From Azolla caroliniana (Eukaryota > Plantae > Polypodiophyta): DNA of 64,000 nt. Under the pieces are notes generated by a model. The model saw nothing but the letters and a program-made list of their open reading frames with translations. It was not told the origin of the DNA and made no database searches. The translations under genes and the position numbers were made by a program. Shown here in pieces: positions 1 through 64,000 of this stretch (positions within the stretch are counted from its first letter, which is position 1; every line of letters starts with the position of its first letter). The stretch lies in NCBI GenBank assembly GCA_043228905.1, contig JBHGNT010000001.1, positions 32,426,001 through 32,490,000 on the forward strand, in the 5' to 3' direction.

Positions 1-245
1 CCGAGAAGAATCTAATGTAATTTGGAATTTGAGAATGTGTGTGTGTGTGTGTGTGTGTGTATAACAATAAGAGAGAGGTTGAGAATATACTAAGGTTTGA
101 TAATAAATAAATAAAAGGTGAAGAAAAGAATATAAGGTGGTTCAATAAAGGTTGGGAATATACTAGAATTTGAAAGGTAGAGAGAAGTATTCCACTCAAG
201 GAAAGATGCACGTATATATGAATATATAATCCATAATAATAACTC

Positions 246-1145
246 ATGGATAATTCAATTAGGGACTATCCTAATGATCATCATCATCATCCTCATGAAA
301 GGCAATTAGGTGATGATCAAAGGGAGGAAGAAGAGAATGCTAATGATGAGGGGATAGATGTGTATAATGCAACAAGGCATGGTGGGCACGAGCAAGAAGA
401 AGAAGTTAATGACAACAACCATGAAGATGACGAGGAGCTTCTAGTGGTATATAATGTAACGGCCCAACAATTAAGGTATCATATAGCGCAAGCTACCATG
501 GAGGTGGACATGGAAGGCAATGCTACAAGTAATTGTAGCAATGGTGGTGGTTGTGATGGTCCACCAAATGCCCATGTCTCGACAAACACACGATTAGAGG
601 AGGGTCATGATTATTTTGATTGCCATATTTGCATGGATGTGGCACAAGATCCCGTAGTCACATGTTGTGGTCACCTTTTTTGTTGGCCTTGTCTCAGTCG
701 TTGGCTCAATAATTGTGCTAATACTCCGTGCCCTGTATGTAAACATCATCTTCATCCCATTGTCCCCCTTTATGGTCGTGGTAAACCTTACTCCCCTTAT
801 AACATGCTTGGAGACCAATGCCCTCCTCGTCCTCGGCCCCCTATTCTCCTCAGACCTTCCCCGAGCCCCCTTTCATCCTCCACTACTTCCCAAGCTTTAG
901 ATTCTTTCAATCCTTACCCCTTCTCCAACCATTCCCATCTCAATGTTGACATCGACCTCATTGACTCCCCTCATCGTTCCATAACCACTAGTCCAACTCC
1001 CTCTTCTTCAACTTCTTCCTCTTCCAATTTTATTGCCTCCTTTCGTCCATTATCATTCCCTGTGGACGAAGAAAATGAAACCCTTCTAACAAAGCTTTAT
1101 GTTGCCTTTGTTTGTTTAATCATTACTCTTATTATTTTCATGTAA
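246..1145 (+). CDS. RING-HC (C3HC4) E3 ubiquitin ligase, RMA1/RNF5/RNF185-like, tail-anchored
   Basis: 299-aa single-exon ORF with [28 protein letters not shown]...CPVCK, followed by VPLYGRG and PPRP motifs. Hydrophobic C-terminus ([16 protein letters not shown]) and acidic/His-rich N-terminus. Confidence 0.9.
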
Positions 1146-3265
1146 CATTCTATTCATCATTTTAAGCCACGTATTTTGCAAAAAGAAACATCTTTATTCA
1201 AACATTTTGGGTTAAAGTTAGATATAAGCAAACATTGGAAAAATGTGTATACAATAATTTTCCTATGCTTTCATGGTATCTAGCCACGTGACTCTAAATT
1301 ATACTATTTCACACGGGGTATCTCTCTGTTTTAACTTTGATGTATAGTTGGTTGTGGATCTTGAGAGGGTCTTGTAGAATGGCAAGTATGTGTCAAGCTT
1401 AGAAAGTAGATAAAAAGTTGGCATTGCTACATTTCGCACAAACAATAATTGATCATGTTCTTTTCACTACGGGCATAAGTTGTTACATAGAATATGAAAA
1501 GAAATGAATCGATGAGTAAAGGATAAAAAGGAAAATAGAAAGTGGTCAAATATGTGTAGACAAGTTCACTAGAAATGTAGTAGATTATATAATCGACACA
1601 AATTTCCAAAATACCACATTAACTTCATGTAGATTTCCAATATTGGTAATTCTACTATTCCATTTGGAAGTACATCGCAATAGTTAGTTTTACTTTGTAT
1701 TTCATTCAAATGTAGATTTCTATTGATAGGTATCCTTTCTTTCCTATTCCATTTAGAAGTAACGTAACATGTTAATCTCATGTATCACGTAATATTTGCA
1801 AAGCTAGTGTTTCATGTTATCAAAATGTAAGATAACATTAAAACACCGGGTTTTGTCCAATGTCAACAATTCAAGGACAATTAATAGTTTTTTGACCCAT
1901 AAGTAAGTCTAGTAGAAGAAAAGAAGACAGTTGGGAAGAGGGTTTTTAAAAGAAAAAAAGCAAGGTAAGCACAACCATATGTCTCTAGACATATTTCATG
2001 GAATTTATTAGATGGTGTATTGAGGACAAGACAATTACAAAACATACAAAGAACTATACCACCTATTGAAGCTCCCTTCGGGAAAACCCAAAAACGCGAA
2101 AATGTCCTAATTGTACCTAGTGTAGGTTTTGTTTGCGTTCAAATGAGCTCATAAGTCGATTAGGAGGGTTCACTAGTTTCATAAGGCAGTTAGGTGTAAA
2201 TAAATCCCACAATCAATATGTACTAGTCTCTTATTCTAAATGTCATGTTCTCAAAGTTGTTTGAATATTGTAAAACAACGTGTAACGCTTAGTAATTGCG
2301 TAAGACCAACAATCATGGATTTAGGAACATTTAGCATGTTCCAACATGTTGTACTCATGAGTATTTGTTACATATCTATCATTTAACATATTGAATGATA
2401 ATGTTTATCGACTTAACAAATTATTGTAGGATGTGCAAGATTTGAGGATGTGGTACATTGGCCATTGTGTGTAAAACCTTTTATTTGTAAATTTGGAAAT
2501 TTGGGCAATGCAAGAACTAACATTTCATTGATATTCTTTTGAACTTGAGGGTGAGGTTTAAGTCAATAATTACAAAGAACATATTACATGATTCTAATTA
2601 TAATTTTTGCATTTAAGCCCTAAATCTCTATGAAACGAGTTACAACAATATAAGGTAGGAATTATGACCAAAAACCACTTGAAATTAATATCATGTTTCA
2701 ACAAAAAACAATGGAGAAAGATTACAAGAATAACTAAAGATATTATATAGTGATGGTGGCTTATGAATTAATCACAAATAAATTTCTTGGCAACCCCTAC
2801 CAATAGACCACCCATTATCGATAATAAAAATACCAATGGCAATGATTAACGAACAAACCTTAGAGTCGAAGAGATTATTGCTCCATGTCATATTCAATGA
2901 GAATCTAGCAAATGAAAATAGACCTCTTGGCTTCGGTATGGATGATGAAGCAAAGAGTCATCAAAGCACTTTGTACAATAGTCAAATCGCCATACGTGTG
3001 CATGGATGCCCATTTGAAATCTCGACAATGGTGTTGGAGCTTAGAAATAATACACATCCATCCCATGTCCTTCCAACGGCAACAATCGAGGAAGACGAAG
3101 ACGAAGCAAAAGTGGTGACAAAATTTGATCAAATTTCACAAAGGTCTTAAGGAAAGCTCAAGGTCTCAAGGCCAGGGGCATTCCGGGAAAATATTTGAGA
3201 AGTGAAGTGAAGTGACAAGGAAGGTGGAGAGGGGTACCAGCCGAGATTTTATTTCCTGTTTTTTT

Positions 3266-3273
3266 TAGGGTTT
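3266..3273 (-). promoter_or_regulatory. Telo-box (AAACCCTA) upstream of RPS5
   Basis: TAGGGTTT about 115 bp upstream of the RPS5 ATG. Telo-boxes are typical of plant ribosomal protein promoters. Confidence 0.5.
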
Positions 3274-3386
3274 ACACAGACAATGTGAAAGCTCTTTCCA
3301 TCTGCGTCTTGAAGGCAAAGAACGAAGGACGAAGGCAACGGAGCAGGAGGTGTTAGGGCTTCTGCTGTGTTCCGCGCGAGGAGGCG

Positions 3387-5352
<1,966 letters not shown>

Positions 5353-5899
5353 GCATTGGCTATATCTCGAAAGCTAATACAGTGAAGATGATGGAACATA
5401 AATTTTTTCTTCGAGTTTTGATAGCTAGGCTGCTAGATATGTTTCTTTATTTGTGTACACGTGCGAGTCTCATGCTTGTAATATGATTTCTGATACGCTA
5501 ATGGTAATTGAAATTCAATGAGAAGTGATTTCAAATGGAGTACCCAAGGTAGAGATAAACTGAGTAAAACAATTTTATTCCATTGAGGTTAAAAAAGAGT
5601 CTCATATTTTATCCTTCTGTCCATATTTGTGGATCCTTAGGTGTCCTTCCACACATTTTTAGAGCATCTGCCTGTTGTGTGATAGGCGGTGGTCTCATTT
5701 GCAGCTGCTATACTTTTTCTTCTCTTTTACAAAAGATCATTTCTAATTGTGCTTCAATTCTCCACCTAAGCTTTTCGTATATTTATTACACCTCATCTTT
5801 ATTTATGTTTACTTCCAAGGTCACTACGATCTAATGCCCTCCTTTCTCTTTCATGTCGTAAATGTTTCGTAATTATGAGATGACACATGCATACTCAAT

Positions 5900-7107
5900 A
5901 TTTAATATAATTGCAATAATTACATCAGGATCATCATCTATCTTTAGACATACCTCATTCAACCTAGTGAAGGAGGCATTAAGCAATCTATTGAAGATTT
6001 TGTCCTATTGTTTGGTTTTCTAATAACATTTGATTAGTTATGCAAAATATGTACATCCATCATACCTTGGCTTGCTTTGATTGCGTCCGGACCTTTGAGC
6101 CATTTCCCCATAGAAGTGAGCTTTGGCACTGTCATCGAAGCTCTTCTAACAACATTGCCCCGATTGCTTCTTTGAGCTGTTGGTGATGATCATGCAAAAT
6201 ACTTTGCTACTTGTTAGGAGGCTCGAAAGGAGTGCAAGTGCCTTGACTTCTTCTTCAAAGTTCAGACTTTGCGAGGAGAGTTTTGTTAACACCCAACTAA
6301 AGGTGTTGATATGGGAGGTCATCGGCTTTGTCTCCCTCATCTTCATGTTGAACAATTGCCGAATTGACATGAGTTTGGAAGAGCTTGACTTCTTCTCGTA
6401 TATAGTTTGAAGGTTCTCCCATAGGGCAAATGCAATTAATTCTTTTGCCATGTTGAAGTAGGTGTTTTCAGCTAGATGTATTCAGATGGTCGATCTCGTT
6501 GAGTGACCATTGTTCTTTGGTTGTCATCGTTGACGGTCTTTTGTTGTGCCTTATCACTTCGATCTGGTGTCGTATGATCAATACATCTTGCATCATCTCT
6601 TTCCATAGGGAAAATTTTTGTTGTCAAACTTCCTGATCTCACAACCTATAGTGAATGTTGAGGCCATTGTTCTTTTGGAGGTGTTTGTTAGCCTGGTCTT
6701 TTCCTTCAAACTTCTCCCTCTTCTTATATTCATGTTGCCTGGTTCCAATTCACTCTAATACCACTTGTTGGCACTTGTGTAGTGTCTGGTTTACTACTGT
6801 GTGTAGTCAGTTAGTCAACTTTGGTAAACTATGCGGAAACAAGTATGGATCTTGTGGTTGTGGAGCAAACAAGTGTAGAGTAGGCATGAGGTCTTGTGTT
6901 CTTCTTGATCTGAGAGTGCTATACAAAATGTACAGAGAACACAAATATACACGGAAACTGTTATATGGGAAAAAGGAGACGTTGCATTATTTGTCAATCT
7001 ATACAAGGAGGAATACCTCCCATTTATACATGAGGGTACTTAACCCGAACTCTAAGGAGAGTTCACACTAGAAGTACAATGCCACGAGTGGGACTTTTAG
7101 CCCAACA
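5900..7107 (-). mobile_element. Truncated Ty1/copia element: 5' LTR (6766-7107), tRNA-iMet-like PBS, degenerate gag
   Basis: Segment 6766-7107 is bounded by TGTTGG...CCAACA. On the minus strand the LTR end CAACA is followed by AG TGGTATTAGAG (iMet-type PBS). ORF 6146-6451 reads LWENLQTIYEKKSSSSKLMSIRQLFNMKM...KALALLSSL (copia gag/UBN2-like). Left boundary approximate. Confidence 0.8.
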
Positions 7108-10100
7108 TCCATAACACCAAGGATACCACCTAGAAGTTCCATCTTTGGTGTTCATATGAACCTACTCCTAAAGTCATCGATAGAAGGGGAATAATGTCAT
7201 GCCCATCAAGAAGATTGTGTGGCGGGTGTGTGTAGATTGTGTGCTTGGATTGCATGGCCTATTTCGAGGTTCATTACTTTTAGGGAAGAAACATGTTTTT
7301 ATTTTTAGATAAAAGTCATATCTTCATTTTAGAGAAAAAGAATAGTTTATGCTAGATCTCATGTAATGTGTGAAAGGGGGTTCCTCCCAATTGGTAAGAT
7401 TTGATGTAGAGATGTTTTGATTAAATCACAGTGTATTTTGGTCTCATTATTAAGTTCCCTATTGCAAAAGGAATGGCGGGGTTTGAAAACCTCAAATCAC
7501 ATTTTTCCAAGAAATTAATTTTTTATTATTTTATTTACTTTCTTTTGTTGTTTCCTTTTAAGATTATGCAAGCATTAATGAGGCATCATTCTGAGCAAAA
7601 CTAAGCATCATCATGTTATTCAAGATATACTCACATTCGGTAGTTGAGTTTATGTGTGTATCTCTCCAATATATAGACGTAGAATTCATATTTTGAGTTG
7701 TTTGTATACCTTTCCTTCTTGGTCATATGCATTTTTTATCCTGTGGCTCGTTGCCCCTAAGTGAAAGTCCATGAATTATTATCCCTTTGTGGATGCATCT
7801 ATGATGGATTTTTTGTATGTCATGGAACAAATTTGTTGCCCTCATTGTGTTTGAAGATTAATAATAAACATACAATTAATTATACCCCATACCAAGATGT
7901 TTAGATCACATGCATAATTGTATAGTGTTGGCATATGACAATCTTTCATATGTAATTAAATAAGCAATTGGGTTTTCCATGTTATGGATGTTGCTGATTA
8001 AGCAACTTTCTCTCTCTAATTAAAAACACAACAAAGATATGCCATCACAACTTTGATGTATATAATGGATTCTTTGTAAATGTAGTTTCTTATGCACAAT
8101 ATAAGAGGCAATGTCTTTTCATTGTGGTTATGGCACCTAATGTCTTACTTGCGTATGTGTGTCTAAAAAATGGGGTGTTAGGCTCTCCTACTTTTATGTT
8201 TTAGGGTAAAGAGGTGGGTAATACGTCTTATTTTTACAGGTTATGACAAGGGTGTCGAGTAATGATTGGCCATCTTATTATTATAGGTGTGAGAAAGGGG
8301 TTGCTAATAGCACATCCAACCATGTGTTATAAATATGGGTTTATGATGAATTTATGCTTGAACCTAAGGATAAGTCAATGCCATGAGGTTCTTGTGGGAC
8401 GTAACACAACTCTTGGTGTAGTCATCATTTCATATGTTGAGAATTTGAGGACACATGGTACAAACTTGAAATGTAGGACTTGTGTGTTTGTTATGCTTAA
8501 ATATGTCAACGTTACATTGCAATCTTTTGCAAGAAAAGAACTAATATATACCCTTCTAGACAAAGAGACAAAACAAGGATTGGATTCACATGAGAAATAC
8601 CCTTCACATTAAATTCAACTAACTAGTACACCAAGTTAACTCAATAACATATAAATATAGTGCAAAGTTCACTCATATCGTATTTCCAATTCACATTAAC
8701 CTAACAATTGGGTGAAATCAAGCATAAGTTGGCATTGTTTCCCCTATAGTGCAAAATGATACATCAATTTAGTTGGAATATACAAAAAACTCTATTGAAA
8801 TTTGATAGTAAAAAAAATAGCATGGCACAAAATGATTTGAATAGGGGCACCTAAGGAAGTGTATTGTCCTTTTGATCTTCTTACACTTTCTTTCCTATAA
8901 ACTATCTCTCTCTTCAAATATTGGTGAGGGAAAAAAACCATTACACCGTTCAATCATAATATTTTGCCTTTCTTGGCAATAAATGGCTAAAATAGGGGCA
9001 TGGAAAAGAAGAAAACATTGCTTCTATTAGGTATGATGTGAACAATCAGATTTGTAGTTCTCGACATATGAAATAAAACTTAGATATTTGGGAGGGCTAT
9101 GGAACTTAAATAGCTCATAAAGTGATATGAGCAATACTACAATGTCCAATCAACATAAGGTTAACAATGTTTTAGATTATATATACTTTAATGTTATGTT
9201 ATTGAAGCTCGCACCTTGGCTCTCATAGAACAAAAATATGCAAGTTGTTAAGAAATTTGACTTTCTCATACCAAAGTAGCATGATCAACAAACACGCAAG
9301 AATATTCTTGATTATGTAGGGATATTACTTTTTCTTCTAGTATTCAACAAAGCATATGCTTTGCTTGGGATTTAGAGCATAGTAATGCCGTTTCAAGGGG
9401 ATTTCTTTATTTGTTGCTTCTTTTCAAACGAAGATTTTATATCCAATCAAATTATCATAAAGCGAAGTATTCACAACTTATAAGATAGAAGCTTGTTATC
9501 GAAGTTGAGATTCGTCATCATGCATGAGATCCTACGAGTTTATACATGCCGAATATACTTGTAAATTGTATGCCAATTGGAATATGCTCTAGCTCATATA
9601 ATTGAACGAGACATGCCTGCACCACGTATGCTCGAGATGGTGGTTGTAGTCTATTAAAGTAACCAATCATATAAAAGGAGAAAACGGTCATCGCCATCCA
9701 ATGACCTTTCAAACTTTATATGTGGGACATTTCCGTAATATGTGGATGCGTCTCTTTTACACTAATTTCACATGAAAAGAAGACGCAACTAATGCCAAAG
9801 CCAATCACACGGAGCACATGCAAGTGTAGTTACGTCATAAAAGAATTTTTGCAAACAAAAGAAGGGATGGTCAAGCGCAAATGTGTTATAAGAAATCATT
9901 GACCCACATTAAATTGGGTAAATGAGAGAGAGACATGACCGTCACATGAAATAGGATATAGAGTTCAAAGTCAGTTTCTTAAAACACATTTGAGTGTAGT
10001 TATGCCATGAAAGAAACCCATAAAAACAAAAAACATTGCCAAACATAAATGTCGTATTGTCAAGGATAAATAGCTATCCAAGTTAAATTGGATGAATGAT

Positions 10101-11269
10101 TGAGAGAGATACAAGTTTACTTTTGTGGCTTCAACAAAAGGTTGTAGACTTGTAGTATGTTTTTCAATAGGGGGTCTCATTACTTTATTAATCTATCTTA
10201 ATGATTGGCATTGTCATATACCAACAACCCTTGAAGCTCACACATAATGAGTATGAAAATTGTTCCATCGAGGTTATCACTATGATGTCGTGGAAGTGAT
10301 TGAGTCTAATACTCGACTATCTTGTGGTTACAAACTCTAAAATGATAGCCTTTTTAGGAAGCATTGGAGCAATTCTTTGCGGCTTCGAGATGGTTTAATC
10401 CTTCACAAAGAAAATATTAATTGCACAAACTTGGATAACATTATAGAAGGACAATATTAATTACGTCCTACCATTGACTTAGACACACTAACTTTGAACT
10501 TATATTCAATAACCACAATCATCCTACTATCAAATGTGCACTTTAGCACCTTGAAACAATTAGATTTTCCCATAGGTGGGTGCATTTATGAACCATTGGG
10601 ATGAAACAACCACGTTGCTCTCTCCTTTATGAATACACCTTTCACTATGATGAACCAATCCAAGTGTTCTTCCAAAGGTAGAATTGGTACATTTATGATT
10701 AATTTCATCCACATAAAGGAAACATTTGCAATATCACGACACATGATGAAACATAATAGAATGCTAGTGTGGCTCTTAATTGGCATCGGGCGACAAAACT
10801 TATCTTCATCTGGGAAGTTAGAGGAAAAAAGACTTTTAGGGAACATGATGGTTCTTCTATGTACGCAATATGATGTAATTTGAGGTAGTGCAACCAATCC
10901 CCTACGTGTCACACAAAATTGAGTGAATATTCTAAGAATGTACTTGAATTGATGTTCCTATGCACATAATACAATGTACCATGGATGAGTGAATGAAACA
11001 TACACGAATGAACACCTATGTGCAAAATCATGATTTGTTAACATATGCTCTTCTGCTACACACCACAATATAATGTGACCAAGTAAACATTTCTTGAACG
11101 CGATGCGTTCGTGTCATGTCTTTTACATTTACTTGTGTTTGGTTGATACCCCTAGAAAACACAAGTAAATAAACAACATATTTTAACAAGGGTGTCTTTT
11201 TTTGTCAGTGTAATGTGCACGATGCATGGAGGGGGGGTGAGGGTGATAGGTGGAAAGTCGGTGAACTAG

Positions 11270-11309
<40 letters not shown>

Positions 11310-11609
11310 GAAAAAACAAAATCCCAAACTTGTACAAAGGGAAAAAAGGAAAAGGCAACAACAATAGTGGAAGAAGAAGGGAAGCAAGTGACATATAAGA
11401 ATTTGAAGGCGAAGAGAAGTGGGCGATGGATGCCAAAGGGGCATCAACTCAGTGGGCAAGGGTTTGTGCTGAATGGAGAGTAGAAGGTCCAAACATTGAA
11501 TCGCCACGATCATGTAAAAGAGAAGAAACAAAAAAAAACAAAGAGTGTAAGATCAACCCACTGAGGGAGGGTGATGTACTTGGGTTTGGATCGGTAGAGA
11601 GAGAGAAGG

Positions 11610-11745
11610 TGTAGGGTTAATAGAAGGCGGCGGGTTCGATGATAAATGACAACAACGTTCTCGAGGGACAAGGTCTAGGGTTAATAGAAGGCGGTGGGTT
11701 TGATGATAAAATACATACCGAAAACATTCTCGACGAACGGACATA
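11610..11745. repeat. Imperfect ~63-bp tandem duplication upstream of PLD
   Basis: TAGGGTTAATAGAAGGCGG(C/T)GGGTT(C/T)GATGATAAA occurs at ~11612 and ~11676. Confidence 0.7.
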
Positions 11746-12502
11746 CTGACGGGACATATGGAAGTGTGGGCCTACTACGAGGAAGAAGAAGAGAGTCAAT
11801 CAATCATTCATTCATGAGGCTGGATTGGATTGGATTGGATTGGATTTGAACCCAGAACCTAGAAGTCACAAAACACATAAAAAATGTCTGAAGAAGAAAA
11901 GTTATAAAGCAGGCGAGGAAATGAGGCAGAGGAAACAGGGGAGGGAGGGGGTGGTGAATTGATCAGAAGAGAAGCCACCATAGCCATAGCCATAGCCACA
12001 GCCATAACTAGAATCAGCAAAGAGCAGCGGGAAGAAGAAGAAGAAGAAGAAGAAGAAGAAGAAGAAGAACTGCATTTGAAGTCATAATAATTAATAGACA
12101 GAAGCAAAGAGGAAGGAAACAATGCAGAGAAGCAAAACAACACCATAGCCAGAAACATAAACAGGCAGGAGGAGTATAGCCCAAAGCTCTATCTCTTGCC
12201 TTTCTATCTCAGTCCTTCCTTCTTTCATGGTTCCCCATTCCTCCGTTTCCTATAGAGAAAAAAGAACACCGACAGGGCTTGGTTCGTGCATTAATTTCTT
12301 TATCTTCCTTCTTAGCTCCTCTCCATTTCTGTCCCTCGTACAAGAGAGAAAGAGAAAGAGAAACAAAACGGAGAACCACGAGGAAAATCCCCGCATCAAT
12401 TCCTTCTTCTTCCTTCTACCGATCCTACAAAACAAGAAAGAAAAAGATCACAGTTTTTCATTTCAATCTCGTCTTCTTTCGTAGTAAGTAAATTGGGTAG
12501 GG

Positions 12503-13460
12503 ATGACAACTCAATCTGATTCTGATCCTTCTTATTCACATAATGTTCACATTGGAGCAGCAGCAGTGGAGACAAATACCTCCGCCACTCTCACCACCCC
12601 TCTGCTTGGGCCCTGCCAAGATGGGGAGCATATCTTTGATGAGCTTCCATCAGCTGTGGTCATCGAGGCCTCACGACCCGAAGCCCATGACATCAGCCAT
12701 TTCCAGCTTGTATATACAATTGAAGTCCACTACAAACAGGTTAGATTACTTTTGAACAACAAATAATTCTGTTTTATTTATTTATTTAGTGATTGTGCTC
12801 TCTTTACATATGGTAGATGTAAATCAGATATTCATAATCGACATTTACCTGAAAGTATTTAGTTCTGCTGCAGCATTTTGGCCTACCTGCTCTCTAATGG
12901 ACATGATAGAAAGGTGTATGATATGAGAAATTGAGTTTGTATTATCATCCTCATCAAAAGTTCAAAGTCCGTCTATTCTCATAGGAAGATTTAGTGTTAC
13001 CTCAATTTCATCTGTAGTTGAATTGCTTATTGCATCAGATTTGGTTTCATGAAACGATATTCATGAAGTCATCCAAGAAATATCTGCATGAAACTGATTT
13101 ATATCTACATAGTTGGAGCATTGTATGGGTTCATCCTCAGATATGTGGAGGAGATGGTCTAAATAGAAGGCCACCTTCTCTCTAACTCTTGTGGAGGCTT
13201 GATCTATGTCCTAGTCTCTAGCTGAATGACATCCTGTCTAACAGCTTTGTTTATCTTTGGGTGAGCCAATGTGAGACATGGTGCATCTAAGGACTACTAA
13301 AACAATGTAACTCAAACCGTAATGGTATTCAGATATACAAACACGAGTGTCTCCCTCACTCACCAAACGTGGAGAGAACCCTTTAGCCAACATGACAAAA
13401 TTTCTCTCTGTTTCACCCTCTCCAAATTAATTCTAAACTCAAGAATAAGGGTTCATTATC

Positions 13461-13519
<59 letters not shown>

Positions 13520-16500
13520 TTATATTAATTACAGAATGTATGACTATAGTAGATGAGGCTCTATATCAAACAAATCCCATCTGATTCCCCAATATATCCC
13601 TTATCACTTAATTTCTCTGGATGGACCTATTCTGTTATGTTACCTAATGGCCAATGATTCCACTGCCCTTCCAAACAAGGATTTGGTCCACTATGCAAGG
13701 GAAATCAATTAATGGCTACGCAAGTAGGGTCTCAAATACAACATTTGGCAGGAGCTACAGTAGAACATGCTATAACAATTTGCCATGCACCTCTGGACCC
13801 CTTTTCATTGACAAGTAACTCTGAATGCGAAAAATCAATTAATGACTACACCAGTAGGGTCTCAAACCCAACATTTGGAAGGGGTTACAGTAGAATATGC
13901 TACAGCAATTTGTTGTGCACATCTGAAACAGGACCCTGTAATCCTTTTCGTTGACAAGTAAAGGCCATTCTGGCCCGACTTCGAAGGTGGTTCCCTTGCT
14001 TCTGAGACATCTTCGTCTTGGAGCGAACCATGTTGAAGATCATTCGAATGTAGAAATTTCACTCTCTCTAGGCTTGAAATTTTTAAATGCTTAGCTAACT
14101 AGATCTTAGGCACCTTGGGCAATTCCATTAATTTAATTATATTTGTTTTGATGGGTTGTTGTCAAAGATAATACAACATTTTAAGATGTAATCTCTCGTT
14201 TGGTCTCAGAGGCCATTTTGGCCTCTTAAAAGATGTCAACATATCTTTCTTTCTTTCTTTCTCCACTGCATGTGTTAAGATATATTTTCAAGGATCTTCA
14301 GGAAACCTGAAGCTTTTATTTCTTTTAGTATGGATAGCCCAACTTGCAATCATGATTTGCCCCATTGGTCGATTTTGGCAGCGGCCTTTAGTAGATGTTA
14401 GCATATCCTTCATATTTTCCTCTCCTTCTGTATCCAACAGATTTGGAAGCTCCTCCCAAATGAAAAGGTGCCCAAGATTGGCACTTGTGTCATTAAAACA
14501 ACTGGCCCAAAATGGAGACAATAATTATTGGTACATTGAAATGCAAGAATGGTTCCAATCACATGGCATAAATATAAGTGCGCTACGCCAGTTCCTATAC
14601 AGTTTGGGTTGTCCACACCTGAACATGATCAAAATGGTAAAGAATAGAGTGATCTTAACGGATATCATTAAATTGGTTAATGCAAAAACATGGATCATCT
14701 TCACATCTCTTGGTAGGATGGATTTATCATCAGGTTTTGCTAGACATCTTACTGATATCATTAAATTGGATAATGCAAAAACTCAAATCATCTTCACTTC
14801 TCCTGGCAGGATGTATTTATCATCATGTCTTGTATGAATAAACATCTATGCCATGCAATCTGTATTGCAATAGGGAAGCTTAGAACCTCTTCACATAAAT
14901 TAGGGATTGATACAGGAAAATATGCACACCAATCTATGGAAGAATGGATCTTCCAATTGTGCCATTGCGGAGGAACATATATTTTCCATTGTGTTGTTTC
15001 TTTTGATGAAATACAAGGAACACTATATCTTGGAATTGGAGGAACACTGTATTTTCCATTGTGCTGTTTTTTTTATGAAATACGAGGAAAATACCACTTC
15101 CGCTTCAAACAAGATTTGGCTGACTATGCAAGGTAATGGAATATAAAGCACAATGGTGCGTGGGACTGTTATTGCTAGAAATCAAGAGACAGAAAAGTTA
15201 TTAACAGACAATAATACAACCACAGCACCTCATCATCAACAACGAACCATAAATATTTTCTTTAGATCCCTCACTTCTCATGCTACAAGTCAATCGAGGG
15301 CTACAGAAGTAGGGTCTCGACTGCAACACTCCAAAGGGGATACAAAAGACTGGGAAATTGCAATTTGTCATGTATATAGGCCATGCCTATCTGGACAATG
15401 GTTCCGTCACCCTTATCATCAACAAATAAAGGTCGTAATCACCTGGCATTGAAGGTGTTTTTCTCACTCTAGAGACCCTTCCATCTTGGATTGTCACATT
15501 TTGGATATAGTTTGAAGGAATCTGAGTTTGGGATGTTAATTGCTTATCTAACTAGATTCTCTGGTACCTTAGGTAGTTCGACTAATTTAGCTATATATTT
15601 TGGTTTGTTCATAAATATGAGTCTACATTTAAAGATGTAATATCTTGTTCGGTATCAGAGGCCTTTTTGGTCTCTTAAAAGACACTAATAACATATTCTT
15701 CTTTCTTTTCTTTATTTGAATCTCCACTTGAGTTCACGCACACGTACTCGGTGAACTTTGTCATAGCCTCACTCTACTGCATCAACCAGCATCAGATATC
15801 ATGTCCCCTCACCACGACTCATCCTATACATATTAGCTATGCTCTTCTCTCTCGTAAAACGATCTCAAGAATCATTATCAATTGTAAAGTGACCTCATGC
15901 ATTAAGATCATGGTTCATTATCATGGATCTTAGGAAACCTAGAAATTTTTACTTTTTTTAAGTATGGATAGCTCAATTTTATACACATGACTTGTCTCAT
16001 GGGCCGATTATGACCTCTATTAGACATTAATATCTTTCTTTATTTCACACACACAAACTCTCTCTCACTCCACTAACTTTAAGTTGGATTGTAAATGTTC
16101 ATTAACAATTCTCTCTCTCTCTCTCTCTCTCTCAAGTAACACTATCTAAGATCTAAAAACAAGTCTTTCATTGCCTTATGTTATTACTCTTATATCATTA
16201 TTCTTATTTGAATATTGTTGCACACTTGTAATTTTGACTTTTAAAAGATATTTGCAAATCTGAAAGAAAGATTTGGATCTATATAGTGATCTATTTATAA
16301 ACTCATTTTTGGCTTGTATCTTGATATCCATTTTCTTGGCAGTTTCATTGGAAACTTGTTAAGAAGGCATCACAGGTCCTTTTGTTGCATTTTGACTTGA
16401 AAAAGAGAGCATTAATTGAAGAGCTACAGGAGAAGCAGGAGCAGGTATAAGCATTTCTTAATGTGATACGTTGCATATCAATGTGACAAGTTCTCATATT

Positions 16501-19500
16501 TTCATGTTTTTAAAGGTTAAACAAAGGCTTCAAAACCTTGGGCTGGGAGATCACCTTCATTGTCATGACGATGAGGATAACTTCGAGGATATCCATCATC
16601 CATCATCCTCACGAAGGTAATACCTGTTTAATATTCATGTTTTATTTTTTTCTTCATTTTATAGGTTTACCAGAAGTTTGACCCTTATATTTGAACAGAG
16701 ATGTTCCTTCACGTGCTGCCTTCCCCATCATTAAACCTGCTTTGGGACATTCATCTTCTATCTCAAGGAACGCAATTTCAGCAATGCAAGATTATCTTAA
16801 CCATTTCCTTGGGAGCTTGGATATTGTCAACACAAGAGAAGTACTGATTTGTGTAGATTTGCACATGTGTCTATTAAGCGTTTTGTAAGGAAATAATGTA
16901 GTTTAACATAATGTCACGAACTCACAAACTCGCTGGAGAAGTGATGAAGCCAGTATGGGGGTTCATGTAGTTAGTATTACTTCATATCAACATTATATTA
17001 ATGAAACTGGCCTATACAAATTCCCAGGGCAGTGATTAACATCTTCACCAATAATTAGCTATCCCCAATTGATTATGATTGAAGTATGCTCGATGAGAGA
17101 GAAATTGTTTATGAGATTCAACACAATTTTTGCCAATTGGCAACAAAGCCTGGCGCTCCAATAAGTACTTCTTTCTTAATCCAACTAGAAGAAAAGAGTT
17201 CCAGCAAGCACAACCCAGAGTACTGCAGAACATGAACTAATAAGAGAGTCCGAGCCAACCTGCCATGCTGCTGAATTCTCTAGTATTTGAGATTGCAAAG
17301 ATTCTTTGGATTTCAGAATGTCTAATTTCAGAAAATCTATAAATAAAATGTAAGAAACACGAATATCTGATCAGTATTCCACAAATCAGAAACCATTATT
17401 CTGATTATAAAAAAAAAACTCTGATTTCTGGTAAAACAGCAGATCATAAACTCTCTTTTGATTTGCCAACAAGACAAAAAATCCTAATCTCCTCGATGAT
17501 GGAGGTGCAGCATGATAATTTCAGAATTTCAGAAAATCTATAAATAAAATGTAAGAAAAACGAATATCTGATCAGTATTCCACAAATCAGAAACCATTAT
17601 TCTGATTATAAAAAAGAAACTCTGATTTCTGGTAAAACAGCAGATCATAAACTCTCTTTTGATTTGCCAACAAGACGAAAAATCCTAATCTGCTCGATCA
17701 TGGAGGTGCTGCATGATAATCATTTGTGCTCACTTCACAAGGGACATTTTGCTCCCTACAAAAATTCCCATTGACATGCCAAAGTTTTCTGTCCTATTAC
17801 TCCTCAAAATCACAAAAATAAGATAAATCCACTTATCTAGCATGAGCTAGCAGGTGTCAATGTTTTGTTACCTTTCACAAGAACAGCAAAAACAAGAGTA
17901 GCTCTATTTTTCTAGCACAAGATGTCAAAATTTTGTTACCTAGTATCTAACAGAAGGAAGGAAAGAATGAAATCTGTTAGCTGCCTTTGAGCTTTTCCAC
18001 TCATATGAAAATCATGGGAACAATGACAGTGAGAAAAAGGCAGCAAAGTATTCATCCACATATTATGATTTTATAGCATGAGTTTGAGCTGTAAACTTTT
18101 AATTTCCAGGCTGTAGGACAGAAAGTGTCTAAGTAACATTAGCTCTTCATGATATACTTGCATTTTTGTTTGTTCTAACATGATTTTGATGAGATTTGGG
18201 AAAAATATAATTACAGAACATCCTTTTTATGGAATCTAGATTATATAGTCTTAAATTTCTAGCTTGAAATGTTTGGTCCTTCACTTTTATTATATTTCTT
18301 GAATTGTAAATTTCACTTTTATTATATTATCCTTGATGTTTATAAATTTCTTAATATTTTTGCAGGTCTGCAAGTTTTTGGAAGTCTCCAAACTTTCTTT
18401 CAAACCCGAATATGGTCCAAAGCTAGCAGAAGGATTTGTTCGTGTGAAACACCTTCAAATAATCTGTTCGACAGAGGATAACTCTTGTTGCTTTTGCTGT
18501 GGAATGATGTGCAGGTGCAATGACAATTGGCGAAAGGTTGACAGCTTAGAACTCTTAACATTGTTGTGTCATGTACAAACTTGTAATATTGGGTAAAAAT
18601 TCACATTCTGTAACTACGAGTATGTTTGGGTAGTCACTATGGTGGGCCGGGTTATCTGTTCGTGTAAGTTTGAGACTATTTCTAGATGGATTAGAGATAA
18701 CATGGTAAAGTTTAACTTTGCTATTCTGAATCCTAATTTGATTGCCAGTGAAAGTTAATAGCGTCTGTCCGTACTATTTGGGGGATTGATAATCTACATT
18801 ATCAGCATTGTTATCCATCTGAGTGGGGCCAAATTGTTATTAACAAGCACATTTAGGAAGGAATTAATGGTCATTGAAAGAGAGATGAAATAATGTGTTG
18901 CCAAGCACATTATTAACGTTTTTGAAAGGCCAAATTGACCTATGACACCAAATAAGCTACATTCAGTGAAATCTGGTAAAATATCTAAAGAAAGACAGTG
19001 TAAGCTATATTCAGTGCCATCTGCCAGAGAGACCTACAAGTCAAATAAGTTTCACCGAATGTGAAATTATTTCAAGAAATTCTACATGGGTGTCCAAGAA
19101 TGATATCACTATCCTCCCTAATAAGTTATCTAGTCTAGCGAACTCAGTGGCACATGATGGTGCTCCTTATCAGCTGAGGGAATCACTCTATATATTTGTC
19201 TGTATGCCTTTCCTGCCTAATCCTAAAGAAAAAGTGCATTAATCGCAGGTGTGGGCAGTGCTCAAGCCAGGGTTTTTAGCATTCATTGCGGATCCTTTTG
19301 ACATGAAACTTCTTGACATTGTTGTTTTTGATGTGCTTCCATTTGCGGCTGGAAGCATAGATGGGCAGATTTGTCTAGCAAAGTTGGCAAAAGAAAGAAA
19401 CCCTTTGTGCTTTGGGTTTGTGGTGAGCTCAGTTTGTTGTTTTGTGTAAAAACAAATTCTGGGTTTGGTTGGCTGTAGGAATAATTTACTCTCGTATGTC

Positions 19501-22500
19501 AGGTGACATGCGGAAACAGAACAATTAAATTAAGAACTAAACGATCAGGGAATGCTCGTGATTGGGTTGCAGCCATCAATGATGCTGGCCTAAGACCACC
19601 TGAGGGATGGTGCCACCCCCACCGCTATGGATCATTTGCTCCTCCAAGAGGGGATCATGAAGATGGCAGTGAAGCTCAGTGGTTCGTTGATGGAAAATCT
19701 GCATTCCATGCAATAGCTTCAGCAATAGAGCGTGCAAAGTCAGAAGTGTGTCTCAATATTATCTCCTTTCTTCTATTAGCATTTCCATTTATTGAACTTT
19801 GTGCAATGTGCATTTAGCTATCTTTACTTATTTCAGGTTCTCATAGCTGGTTGGTGGTTATGCCCAGAGTTGTATATGCAACGGCCATTTGCTGAACATG
19901 AGGAGTCAAGGCTCGATATCTTGCTACGGAAAAGAGCTGAAATGGGTGTTAAGGTGGGACATCTCTAATATATTAGACATTGTAATAGATTAATTGATCT
20001 GAGATGTTTTATTGAATTATACCTTTTTTTTAGCATTGCTAGAAAAAATCATGTTAATTAGTTTTCATTCAACAAATTGTTTAAGATGAAACGTTCTTTC
20101 TCTGTTGTTATCAATATTTAACAAGATTTTGATATTTTACTACATTGGATGTTACTGCAGATTTACATACTACTGTATAAAGAGGTTGCGTTGGCATTAA
20201 AGATCAATAGTATGTATTCTAAGCGATTGCTTCTTGCTGTTCATGAGAATATAAAGGTTCTGAGATTTCCCAACCACTTTGCCGCTGGTGTCTACTTGTG
20301 GTATGTTATTTCTTTTTACTTTCTTCTGTTTCAAAGCTATGATCAATTTTAAACTTATTACTGTCACAGGTCTCATCATGAGAAGATCGTCATTGTAGAC
20401 CATCGAGTTTGTTTTCTTGGGGGGCTTGATCTTTGTTTTGGAAGGTATGATAGTCAAGATCATAGAGTTCATGACTCCTCATCCAGAATATGGCCAGGGA
20501 AGGATTATTATAATCCAAGGTAATAAACATCTAGAGTCATAATATTTAGTGACATATGGTCCTGATAAAACTATATGCTAAAAGGATACGTTTGTAGAGA
20601 ATCAGAGCCGAATTCCTGGGAGGATACTATGAAGGATGAACTAGATCGTCAACAATATCCTAGAATGCCCTGGCATGATGTGCATTGTGCAATATGGGGT
20701 CCAGCTTGTCGTGATGTAGCAAGGCATTTTGTGCAACGTTGGAATTATGCGAAGGTGGGAACTTCATATTGAATATGCACAAGGTTGAAATCTGCATCTG
20801 GCTTGATACTAAGTGTTCTCTTGTGGTTCTACCAACAGCGAAGTAAAGCACCAAATGAACCTGGAATACCCTTACTTCTTCCATACCACCAGATGGTTCT
20901 TCCGGGATATCATTCCACTTATGTACCTACAGTAAAAGAGGAAGTTCTACAAGAGTTAGAAGATGAGCAAATCACATCTGCCCGATCATCTTACCATGAT
21001 ATTCCCTTGCTATTTCCCCAAGAGGATAAAGAAACAGGAGTGGAATCTCATTCATATGAAGCAAGCTCAATTGGTAGGATATCCACCTACCTGAAGTAAA
21101 TGCAATGGGGTTTACCCAGTTGTGCACACCTTTATGATGAGGTGTGACATATAAATCATACAGATTAACGATTTTGCAGGTACTCAAGGTTCCAGGCTTT
21201 CACATCCATCAAGGGAGAATGGGTATCATCCTGGAGAGAATAGTCTCCATCAAGAATGGTGGCAAGGTCTCCAGAGCCAAGGGCAAGCCTGTATAGAGGA
21301 TGAAGCAAGTGAGATTGGTCCACGTGTGAGATGTGCTTGCCAGGTCTGATACATTGTAAATCTCATACTTGCCAATCTTCTTCTAAGTGCCACTCTGCCA
21401 TTTTATGATATTTTTTTTACTCGATGGTTTTGCAGGTTTTAAGGAGTGTTGGTTTTTGGTCAGCTGGCACAAGTCAACCTGAAGAAAAAAGTATACATAC
21501 TGCTTACTGTTCACTTATTGATAAAGCTGAATATTTTATATATATAGAGGTAATCCCAAGCTACCAAATGATCTCAATTTATTTCTCTGCTCTATTTTGT
21601 ATTCTGTTTCTTGAACATATGTCCCAGGTTGTCATTTGGCTAGTACCTTTTGTTTTATCCATTATCTTTTGGATTTTTGATATATCCTAACCATTTTCCT
21701 ACCTCATGCAGAACCAGTTTTTCATTTCTGGGTTTGATGATGATGATGTGATCCGGAATCGGGTACTTCAAGCTTTGTATGATCGGATTATGCGAGCTCA
21801 CAAGGAGGGAAAATGTTTCCGGGTTATTATAATTATACCTCTACTACCAGGTTTCCAGGTCTCTCTCTTGCTCTCTCGGTGTGCCTAGTTTATTTTACCA
21901 GATCTTAAAGATTCACATGAACGTAACTTTGGGTGTTCAATGGGATGTCAAACTTAACGAAATGAAATATATACTGGAAGTTCAAGGTGACAATAATTTC
22001 ACATTCCCACGAGGTTTTGGATATTGCACGGAATCTGAAAGAGAAATGATTGAAGTCTGAGGGTCACACTCGTTCTGAAAATTAATGTCCAGGAACTATG
22101 ACATTAAAAGCTTTTGGTTTGGGAACCACCAATAAGGCTTCTGCACCTTCAACTCACAGACAGAGACTAGAGCTATGGAAGTGGGAAGTGTCTGGTCCAA
22201 AAGCCTCATGGTGAAATGCTCGAGTACAGAGATCCAGAGACCCCTGCCTTCTAGATGAAGGGGCGGTACGACATTGACAGATTGAAGAAACTGGTTCCAG
22301 AACGTCAAGAACACTGATGGTGTGTTCATAGCTATGAGGAACAAGCAGAAGCATAGAGCCAAGAAAAGTGGATTATTATATGTAAAGATGCAAGCCTAGG
22401 GAACAAAGTGATGCTATTCCTTCATATGTGACAGAAAGAACCTACTGTTTGTGGTAAGGTTGGCAGATGCTGGCTGTGTAGTATTCCACCACATCAGGGG

Positions 22501-25500
22501 ACAAGAAGCTGGATCGATGGAGAAAAATCAATCTTGTACAAATCAGGTGTGGAAATCCACCATATCATGGGACAAGTAGCTGGAGCCATGGAGAAAGAAG
22601 ATCTAGCTTGCTAGTAGTGTCAATCAAACACAATCAGCAGATATTTGGGGAGAGAAAAGAAAAAGGGAAACAATGTCCCAAATTGTTTGCTATTTATCTT
22701 GTTAAGATGTTTTTTTCTTGCACAATTCATCTTGCAGTATACATTATAGCTGGTTACCTCAAAATCAAATAGATAAACCAATATTTACCAACCAAAACTG
22801 ATCTTGATACACTTTTCATTTGCTTAATTTGGCCCATCAGATTCATTGTGTAATTATTTTGCAATGGAATTTGAAAGGGATTTTCTTTCCAGGGTGGTGT
22901 TGATGATGCTGGTGCAGCTACAGTAAGAGCAATAATGCATTGGCAATATCGTACAATCTCTCGAGGTAGACATTCTTTGCTGCAGAGGCTGGATAATGCT
23001 ATTGGTTCAGAAACAGAGAATTATGTGTCTTTTTATGGACTTAGAAACTATGGTAAATTGTCGGATGGTTGCCCGCTAGTAACTAGTCAGGTATATCTAG
23101 GTTTAGAATTGCTTTTACTTTCAAACAGTTTTTGTAGAAAATAATGCTCTAGATATTATGGGCAATTTGGTCTTTTCAGGTCTATGTCCACAGCAAAATC
23201 ATGATTATTGATGATAGGGTAGTTCTTATGGGATCACCAAATTTGAATGATAGAAGTTTGCTCGGATCACGAGATTCTGAGGTTAGATTTTTCACATTTG
23301 TTTGATTCAGTGTAAACGTTTTTGAGATGTTCGTAAAGGTCCGCTGATAGTTATTGCTCATATATTATATACATCTTTGTGGTCAGAAATTATCCATGAA
23401 ATAATGTGCATGATTACAGTACAACCCCCTTAGAGACTAGCAAAGGAGATTTAACCTGGAAAGCTTTGTAGGCCTCAAACAGTTCGTTTGAGCCTCATTC
23501 ATGATGCATCCCTGCTTCAAAGTGGCTCAGATCCACAAGTTTTCTTTTGCTTTCATGTTTATGGTAAAATAATGTTTTATATTAACTGTTCAAAAAGATT
23601 CAGGAAGTACTATTTTGTGTTATTCTCGTGTTGCAACCTTTAATCAGGTTAGCTTAAAGCACAACCTCCTTAGAGACTAGCAAGGAGATTTAACCTGTAG
23701 TTGAAACAGTTCCTTTACCACCCCCCAAGTCCATGATGTAACCCAGTCTTAAGGTGGCTCACTAGTTTTTTTATTTACATCTGATTTTATGGTAAAGTTG
23801 TGTTTTATATTAACGGTACATGAAATTGAAGTATATTGTATGATTCAGGCTTGTCTTGAAGTACATCCTCATGTTGCACACTTTAATTGGCTTAGGTAAA
23901 ATACGTATTGTGGATATTTCATGGCAATGTGTCTGCAGTTGTAAGTAGGCTAGTATTATCATCGTAAAACATTCTTTCATAACAAAATAACTTTTCAAAA
24001 GTTAAACACTGGTTTTGAGTGATTTAAAGAAACACTCATGAGCTGTGCTAGTTACTGTTTTGATAGATAAATGTATGAAAATGTGGAACTTACACTAATA
24101 TGTATGTATCAGGTTGCTGTGGTCATTAAAGACAGGGAATATGTTGACTCTTATATGGATTCAAAGCCATGGCAAGCTGGAAAATTTGCCAATTCCATGC
24201 GGATGTCATTATGGAGAGAACACTTGGGGTTGCAACATTCAGAGGTTCTGTCTGTCTGTCTGTGTGTCTCTCTCCAAGTCATGTTTATATTCATATGTCT
24301 AAATTTAAGTGAATACTTTTGGAAGCATATTTGGGAGTGCTCATATGATTTATTTCATTGTTTTCTAAGAGAATATTTTAGTGGTAATATCTTGTTGAGT
24401 CATTGATAAATTTAAGAGACATCAATGCATTTTTCACTCTTCTTCCTCTGTTCTATCTGTGTGCCATCATAAGATGCCCAACCTTTCAATCCTTTTCAAG
24501 GGTGCAAATGGAAAAGCAGCAGACAAACTAAGAGAACTATTTAAATGTGTAGGAGTTTTTGGTTAGTTCACATTCATGGGTTTCTTAGAAAATGGAGAGA
24601 TGAAAGTAAACCAATATAGAAAAAACATAATGTCCATTTTCACCCACTTTATTTTGGTTTTAGGAAATGATACTAGATTAGGGCGAGACTCATGTTGGTA
24701 TTCCCAGATTAATCGTGGTTTGAGCTACTTGGTTTTAGTACAGACAGACTATCTCTTTTCCAATACTCCTTCGATACACCATTCTCACACTGATGCACCC
24801 AGATATTAGAAGTCATTTGGGAGATCTCATTCAGCTATATACCAGGAGGAAATGCATTGAAGATGGCCTTCTATTGTGACCATCTTCTCAACATCGCTGA
24901 GGTTGGGTTTATATTACAGCCTCAGTATATGCATATCAATCTATCTGATAGATTGAGATACATGATTGGACAGATCACACCTCATCACATCAGAAGGTAT
25001 AAGAGGGTGGGCGTCCCTTCGGAGCAGAAGTATTTCAACCATGCCATACAGAGAGAGGCAACTACACCAATTACTATGAGATTCAAGGATGCTTCCACTG
25101 TTTCTTTAAGGATAGCAAAAATTATATATCTTTCTTTCTCTCAACGCCCACAGCTATAATATTTTTAAGTTTAATAGGCCATTTTTTGTATTTTTCGTTC
25201 TTATCCTAAGCAGATAAGATGATGTATTGTGTAGGTATTTTTATTATTAGTGATATTTGTTAGCAGAATGTTATTTCTCACCCATGAGCCCTTTATGCTC
25301 AAGTAAATGTAGCAAATATATCCTGAATATCTGTCTGAAGTATATTTTGTCCGTCCTTTTTGGATTATCTGCAGGCCAGTGTGTTGATGGATCCTGTTTG
25401 TGAGACATCTTATAAACACATGTGGATGGCAACTGCACAGGTTTCTCTCTTTTATAACATTAATATAACACGTTCTCTGTTGTATAACATTAATATACTA

Positions 25501-26182
25501 TGTTCATTTCATCTCTTTCTCATAGTCGGGGAGTGTTTTGTAATGGTTGGTGGTCTCATGGGTCTGTCTGGACGTTAATAAAACATCATCAGCATTATCT
25601 TAGTCTTTGTCACATCTCATAGGCCATTATGGTCTTTAAAGATGCTAATAATATCGTTCTTTCTCTTATCCAATGGATTTGGAAACTCCCAAGGCAAAGT
25701 TAGTCAAGAATGGCAATTTGCAATGAAAAAGAACAGGAAGATGCACAACCACATTCTGTTTAGATTGCACGATTGTTGATTTCCAATTCTATTTACACAA
25801 TTAAAATTACTGATTGATTGCGGTTGTATTTCACAGAAGAATACAATGATTTATGACAAGATGTTTGGGTGTATACCTAATGAGACTATCCGTTCACGGT
25901 AAAAATGCATATTCATATCACTTTCCATTATTGACAAATGATGACAATTTTTTACATCAATTTTGCAGAATGGTATTACGACAAGCTTTCTTCAAGGAGA
26001 AGGAAAAGCTTGGACACACTACAATTGATTTGGGGATGGCTATGAAAGAGTGTCCTGATATATCTGTGGATGGCATAAAAGGGTTTCTTGTGTTGTTTCC
26101 CTTGAGATTCCTAGAAGAGGAGGATCTAAGGCCTGTTTTTAATGAGAGTGAATACTATGCTTCACCTCAAGTTTTTCATTAG
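12503..26182 (+). CDS. PLDZ: Phospholipase D zeta (PX-PH PLD), 21 exons, ~1055 aa
   Basis: Exons 12503-12739, 16343-16444, 16516-16616, 16699-16840, 18366-18536, 19249-19422, 19503-19745, 19837-19953, 20161-20300, 20370-20519, 20598-20754, 20839-21073, 21180-21343, 21436-21549, 21712-21858, 22893-23090, 23180-23281, 24113-24244, 25375-25440, 25837-25898, 25969-26182 (3168 nt, GT-AG). HKD1 [13 protein letters not shown]2 [29 protein letters not shown]-terminal YYASPQVFH. Confidence 0.93.
13700..16050 (+). mobile_element. Non-LTR retrotransposon 3' remnant plus repeated 3'-tail-like sequence in PLD intron 1
   Basis: Degenerate frame [20 protein letters not shown]...[10 protein letters not shown]...EEHCIFHC (LINE C-terminal CCHC region). 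Blocks 14088-14420 and 15541-16045 are diverged copies of each other, with a related piece near 25540-25670. Confidence 0.6.
17324..17720. repeat. 201-bp tandem duplication in PLD intron 4
   Basis: AATTTCAGAAAATCTATAAATAAAATGTAAG... starts at 17324 and 17525. The two copies are nearly identical. Confidence 0.9.
23418..23810. repeat. Diverged ~240-bp tandem duplication in PLD intron 17
   Basis: ACAACC..CTTAGAGACTAGCAA(A)GGAGATTTAACCTG at ~23421 and ~23659; shared downstream TTTATGGTAAA...TGTTTTATATTAAC. Confidence 0.7.
24600..25140 (+). mobile_element. Non-LTR retrotransposon remnant in PLD intron 18
   Basis: [43 protein letters not shown] resembles the region just upstream of the LRTSSH motif seen in the intron-1 relic. 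Confidence 0.45.
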
Positions 26183-26583
26183 CTCTCACAAGGGCACTTC
26201 TGTAACACTAGTGTATCTTCTACTTTGGTATTCCATTCTTTTGAGGGAGTTCTTACTCCTACCATTCAAATTGATGGGGATAACACCGGCCATTAGAAGG
26301 GTTGTGTGATATGTAATAAATAATTTATACAAAACGATCCTCATAGTTGGAATAATTGTGCAAAAATCATCCAGAGTTAGAGCTCGTTGCATATAACTAA
26401 TGCGTTTGGGCTTTTACACGCTTACTTTGTACGTGTTCAAACAGTAATGATGCAATGATGGAGCAATTATTATGCAATGATGCATCGGCACATTACCAAT
26501 AACTGTACATTTCAATAGTTTAAATTGCGGTTTTTGAATTCATAATGTGCTGTATTGACTAAGCTTAAGGGTGGTTATTATAG

Positions 26584-26845
26584 CTTTGAAACCACCACAA
26601 CATTTCTCAGTATTAAAAAGGTGTGATCATTATATCCTTCGAGAATTCTTAATATCTCTATGCTTCTTTTAAGCATGAAGCAATGGTTTCACTGTTTGGC
26701 ATTGAGATCAGTTGTGATTGTTGAAGCATTTGAAACCACCAAAATATTTCAGTATTAAAAAAGAATGTGGGATCACTATGCCCTTCGAGAACTCTCAATG
26801 TCTCTATTCTTCTTTAAAGCATGAAGGAAGGCTTTCACTGTTTGC
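26584..26845. repeat. ~145-bp tandem duplication downstream of PLD
   Basis: TTTGAAACCACCA...CAGTATTAAAAA...CCTTCGAGAA...AAGCATGAAG...TTTCACTGTTTG occurs twice. Confidence 0.75.
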
Positions 26846-29800
26846 CTTTATAATTTATTATTAGTTTCACTATTCACTAACAGGGATTTTATATATGTAA
26901 AGCCTAAATGCAAATAGCTCAAATCATCAAAAACTACATCAATATTACACTAAAAGACAATGTGTCATAAATGCATGGTTCCTTCTTTAACTGACTTGTG
27001 TACCTAAGAAGCTTTAATAACAATCAAATGCACACTTCTTTAATAGCAATCAAATGCATGGTTCCTTCTTCAGTAGCAATAATCACTATTCCATGCTTGC
27101 TGTTAGCAGTAATCACTATTTGACTTGACAGTAAGAAATTGGTTTGAAGATAATTGGTTTTTAGTTGTGAGCAATGCTGTGCATACAAATTATTTAAGTA
27201 GTGCTACCAACTTTTCTTTTTGTTGGTTGTGAGGAAATTCAAGCTTATTTGGATTAATATTGTTGAACCTTGGTTTCTTGGCCCCTCGAATACCTTGATT
27301 GTATTGCCCTTGGGCATGTTTCTTGTTGATTAGTTGAAAACAAGCAGATTTTACCATTTATATAATACACAACCCAACACATTGGAAGCAAAGCAATTGC
27401 CTTCTTAAGGTAAACCCAAAATGAGCTAAGTTCTCTCAATGTGACAAAATAAAATGACAACACAAGTAATGCACGTAGAAATGGATTAGTATATGAATAG
27501 GTTGGCATATTTCAGCTCATCAATGGCATTTGGTTGAGATATTTCAATCTATTGTGAAATGTGATAATTACAAAATGTAAATGTAGATATTACAAGCAAA
27601 TAATGTGGTCATCTGAATACATCTACTGCAATTCAATTGCCAATAACATATACTACTTAATGCTTATAATTCTGATATATTGGTAATACTTTTGCAGAAT
27701 TTTGGATGAAATACATTTGTGTTGGGGACAAATATTGTGTTGTTTTATCTCATCTTAAAATCGTACCACGTCTAAAATCATTTAGCCATGGGGAATTCTC
27801 TACATGGCTCCACATGAGCTGAAAGGTAACTCCAATAGGTATTTGAATCTCATGGATTTCTCAACGTGTGTTCCTCTGCCATTCCATCAAAGATGTTGTA
27901 TAGACTGATGTCTAATCTTCGACCAAATTGGTGATAAGAGGACACCTTTTGATAAGACCATCAAACACGATACGGAGGAAAATTTGTTGGACTAGCGAAG
28001 TAAATTTAATTCACTAGAGTCGCGGTGTGCATAACTTTGGTAGTGGTAAAAGCCTTTTTAAATATCAAAATTGATTCAAAATTACAGAGATTATGTTTTG
28101 CAACATGTGCTTAGGCCACTCAATAAGAGATAAGTAGTATTTGTTGCACTATTTATAAGCAATCATATAATAGCCATCTTGGGCTATTCTAATGATCCGA
28201 CTTTTTTGTCTCGACTTTTTGTAAAACCAGATCGATTCTTTTCTTGCCTATTGTACCCAGCCAAGTCGATATCGAACATGTCTTATTATTTAACTTGGGC
28301 TATTTATATGCCTTAGCCATACCTATGAAATTATGAATGCATATAATATGAATGCAATAGTAGGCCTTTTTAAACTTAATAACAATGACATGCAAGCCAA
28401 CAACAAATACCACACAACTCAAAAGCCGTCATTATTGCATTCAGATTTTGGGGGATCACTACTGGCATAAAACATGAAACATACACATAGGCTTCAGCCA
28501 CAGAATCCATCTCATTGGGTATTGGAACCCATGTAATTTGTCCAGATGTCACTAAACTATCCATATATAGTGATAGTCGCTACATAACAGTAGTGAAGAG
28601 CCCTATCAAATCATTAAATGACCACAGAATTAGTGATTCCTCCATGCTAAATGCATACGGCATTCATAGAACCAATAAGTATTTTTTGACATTTAAGGGC
28701 AAAGTCCTATCTGGATGCATTGCACCTTACAACAAACTCCATTGGATGATATCAAATTTCTTTATGAAACTCTAAATGCTTAATAATTACATCTTCGTGT
28801 TTTCTAATTTGCATATTCCTCATAAATATATAAGCATTCACAATAGTAAACATTATTTTGTGCCAATATATAAAACCAGGTTGATTATGATGGATGCATT
28901 TACCTACCTGGTCCTAAATATTCTTTGGCTCTATCAATTACGGCTTCAACCTTATTCTTGCCTCCAAAAGGTCATCCTTTGTAATAGGTGTCGCTATAAG
29001 TCATCTTGATATGTCAGAATGGGCTGGACAATCAGATCAGCTGTGGCAACATGAAATATGCGAGAGAAAGTATCAAATTGCATTCCTATGCCTGCAACAG
29101 TAACTCATTTTTGTGACCAAATTTTCCATTCCTTAATGTTTAAAAGCTGCATGGAAACATGTAGATCAATAATAACCCTCACAATGATTTTTTTTCACCG
29201 TTTCTTAAAGAAATTCATGTTGGCCATAAATATATTGTTGAAAGGTTGCAGAAGAAACGGAGCTTTTATAAAAAGTAGTTCAGAGGATTAGTTGGCTCTT
29301 GTTAATGTAAAATGGCTATAACTTATAAGTACACTTCACTTTTGGATGAGAATGATACAAAAGCTCCGTTAAAATTTGTACAAGAAATAAACAAATATGC
29401 ATATTATCATATGAATATCGATAAGAGTAATAAAAAATTTGGATCGAAAGTTGTGGAGATTTATAGGATGCAACCCACGTTCAAGAACATAATGTGCGCA
29501 TCAAGACAACTGGATGCATGTTTGTTTCGTAGTAAATGAATGATAAGGATCAATCAATGATAAAAATAAGAAAAAACACACTTTTCTATGTAGAGAAGCA
29601 TAATGGGAACAATGTCAAAAGGCTCTATCCAAGGAATCCATTGGATCTGTTTCTAAGTATAAAATTGAAATATATGTACCCCAAAGTTACCTTCCATTTA
29701 AAGAAAGGTAATATACCTTTGATACATTACAGAATTGAAGAAAAGTCCACAAAAGTATGATGAGACATGACAACATTGACATTGTAATTTAATCCATCAA

Positions 29801-30089
29801 TGATCACGCAAAGATCTATGCTGTCTTTGTTTTCCACACTCTGGATAACAACTTGATGCATTGATTGGAGAAACACCTTTTTGACACTGTGTCGATCCAA
29901 ATACTTTTCAAGCCTTGACCCATTCACCCCCTCTTTCTCCCACCAAATATATCTTTGCATGGAACATCAACATTCCTCTCTCTCCCTCTCTCTCTCTCTT
30001 TTAGTAACACTTTTATTACTACTGGGAAACCTCAAAGTGAGGTGCAAACCCACAAAGAATAAAGAGACAAAATATGAAGTGTCGATTAG

Positions 30090-32110
30090 TCTACACTAAA
30101 AGAGCTTGAAAGCACTCGAAGTAAAGAGTGCAGTGTGATGTCTCTAAGTTGCAGACAATCAAATAGAGATTGCCTGAGGGATTGCTTAAAGAAGCTAACT
30201 TCATGCAGTTGGTTTCGATCAAAGACCTTAGTATTGCAAGCCATCCAAATGGTCTAGTGTGACCTTGGTCATTTACCACATCTCCAATTGATTTTGGCCC
30301 CTTCTTTGCTAAAAAATAATGTTTTTTAGGCTCTTGTTCAACTAGTGACCGTGGAAATATAGCAGTCCAATGTAAGCTTTCGAGGCGTAAAGAGTTCCCT
30401 AATTTTGAATTTCTGCCTCTCCATTTTATGTGCCCAGTGCAATACTTCCTTCCAATGCTTTAGAAGCTTTGAGCTAAACGGACAATCTTCGATATGGCTG
30501 TCAAGCTTTCCAAACACTACATCCCAATTATTAGTATCCCATAATCCAAATGACTTGGTTTTCAAATTATCAAACATATTTGATAGCATTCTTGCCCAAG
30601 GCAATGTTTGTTCAACAACTTTTGGCTCTAAAGTAGCTTTTCTGGCCAACATATGCAACTGCAAATTAAGAATATTTAGCCGTTCACACAATCGTGGAGT
30701 GCATATCTTCTCCAGTAATAAGAGTCGTACACCACTACGCGACTACTTAGAGTACCAAAAATTGATTATGATTTCTGAGTTAATCTTTTGTATTATGTGT
30801 TTCGGCCAATCAATCATAATTAAGTAATATTGAATGTAAGCCATGAATGTAGATTGCACTATCCTCAATCTGACATGGACGCTTCCAATAGCTTAGCTTT
30901 TGTCTCACTTTTTATAGAACCCATTCAACCTTTCCTTTGCCTGTTGCATTCCAACCCAATGGATAACCAAGATGTCCAACCATTTCATTTGGACCAAAAA
31001 CTTGACCTTGCCACAAAAGTTGATCCCAACTATATGGTGTCAAGGGTAGGAGTTTGGACTCGCTAAAGTTAACATTTAGTCCAACAACTAATCCATACAA
31101 TTTGAGGGCATCCATAATCACTCTCATATCATTTGGATTGTTTTGTGACAAGAATGATGTATCATTTGCATATGCTTGGGCTACGAAATCATGTTCTTCT
31201 TTCATTTGTAAACCGTGAAGTTAACCAATTGATACTAGATTATCCTTGTACAATAGTAGTGGATGAGTTGCAATTTCATACAACAATGCACTTGCAGGAC
31301 AACCTTGTCCTACTCATTTGGATAAGCTCCATGAATTTGTCAATTCACTATCAATAATGCATGAAGATGTGCTAGACCCATAAAGCCAATAGATTATTGG
31401 AGACATTTTCGAGCCAAATCCTAGTTTGACCATTCTAGCTGCCACAAAATCCCATTGGATGGTATCAAAGGCCTTTTCAATGTCAAATTACATTATCAAT
31501 ACATCTTGTTTGGTGTATTTGGCATAATACTCCATTCCAATATATACATTAGCAATATTATCTGTAATTTGCCTTTGTGGAATGAACTTATATTGGTTTA
31601 CGTGTATGCCTCCCAACAAAATGTCCTTAATACGGTTAACAATTATCTTTGCAATACGCTTGTAGATCATTAGCATGTCATTGAGAGTGATTGGTCACTA
31701 ATCCAAAAAAGATTCACACAAATTCGTTTTGGGTATTAATTTGACCAAACCTTCTTTCCATGAGATAGGCATATCCCATTTGTCAAGCTCTATTTGCCAT
31801 ATACAATATTAAATCCCTAAGGACATCCTAAAATTCTGCAATGAACTCTAATTTAATTCCATCCCAACCAGGCGCTTTGCCTTGAGCCTCCAGAAGCTCC
31901 TCCATTATGAATGTTGCATTCAAAACAATAGCTTTATCAACCCAAATAGTGGGTTGAACTAGTGACAAGTATGCATCTCATACCTGTTTAACTGCATTTG
32001 TAACAACTACGTTAATCTCAAATATGTGAGAGAAGTGAGTTACACATTCCTTGGCTAGTTCAAGTCGGTTTGTAGTCCACAAACCATCACTGGTTCTGAT
32101 GAATTTAATG
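30090..32110 (-). mobile_element. Degenerate L1/Tx1-like LINE ORF2 (reverse transcriptase)
   Basis: Minus-strand fragments: IYKRIAKIIVNRIK...QYKFIPQRQITDNI, FDIEKA, AQAYANDTSF (YADD-like), LNVNFSESKL, HLGYPLGW. Many stops and frameshifts. Confidence 0.8.
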
Positions 32111-34699
32111 GATTCCTTTTGGCGTATTAGATGCAACCTAGGAGCATGATCTGACAACTGCAAAGCATGATCTACATGCACTGTACATGTGCAACAAATA
32201 CCATCTATCAAGCCTTGCATAATATGAGGAGTGGGTGGTGTGATGAAAAGTAAACCCAAGAACATGTGGATGTGTCATTTTCCATAAATCAACCCAATCC
32301 AATGAGCTTTGCATATTATATCATTGACCTTGTTCCTCTCTCAACATATGCGAGTGTCCACTAGTGTTATCACCTACATTTGGAGAGTTGTTGAAGTCTC
32401 CACATATAAATGCATTTTGTGGCCATGGATAAGCACAAATGTCCACTCTCTCTCTCTAACACACACAGTTGTCCAAAGAGTGCATCCCTAGAATATGCCT
32501 TATTACAAATTGTTAAAACAAGCTTTGAATGTAAGATTTAAGACACAACAAACTAATGAGAGCAAATCTCTCATCTAGCTAGGTGCTTCACATTATAAAA
32601 TAGTTTTAAAAGATGGGCATTAGAAGATTTCTTGGAGTTTTAATTGTTGCTATAAAGCATATTGATGTGATCATAGAGTACACGCACGAAGATGTTAAAA
32701 AGTCAAAACTGGAATAATACTATACAAATGTCAACCCCCAATGGCCATAATACTAGAACATATCCAACCACATGCTACTATCCCCATGAGCCCCTTACAC
32801 TTCTTCGAAATAACTCACGCACGTTAATTGTTGAGGAAGCATCATCACCTAAGTACGAAGATATGCTAGGTATGCAACGAGAACCTAGTGGAGGATGAAT
32901 ATCAACATATAATGTAATTTTGTGATAAGTATGATGATGTGTTAAACAAGCATGATAATTTACGTGTCATACTCAAATCTCCACCAAGAAGCGAGAGCAC
33001 ATATGTGCATCCATTATTTTCACTTAGAAAGATTTTATTATAGACTAATAACCCTCATTCTCAGGAAGGAATTACATACAAGATGACATATTTATTCGAA
33101 TTCCATAGGTCATAATTGGCCTCCTCGTGCACAATAAAAAATCTAATTTGATCTATGATTTGCAAATCTTCGACCAAACCTAAGCTCCTTGAATGAATTT
33201 ATATAGTTCGCTCTCACAATCAAAACATGCACCCTCAATTGCAACATTCATTAATAAAGTTCTTGAACATCAAGAGTCATCACTCACTTTCTTGCAAATG
33301 TTTTGACTATCATATTTGTAGTTTTCTTCGAAAAAATGATAGAGCTCTAGCTTTTAGCATTTTTTGAGATATGGGAAGTTGATACGGAATTAATATGTTC
33401 AAGAAACATTTCAGCCTTGTTCAAATGTCTCAAACTCTTCAATTTGACACATTCATCTTTGAATAACTTCATCATGTGATCATTTTATTGGTAGGCGGTT
33501 GTGAGCAGATTAAAAATTTGAAGTGAGTTAAAGATAGGAATGACTAGTTTTCTTGTTTGAAAATAAAAATAAAAATCGGTTACGGGTTTGTTCTCTCTAC
33601 CATATTCTCAAGGGATTCATTTATTTCTTTTAGACCAAAAGATTCGAAGGAAAAAAAATGTGCTCTCAAAATTTTCTTGTGCATATCAACTCTCTATTTT
33701 GAATTAGGATCATGATTTCTTTCTTGAATGCATTTTTCTTTGGACGCATCATATTATTAAATTTAGAAAGTTGGATCCTGAAGCATCCTATTTTGGCAAA
33801 TTTGGGTTTCTTTGTTCTTTTTGGTATAACATTAAACAATATGGGAACCGATTTGATCAATCATCATAATCAGGAATGATTAATTGTGTTCACAAAGGTT
33901 GATTGGTTTGAGTATCAATAACAATAGAAGTTCAAATATTAGTGAAATTGTCAATATTGGTCCTCAAATTAGGGTAACATGGGTTCCCAATCGTTTGTAT
34001 TTTCTTTGACTATCATGATCCTCATACCCTTGGTCAAAGGCCACAATGCCAAAAATATAGGTTTTAATCTTTTGAAAATCAATTCTTCCAAAATTTATGA
34101 AGTTTCTAGTATTACCCTCTAAAGCGATGAATAATATTGTTACCTTCCCTAAATATAAAGGGATGGGTGTGCGAAATGGTTTTAAAATTCATCCAGGTTG
34201 GTTAAATCTACAGAGTGCACACGAACGAAGTTACCTTAGCGATAGAGTTGATAGAAACCCTCTATATGAGGGGTATTTTTTAATTCAATACAAAAGTGCT
34301 TTTGTATCAATTAATCATATCACAATAGAGTAACGAACATCTTAGACGGATTTGAAATCTTTGTTCGTTATATATCACATATGTATAGTAAAGGAAAACA
34401 ACCAAAACTGGGGTGGAAGACTTGAAACCTCTGATTTGAGATGTAGACACCCCAATATATATATCAATGTTGGACAATGTGCAAGTTTGAGAAAAAAAGG
34501 CACATAATATACGTATGTATTTCATGAGAGTGAACGAAATTGGGACCACGATAGGTACATGTGTCAAATATGTAATATGCAAGAAGAACGAGCAAAACGA
34601 AATAAGTGACTATAATCAACAAGGAAATGGATGCAAAGAGTAAAAACTAGTGGCTTCAAAAGCTCTCCTAGAAGTCATGCACATGCATCGCATGGTTAA

Positions 34700-35600
34700 A
34701 TGAGCCAAAAGAAAGTGGAAATCATAGGAATTGAACCAAGTAAAATAAGGAATGTGCACTAAAAGGTCAAATGATTGATGCCTTCAATGAAAAAGCAAAC
34801 CAAAGACGTGTACCCTAATAGTTGGTGTTGTAGGACATGGCAAAAAAAGGGTATTTGGTATACTCTTAAGCAACATTTATGCGATTTGGATGTATGTATT
34901 AGTGTGCCATGGCACATTGGTATATAATGCAAAGAATAAGAGAGGATATTGAAGTGAAAAGTTCCTAGACGAACACTCCTTACCAACACAAATGATATGG
35001 GATGCAAGATTTGAGGAACAATTTAGTATGATGGCAACAATAACAAGTTTACAATATAGATGTGACATCAATCTTCTAAATGGATATGCCAAAGAAGAGG
35101 TTGGATGTCAAGGAAGAGGCAATTGATGCAACCCTTTACATCAAAACACATGGTGAGCAAATAAGGATCCATATGATGCATGTTGATGATTTTGTCCTCA
35201 CTTACAACGTGAAAGCGGATATTATCTTATTCAAGTTGAAGTTAAGATCTTAATTCAAGATGAATGATCAAGTTTTGTATATTTGTCGGTAAGTTGAGGC
35301 ATATCACATAGCTAATAAAAAATATTCTAGAGAGGGGCCCATGAATATTTCGCTCAATACCAATTCATTTGTGAGCTCATTGTGGATGAAATGGTGAAGG
35401 TCGAATATTTTCCCATGGTGGACAATTGTATGGCAAGGCATCGAGAATCAGGCAGAGAAAGAAGCACTTACTAAGCTTCCATGATAGAGAGTACTAACAC
35501 ATGGAAGAATAAAACAAATGATGTGGGTATTCACCTAATTGAATAATAGATGTGTCCGCGGAATTAGAAGATGAGGTAGGAAATTGCGATTTGGTGATTT
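34700..35600 (+). mobile_element. Highly decayed Ty1/copia RT remnant
   Basis: Around 35120-35200 the sequence reads DATLYIKTHGEQIRIHMMHVDDFVL (YVDD-like), with an LNGY-like fragment upstream. Boundaries approximate. Confidence 0.5.
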
Positions 35601-35939
35601 CAAATGTAGCAAACAACCAACTGGCCTCTTGAGCATGGTCAATTGAAGTGGGTCATCGAGGGTTGACATATATTTGTTGAACTAATGTATAAAAAAAGAA
35701 AGCGTAGCCGAGCAAACCAAGATTTTGCTTTGGAGCACATTCAAAGTCAAACGTGTTTCTATTGTGTATGAATCCTTCATCGTAATCACGGGATATGCAT
35801 GCGTTGTAGTATAGAAAATCTTCGATATGCATTCGGTTTAACTTCGCAGTGTCTGCTACTTTAAGCCGTTGTTTGTTCTATCGACAAACGCGGAGACTTA
35901 GTGACCGATTCTGTGACGGAGGGGTGGCTAGCAAAGGTA

Positions 35940-36110
35940 CATATGTACATATGTAAACGTATACGTATACGGTTTATGTATATGTATATCTATACGTATA
36001 CGGTTTATGTATATGTATATCTATACGTATACGGTTTATGTATATGTATATCTATACGTATACGGTTTATGTATATGTATATCAATATATGTGTATGTAT
36101 ATGTATAGCA
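35940..36110. repeat. 30-bp minisatellite (TATACGTATACGGTTTATGTATATGTATATC-like), ~4 copies
   Basis: Directly visible tandem units. (ATC)n and (CT)n microsatellites follow at 36170-36235. Confidence 0.9.
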
Positions 36111-36171
36111 TAGCCCATTCCAACCCAACTATGTACTGAATGAATGAATGAAGGAATGGCTCTTTCACAAT

Positions 36172-36236
<65 letters not shown>

Positions 36237-36409
36237 ACTACATAACTTGTTTGTTCGTGTATGAGGAAGAGGAAAGGAGAACAGGGGAGGCGGGAGGTCA
36301 ACTGAAAACCGCAAATTTTTTGTCTGCTTTTCTAACAATGACAGCGAGAAAAGCAAAGTGGAGCTTACCCACATACATTATATATTTATTTATTTATATA
36401 TCCCCTCTC

Positions 36410-36519
36410 AAACCCTAATTTCCCCCCTCCCAAACCCTAATCTTAACCTCTCCCTGTTTTCTCTTCCACTGTCTCCCTCCCTCTCGTTTTATTTTTGTCT
36501 CTGCCCTTTCAAACCCTAA
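36410..36519 (+). promoter_or_regulatory. Cluster of three telo-boxes upstream of the epimerase gene
   Basis: AAACCCTAA at ~36410, ~36432 and ~36511 in a pyrimidine-rich promoter/5'UTR region. Confidence 0.5.
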
Positions 36520-36881
36520 TCTTCTTCTCCCGATTTCCCTATCCCTATCCCTAAATCCCTTTTTTTATCCCCCCCCCCCCCTCCCAATCAGATCTTCTCC
36601 GTATTTTTATCCGCTGGGCAGCAATTTTTCCAAAGGGTTTTTTCGAAAGCGCCAGGTTGATGCCTTGTCTTCTTTCTCACGTTCTCTCTCTCTTATGTCT
36701 TTCATGTGCCAGAGTGTTTTCTTTTGATCCTTATGCCCGATTCCTGCACGATGAAGGGCACTAATCATAAATGAAGGGCCACAGATGCAGGTATGAGGAA
36801 GATAGGAAGCCACTAAGCAAAGGGAGGGTCAGAGAGCACGAGAGAGACAGTTAATAATTGTTCTGATCGATAGAACGACTC

Positions 36882-39800
36882 ATGCCTCCTGCCTCACCTA
36901 GTCTTCCTAGAAGGAGAACCCAAAGTAGGTCTTCGCAATCGTGGACTTTAATAGGTGTGCTTGCTTTCTCCGAGCCATATGTACGTCTACATGTTATGTG
37001 CTCATCTATATGTATGTGGGCATGTATCGGTTTACGTATATATGTGTATGCTTGATTTGATCTTGGTATCAAGTAATAATGGTTTTAGCTTTTGCCTGAC
37101 GAGACATGCTCAATGCAAAGCATTACTTTTTAGCATTCTTCAAAAAGGGCATGTTCGATTTTCTTTGATTCCTGGATCCTCAATGAGCTAGACCCACACG
37201 TAACTCATCCCTGTTTTATGATTTTCTTCCCTTCCTGTGACAAATTGTACTATATGGCGCAATATACCCTGCGCTTCTTGTGTGATGTATAGGATTCTTT
37301 TTAAGTAGTTTTTGTGTATGTTCTTATAGCCTCGTTCTTTTCTATATATTTTCAAGGGATGGATTACGGCATCAGAAACCGTCCTCGATCCCAAATAGCG
37401 TTGAAAGTGGTTGTGGCATGCTCTCTCACTGTCCTCTGTATGTACATGCTAAGGCAATCTTCGACCCCTCTCCATCTGAATTCGGATCTGGTAAGATCTT
37501 GTTTCCATTTCGCTAATTCTTCCCGACTATTAAAAGTGTTTAACAAGACTTATCCCTGAAACCCATGTGTTTAAAAGCTCCCTAGAAATGGGCTGGGAAT
37601 CATGCATGTCATGGTAACTGGAGGAGCAGGGTTCATCGGATCGCACGCCACACTACGCCTCCTTGAAGGGAATTACCAAGTCACAATTGTGGTATGTGTC
37701 TGCTTTGTATAGTGGGGATGAAATGAGGGTGGGGGGGTTTAATGCCTGAAAATAATAATAATTTTACTGAAAGGTAATAATAACCTTGATCAAAATTTTG
37801 TTGAATAATTTGTTAGTAGAGATCTCAATGTTTCAGGGTTTCATTTGAAACTTCTCATAACTTAGAGGTATTTGTACCGTCAATTTCAAACCTTTAATAT
37901 TAGTTTGGGTAATGCAACTACTGATTACTGTAAAGTTGGGGGAATTCAACCACCTTGTCTTTTCTTGAAACATTAAGTAATTTTGTTTTACAGGATAACC
38001 TGTCGAGGGGAAACTTGGGTGCAGTACAAGTGCTTCGCAACCTATTTCCTGAGCCTGACAGACTGCGGTTCATTCATGCAGATTTGGGTGATGTTGCAAC
38101 GGTATCCTTTTCCACCATCTTGTCTGACCTTTGCATGCTCTTTTCAAAGTAAAACAATTGAAAATAAATATTGATTATATCTAGTTATCGATAGTTTTTA
38201 TTTTCTCTAAATGGGTGCTGTGAGGGCAGAAAATGATGAATCAAATTCTGCCTCAGCTTTATGAGGAGCAGAAATTGAGACATGCATCGGCATGCATGTC
38301 ATTTGTATGCATCTGGCTATGTCTATAAGCTATTCCTTAGGGCTACCACTAGAAGCCAAATGTACATAAGCTATTCCTCAGTGCTATTAATGCGGAAATT
38401 TATATAAGCTATTCACTAATGCTACAAAATGCCAAATTGTGCATGTGGATGCTATTTACATATTTGTTAATGGTTAAATTTCAAATCAGTATGCCATTTG
38501 TGTCCATCTAAAAGACCATTTATGCATGTTGCTCATTAATGCTCCATAAATACGGAGAAGGTATCACCATGATGGACTTAACATGCAGCGGGGAATCAAT
38601 AAAACAACATATTCTAAGTTATTATTTTTGTGGTTATCAGTTTTGATCTCTTGACTATTATCAGATGGACCAAATATTTTCCACTAGTCATATAGATGCG
38701 GTGATGCACTTTGCTGCTGTTGCATATGTGGGGGAGAGTATGGAAGAGCCTCTTCGGTATAAGTCTTTTCTTGCCTTTCCACTTAACTGCTCCAAAAATT
38801 ATGTTTGCTTTTATATGAAATGGTAAATAATATTCAATGCCTCGTGCTCTATTAGATACTACAAGAATATCACATCAAATACTTTGATCCTACTGGAAGC
38901 TATGAAGAAATATGGCGTGAAAAAGCTGATTTATTCAAGTACTTGTGCCACTTATGGAGAACCCAAACGAATGCCTATTACAGAAGATACCCCTCAGGTT
39001 ATTTGATCTATTTATAACTGGATTTTGCATTTTTAAATTTACTGTGAGACTGTCTATTTCTCACTGAATTTGTTGAAATTGTCTTTTTGTTGCTGAAGTG
39101 TTTTTGTACATTTATCTGAAGCATTGAATCGCATTTCTTTCTGAATGAAGGTTCCTATAAATCCTTATGGAAAAGCTAAAAAGATGTCTGAGGACATAAT
39201 AAAAGATTATGCACGGACAACAGACTTGGGAGCTACCATTTTGAGGTATATGCTGTTACTTTGCCTTGTGAATGATAGTGCATTGTGTTTCTCCAGAAGG
39301 CATTCTATTATTTTCAGAAGTTTTGCTAAACGTATTCTGGAAATCCTAAATTTAACATTTTATAGTAGTCGTCTGTGCTCTTTTCAGAAAACTAGCTTCA
39401 GCCAATATTAATTGTGTTTTCTATCCAGAAACCTTTTTCATTTTTCTGGATTTTATCAATGTATTCATCCATTTTGTTCGCAATAAAATAAACTGTCATC
39501 TGCAAAAAAAAGCGATGGAATCTTTAATTTCTCTGGAATCTATCAATTTAGTAACCTCCTCTGCCAATTCCAGAAGTAGAGCTAAAAGCAGTGACTGCAC
39601 ACGTTATAGTTTGCCTGTTACACCTTACTTTTTCCTCGTGATGGGAACCTTTTGCTAGTTGTGCTAACCAGTGGATTTATTCATGCAAGTTAATAGGGAT
39701 TTATACACAAGGCATTGAACACACGTGATATTGTGGCTTTTCAAATAGGTCCTTGAACGCATGCATGTAACAATAGCTTTCAAACGTTTTGACAAGAAAA

Positions 39801-40648
39801 AACCTCCTGTGTGAAAGATAGATATTGTGTGGATTTTGATCACTGGGATATGTTCAGGTATTTTAATGTGATTGGATCAGATCCTCATGGAAGACTTGGT
39901 GAAGCACCCAGACCAGAGCTCAGGCATCATGGACGAATCTCTGGAGCATGCTTCGATGCTGCCTTAAATTTAATACCTGGACTACAGGTGTGTTAGTTAT
40001 CGATTTTCGCCATTCATTGGTATCTTCTGCGGTGTTGTTAAATGACAAAGCTACCTTGCTGTATCTTCCCATTTCATGATAACTATTTTTATAATACAGA
40101 GAGAAAATAATGCTTTTACATTTCCTTTGAGAGGTCATATTGTATGTGCAATAATCAACATATTGATTGGCTTTGTATCATAATGCAGGTAAAAGGAACC
40201 AATTATGATACCAAAGATGGAACGTGCATTCGTGACTATATTCATGTTACGGACCTTGTTGAAGCCCATGTGAAATCTCTTGAGAAGTTGGAATTGTCTA
40301 CGGTATCTATCTACAATGTTGGTACTGGCCAAGGTAGTAGGCTGCTTTGGATAAGAAAAGAAACTTTATCTATATGTTTTGACTAATCTTTTGTTTGGGG
40401 CTTTTGTCATTGTAGGGAAATCGGTAAAAGAGTTTGTGGATGCTTGCAAGGAGGCGACAGGCGTCAACATCACAGTCTCATATTTGCCTAGAAGGTCAGG
40501 CGATTATGCTGAAGTTTGGAGTTACCCTAAGAAAATCAATGAAGAGCTCAATTGGAGTGCAAAATACACAGATTTGAAAGAATCTATTGCCATGTCATGG
40601 AAGTGGCACCAAGCTCATCCAAATGGTTATGAGTCGGCTAATATCTAG
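36882..40648 (+). CDS. UXE: UDP-D-xylose 4-epimerase / UDP-arabinose 4-epimerase (MUR4/UXE family), 10 exons, ~421 aa
   Basis: Exons 36882-36954, 37357-37490, 37578-37691, 37994-38101, 38665-38756, 38856-38997, 39151-39245, 39858-39987, 40189-40333, 40416-40648 (1266 nt). N-terminal GMDY plus TM segment, [34 protein letters not shown], catalytic [40 protein letters not shown]. Confidence 0.93.
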
Positions 40649-42119
40649 TCTTTGTTTTTCTCCCTATTGATTATTTCTTCACCTTTCGATGTATCTACTA
40701 TTGTATTGAAGGGGCCTCTCTTAACAAACATTACAAAGGCTAACCTTACAGCAGAGGACTATAAAAAGTCAAGGGTTACACATAATTGAGGTGACAAGGG
40801 AATAACAACTATACAATTCAAGATATAGTGGAGATGCATATTTATTTCATCATGCATCTTATTAACGATAATCTCGAGTGTTGGGAGTAACAATACTGAT
40901 GCATGTATATATGGAGACAAGAAACTGAGACTTTTGTAATGTCACACAAACATTAACAAATTTCTTCCTTAAAAAATTGTATGTAGCCTTTTACTTTCCA
41001 TCTTGGTGTGGAGCACCTTCATGTTTCTATATTTGCTTTAAGGTAGTTAATGGATGTATGCAGTTGCAAATGCAAATGAAGCAGAAAAACAGGGTTATCT
41101 CAATGATTTTGGGGAGAACTTAGTGTTCCAAAATCAGGCCCATGCATCGTATCTGGAACAGTATTCGCTTTATGGAATGAATCCAAGTTTCAAGATGATT
41201 GATCCTTTGGGGAGAACTTTGGATTGCCAAGCGTAGTCATATGTAGGACATGGAGATTGGAAAAGAAGCAACTAGGTTTCAACCAAGCCTATGTATGTGC
41301 AACAAATGGTAAATGGCAATACTAGTTTATCTCAAAGACAAATCCAGCTGTATGTTTATTACCCTCACAGCTACCACTCTAATACTTGGGCCTGCTCTGC
41401 CATGAATATCATCGAGTCATATTTAACATCATAATTTTCTAGAACCGAGAACATAAACATACAAGTTTTTACATTCTATCTAAATTTAACAAATTATTTG
41501 ACATCATCACGAGTGACTTGAGGAAGCCATACATAGAAATGAAGATAATGAAGATATATATTTCATAGGTCGAAGAGATAGATCAGCTACATTTAACTAC
41601 ATGTGACTGGACAATTCCATTGATCAGATAATATTTGAACTACAACAGGCTAAAAAGTTTTATTTGCCTTTGAGAATCACCTGTTATGTTAGCACAAAAC
41701 AAAGTCGAACAATTCTCTATTCAGAATGTCCCTTCCTATACATTTCTCATCATGAAATCAAGTCAGGCCAAATTTTTAGCTAACTAAAATATTCCCTATT
41801 CTGGCCTCTTGTTCATGCATTCCTTTCAGTTGACCAAACAAGGCAGCATGTTAGCTCCATTGGGCACAAATCAAACCTTTTTATTATATACAAATACACT
41901 AAGTGTGGAGCTCTAGAAATATCCATAATAACCAATTGACTGCTGCTGTTAGTCAAAAGCTCAGACCCTTATAGCATGATTGGAGCACTGCAATGAGCAA
42001 ATACTGAAAATATCATCAGCAGCTGTGATTTTACTGGTGATTCTTGACCAGTGTTGGACTTCGTATGAGTCATGTATAGTATACACATCATAAGAACAAG
42101 ATATGCCGACGTAAACCCC

Positions 42120-45100
42120 CTATATTTCACCATATGGAACACGAACAAAAAGCTGGCCGTGCAATGTAATTACTGCAGATGTCTGATTGGCATCAATAGC
42201 TGACGGCAGCTTTATTACCTGGCATCAAAATAAACTTGAACTTAATAATTGCAACAGCAGGTTAGCTTCTTCCAAATATAATATATAAATAGAGCATGTT
42301 AGAGAAAATAATGGCCATATTTCTTATCACTGGGCTAATGTTTATTTAAACTTGTGGATTGGAATGGAAATACTTAATTAAGAACGAGTAGGACATATAT
42401 GAGTTTTTTTCTATATTCCTATAAAGTTGTGTATTTCTCTTTATTTTCCACTTTTAGAGATGCCCCCTTATTTATGCACACTACATCATTGACAGGGATT
42501 TCCTTCTTTCCACCAATCTCTCTCATAGTAGATAAGGATATATACACTTGAGACATAATCAAGCATTTGTCCAGTAGTGACACAGTCAGTTATAGAAATG
42601 CTTCAATGACTACCTTCCTAAACGGAGTGACACCCCAAGGATTGTTTGGCTGTTCTGGCTCACCAATAATTACCAGCATTCCACCTGGTTCACATTGTAT
42701 TCTTAACTGCAAAGGAAACAATTATTCACAATATACTTGTGTCAAGCTGGTATTAAGAGGGCAGCAAGTATGAAAACCACAGGGGTTGACCCTTGAGCCT
42801 TTATACATACCTCTTCCTGAAGCAATCCTGGAACCAGTGCATATACCTCAAAACAATCACCCTATCAACGGCCAGAAAAAAAATAATCATTAAGGCAATT
42901 TGAATTAAAATAGCATGGCAATGTGTTTGTGGCAACTCTTAACAATCAGTGTTGAGGACATTTATACCCCAACTATAAGTGTTCAGTAACAGAACAGTTG
43001 AGTTTCCTTTTCACAAATCAAATAATAGGACAAATGAGAATTATCGAAATTTATAGGAAGTTCACTTGAAACTTGTTTCTTTAATGCATGAAATAATAGG
43101 ATACTGTAAGACATTACATAAAATGTATAGCATGCTGGAAGACAATTTAATATAGATCAATTACAAACTGCATCCAACTGGCAAGTTCAAACTTCAACCA
43201 GCCGTCAATGATCAAGTGTCTGTATCTTTTCCCAGATATAGATAAGTACAGAATAGAAAAAAAAATTACATGCCTAGTTTTAAGGAATTTTAGAAACAAA
43301 TCAGTTCTTTAATATTAATTATTTTACTTTCAAAGTGTTTCATGAAGCTCACTGTTTTGTGCACATTGATCTTCACCCAATCAGCTTCTGGCCCTTCATC
43401 AGCAACTCTAATGTCCACTCCATTTGCAAGATGATAGCTACTACTTCTCGACACAGGCTTTGTATGGCTTTGTTTCAAAGATTGCCTCTTCTGCATCTCA
43501 TTGAAAGATGGATATCTGTGATCATCACTATCAACCTTGAGTGAATCCCCAGCAAAATGGGACCTCGTCCCATTCATCAAACGAGCAGCTTTAACAGGTT
43601 GAACTGGTATAGGAGTATTCTTTCTCTTTGGGATTTCTGCGGTTAAGTAGTTAGAGAGTAAATTGATTCCGTCCAACTCTTACTCAAAACAAACATTTCA
43701 TTTAATTTCCAGTTGCTTACCCATCTGTCTATCTCTTTTCGGTGTCGGCATACTAGAGACTTTTTCCTGGCATAATATAGATGTTCACAAAACTGAAACA
43801 TGGGGAAAACTGGAAGAAAAAAGATGTCTATCATGAAATATACCTTAGAGAAGTGCACCCCTTCATCTTCATTCTCGCGAATTTTCTGTGAATGCCAGCC
43901 CTGCATAGCCCTCGTTGCTGCATCTCGCCTAGCACGTCCCTGTGTCTAGTCTATGATGAGCAAAATTTTCCAATATTTTGTGGCACACTTACCATACCAA
44001 TATATACACAACCATTTCTTTCAATGGTATCCAAGTATTCCATTTCATGGTTGAACATATTTGTCTCACAACCGTTTCACTTCATCGTTCAAAGTTTCAT
44101 ATCATAACTACACACACAAGCATTTCAGGGTTTCATAATTCATGCTGTTATGACATCAGGGAAGGAAAAAGAACCTGTGTAAGCCCATTCTGAACCTGAC
44201 CCTCAGCTGCATCAAAACGACCCCGGCGACCCGTGCTGTACCCTGTTCCTCGCAGCATGTGTCTCTCATAATCCAGAAGAGACTGTCCAATTCAAAACGA
44301 TGGCCTTTTATGAGCATTTCTATTTCATACATAGAAGATATCTTAACCCATCCATCTAGCATTACAGGAGTTCTTAAGCTCAATTAAAAAAAATACATGA
44401 TGAATTTCTATCCTTCCCATGTGAAGACTCAAGCTCGAAGAGCTCAAACTCTAAGTAGAGTTTTGCTAATACAAAAGCAACAATTTGGATCACTCATGGA
44501 TTCTCCCAAACCTGCCTATAAAATGAGAGTTTCAAAGACATTCCATGATGGCATCATTTGCACCAATGTGACAGATAGATAGCTATATGCACTACAAACT
44601 TGCATGCTCATCAGAGGAATCATATCATGTCAGCATCATCACATAGAATGATCAAAAGACTTTTCTCTGCAACACATGGCTATCCATTTGAGAGGCTAGT
44701 TTCTGCTTTGGAGAATTTCTAATTAATAAACGTCACAGGTGAACTTGTGCTACCTCTGCATACATAAGATATCAAACAGAACATGTATACATCTTCCCCA
44801 CTAGACTTTTGAATCATGGTTAATATGACAGAGAACCCATTACTCATCTAACAGCACGTTTACTCTATTGCCTTATTCTATTTCTGTTTGACCATCATTC
44901 TATAAAAGAAAAATATGTTCTCGTCCTCAATTATCGTTAACTTCTCATACAAAGTATAAGAGATGCAACAGTAGCTATTGTAGGTGAAGTTAACATGTGC
45001 TACCTCTGCATATCTAGGACATCAAACAGGACCTGTAAACATCTTCACAACTAGGCGTCTGAATCATGGTTAATATGACAGAGAACCCTTTACTCATATA

Positions 45101-48100
45101 GCAGCATCTTTACCCTATTACCTCAGGCTATGTCTGTTTGAACATCATTCTATAAAAGAAAAATACGTTCTCATCCTCAATTATCATTAACTTCTCTTAC
45201 AAAGTATGAGAGATGCCATAGTAGCTATTGCAGGTGAGGTCGATAGCTCCTGAGTTCAATAGACGTTATGCCTCAAATGTGTCCATAAATGTTTTAAAAC
45301 TTCCTTCATATCAAGACATATGTTATGACATCTCCTGCATTGAAACAAGGTTCAACCTTGTATACCATTAGATATAAAATGTCCTCTCATCCTATGGCTT
45401 TGCCTCCACATATAGCAAGCATATATACAATTTACTAACACAGTCTTAAACATATGATAAATTCTTCAACGGTACAGCGCCAGCACATTACCTTCTCATA
45501 AAATCCTCGGAATGACCAGGATACTGTAGTACATTTCCTGAAACATACAAAGAAAGGAATGGATACTATGCACAATGAAGATGCTAGCCAGAAAACAGCT
45601 TCACTTTCAACAAAACGGTCATACGCATAAGTAGATAACAATAGTACTTTGGAGGATTGAAAGTCTCTCCAACTTGCCGCCACAACTTGTTAGCTGTCAC
45701 CTGCATCAAATAATGAGAAGCCTGTTTTAAAACAGCAACAATAAGTGCATTTATTTGTAATCCCATTATCATACAGTTCGGCAGGATAACTTTCTACTTT
45801 TCACTTTATTCAAAGCAATTTAACCCATCCTGTAGATCTCAGCAAGATGTGAAATAGGAGAAAGAGTTTCCTCATTTCAAAACTTAGGAGATGTTTGGGT
45901 GTTTTAACAGATGTATTTACATAAAAAGTATACATCTGCAAGCCACTGAAGATAGATTTATATAACACCCACATTTGAAATAGTTTCTATTTAATTGAGG
46001 CACAAGATAGAAATAAATATATGTTAGTGATTGATAAAAATGAAAATAAGACAAGAAAGTACACATTTTCAAGTTATGAGAGACGCAAATAGATAGAATG
46101 AGCAAATCATGTGTCAGCTCAGAAGACTAGGGAAAATTAGAGAATTTGATGTAGGTTCTATTCAGATATATATAGTGAGGAAGCAAATTCATATTGAAAA
46201 TTTTACAGCACCATTTTTATGATTTTTCAGCAAACAGACACATTAGAACCATCAAAAAATTCTCAAATACCCTGGAAACAATGAAACCAATTTTTTATTT
46301 CACAAGCTGAAGGAAGCGGTAGGAAGTCACCATTTCCAACAACTATACATTCTATCTAATCTATTTTCTTTTTCATCCATCTTGGAAATATCCTTATAGC
46401 ATTGATGTTAAGGAAATTATCCATGTTTTACTCTGATCACAAATATAGTTCTCCAATCTTTTACGTTCCAAATATCCATTATGCATTATCACACTTCAAA
46501 ACACAAATAATGGATGTCTGTGCATTCCTTTCTGAAATCGAAAAACATATGCATGTAGCAAACTAGAGACAGTAACAAAGAACTTACATAATCATATGCT
46601 CCCAGTCGGATGACAGTTCTCCATAGCCTGCAATGGCAAAGAAATATTTTTTTATCCTATCCTCAGAGAATACTTCGCCGATTTATGATTCTATTTGCTT
46701 ATAAGTTGTTTCCAAGGAAAAGCTGGATTTTTGCACAAATATTCTTTTAATTTCTCTTTTTTGATGACCTTATGCAAGAAGTTTTAGACAGTTTCTCAGA
46801 TGAGAAAGAGAATCCACTTCAAAGTTTAAATATGCATGCAACATAATGTATATGGGTATGGAAGCATGTTTGAAGTATGTTTGAGGTCTCAGACTGGAAT
46901 AATCGTTACCCTATTTTTTTCATCCGTCATATATATACAATGTTACAATTCTTTTTGTTCCACTTTCCCTGATGTTTCCCATTTGGAAAAAAGAGCCTAA
47001 TTTCCTTGATGCTTCTCTATAATGCTCAACATAGCACGCTTCTGCAGGCAAGGCAAAGCATACCTATTAAGCTCGTTTTCCACCTCTCCTAAACAAGTTC
47101 ATCATTTTAGTTCTTTTTTCGCAAAATTGGGAAACATAATAGGAAAACGTCTGACACTTTGTGCATTGACAGAATAACATGAATTTTTGCAGCAGAATGT
47201 AGATTATCCATATGAGAACACATCATTCGGAAATAGAAAATAGAATCAACGGGTAGATGTTTACAATGAATACTATGTACAAGGAAAACAACAAAATACC
47301 CAGGGCACAAAAACTTGAACAGATTGAAAAGCCAATGGCATAAAAAAAACCAGTTACTTCAGCGGATTAAAAGCCAGTTAAAAGTCAAGACAGAAAAAAT
47401 ACACTTGTGAACTGATTACAAAGTGAGGCAAAAAAGGTCAGTCACTTCAGCAGATGACAAAAAGAGGTCATGTCAACAGATTAAAAAGTCAAGATACAAA
47501 GATAATCAATTAGTTAAGCTGATAAGAACCACAAAAAAAAGCATAAAAATCACTCATTTGAGCAGATTAAAAAGCTAAGGCACAAAATAACAACATAATT
47601 CAAGGTGGCGGCACAAGGAAAAACATATATGAGCAGATTAAAAAGTCAATTCACAAAAATACCAGAATAATGTCTACAACGAAAAACTTCAGGCAAAAGT
47701 GAATGGCAATCGTCATGGAAGATACAGAAACCACGTTTTCCTGGGCAGATTAAAAAGCCAACTGCAAAAAGTCTTGCAAGGCACAAAAAGATACACTTTT
47801 GTAGAGCATAGGAGGTAAAAATAACACTTACTAGAGAATAGTAAGCTAAACAATACTGCTTACTTGCACATGGTAAACAAACGAAAGGCCAATTGCATGA
47901 GCTTATCAATTTAAAATAAACATTACTTACTGGAGCATATTAAGGTTAGTTCCATAGAATCTGGGAGGCCGGTACTCCATTTTGCGGTTGGATAGGAAAC
48001 GTGACACCTCGCGAGAGAATTCTTCTTGCTCCTCAGGTGTTCCTGCATCTAGTTCTGGTGGCCTTTTCAAGAAGTCTAGAACACTAGGTGGCTCTTGTGG

Positions 48101-48826
48101 TTCCTTCTCTTCTTCTTCTTCTTCTTCATCTTCTTCTCCTTCAGAATCCTTATCCTCTTCTTCTTCATCTTCATCGTTGTCTTCTACTCCTTTTCTTACC
48201 TTCTCTTCTAATTCAAACCTTCTTGCTGCATCTTCATCTTCTTCGACCCCTTTTCTTGCATTTTCATCTTCTTCTTCTTCATCTACATATTCGTCTTCTT
48301 CATCGTCATCTTCAGTCACTCTTCTCACATTTGCTTCTTCTTCATCAATTCCTCTTCTCACATTTTCTTCTTCGAATTCTCTTCTTCTCAAGTTTTCGTC
48401 TTCAATTTGCCTTCTTCTATCTATATCTTCTTCATCATCTTCCTCGTCATCTTCCTCGTCGTCCTCTTCGTCGTCCTCTTCATCATCCTCTTCTTCTTCA
48501 TCTTCTGCGAGAAGAGGGCCAGAGTATTCTTCTTCCTCAGCTTCTTCTAGGCCTTCTAGCTCATCTAGAAGCTTCCTTTCTTCATCATTCGTGCCGCCTC
48601 CTGCTCCTTCTTCTTCCTCCTCCTCTTCATCATCGTCGTCTTCGTCGTCTGCTTCTGCTTCTGCTTCTGCTTCTGCTTCTGCCTCTGCTTCCTCCTCTGA
48701 GAAGGTATCTAAGGTCTCTCTCTCCCCTCTTCGCCTTCCACCTCCTCTTCCTTCTTTCTCTCTTTCGTCTCTGTCTACTCTTCCGTCGGCGTTCGAATCC
48801 ATCGTGCCAGGCCTGGCTATGGCCAA
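42120..48826 (-). CDS. ARID/BRIGHT DNA-binding protein with C-terminal alpha-crystallin/HSP20-like domain, 11 exons, ~605 aa
   Basis: Exons 48826-47931, 46627-46588, 45700-45648, 45537-45492, 44282-44175, 43945-43844, 43766-43721, 43636-43353, 42861-42811, 42706-42614, 42218-42120 (1818 nt). ARID: PPRFYGTNLNMLQLWRTVIRLGAYDYVTANKLWRQVGETFNPPKKCTTVSWSFRGFYEKSLLDYE. Also GRARRDAATRAMQGWHSQ and ACD ADWVKINVHKTGDCFEVYALVPGLL...NPWGVTPFRKVIKLPSAID...TLHGQLFVRVPY. The exon-5 donor has a possible alternative. Confidence 0.88.
44736..45240. repeat. ~250-bp tandem duplication in ARID intron 4
   Basis: TGTGCTACCTCTGCATA...GAATCATGGTTAATATGACAGAGAACCC...CATCATTCTATAAAAGAAAAATA...GTAGCTATTG occurs twice. 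Confidence 0.85.
47310..47800. repeat. Degenerate array of the motif (A/G)CAGATTAAAAAG(T/C)CAA in ARID intron 1
   Basis: Variants at ~47319, 47361, 47411, 47449, 47476, 47517, 47561, 47632 and 47744, with irregular spacing. Confidence 0.65.
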
Positions 48827-49569
48827 GGAATCTCTCTCTCGCTCGCTCGCTGTCTGTCTGTCTGTCTGTCTGTGTCTGAATAGCCCCCTCTCTCTTTTCT
48901 TCTTCTTCTTCTTCTTCTTCTTCTTCTCTCTCTCTGAGACTCTCTCTTTCTCTCTCTACTAGCTCTGTCTAGGTCATAAAACCTCTCTCTTTCTCTTTCT
49001 TCTTTCTCTTTCTCTCTATGTGTGTATCTCTAGTTCAGACGACCTAAATTCTCTCTCCTCCTCCTCCTCCCTTGGTTCCTAGGATTGTCCTGAGATGTGT
49101 CTTCGGGTTTGGCCCGGGTGCCGGGCCGGCCGGGAGCCCGAGGGCCCGGTCGTCTTTCATGGAAGCTTACCATAGGAACCCCGCCTTCCTCTCACATTTA
49201 CCTCATATTCCCGCCTTCGTATGGAAGGATGCACATCCCCCCCCCCCCCCCATCCCCTCCTACGTTACTTGGTGGCCCTCCCGTGTGTTCTGGAAAAAGA
49301 AACTTGCTTTCCAGCCCCAAAAATGTTCTGTAAATGTCAATACTTTGTCTCTACCCCAAGCTCAAAATCAGAACAACTCTTCCCCAAATGCTAATTACCA
49401 GACAGTTTGACATAAAAAAGCATTGTTCTCATAGCCAAACACATCATGTAAAATGTGTCTATGAGCCATATGCTCTGAATTCTCTCTAACTTCTTTGTCT
49501 ACGTATATCATGGAACACACACACACACTCTCTCTCTGATATAAAAGAGTGTCTTTGGTTTTGACGAAC

Positions 49570-51450
49570 AAGTGGCACTCAAACATAAAAATCTCATTTC
49601 ACCACAATCGCAACTGGAATGGTTTCATTGTATGCATTCATATAATCATATTTCATTCTCTTATAGAAAGTTGACCACATGTGCTAAATCATACGATTTG
49701 GTATCGATTCTCCTTCTTGATGCGATAACCTTAAAGTTGCGAACAAGGAATGTCAAGGACCTTAACGCACACCAAAAGGAGCCAGATTACATTCGAGCAA
49801 GGGAACACAAAGTCCAAGCTCACTACAATGACGGGGCCACGTCATGGTATGAGATCGACTTCCTTGCAAGTTGAGAATATGAATATATTGCTTGAAGGTC
49901 TAGCTGACGAGAACCTTGAAGAATACCTAGAGAACCATCCAAATATTATCTTGTTTTTCGAGATCAAAGTCCATTAATGTGGTGCAACTCCACTAATATC
50001 AACCACCAATGGTAGTAGCCATCTTAATTGATGCATCGAGTTATGCACCAAAACCACCATGCATGTCTATCCTCAAACTCCACTAATATCAACCACCAAT
50101 GGTAGTAGCCATCTTAATTGATGCATCGAGTTATGCACCAAAACCACCATGCATGTCTATCCTCAAACTCACACGAGCATGTGGAATATTGTGTTTGCTA
50201 AACCAAAATTCAGCATGTGCAAGCCATGACCGACGAGGGGGTTAACCTAGAGCACCAATGCATAAGCAATTCTAATTACAACGAACCTTACATCTCTTCA
50301 CCAACACCTCCTTGGCATGGTCAAAATGTATACTGACATCTTCTTGTGGTCTTATGAGGACATATGCGTGTTGAATCCTACGTTCTACCAACATCAAATA
50401 AACCTATAGAAGAGTGGGAAAAAATAAGTTTTGCATTGATTATCGCAAGCTGAATACTATTCTCACTATTGGTTATGGACAATGTTGTGGACATCATCAT
50501 GAGTCATGAGATATAAATATTCCTGGATGGGTGCAATGACTATAACCAAATGTATATGGTGGTTGTATATCAAGAAAATACAACATTCATCACAAAATGA
50601 CTATGATGTTCAGCCACAAGAAAACATTAACTAATTTTCAACAAATCATCACAAAGATTGTACGGCTATAATTGTTTACCTATATGGTCTAGAACTTTGA
50701 TGTATTCAATGTCAAATTTTCCCATATGTGACATTTGATGATATGCCTTGAAAATGATGCACCATGAAATTGAGCTTTAAACCAATCAAGTGCAATTTTA
50801 AGGTTTTCAGTGATATGGTGTTTGGGCAAATCATCAATAAGGGAAACATCGCCGTGGATCCCAATAAAGTCAAGGTCATCTTGAGGCCCTTACCCTGACC
50901 AACGTGAAGAGCCTCAATTTCTTCATGAACCATTTATGATGACATTGTCAAATACTACAGTATTTGGTGGACTTCATCGCACTACACATGTCATTGTCCA
51001 TCGCACTTCATTTTCATAGATGAAGGTTCAAAATATGCCTTTTGGGGTGCAAGTTCCTAAGCTACTTGTTTGTTTTAATTAGTGATGGGAGGTATTTATT
51101 TATATCTCCTATTTACTGTTTAGAGTTCTTTGTGCCTATTTCCTGTGGGAGCTTCTTTGTTGTTTAGGTTTAGGGGAAATAGATTTTGTGGTAATTCCTC
51201 ATAACTTGGCTTTAGACATACTTAGTTGACCAATTGTGCCTTCATTGTTTTTGCCATTGCCAATGCCATAATATAGGCTATTGGAGCCCATTGCTTTCCA
51301 AACACTAGTCTAGAGTGCACTTGAAAGAAGAGGACAAGTAAGTTGGCTTTGAAGTAGGATTCATAGTGGTCATGGTGCTAGTCAATTATAGCCATAACAT
51401 TCCTTCTATTCAATCCCGACGAGTTGTTGGAGTTGTATTATGCACTCACT
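49570..51450 (+). mobile_element. Decayed Ty3/gypsy RT remnant containing a 90-bp tandem duplication (49987-50170)
   Basis: CIDYRKLN (~50432), FLDGCNDYNQ (~50520), VDPNKVKVI (~50853). The exact 90-bp repeat starts CACTAATATC at 49991 and 50081. Confidence 0.7.
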
Positions 51451-52196
51451 TCAAGATGGAATGACATTTTTTGGATACTTGTCATAACTCGTTCTATATG
51501 CCCTAAACGTTGTCGTGAAGATTTTCGTCCACAAGCGGAAACCCGAGCAACGAGAGCCAAAGAGCGATGTGCAACGTTGCACACGTACATAATGTATTTG
51601 TAATAGTAATAAAGGTATAAAGGTGATGTGGTTGTACGCACATCCACGCGAGAGAGAGAGAGAGAGAGGTACTATGCGGTACATAGGTACCTAGTTGTTT
51701 GTGAGGAGGTGGGAGTTAAGGGGCCATCAATCTCACCCTCCCCCAAATCAAGGCAAATATGCCCTTTGAATGAAAGGGGATATTTTAGTCTCACTTTTGT
51801 AAGCGGTCTTCCCTCCTTGTGCTATAAAAGGAGAGAGAAGGCACCATTGTGGGGGTTGCCTATTTTGTGTGAGTAAGGCATACCACTTAGTCGAGGGTTC
51901 TACTTCTTCCCATTTCATTTTAGGGTTAGGGTTTCGGTTACGGTTTTCTTCTTGGGTTTTCCTTTAGGGTTTTTCATATAGTCATTTGGTGCGGCCATGG
52001 CGGCCACCATTTTGTTGTAATCATTCATTTCTTAATAGAACTTCTTGTTGAGTATCTTGATTGCATCTTCTTCTTCTATCATAATGTCATATTCGTTCAC
52101 TTCTCCTCTTGAGCTAATCTTTCTCCTCCACTCCCTAGTCCAAGATCCCCGTGGTCCCGCCTTTCTCCACGCACGCGCATAATAACGTGACATCTT

Positions 52197-52213
52197 TGGT
52201 GAACCCGACGTGA
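52197..52213 (+). other. Primer-binding site complementary to the tRNA-Trp 3' end
   Basis: TGGTGAACCCGACGTGA lies 4 nt after the LTR-terminal CA. It is one base different from the ASLV tRNA-Trp PBS TGGTGACCCCGACGTGA(T). Confidence 0.8.
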
Positions 52214-52229
52214 AAGGCGGCAAGGGAGG

Positions 52230-53779
52230 ATGGAGTCGGAAGACGACAACCTTGCGGAGATGGTGGCCGAAGTGGTGTTGGAGTCGGCACGAGTGGTGAT
52301 GAGGCGAGAAGCAACGCAACAAGCGGTTGGGTGAGTAGTCGAAAGAGTCGGCCGTTTCAACGGGGACAAAGTCCCATCTTACTTGGAAGCCTACAACGCG
52401 GAAATGGAAGAGCGTGGTGTAGACGAGGCGTTGAGGCTGGAGTTCTTCTGCCGGGTCGTAGCTGTTCGGATGCATGCGGAAGTAATGGAGCTCCGTGAGG
52501 CTCGTGGTTCGTGGGAGGCCTTCGAAGAGGCGCTCCTGAAGGCATACGGAGGACGGCGGAAGAGCCGGGGACGGCACCACTTCGACCAGTGGGTAGCATT
52601 GGCAAAGACCCACCGGGGTGCGACAAAGGCGTTCCGGGAATTCGAGCGACGACTTGCTCGGCTCCCAGAGCGGGAACAAGGTTTGGTGGGGGCGGAGCGC
52701 TCCTGAAGGCATACGGAGGACGGTGGAAGAGCCGGGGACGGCACCACTTCGACTAGTGGGTAGCATCGGCAAAGACCCACCGGGGTGCGACGAAGGCGTT
52801 CCGGGAATTCGAGCGACGACTTGCTCGGCTCCCAGAGCGGGAACAAGGTTTGGTGGGGGCGGACAAAGTCCTTTTGTTTGTCAGGTCGATCGATCGGGCG
52901 GAATGGGAAGCCATCGGGATTGAGCTCGAAGACGATGATGGAGCGAATGGGCTTACGGAGGACTGGTCGAAGGTCGGAAGGGTGTGCCAACGGCTAGATG
53001 ATGAGCGAGCCGAGAGGGCTAAGAGGAAGGGACGCGACGGCGTGCCATCATAGCGGGAAGAGGCCGAACGGCAGGGAGAGTCGACAAGGGTCGGCGTTGG
53101 GGCCAGGATTGCGGAGGCGTACGCAGCTCTCAAAGTGATGCTCGAGGAAGAAGGAAGATCGAGGCCGGAAGCCGAGACCGAGGAGACGGACTTGCCCCAC
53201 GCGACGACGGAAGATCGGTACGACGGTACCACGGGAGAGGGTGCGGAACGAAACGCTCTCTCGACATGCGGAGAGAGAACGGCCAAGGACGAGGCCGAGA
53301 TACCGATCGAGGAACCGGAACGTTGGGACCAACGGTTTCGGGCGTGTCAGCATGAGATCCCGGTCATTGGAGAAGCAAGCCCAGACGGGGCTTGCGCGAT
53401 CGGTAAGAAGTCGACCACCGACCACGGAGAGCCGGTGGCTACGGACAAGGGCGTAAAACGGACGGGCAATTCCTTGTGTCTTCCCACACTTGCTCCCGAG
53501 ACGATGGCAGTTGGGCCCTAGTGCCCACGTGAGTCCCAAGTGGAGGAAGGCGGCGACGAAGGGCCAAGAATCACCGGCGTGACGATACGGGGAAGGAGCG
53601 GACGAAAGCCCACGGACCCGATTCTGGAGAACTCGGCATTCGGGCCCGTATGCCCATGTAAGACCGAAGAGATGGATGGCGGTACCGAGGAGTCCTGGCA
53701 CGATGCCAGCGAAGTCGGATGGGAAACGGCCTGCGAGGAGGCCGAGGACGGACACGGCACGAGAGGATCAACATTCTGA
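52230..53779 (+). pseudogene. Degenerate gag (capsid-like) plus acidic extension of element A
   Basis: RFNGDKVPSYLEAYNAEM...KVLLFVRSIDRAEWEAIGIELEDDDGANGLTEDWSKVGRVC aligns by eye with element B gag LFVKSVDERDREQVGLLLETEDGLTTDWAAVKKVC. Broken by TGA/TAG stops and a 167-bp duplication (52531-52697 vs 52698-52864). Confidence 0.75.
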
Positions 53780-55243
53780 TACGGGTGGAGCGTAATCCGG
53801 TCGTGGATCGTTCGATCGGGGCCGAACTCGACATGAAGGGGCCGATGCGGGAGAGGGTGCGGGACGAGCCGCCCTCTTTTACATGGGGAGAAAGACCGAC
53901 CGGGCGAAGGTCGAGATTTGGAAAGAGAATGAAAGCCGGTCCTATGGGTTGCCTTACACCGATCCGGCTGCAGGCCCGAGTGCCGGCGTGAGTCCGACAA
54001 GAGAGTCGGTGGCGACAGGAGAACGGGACTCGGCAATCCGGAGGAAGGATGAACGGACCCGAGCGAGAACCGGGCGGAGTGGACTCCGGGATGACCATTC
54101 CGGGAGGGAGGAAGAGAGCAAGGCCTACGAAGAGGCCGAGGAGACGGTACCATGGTACCACGGGAGAGGGTGCGGAGTAAACCACCCTCTCGGCATGCGG
54201 AAAAGGACAACCCGGGACAAGGTCGGAAAATAAGGATCGGAAGCCTACGAAGGATCCTTCACACCGGTTCTAGAGACTTCGGCAATCGGCAACGCGGTCG
54301 ACGTAAGACCAAGATACTGACGGTGGCGGCGAGGTGACGAAGACAATGGGCGTAAGGAAGTTCGGTCCTACGGGATCCCCACACCGGTTCCGGAGACTCC
54401 GGTTGTTCGGCCAACGTGGCAACGTAAGACCGAGGGAGAAGGAAGGTGGCGGCGGGAAACGGGACCCGACTACGCGGAAGACACGAGGAGAGTCCGGGAG
54501 GGACTCAAACAAAAGACGCCCGACTTTCGGTAAGCATAGAAACGGAGTCTGGCCCTATGGGACCCTCACACTGATCCGGAGACTCTGGCAGTTCGGCCAA
54601 CGTGGCAACGTGAGACCGGGGGAGAAGGACGGTGGTGGCAGGGAACGAGACCCGACGACACGAGGTATCGGAAGGAGCCGATAGGGGTGAACACGGGGAG
54701 GTGTGTCAGGCTGGAAAGGCACACCTTGGATAGAAAAATAGTCTTGCGAGTGGCCATCACGGGCCGGATCGAAGCGTGACTATGGGACGGTGCTCGGCGT
54801 GGGCGAGGCCGAACGAAGGAAGCGGAAGACGGCACAAGGGAGGTGCCGAGAACGAAGGGACAAGTGCCTAGTGGACTGCACAGGGTCGGAACCAGGACGA
54901 CAAGAGAGGCCGGAGGAGGATCCTCCACACTCGCTTCGTAGATCTCGGTAACTCCATTGAAGTAACAAAGACGGACACGGCAAGCCGGGGTGACAAGCTG
55001 GTGGGGGCGAGGGGACAACGGCAAGCGAAAGACCCAGGACCTGTTTCAGCAGCACGACGACGGGAAGGGCCAAGCGGGCTACTACGGGGTGTTCCTCGGA
55101 TGCAAAGGACACCGGTATGCGGGTGAACAGCGATGCACGATCAGGCCGGAAAGGGGCCAACGAGGAGTGCAACACGGGCAATACCAAACAACAGACGAGG
55201 GTAGGTGACACACGGAGGTGCCGGAGCGGAAAGGCGAGCGCGG

Positions 55244-56036
55244 TGTCGAGATATTACGCAAGTGCGTGTGGAAACGAGGCGGGACCGCGGGGGTCTCGAA
55301 CCAAAGAGCAAGCGAGGGAGGAGAAAGAGAGAGAACCTGCTACGCAGGACCGGGGATACACAGGGACACGGCCCTTCAGCACGGAGAACGCGAACAGACA
55401 CCGACACAAACAAATGCGAATGACTAAATATGTATATTAACAAAATGGCTAACACGACTACAACCCTCGATGGGGCACAGGTTGGTTACAACCGAACAGG
55501 CCGGCGAACAGATGCCGATGCCTGTTCGCTTCGACGCACAAAGGGGGGTAGCAGGTCGGAGGTGCTGCCGGAAGCACTCGGGCGTTCCTCGAAACAGCGC
55601 GAGCCTCCTCGGAACCCTGCACAGAAAGCTATGGAGCTCAAGAAGGAAGGAAACAGAGAGAGAAGCGTCCAGAAACGGTCCGACAGCACTTCGTCCTCTC
55701 TGCGCGAGATGCCTGCAACAGCTCTTTCCTGCTCCTTATATAGGCCGACGAGCAAGCCGTCATGTCAGCTTTATTCCCTGTCCCTTTCGAACAGGGATCC
55801 GCTCTGTTCTTCACGCATCCGCGTAGTTACGCCGCCGACTCGTACAGTTCCTTAGCTCGCGCGCGCGACCAAAAAGACTGTTCGCGCGGTCTTTGTCTCC
55901 ACTTGTGTTAGGGCCCGTTCCTGCCGATTATCCTCCTAATTCGCTTCTATGTACAACTTGGAGCGTGCGCGCGTGAAGAACCGGTTCCCACGCCTTGGTG
56001 CGCCGATTATGCTTATGGACGGTTTTCTTCACGACA
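55244..56036 (-). repeat. 3' LTR of element B (793 bp)
   Basis: TG...CA termini, preceded by a PPT, TATA-like CCTATATAAGG at ~55745-55734. Both ends resemble the ends of LTR 51511-52192. The adjacent 5 bp (CGCGG, 55239-55243) is the candidate TSD. Confidence 0.85.
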
Positions 56037-56107
56037 TCCGCCCCCACCTAACCGCGCATCCTCCGGTATGCGCCAAGAGAGTTGGGACGGAGAAAACCGG
56101 CCCATCT

Positions 56108-59100
56108 TCATTCCTCGCCCGTCGGTTCTTCCTCGTTTTCGGATCGTTCGTCACTGCTGACTAGGAGAGCCGGGTCTGGCTCGTCGTCGTGTCGCTTCTT
56201 GAACGCTTTGATCCGCTTCCCTGCAACCGGTATCGCCATTCTCGTGCCGTCGAGTTCCGCCAGGTGATATGTCCCGTTGTCATTGGCGCTCCGTACCACG
56301 TAAGGCCCGAACCACCTTCGTGCGAACTTCCGTGTAGCTCGGTGCTAGTTGTCGAGGCTGCTGTCGTAGACAAGCACCCAGTCACCTTCTTCGATTTTCT
56401 TCGGTCGGAGCCGGTGCGTTCGGTCGAACCTGGCTTTGTTCTTCGTCCTCGCCACTCGGAGCTTCTCCGCAGCCAGTTCCACGTCCTCCGGTCTCCGCTC
56501 GAGCTGTCGTATACGCGCGGCCAACAACTCCTCTCGGCTCATCTCGTCCCTCCAATCGACCGTTGCCCATGAGGAGATCGTCCGTTCCATCGGCATGATC
56601 GGCTTCTGGCCGAACATAAGCTCCGTCGGCATGTACCCGGTTACCGAACTGTGCGTAGTCCGGTCTGCCCACAAAGCATAAGGTAGCAGCCGCGGCCAGT
56701 TACCGACTCGGCCTCCACATGCCCGAACCAACGCCTTGACGATCGGTCCATGTCCGCGCTCCACCTTTCCATTCGCCTCCGGATTGTACGCAGTGGTGAG
56801 CGAGAGCTTGACTCCCGGCCGGTCGAACAGCTCCGCGGCTTCTTCGGCGTCCAACTCCCCTCGGTCAGCCACGATCTTCTCGACGCACCCGTACCGGCAT
56901 ATCATGTCCTCGATTAGGAACCGACATACGGCCGCGGTCGTTTTGTTCGGAAGGGCCCGGCCTTCCACCTGGTTCGTCAGATCCTCCCGCGCTAGGACCA
57001 GGTACCGCATCTGTCCTACTCCCATTGGCATCGTTACCAGATCTACCATCCATTTGAAATGGATGGCCGGAGGGTACGTAGGGTGAAGCTCGTCTCGATG
57101 TCGGACTATGGAGTGCATCTGACAGCTCTCGCAAGTTGTCACGAACCGATGCACGTCCTGGTACTGCCCCGGCCACCAATACTTCCCCTTCAGTTTCTCA
57201 AACGTAGCCCATGTTCCACGGTGTCCAGCCCAAGGGCTGTCGTGGTAGGCCGCTAGCAGCTCCTCATGATCTTCCTTCATTGCCACCACCCGGAGCGGGA
57301 CGCCGTTCCTCTTCTTCGGGTGCTTCCACAAGTATCCCTCCCGGAGAAAGAACCGGTACGCTTTCTTCCGGATCCGGTTGGCCTCGTCCTTCGTCCATGA
57401 CGCATCGGGCGTCATTGTCTTCAAAAACCCACCGATCTGCAGCCACTCCCCGTCGTACTTGCTCGCGTCGAAGTCGCTAAGCGCCGGAGTGCTTGTTCCG
57501 TCGGTTGTTACAAACGCAGTCTCGAAGAAGTCCACGCCGACCTCTTCGTCCTCCGAAACCATGCCGCCCTCGTCATCGAATCTCGCCCTTGAAAGCATGT
57601 CGGCTATGGCGTTGTCTTTCCCGGAAATGTGTCGTATTTCCGGGTCCAGGGACTTGATGTACGCTATCCACCTGAGCATTGCCAGGTCCGGCGTCGCGCA
57701 TCCGGAAACCATGCCGAGAATCGGCATGCAATCCGTCTCTATGATTACCTCTGTCCCGATCAGATAGTCCTTGTCGGCCTTCACCGCCGAAACGATACCC
57801 CAGAGTTCGCGTTTAACCTGGGCGTATCCTCGCTGCCGCTCACTGAGGACCTTCGCGCCGAATCGGATCGGAAACCGATTGCCGTCCTCGTCTTCTTGGT
57901 TGACGACCCACCCGATTCCGGTCGGACTCGTGTCAACCGTTATGTACACTGGGGTGCCCTTCCTGTAGACGGCCTTTCGGAGCGCCGGTGCTGCCGAAAG
58001 AGCCTCCTTCAGCTTCCGGACCGACTCCATGTGCTTGTCTAGCCATTCGAATCTTCGCCCTTTCCTCAATAATCCGTATAGCGGCTCCGCAACGTGGGCG
58101 TAATGCGGGATCCATATGTGGTAGAATGCGCATGCCCCCAGGAATCTCCGTACTTCCGTGACCGAGCTGCAGTCGGGCTTCATCGCGGAGATGGCTTCTA
58201 CCTTTGCCGGAGACGGTTTCCGGCCATATGGCCCACATAAGTGTCCGACCACCATGATTTCCGACTGCCCGAAGGCTGATTTCTCCCCCGAGAAGGTGAG
58301 CCTCGCATCCTCTAGCCTTTGCAGCACCTTCTCGCAGTCGTCGATGTGCGTCATCACGAATCGCCGGCATCCGTCCGGCCCGATCGTCTCGTCCTTCTCT
58401 TCTACCGGGCATCCCTTGATCGGGATGTCGTCTAGAAACGGCATGGTGATGTCCGGGATGCAGTCCCTCAGCACCTTGTTCATTGCATTCACCATGTGGG
58501 CCACCGAGTTGGTCCCTCCTTGCAGCAGCGTACACATCCGCACTAGGCCGAGGGGAGTTCGCATCGTCGTAATGTCTCTGCTCTCCATGGCTAGCTGGAA
58601 TTGGTCGTACCCTGAGTATAGATCACCGACCGAGTAAATCGACCTTCCGGCGAAGGCCTCCGCGAACTCGTCTATGGTCGGTCCGATCCCTGCGTTCCGA
58701 ATGGTCACTCTATTGACCGGCTGCAGGTCCTGAATGAAGCGCAACGATCCGTTTTTCTTTGGTACGGTAAACCATCGGTTTGAATACGGGGCGCTCGACG
58801 GCTCGAGAATGCCCATATCAACTTTCTGCTTCAACAGCTCCATCAACTTCGGGATGTGAGCTCTCGGAACCGGAATTGGCTTGAGATTCCACGGTACATG
58901 CGGTACCGCGAATATCACCATCGGCTCTACGATCGTCGGGTCTACGCACCCGATTTCCTCCGGTGAGAATGCGAAGGCTTTCCCGTGCCTTCCGAGCATT
59001 CTCCGAAACCGGTCTTCCTCCGCCGGTAGTAGGAACCCGCCCCCACCGATTTTGAGCTCCCGGAGCGTCTCGTTGGTGAAGGTGTGTCCTATGCAGGCCG

Positions 59101-59596
59101 GATCTCGTAAGCTGGGGTCCGATGCAACCCCTTTGATTCGCGACTCGCTGCCCTCCGGTAAGGGCGCCGCAACTGGCCTCACCTTCCGGTCCACAGTCTT
59201 GTACTTGGTGCTAACTCGGGCCATCCGTTCCGACTCGAGCCCTCGACCGAAGTCCGCAATGACTTCGTACATTTCTTCTGAACATACCGGTATCGTCCGG
59301 TCTTCGTTAAGGTCTTCTTCGACTACCTTCCCCAGCATTCCCAAGGTGTCGTTGAAGGAGACTGCCTCCACGGCTCCGTTGATTTCTTCGTCAGGGCCGA
59401 GAACTCCGCACGCTCGAAGTCTCCCCTCCGTCTTTGTTTTCTCTCGGCCGGCGATGCCGACCATCGTACATGCTCCGCTGTCGGAGAAGCAAAATTTCCT
59501 ACCTATTGTACACGGTTTTATCGTACAGATGTGGGGTTTTCCCGGAGCATCCGGACTGTCGCGGCCCCACGCCTTGGCAGTCCTCTCTAAAAATCC
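56108..59596 (-). pseudogene. pol (RT-RNaseH-integrase), downstream copy, one premature TAG at 56345
   Basis: RT DLYSGYDQ, FLDD. RH VDTSPTGIG, ETDC, ADMLSR. IN HHCC (YHDSPWAGH...CESC), WMVD...ADRG...VERGH. WFGPYVV continues in frame past the TAG to the stop at 56108. Confidence 0.9.
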
Positions 59597-59693
59597 TCTC
59601 GGTTTTCGGAACCGAGGGAGTCGCGGTTACGTTCGTGGTTCGGTCGTACCGTCAGAAACTGGACCGAATGGCGCCCGTCTTGGCTTTTGACCC

Positions 59694-62302
59694 TCGCGCT
59701 AGGACCAGGTACCGCATCTGTCCTACTCCCATTGGCATCGTTACCAGATCTACCATCCATTTGAAATGGATGGCCGGAGGGTACGTAGGGTGAAGCTCGT
59801 CTCGATGTCGGACTATGGAGTGCATCTGACAGCTCTCGCAAGTTGTCACGAACCGATGCACGTCCCGGTACTGCCCCGGCCACCAATACTTCCCCTTCAG
59901 TTTCTCAAACGTAGCCCATGTTCCACGGTGTCCAGCCCAAGGGCTGTCGTGGTAGGCCGTCAGCAGCTCCTCCTGCTCTTCCCTCATCGCCACCACCCGG
60001 AGCGGAGCGCCGTCCCTCTTCTTCGGGTGCTTCCATAGATAGCCATCCCGGAGAAAGAACCGGTACGCTTTCTTCCGGATCCGGTTGGCCTCGTCCTTCG
60101 TCCATGACGCATCGGGCGTCATTGTCTTCAAAAACCCACCGATCTGCAGCCACTCCCCGTCGTACTTGCTCGCGTCGAAGTCGTTAAGCGCCGGAGTGCT
60201 TGTTCCGTCGGTTGTTACATACGCAGTCTCGAAGAAGTCCACGCCGACCTCTTCGTCCTCCGAAACCATGCCGCCCTCGTCATCGAATCTCGCCCTCGAA
60301 AGCATGTCGGCTATGGCGTTGTCTTTCCCGGAAATGTGTCGTATTTCCGGGTCCAGGGACTTGATGTACGCTATCCACCTGAGCATTGCCAGGTCCGGCG
60401 TCGCGCATCCGGAAACCATGCCGAGAATCGGCATGCAATCCGTCTCTATGATTACCTCCGTCCCGATCAGATAGTCCTTGTCGGCCTTCACCGCCGAAAC
60501 GATACCCCAGAGTTCGCGTTTAACCTGGGCGTATCCGCGCTGCCGTTCGCTGAGGACCTTCGCGCCGAATCGGATCGGAAACCGATTGCCGTCCTCGTCT
60601 TCTTGGTTGACGACCCACCCGATTCCGGTCGGACTCGTGTCAACCGTTATGTACACTGGGGTGCCCTTCCTGTAGACGGCCTTTCGGAGCGCCGGTGCTG
60701 CCGAAAGAGCCTCCTTCAGCTTCCGGACCGACTCCGTGTGCTTGTCTAGCCATTCGAATCTTCGCCCTTTCTTCAATAATCCGTACAGCGGTTCCGCGAC
60801 GTGCGCGTAATGCGGGATCCATATGTGGTAGAAGGCGCATGCCCCCAAGAATCTTCGTACTTCCGTGACCGAGCTGCAATCAGGCTTCATCGCGGAGATG
60901 GCTTCTATCTTTGCCGGAGACGGTCTCCGGCCATATGGTCCACATAAATGTCCGACCACCATGATTTCCGACTACCCGAAGGCTGACTTCTCCCCCGAGA
61001 AGGTGAGCCTCGCATCCTCTAGCCTTTGCAGCACCTTCTCGCAGTCGTCGATGTGCGTTACCACGAATCGCCGGCATCCGTCCGGCCCGATCGTCTCGTC
61101 CTTCTCTTCTACCGGGCATCCCTTGATCGGGATGTCGTCTAGAAACGGCATGGTGATGTCCGGGATGCAGTCCCTCAGCACCTTGTTCATTGCATTCACC
61201 ATGTGGGCCACCGAGTTGGTCCCTCCTTGCGGCAGCGTACACATCCGCACTAGGCCGAGGGGAGTTCGCATCGTCGTAATGTCTCTGCTCTCCACGGCTA
61301 GCTGGAACTGGTCGTACCCTGAATATAGATCACCGACCGAGTAAATCGACCTTCCGGCGAAGGCCTCCGCGAACTCGTCTATGGTCGGTCCGATCCCTGC
61401 GTTCCGAATGGTCACCCTATTGACCGGTTGCAGGTCCTGAATGAAGCGCAATGATCCGTTTTTCTTTGGTACCGTAAACCACCGGTTCGAGTACGGGGCG
61501 CTCGACGGCTCGAGAATGCCCATATCAACTTTCTGCTTCAACAGCTCCATCAACTTCGGGATGTGAGCTCTCGGAACCGGAATTGGCTTGAGATTCCACG
61601 GTACATGCGGTACCGTGAATATCACCATCGGCTCTACGATCGTCGGGTCTACGCACCCGATTTCCTCCGGTGAGAATGCGAAGGCTTTCCCGTGCCTTCC
61701 GAGCATCCTCCGAAACCGGTCTTCCTCCACCGGCAGTAGGAACCTGCCCCCACCGATCTTCAGCTCGCGGAGCGTCTCGTTGGTGAAGGTGTGTCCTATG
61801 CAGGCCGGATCTCGTAAGCTGGGGTCCGATGCAACCCCTTTGATTCGGGATTCGCTGCCCTCCGGTAAGGGCGCCGCAACTGGCCTCACCTTCCGGTCCA
61901 CAGTCTTGTACTTGGTGCTAACTCGGGCCGTCCGTTCCGACTCGAGCCCTCGACCGAAGTCCGCGATGACTTCGTACATTTCTACGGAACATACCGGTAT
62001 CGTCCGGTCTTCGATAAGGTCTTCTTCGACTACCCTCTCAGCATTCCCAAGGTGTCGTCGAAGGAGACTGCCTCCACGGCTCCGTTGATTTCTTCGTCAG
62101 GGCCGAGAACTCCGCACGCCCGAAGTCTCCCCTCCGTCTTTGTTTTCTCTCGGCCGGCGATGCCGACCATCGTACATGCTCCGCTGTCGGAGAAGCAAAA
62201 TTTCCTACCTATTGTACACGGTTTTATCGTACAGATGTGGGGTTTTCCCGGAGCATCCGGACTGTCGCGGCCCCACGCCTTGGCAGTCCTCTCTAAAAAT
62301 CC
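59694..62302 (-). pseudogene. pol, upstream duplicated copy (RT-RH-IN zinc finger), inactivated
   Basis: Near-identical to 56987-59596, with a 1-nt deletion near 62036, an in-frame TAG at 60972, and truncation at the duplication junction (~59694). Confidence 0.9.
62237..62302 (-). promoter_or_regulatory. Candidate -1 programmed ribosomal frameshift signal (second copy at 59531-59596)
   Basis: G GAU UUU directly before the gag UAG. The -1 frame is open into pol. Complementary segments GGACUG/CAGUCC and GUGGGG/CCCCAC start 6 nt downstream. Confidence 0.75.
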
Positions 62303-64000
62303 TCTCGGTTTTCGGAACCGAGGGAGTCGCGGTTACGTTCGTGGTTCGGCCGTACCGTCAGAAACTGGACCGAATGGCGCCCGTCTTGGCTTTTGACCCT
62401 CGCGTAGGCCGAACCATTGTCCAGCACCTTGGTCTCCATCCGCGCCGCCGTGATGTACGGCTCTCCCAGTATGACCGGATGCGAAGACGTCTCCTGCACG
62501 AAGAAGTGCTGGTCAATCTCGACGTCGCCGATCTTGACTCGCACATTCGGACAGGCCCCGTGCAGCTCCTCGGTGGCGCGCGTTGCCGCCCTTATTTTCC
62601 ACCCGTGCTTGGTGTTGATCGGCCATTTGCCCTTCTTATAGAAGTCCATGGACATCAAGTTGATCTCCGATCCGTGGTCCACCAAAGCTATCACCGGTTC
62701 CTGGACATCGCCGATCTTCACCGGGGTTTCCGTGGTCGCTCGGGCCCAGTGTGGTCTCGAATAGTGGCTTTCCGCCCACTCGTCTCCCAGCGCTATGTCG
62801 TCTAGGTGCGTCGTCTGCACTCCCACTGGTCTTTCCGGTTCTGTCTCCGTTGACAGCCTCTTCCGTTTCACCAAGTCCACGATGGAGTCGTGGAACTCCT
62901 TCTTGGCGATTCCCAGCACCTCTCGTAACGACAGCTCCACCTTGCTGTCGAGGATCCGTTCCTCCAGGACCTTTCGTAAGTCCGTGGTCCTTTCTATCTC
63001 CGTCCCCAGACGGTACCCGCCCTTCTGGGGTTTATCTTTCGTACCGGCCCCGCCGGCTTCGTCCCGTCGTGGCCCGGACCGGGTCTCGTATCGTTGCGAG
63101 GGCCCGGTCGTCCCGGGTTTCCCCACCCGCTTCTCTTCTACCAGAGCCTCGTAGTTCTGGCAAGCGGCTTCCACGAAGCCCGTCCTTTCCTCGACCGGGT
63201 CGCTCCACCCGGTCATCTCCCGTACCCGTTTCTCCGCGCGGTCCGATTCCTCCCCTTTTAGCCTTGCACCGGCAAGGCCTCCCAGCATCGTCGGCCAGAA
63301 TCCGGCTTTGCTTTCCCTTCGGGCCTCGCCGCCCCCGACTCGAATGCCGGCCGACGCCGAGTAGTGGACGGTTTCCGCGTGTCGGGCCGCCGCCTCTTCC
63401 ATCAACCTTTTCATACCACCTCGCCCGTCGTTTCGGCTCAGGGCCCTTCGGGTGTCGCTGGCATGCACCCGCCCTTCCCACAGGTACACCACCCTGTCCC
63501 TTAGCGCCTCCGCGAAGTCGCCGCAGTCCTTCCGAATGTGGCCGACTTCATCGCACCACATGCACCTGTTTCCTGCCGCCGGCCGTCGGTCACGAGCCGG
63601 TTCGCCACCTTCCCTTCGGGCTTGCGCGATTTGGAGGTCCTTTACCGCCCTCGTCAATTCCTCCAGCGCCGCTCCTCCGGTTGAGCCTCTGACTACGCCG
63701 GTCGAAGCCGAACCGGTTTCCAACCACTCTCGGGTCTCTTCCTTTCGCACCTGCGGCGCTGGTTCGAACTTCCTTGCTGCGACCGAGCCCGACCCGGTTA
63801 CCCCGTTATCCGCCCATTCTCGCCGTTTGTCGAAACGGCCACAGACTTTCTTGACAGCCGCCCAGTCGGTAGTGAGCCCGTCTTCGGTTTCCAGCAAGAG
63901 GCCCACTTGCTCCCGATCCCGCTCGTCGACCGACTTGACAAACAGCAAGACCCGGCTCGTGTCCAGGATGGATCGGTCGAGCGCCGAAAGGCGCGCAAAG
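62293..64000 (-). CDS. Gag-protease ORF of element B (5'-truncated by the window edge)
   Basis: Open for 551+ aa. Zinc knuckle CMWCDEVGHIRKDC; aspartic-protease-like ALVDHGSEINLM and VILGEPY; ends ...NREDF*. Confidence 0.9.
   Translation of the reverse strand, partial: FARLSALDRSILDTSRVLLFVKSVDERDREQVGLLLETEDGLTTDWAAVKKVCGRFDKRREWADNGVTGSGSVAARKFEPAPQVRKEETREWLETGSASTGVVRGSTGGAALEELTRAVKDLQIAQARREGGEPARDRRPAAGNRCMWCDEVGHIRKDCGDFAEALRDRVVYLWEGRVHASDTRRALSRNDGRGGMKRLMEEAAARHAETVHYSASAGIRVGGGEARRESKAGFWPTMLGGLAGARLKGEESDRAEKRVREMTGWSDPVEERTGFVEAACQNYEALVEEKRVGKPGTTGPSQRYETRSGPRRDEAGGAGTKDKPQKGGYRLGTEIERTTDLRKVLEERILDSKVELSLREVLGIAKKEFHDSIVDLVKRKRLSTETEPERPVGVQTTHLDDIALGDEWAESHYSRPHWARATTETPVKIGDVQEPVIALVDHGSEINLMSMDFYKKGKWPINTKHGWKIRAATRATEELHGACPNVRVKIGDVEIDQHFFVQETSSHPVILGEPYITAARMETKVLDNGSAYARVKSQDGRHSVQFLTVRPNHERNRDSLGSENREDF

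Follow-up and report, generated by a model that had tools for sequence, protein, structure and literature searches.

Among described Ty3/gypsy retrotransposons, those of the Phygy type have as signatures a 4-bp target duplication of the form NCGN and a tRNA-Trp primer site, and the organization of their ORFs is entered as 'ND' (Neumann et al. 2019, PMC6317226, in the part of the paper available to us). The plant Tat elements Ogre and Retand have polyproteins that are split between protease (PR) and reverse transcriptase (RT) with the protease kept with Gag, and the same part of PMC6317226 gives a spliced intron for Ogre and a single stop codon for Retand and lists neither with overlapping frames. 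Overlapping frames prevail in two Ty3 lineages of non-seed plants, Tcn1 and Selgy, but lie there between Gag and protease, and that part of PMC6317226 gives neither the direction of the shift nor a signal; a PR/RT overlap is the prevailing form in no lineage of Additional file 5 of the same paper, as far as that file was available. A 2003 survey, as cited in the available sections of a 2016 review (PMC5009743), reported two types of plant element with separate frames, both +1 and none -1, and the available part of PMC7466625 does not mention frameshifts.

A -1 shift between overlapping gag and pol frames is also the arrangement of RSV/ASLV, although the plant element described here has a different heptamer, lacks env and has a plant as host. 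The protease of RSV/ASLV lies in the gag frame. The stimulators of dianthoviruses and umbraviruses are bulged hairpins with long-range pairing, whereas the one predicted here, in a nuclear retroelement, is an H-type pseudoknot of compact form. RCNMV and PEMV-2 likewise use a heptamer of the G_GA type, in PEMV G_GAU_UUU with a nearby stop, and the available sections of PMC5009743 describe G_GA as a known variant of the X_XX of -1 sites in plant viruses (dianthoviruses and umbraviruses) and spacers of 5–9 nt as typical of such sites. No published description of the signal reported below was found in the literature searched, outside which lay most subscription journals and bioRxiv supplements, and an earlier mention in a moss genome supplement or a repeat database may exist.

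The window is a 64,000-nt stretch of the Azolla caroliniana genome (contig JBHGNT010000001.1, positions 32,426,001–32,490,000 of the forward strand). A preliminary description had proposed that its minus strand carries a -1 frameshift cassette linking Gag-PR to RT, RNase H (RH) and integrase (IN), and the cassette positions, stop codon, spacer and both pairings that it gave were all recovered on that strand. The features are as follows.

62296..62302, minus strand: slippery heptamer G_GAU_UUU, the last two sense codons (D-F) of Gag-PR
62293..62295, minus strand: UAG stop codon of Gag-PR, also the first 3 nt of the 6-nt spacer
62282..62289, minus strand: 5′ arm of predicted pseudoknot stem 1 (97.7% of cells paired in 22 sequences)
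62259..62266, minus strand: 3′ arm of predicted stem 1 (same pairing data as the 5′ arm)
62271..62276, minus strand: 5′ arm of predicted pseudoknot stem 2, GUGGGG, inside the stem 1 loop
62237..62242, minus strand: 3′ arm of predicted stem 2, CCCCAC (own-family complementarity above cross-family permutations, p=3e-5)
62248..62260, minus strand: CCGGA/UCCGG hairpin in loop 3, overlapping stem 1 and read by eye from alignment A2
62333..62335, minus strand: TAA shutting the -1 frame upstream, capping the gag/pol overlap at 12 sense codons
62293..64000, minus strand: Gag-PR ORF (DUF4100, then aspartic protease at ~62775–62440), running past the window end
59695..62292, minus strand: first pol copy (spacer domain, RT, RH and start of IN), split over several frames
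59531..59596, minus strand: second, identical cassette within an internal duplication, with no Gag-PR upstream
56345..59626, minus strand: second pol copy (RT, RH, IN), 1093 open codons, ending early in the integrase C-terminus
56037..56053, minus strand: polypurine tract (PPT)
55244..56036, minus strand: 3′ LTR (TG..CA)

The Gag-PR ORF ends 5′-GAG GAU UUU UAG, and the heptamer is separated from stem 1 by the 6-nt spacer UAGAGA; stem 1 of the window consists of 6 bp, a C·A mismatch and one further pair. The -1 frame opens 10 codons before the cassette, right after the TAA at 62335–62333, as had been noted earlier. Downstream of this first cassette it shuts after 90 codons, and the genomic copy in the window is therefore broken. 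The element also contains a 2.7-kb internal tandem duplication (56988–59703 versus 59695–62408, 97.3% identity) whose joint fuses the integrase start to the protease end at a short microhomology. The second cassette, which the preliminary description had cited as a further copy, is indeed identical, with a -1 frame open for 44 codons up to an ATG at 59464, but it provides no independent support because it belongs to this duplication and has no Gag-PR in front of it; the ATG itself had been taken for an annotated pol start and proves to be the first in-frame ATG, at a position that is not conserved. The 5′ LTR lies 464–1256 nt past the window end, 18 of 792 sites are mismatched between the LTRs, the target duplication is CCGC, and the element measures 10.0 kb owing to the duplication (family length 7.3 kb). 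It is a decayed copy.

The LTRs (~790 bp), primer binding site (PBS), PPT and domain order, Gag(DUF4100)-PR followed by RT-RH-IN, identify the element as a Ty3/gypsy LTR retrotransposon. The protease assignment draws on numerous matches that are weak singly: PF13650 is hit at E≤0.1 by 19 of 21 members, with a best family E of 1.8e-5, and the best match of solved structure is Ty3 Gag-Pol (E=0.013). Five full elements were compared: four have matching 4-bp NCGN target duplications (ACGT, ACGC, GCGC and CCGC), the fifth has mismatched flanks (GCGC/ACGC), and the PBS of all five is complementary to the 3′ end of a genomic tRNA-Trp, with Trp(CCA) called at 4/4 loci. Neither a chromodomain nor an additional archaeal-type RNase H was found as a Pfam family in the window proteins, where the IN end is truncated, or among the precomputed domains of 120 pol homologues. 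The NCGN duplication, the tRNA-Trp PBS and the lack of a chromodomain, all shared with Phygy as given in the available part of PMC6317226, point to a Phygy-type element. Sizes are broadly similar: the window family, at 7.28–7.29 kb, falls slightly below the Phygy range of 7656–9968 bp, which comes from Physcomitrium alone and does not strictly define the lineage, and a sister family measures 7.9–8.0 kb. Homologues with a named host were found in Physcomitrium, Riccia and Adiantum, from which a seed-free host plant, probably a moss, would be expected; the closest named ones include proteins of Physcomitrium patens, and the Physcomitrium Gag-PR homologues are 51–68% identical. Physcomitrium RLG1 is not the same family, as it has a chromodomain. 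The probable Phygy identity, like the sister clade described below and its likely -2 site, had been overlooked in the preliminary description, which had also overstated the split between Gag-PR and RT as distinctive, since Ogre and Retand have it by other means. Where the Phygy ORF organization is entered as 'ND', the elements here have a Gag-PR that overlaps RT-RH-IN with a putative frameshift signal.

The 30 top DNA matches to the cassette all show the same arrangement, but these had been selected on the junction itself, and junctions were therefore also sampled by patterns lying only upstream. Among the best 80 of 327 metagenome loci, 54 cover both the end of the protease and RT; pol is at -1 in 52 of these and at +1 in two, the latter belonging to the +1/-2 clade. 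Among the first 30 of 961 loci with an upstream protease motif in the plant's own genome, 28 span both, with pol at -1 in 26 and the gag stop kept but downstream indels present in the other two. A single fused gag-pol ORF was found in none of the 54 metagenome and 28 own-genome junctions. Within the window family the next 15 nt are exactly kept in 209 of 229 copies carrying the upstream 18-mer, and nine of the 20 non-exact copies were examined, all nine of which retain heptamer, stop and -1 frame.

Clustering at 85% identity gave 33 clusters, from which 30 representatives were taken with RT 64–98% identical to that of the window; three degenerate, deleted or stop-mutated single copies (L049, L058 and L081) were left out, and in six clusters the first member was replaced by a less decayed one. 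A slippery-type heptamer stands in frame at the Gag-PR end of all 30, against a background of 64 in 12,347 codons (0.5% per codon). G_GAU_UUU accounts for 22, G_GAU_UUC for three and G_GUU_UUU for two, with one each of G_AAU_UUU, A_AAU_UUU and G_GGU_UUU. (G_AAU_UUU, found in L113, is a poor heptamer.) Pol lies in -1 with respect to Gag-PR in 28/30, and from the gag stop to RT the pol frame is free of stops in 29/30 while the other frames carry 3–25. The stop directly after the heptamer, as it stands in the window, holds for 24/30 (TAG, TAA or TGA) and is thus not universal. DF or NF is the exact C-terminus of 66 of the 92 ORF-called Gag-PR homologues, the strict class, and by manual tally 90 finish in DF, NF, GF or VF plus 0–5 residues; several Physcomitrium gene models end in KDFGEVPL, which would fit the same shift site with a later stop. 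RT is under purifying selection (dN/dS of 0.14 or lower where synonymous sites are unsaturated), and the first 45 pol codons seem weakly constrained (0.12–1.19 in nine pairs). The cassette is conserved across the whole lineage.

RNAalifold found stem 1 unaided. In the 22-sequence test, besides the high proportion of paired cells (equalled by 0/500 shuffles), two-sided changes occur in 4/8 pairs of stem 1, and the whole structure reaches 31–54% in slid controls. In 17 more divergent rows, 11/14 pairs over both stems show two-sided changes, and the covariation score is 0.465 versus 0.251 in shuffles and 0.13–0.18 in slid controls, although the shuffle and permutation controls take no account of relatedness, and the same sequences had served to derive the structure. 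In alignment A3, L105 was cut at the wrong place and L113 and L114 are misaligned; all three were kept. The register of stem 2 moves by 1–2 columns between families, with fixed columns 69.7% and 77% paired, and loop-to-tail complementarity was therefore scored family by family. Over 28 of the 30 families (L105 and L117 left out; L106, for which the automated stem pick fell on another hairpin, kept in the count) the mean score is 15.3 for own pairs and 13.3 for cross-family permutations, compared with 11.4 for shuffled tails and 9.9–12.6 for downstream windows. Divergent families carry wholly different stem arms (e.g. GCGAGA/UCUCGC and GGUGAGU/ACUCACC), and compensatory changes are seen in both stems. 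The conserved stem start is 6 nt after the heptamer in alignment A2, with automated picks of 3–7 nt where stems extend.

The window RNA by itself folds no better than shuffles (z of -0.4 to -0.9), and it has competing folds under pseudoknot-free folding. Its stem 1 is equalled or beaten by 6 of 45 control windows (19/45 for L127 and 14/45 for L112) and is among the weaker ones; the structural evidence beyond chance comes from the relatives and not from the sequence of the window. The CCGGA/UCCGG hairpin, put forward earlier as an elaboration of the pseudoknot, is confined to the subclade of the window and absent from the consensus fold. Rfam covariance models gave no match at E≤5 over window positions 62150–62400. 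Two interleaved covarying stems of this kind would form an H-type pseudoknot, and a heptamer within an ORF overlap with a stem 5–9 nt downstream is the layout expected of a canonical -1 programmed frameshift signal.

Because the frames overlap at a slippery heptamer, followed at a suitable spacing by covarying stems and an open pol frame and preceded by the protease, the signal very probably drives -1 programmed ribosomal frameshifting between Gag-PR and RT-RH-IN, as first proposed, a reading drawn from comparative sequence data. The pseudoknot would stall the ribosome with GAU and UUU in the P and A sites, and the two tRNAs would re-pair on GGA and UUU after the slip. The majority of ribosomes would terminate after Gag-PR and a minority would go on to produce Gag-PR-RT-RH-IN; protease would be produced at Gag levels, and the fusion would bring RT and IN into the particle.

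The same boundary is occupied by the Ogre intron (PMC6317226, available part), and gene models of Physcomitrium and Riccia bridge the PR|RT junction, which raises the question of a spliced mRNA from which the stop is removed and the frame restored. The models bridge it at differing places, however, as predictors patching a frameshift probably would; the ORFs overlap rather than stand apart; no donor-like site occupies a shared position in the 30 families, 19 of which have none scoring at least 7/9; and no splice joint occurs at the junction in 626 RNA reads, drawn from three polyA runs of one study and from copies 85–99% identical, on both strands. Splicing would also leave the heptamer, spacer and stems unexplained, and it is very unlikely. 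Slippage of RNA polymerase II on the U5 run, adding a base to some transcripts, is less probable still: most families retain the five-T run, but the G_GAU_UUC variants have just three U before the C, no indel at the run was seen in ~40-fold summed RNA depth (at a threshold of 3 reads and 5%), and the downstream pseudoknot would have no role in such a scheme. Because RNA depth is low, these reads limit both splicing and transcriptional slippage only weakly.

Pol could otherwise be translated separately, by termination-reinitiation or from an internal AUG. This would be most relevant to the +1/-2 clade, in which the gag stop is preceded by an in-frame AUG at a distance of 26 nt in the L101 family and of 17 nt in L146, and reinitiation is known up to 29 nt upstream of a stop (PMC3542737, available part). 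The two AUGs occupy different alignment positions, though, and both pseudoknot and shift motif persist in the clade; the first pol ATG has no fixed place in the 28 -1 families, falling from -1 to +326 nt from the gag stop, and an unfused Pol would presumably require another route into the particle. For the lineage at large, separate translation is as improbable as splicing. It is scarcely credible that a chance mutation broke the frame and was then multiplied in a non-autonomous family: the window copy is broken and duplicated, but relatives with as little as 64% RT identity keep this arrangement, with pol under purifying selection, and no in-frame master element occurs among the 54 metagenome and 28 own-genome junctions. 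Programmed -1 frameshifting remains by far the preferred account of the -1 families.

The two representatives with pol in the +1/-2 frame, L101 and L146, end 5′-CAG GUU UUU (G/U)AC UAG and carry both stems as well, but with a 5-nt spacer after the heptamer, one base shorter than in the -1 families. They form a single clade (100/100) nested among the -1 families, placed with weak support (84/83) next to L106 and L107, which end 5′-CAG GAU UUY UAG. The plant's own genome holds 95 exact copies of the sister-clade motif (control, 0), and RT is in +1 in 12 of the 15 copies examined. Among 30 of 89 copies located by an upstream motif, all 30 have the shorter junction, 29 the heptamer and 25 an RT-start motif in +1; UUU_G is present in 29 of these 30, while L146 has UUU_U. 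Five full-length copies, chosen for open frames, have LTR pairs 99.5–100% identical, and pol dN/dS between the two sister families is 0.085 over 1090 codons, so that sister-clade pol must be expressed somehow.

On balance the sister clade seems to slip by -2, in which case it would record a natural switch from -1 to -2. Loss of one base at the shift site would have turned G_GAU_UUU plus 6 nt into AG_GUU_UUU plus 5 nt with the pseudoknot unchanged, the lineage would have gone on transposing after the switch, and after slipping by -2 a ribosome would be 7 nt away from stem 1, the distance that also holds for the -1 families. The available part of PMC3458567 places the optimum for -2 at spacers 1–2 nt shorter than for -1, and the 5-nt spacer fits this spacer-tension rule.

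The -2 cases named in the available sections of the 2016 review are phage Mu, arteriviruses and Trichomonas virus 1 (PMC5009743). Closest in sequence is the nsp2TF site of the arterivirus PRRSV, GG_GUU_UUU, with which the sister clade shares xG_GUU_UUU; there the -2 shift opens a functional frame and -1 meets an immediate stop, as it also does in the UUU_G variant here (PMC4937337, available part). The PRRSV site, according to the same part of PMC4937337, requires an nsp1beta/PCBP complex on a C-rich motif ~10 nt downstream and no RNA structure, whereas the sister clade has a predicted RNA pseudoknot at 5 nt and its shift would supply the essential RT. The nsp1beta/PCBP-bound motif CCCANCUCC was not found in the sister-clade junctions examined, and the clade may work like an arterivirus -2 site without being a member of that class.

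Since +1 and -2 give the same frame arithmetic, the clade could instead shift by +1, with P-site UUU moving to UUG or UUU. The separate-frame plant elements of the 2003 survey were reported as +1 (cited in the available sections of PMC5009743) and L146 does offer UUU_U, but +1 is the less likely slip, since in most copies it would have to re-pair on UUG, a poor fit, whereas -2 leaves the A-site UUU perfectly paired in either variant; backward slippage also suits a 3′ pseudoknot placed 5 nt away, and the -2 reading retains the F-L/F-x-R-T register of the -1 families. We regard +1 as unlikely in this clade, and supply of Pol by reinitiation, for which AUGs at 17 or 26 nt ahead of the stop would be within known distances, as slightly more doubtful. 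A -2 slip is thus the favored reading of the sister clade.

The cassette is a genuine signal of a known kind, lineage-wide and in a setting new for it, and a natural -1 to -2 switch is likely. This lineage, which has relatives in one moss, one liverwort and one fern, seems to rely on -1 shifting, stimulated by a pseudoknot, downstream of the protease, and would thereby add a third solution at the non-chromovirus PR|RT boundary to Ogre's intron and Retand's stop codon. Such a frameshift layout would account for annotation pipelines treating these elements as broken or giving them spurious introns. With thirty natural variants of one compact predicted pseudoknot, among them a matched pair, -1 and putative -2, that shares a genome, the lineage makes a spacer-length rule for the direction of the shift directly testable in plant ribosomes. 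If the -2 reading of the sister clade is true, the nuclear genome of a eukaryote would hold an essential enzyme supplied by a -2 shift that an RNA pseudoknot drives, and the clade would be a natural test of the mRNA-tension model.

In the element, RT is preceded, downstream of the shift site, by a domain of ~130 residues that carries a conserved I-x-G-x-x-E-E motif and is under moderate purifying selection (dN/dS 0.11–0.57); no Pfam family matches it. The putative protease catalytic triplet is D-H-G in 17 members of alignment A4 and D-S-G in the other four (n = 21), a histidine at the middle position being unusual.

59200–59590, minus strand: domain between the shift site and RT (homologues P0001–P0120)
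62679–62671, minus strand: protease catalytic triplet (alignment A4)

In one subclade (proteins P0149–P0180, family representative L117, and Physcomitrium and Adiantum models) the gag stop lies 5 codons 3′ of the heptamer, within stem 1/loop 1. Some of these proteins end in GF, as would fit a heptamer G_GGU_UUU. Predicted proteins of Riccia and Physcomitrium bridge the junction at differing places, and these gene models probably contain false introns spanning the frameshift.

The element is inserted within another GC-rich repeat, and neighboring copies are nested in one another and in copia-like elements (52000–55240; copies L031–L040). At the duplication junction (59695–59703) a short microhomology links the start of integrase to the end of protease; a template switch during reverse transcription may have produced this joint. 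PolyA RNA reads of related copies map to both strands of 60900–64000 at similar depth. Genome-wide there are 63 matches to tRNA-Trp-like 3′ ends, some clustered, with a period of ~1.2 kb in the C8 cluster.

243–1145, plus strand: ORF that we take from its motifs to be RING-finger-like
47927–48955, minus strand: very acidic ORF that, judging by its motifs, may be the beginning of an ARID-domain gene
Own genome (G000), C8:17796786–17823371, C16:4989495–5105657 and C5:10105608–10112201: clusters of tRNA-Trp-like 3′ ends

In a sister clade the altered shift site reads AG_GUU_UUU, the spacer is 5 nt long and pol lies in the +1/−2 frame; this clade is represented in the window's own genome by at least 95 copies.

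L101:2834–2914 and L146:2496–2576 (metagenome families), and L151–L165 and L170–L199 (own-genome copies): sister-clade junctions with AG_GUU_UUU
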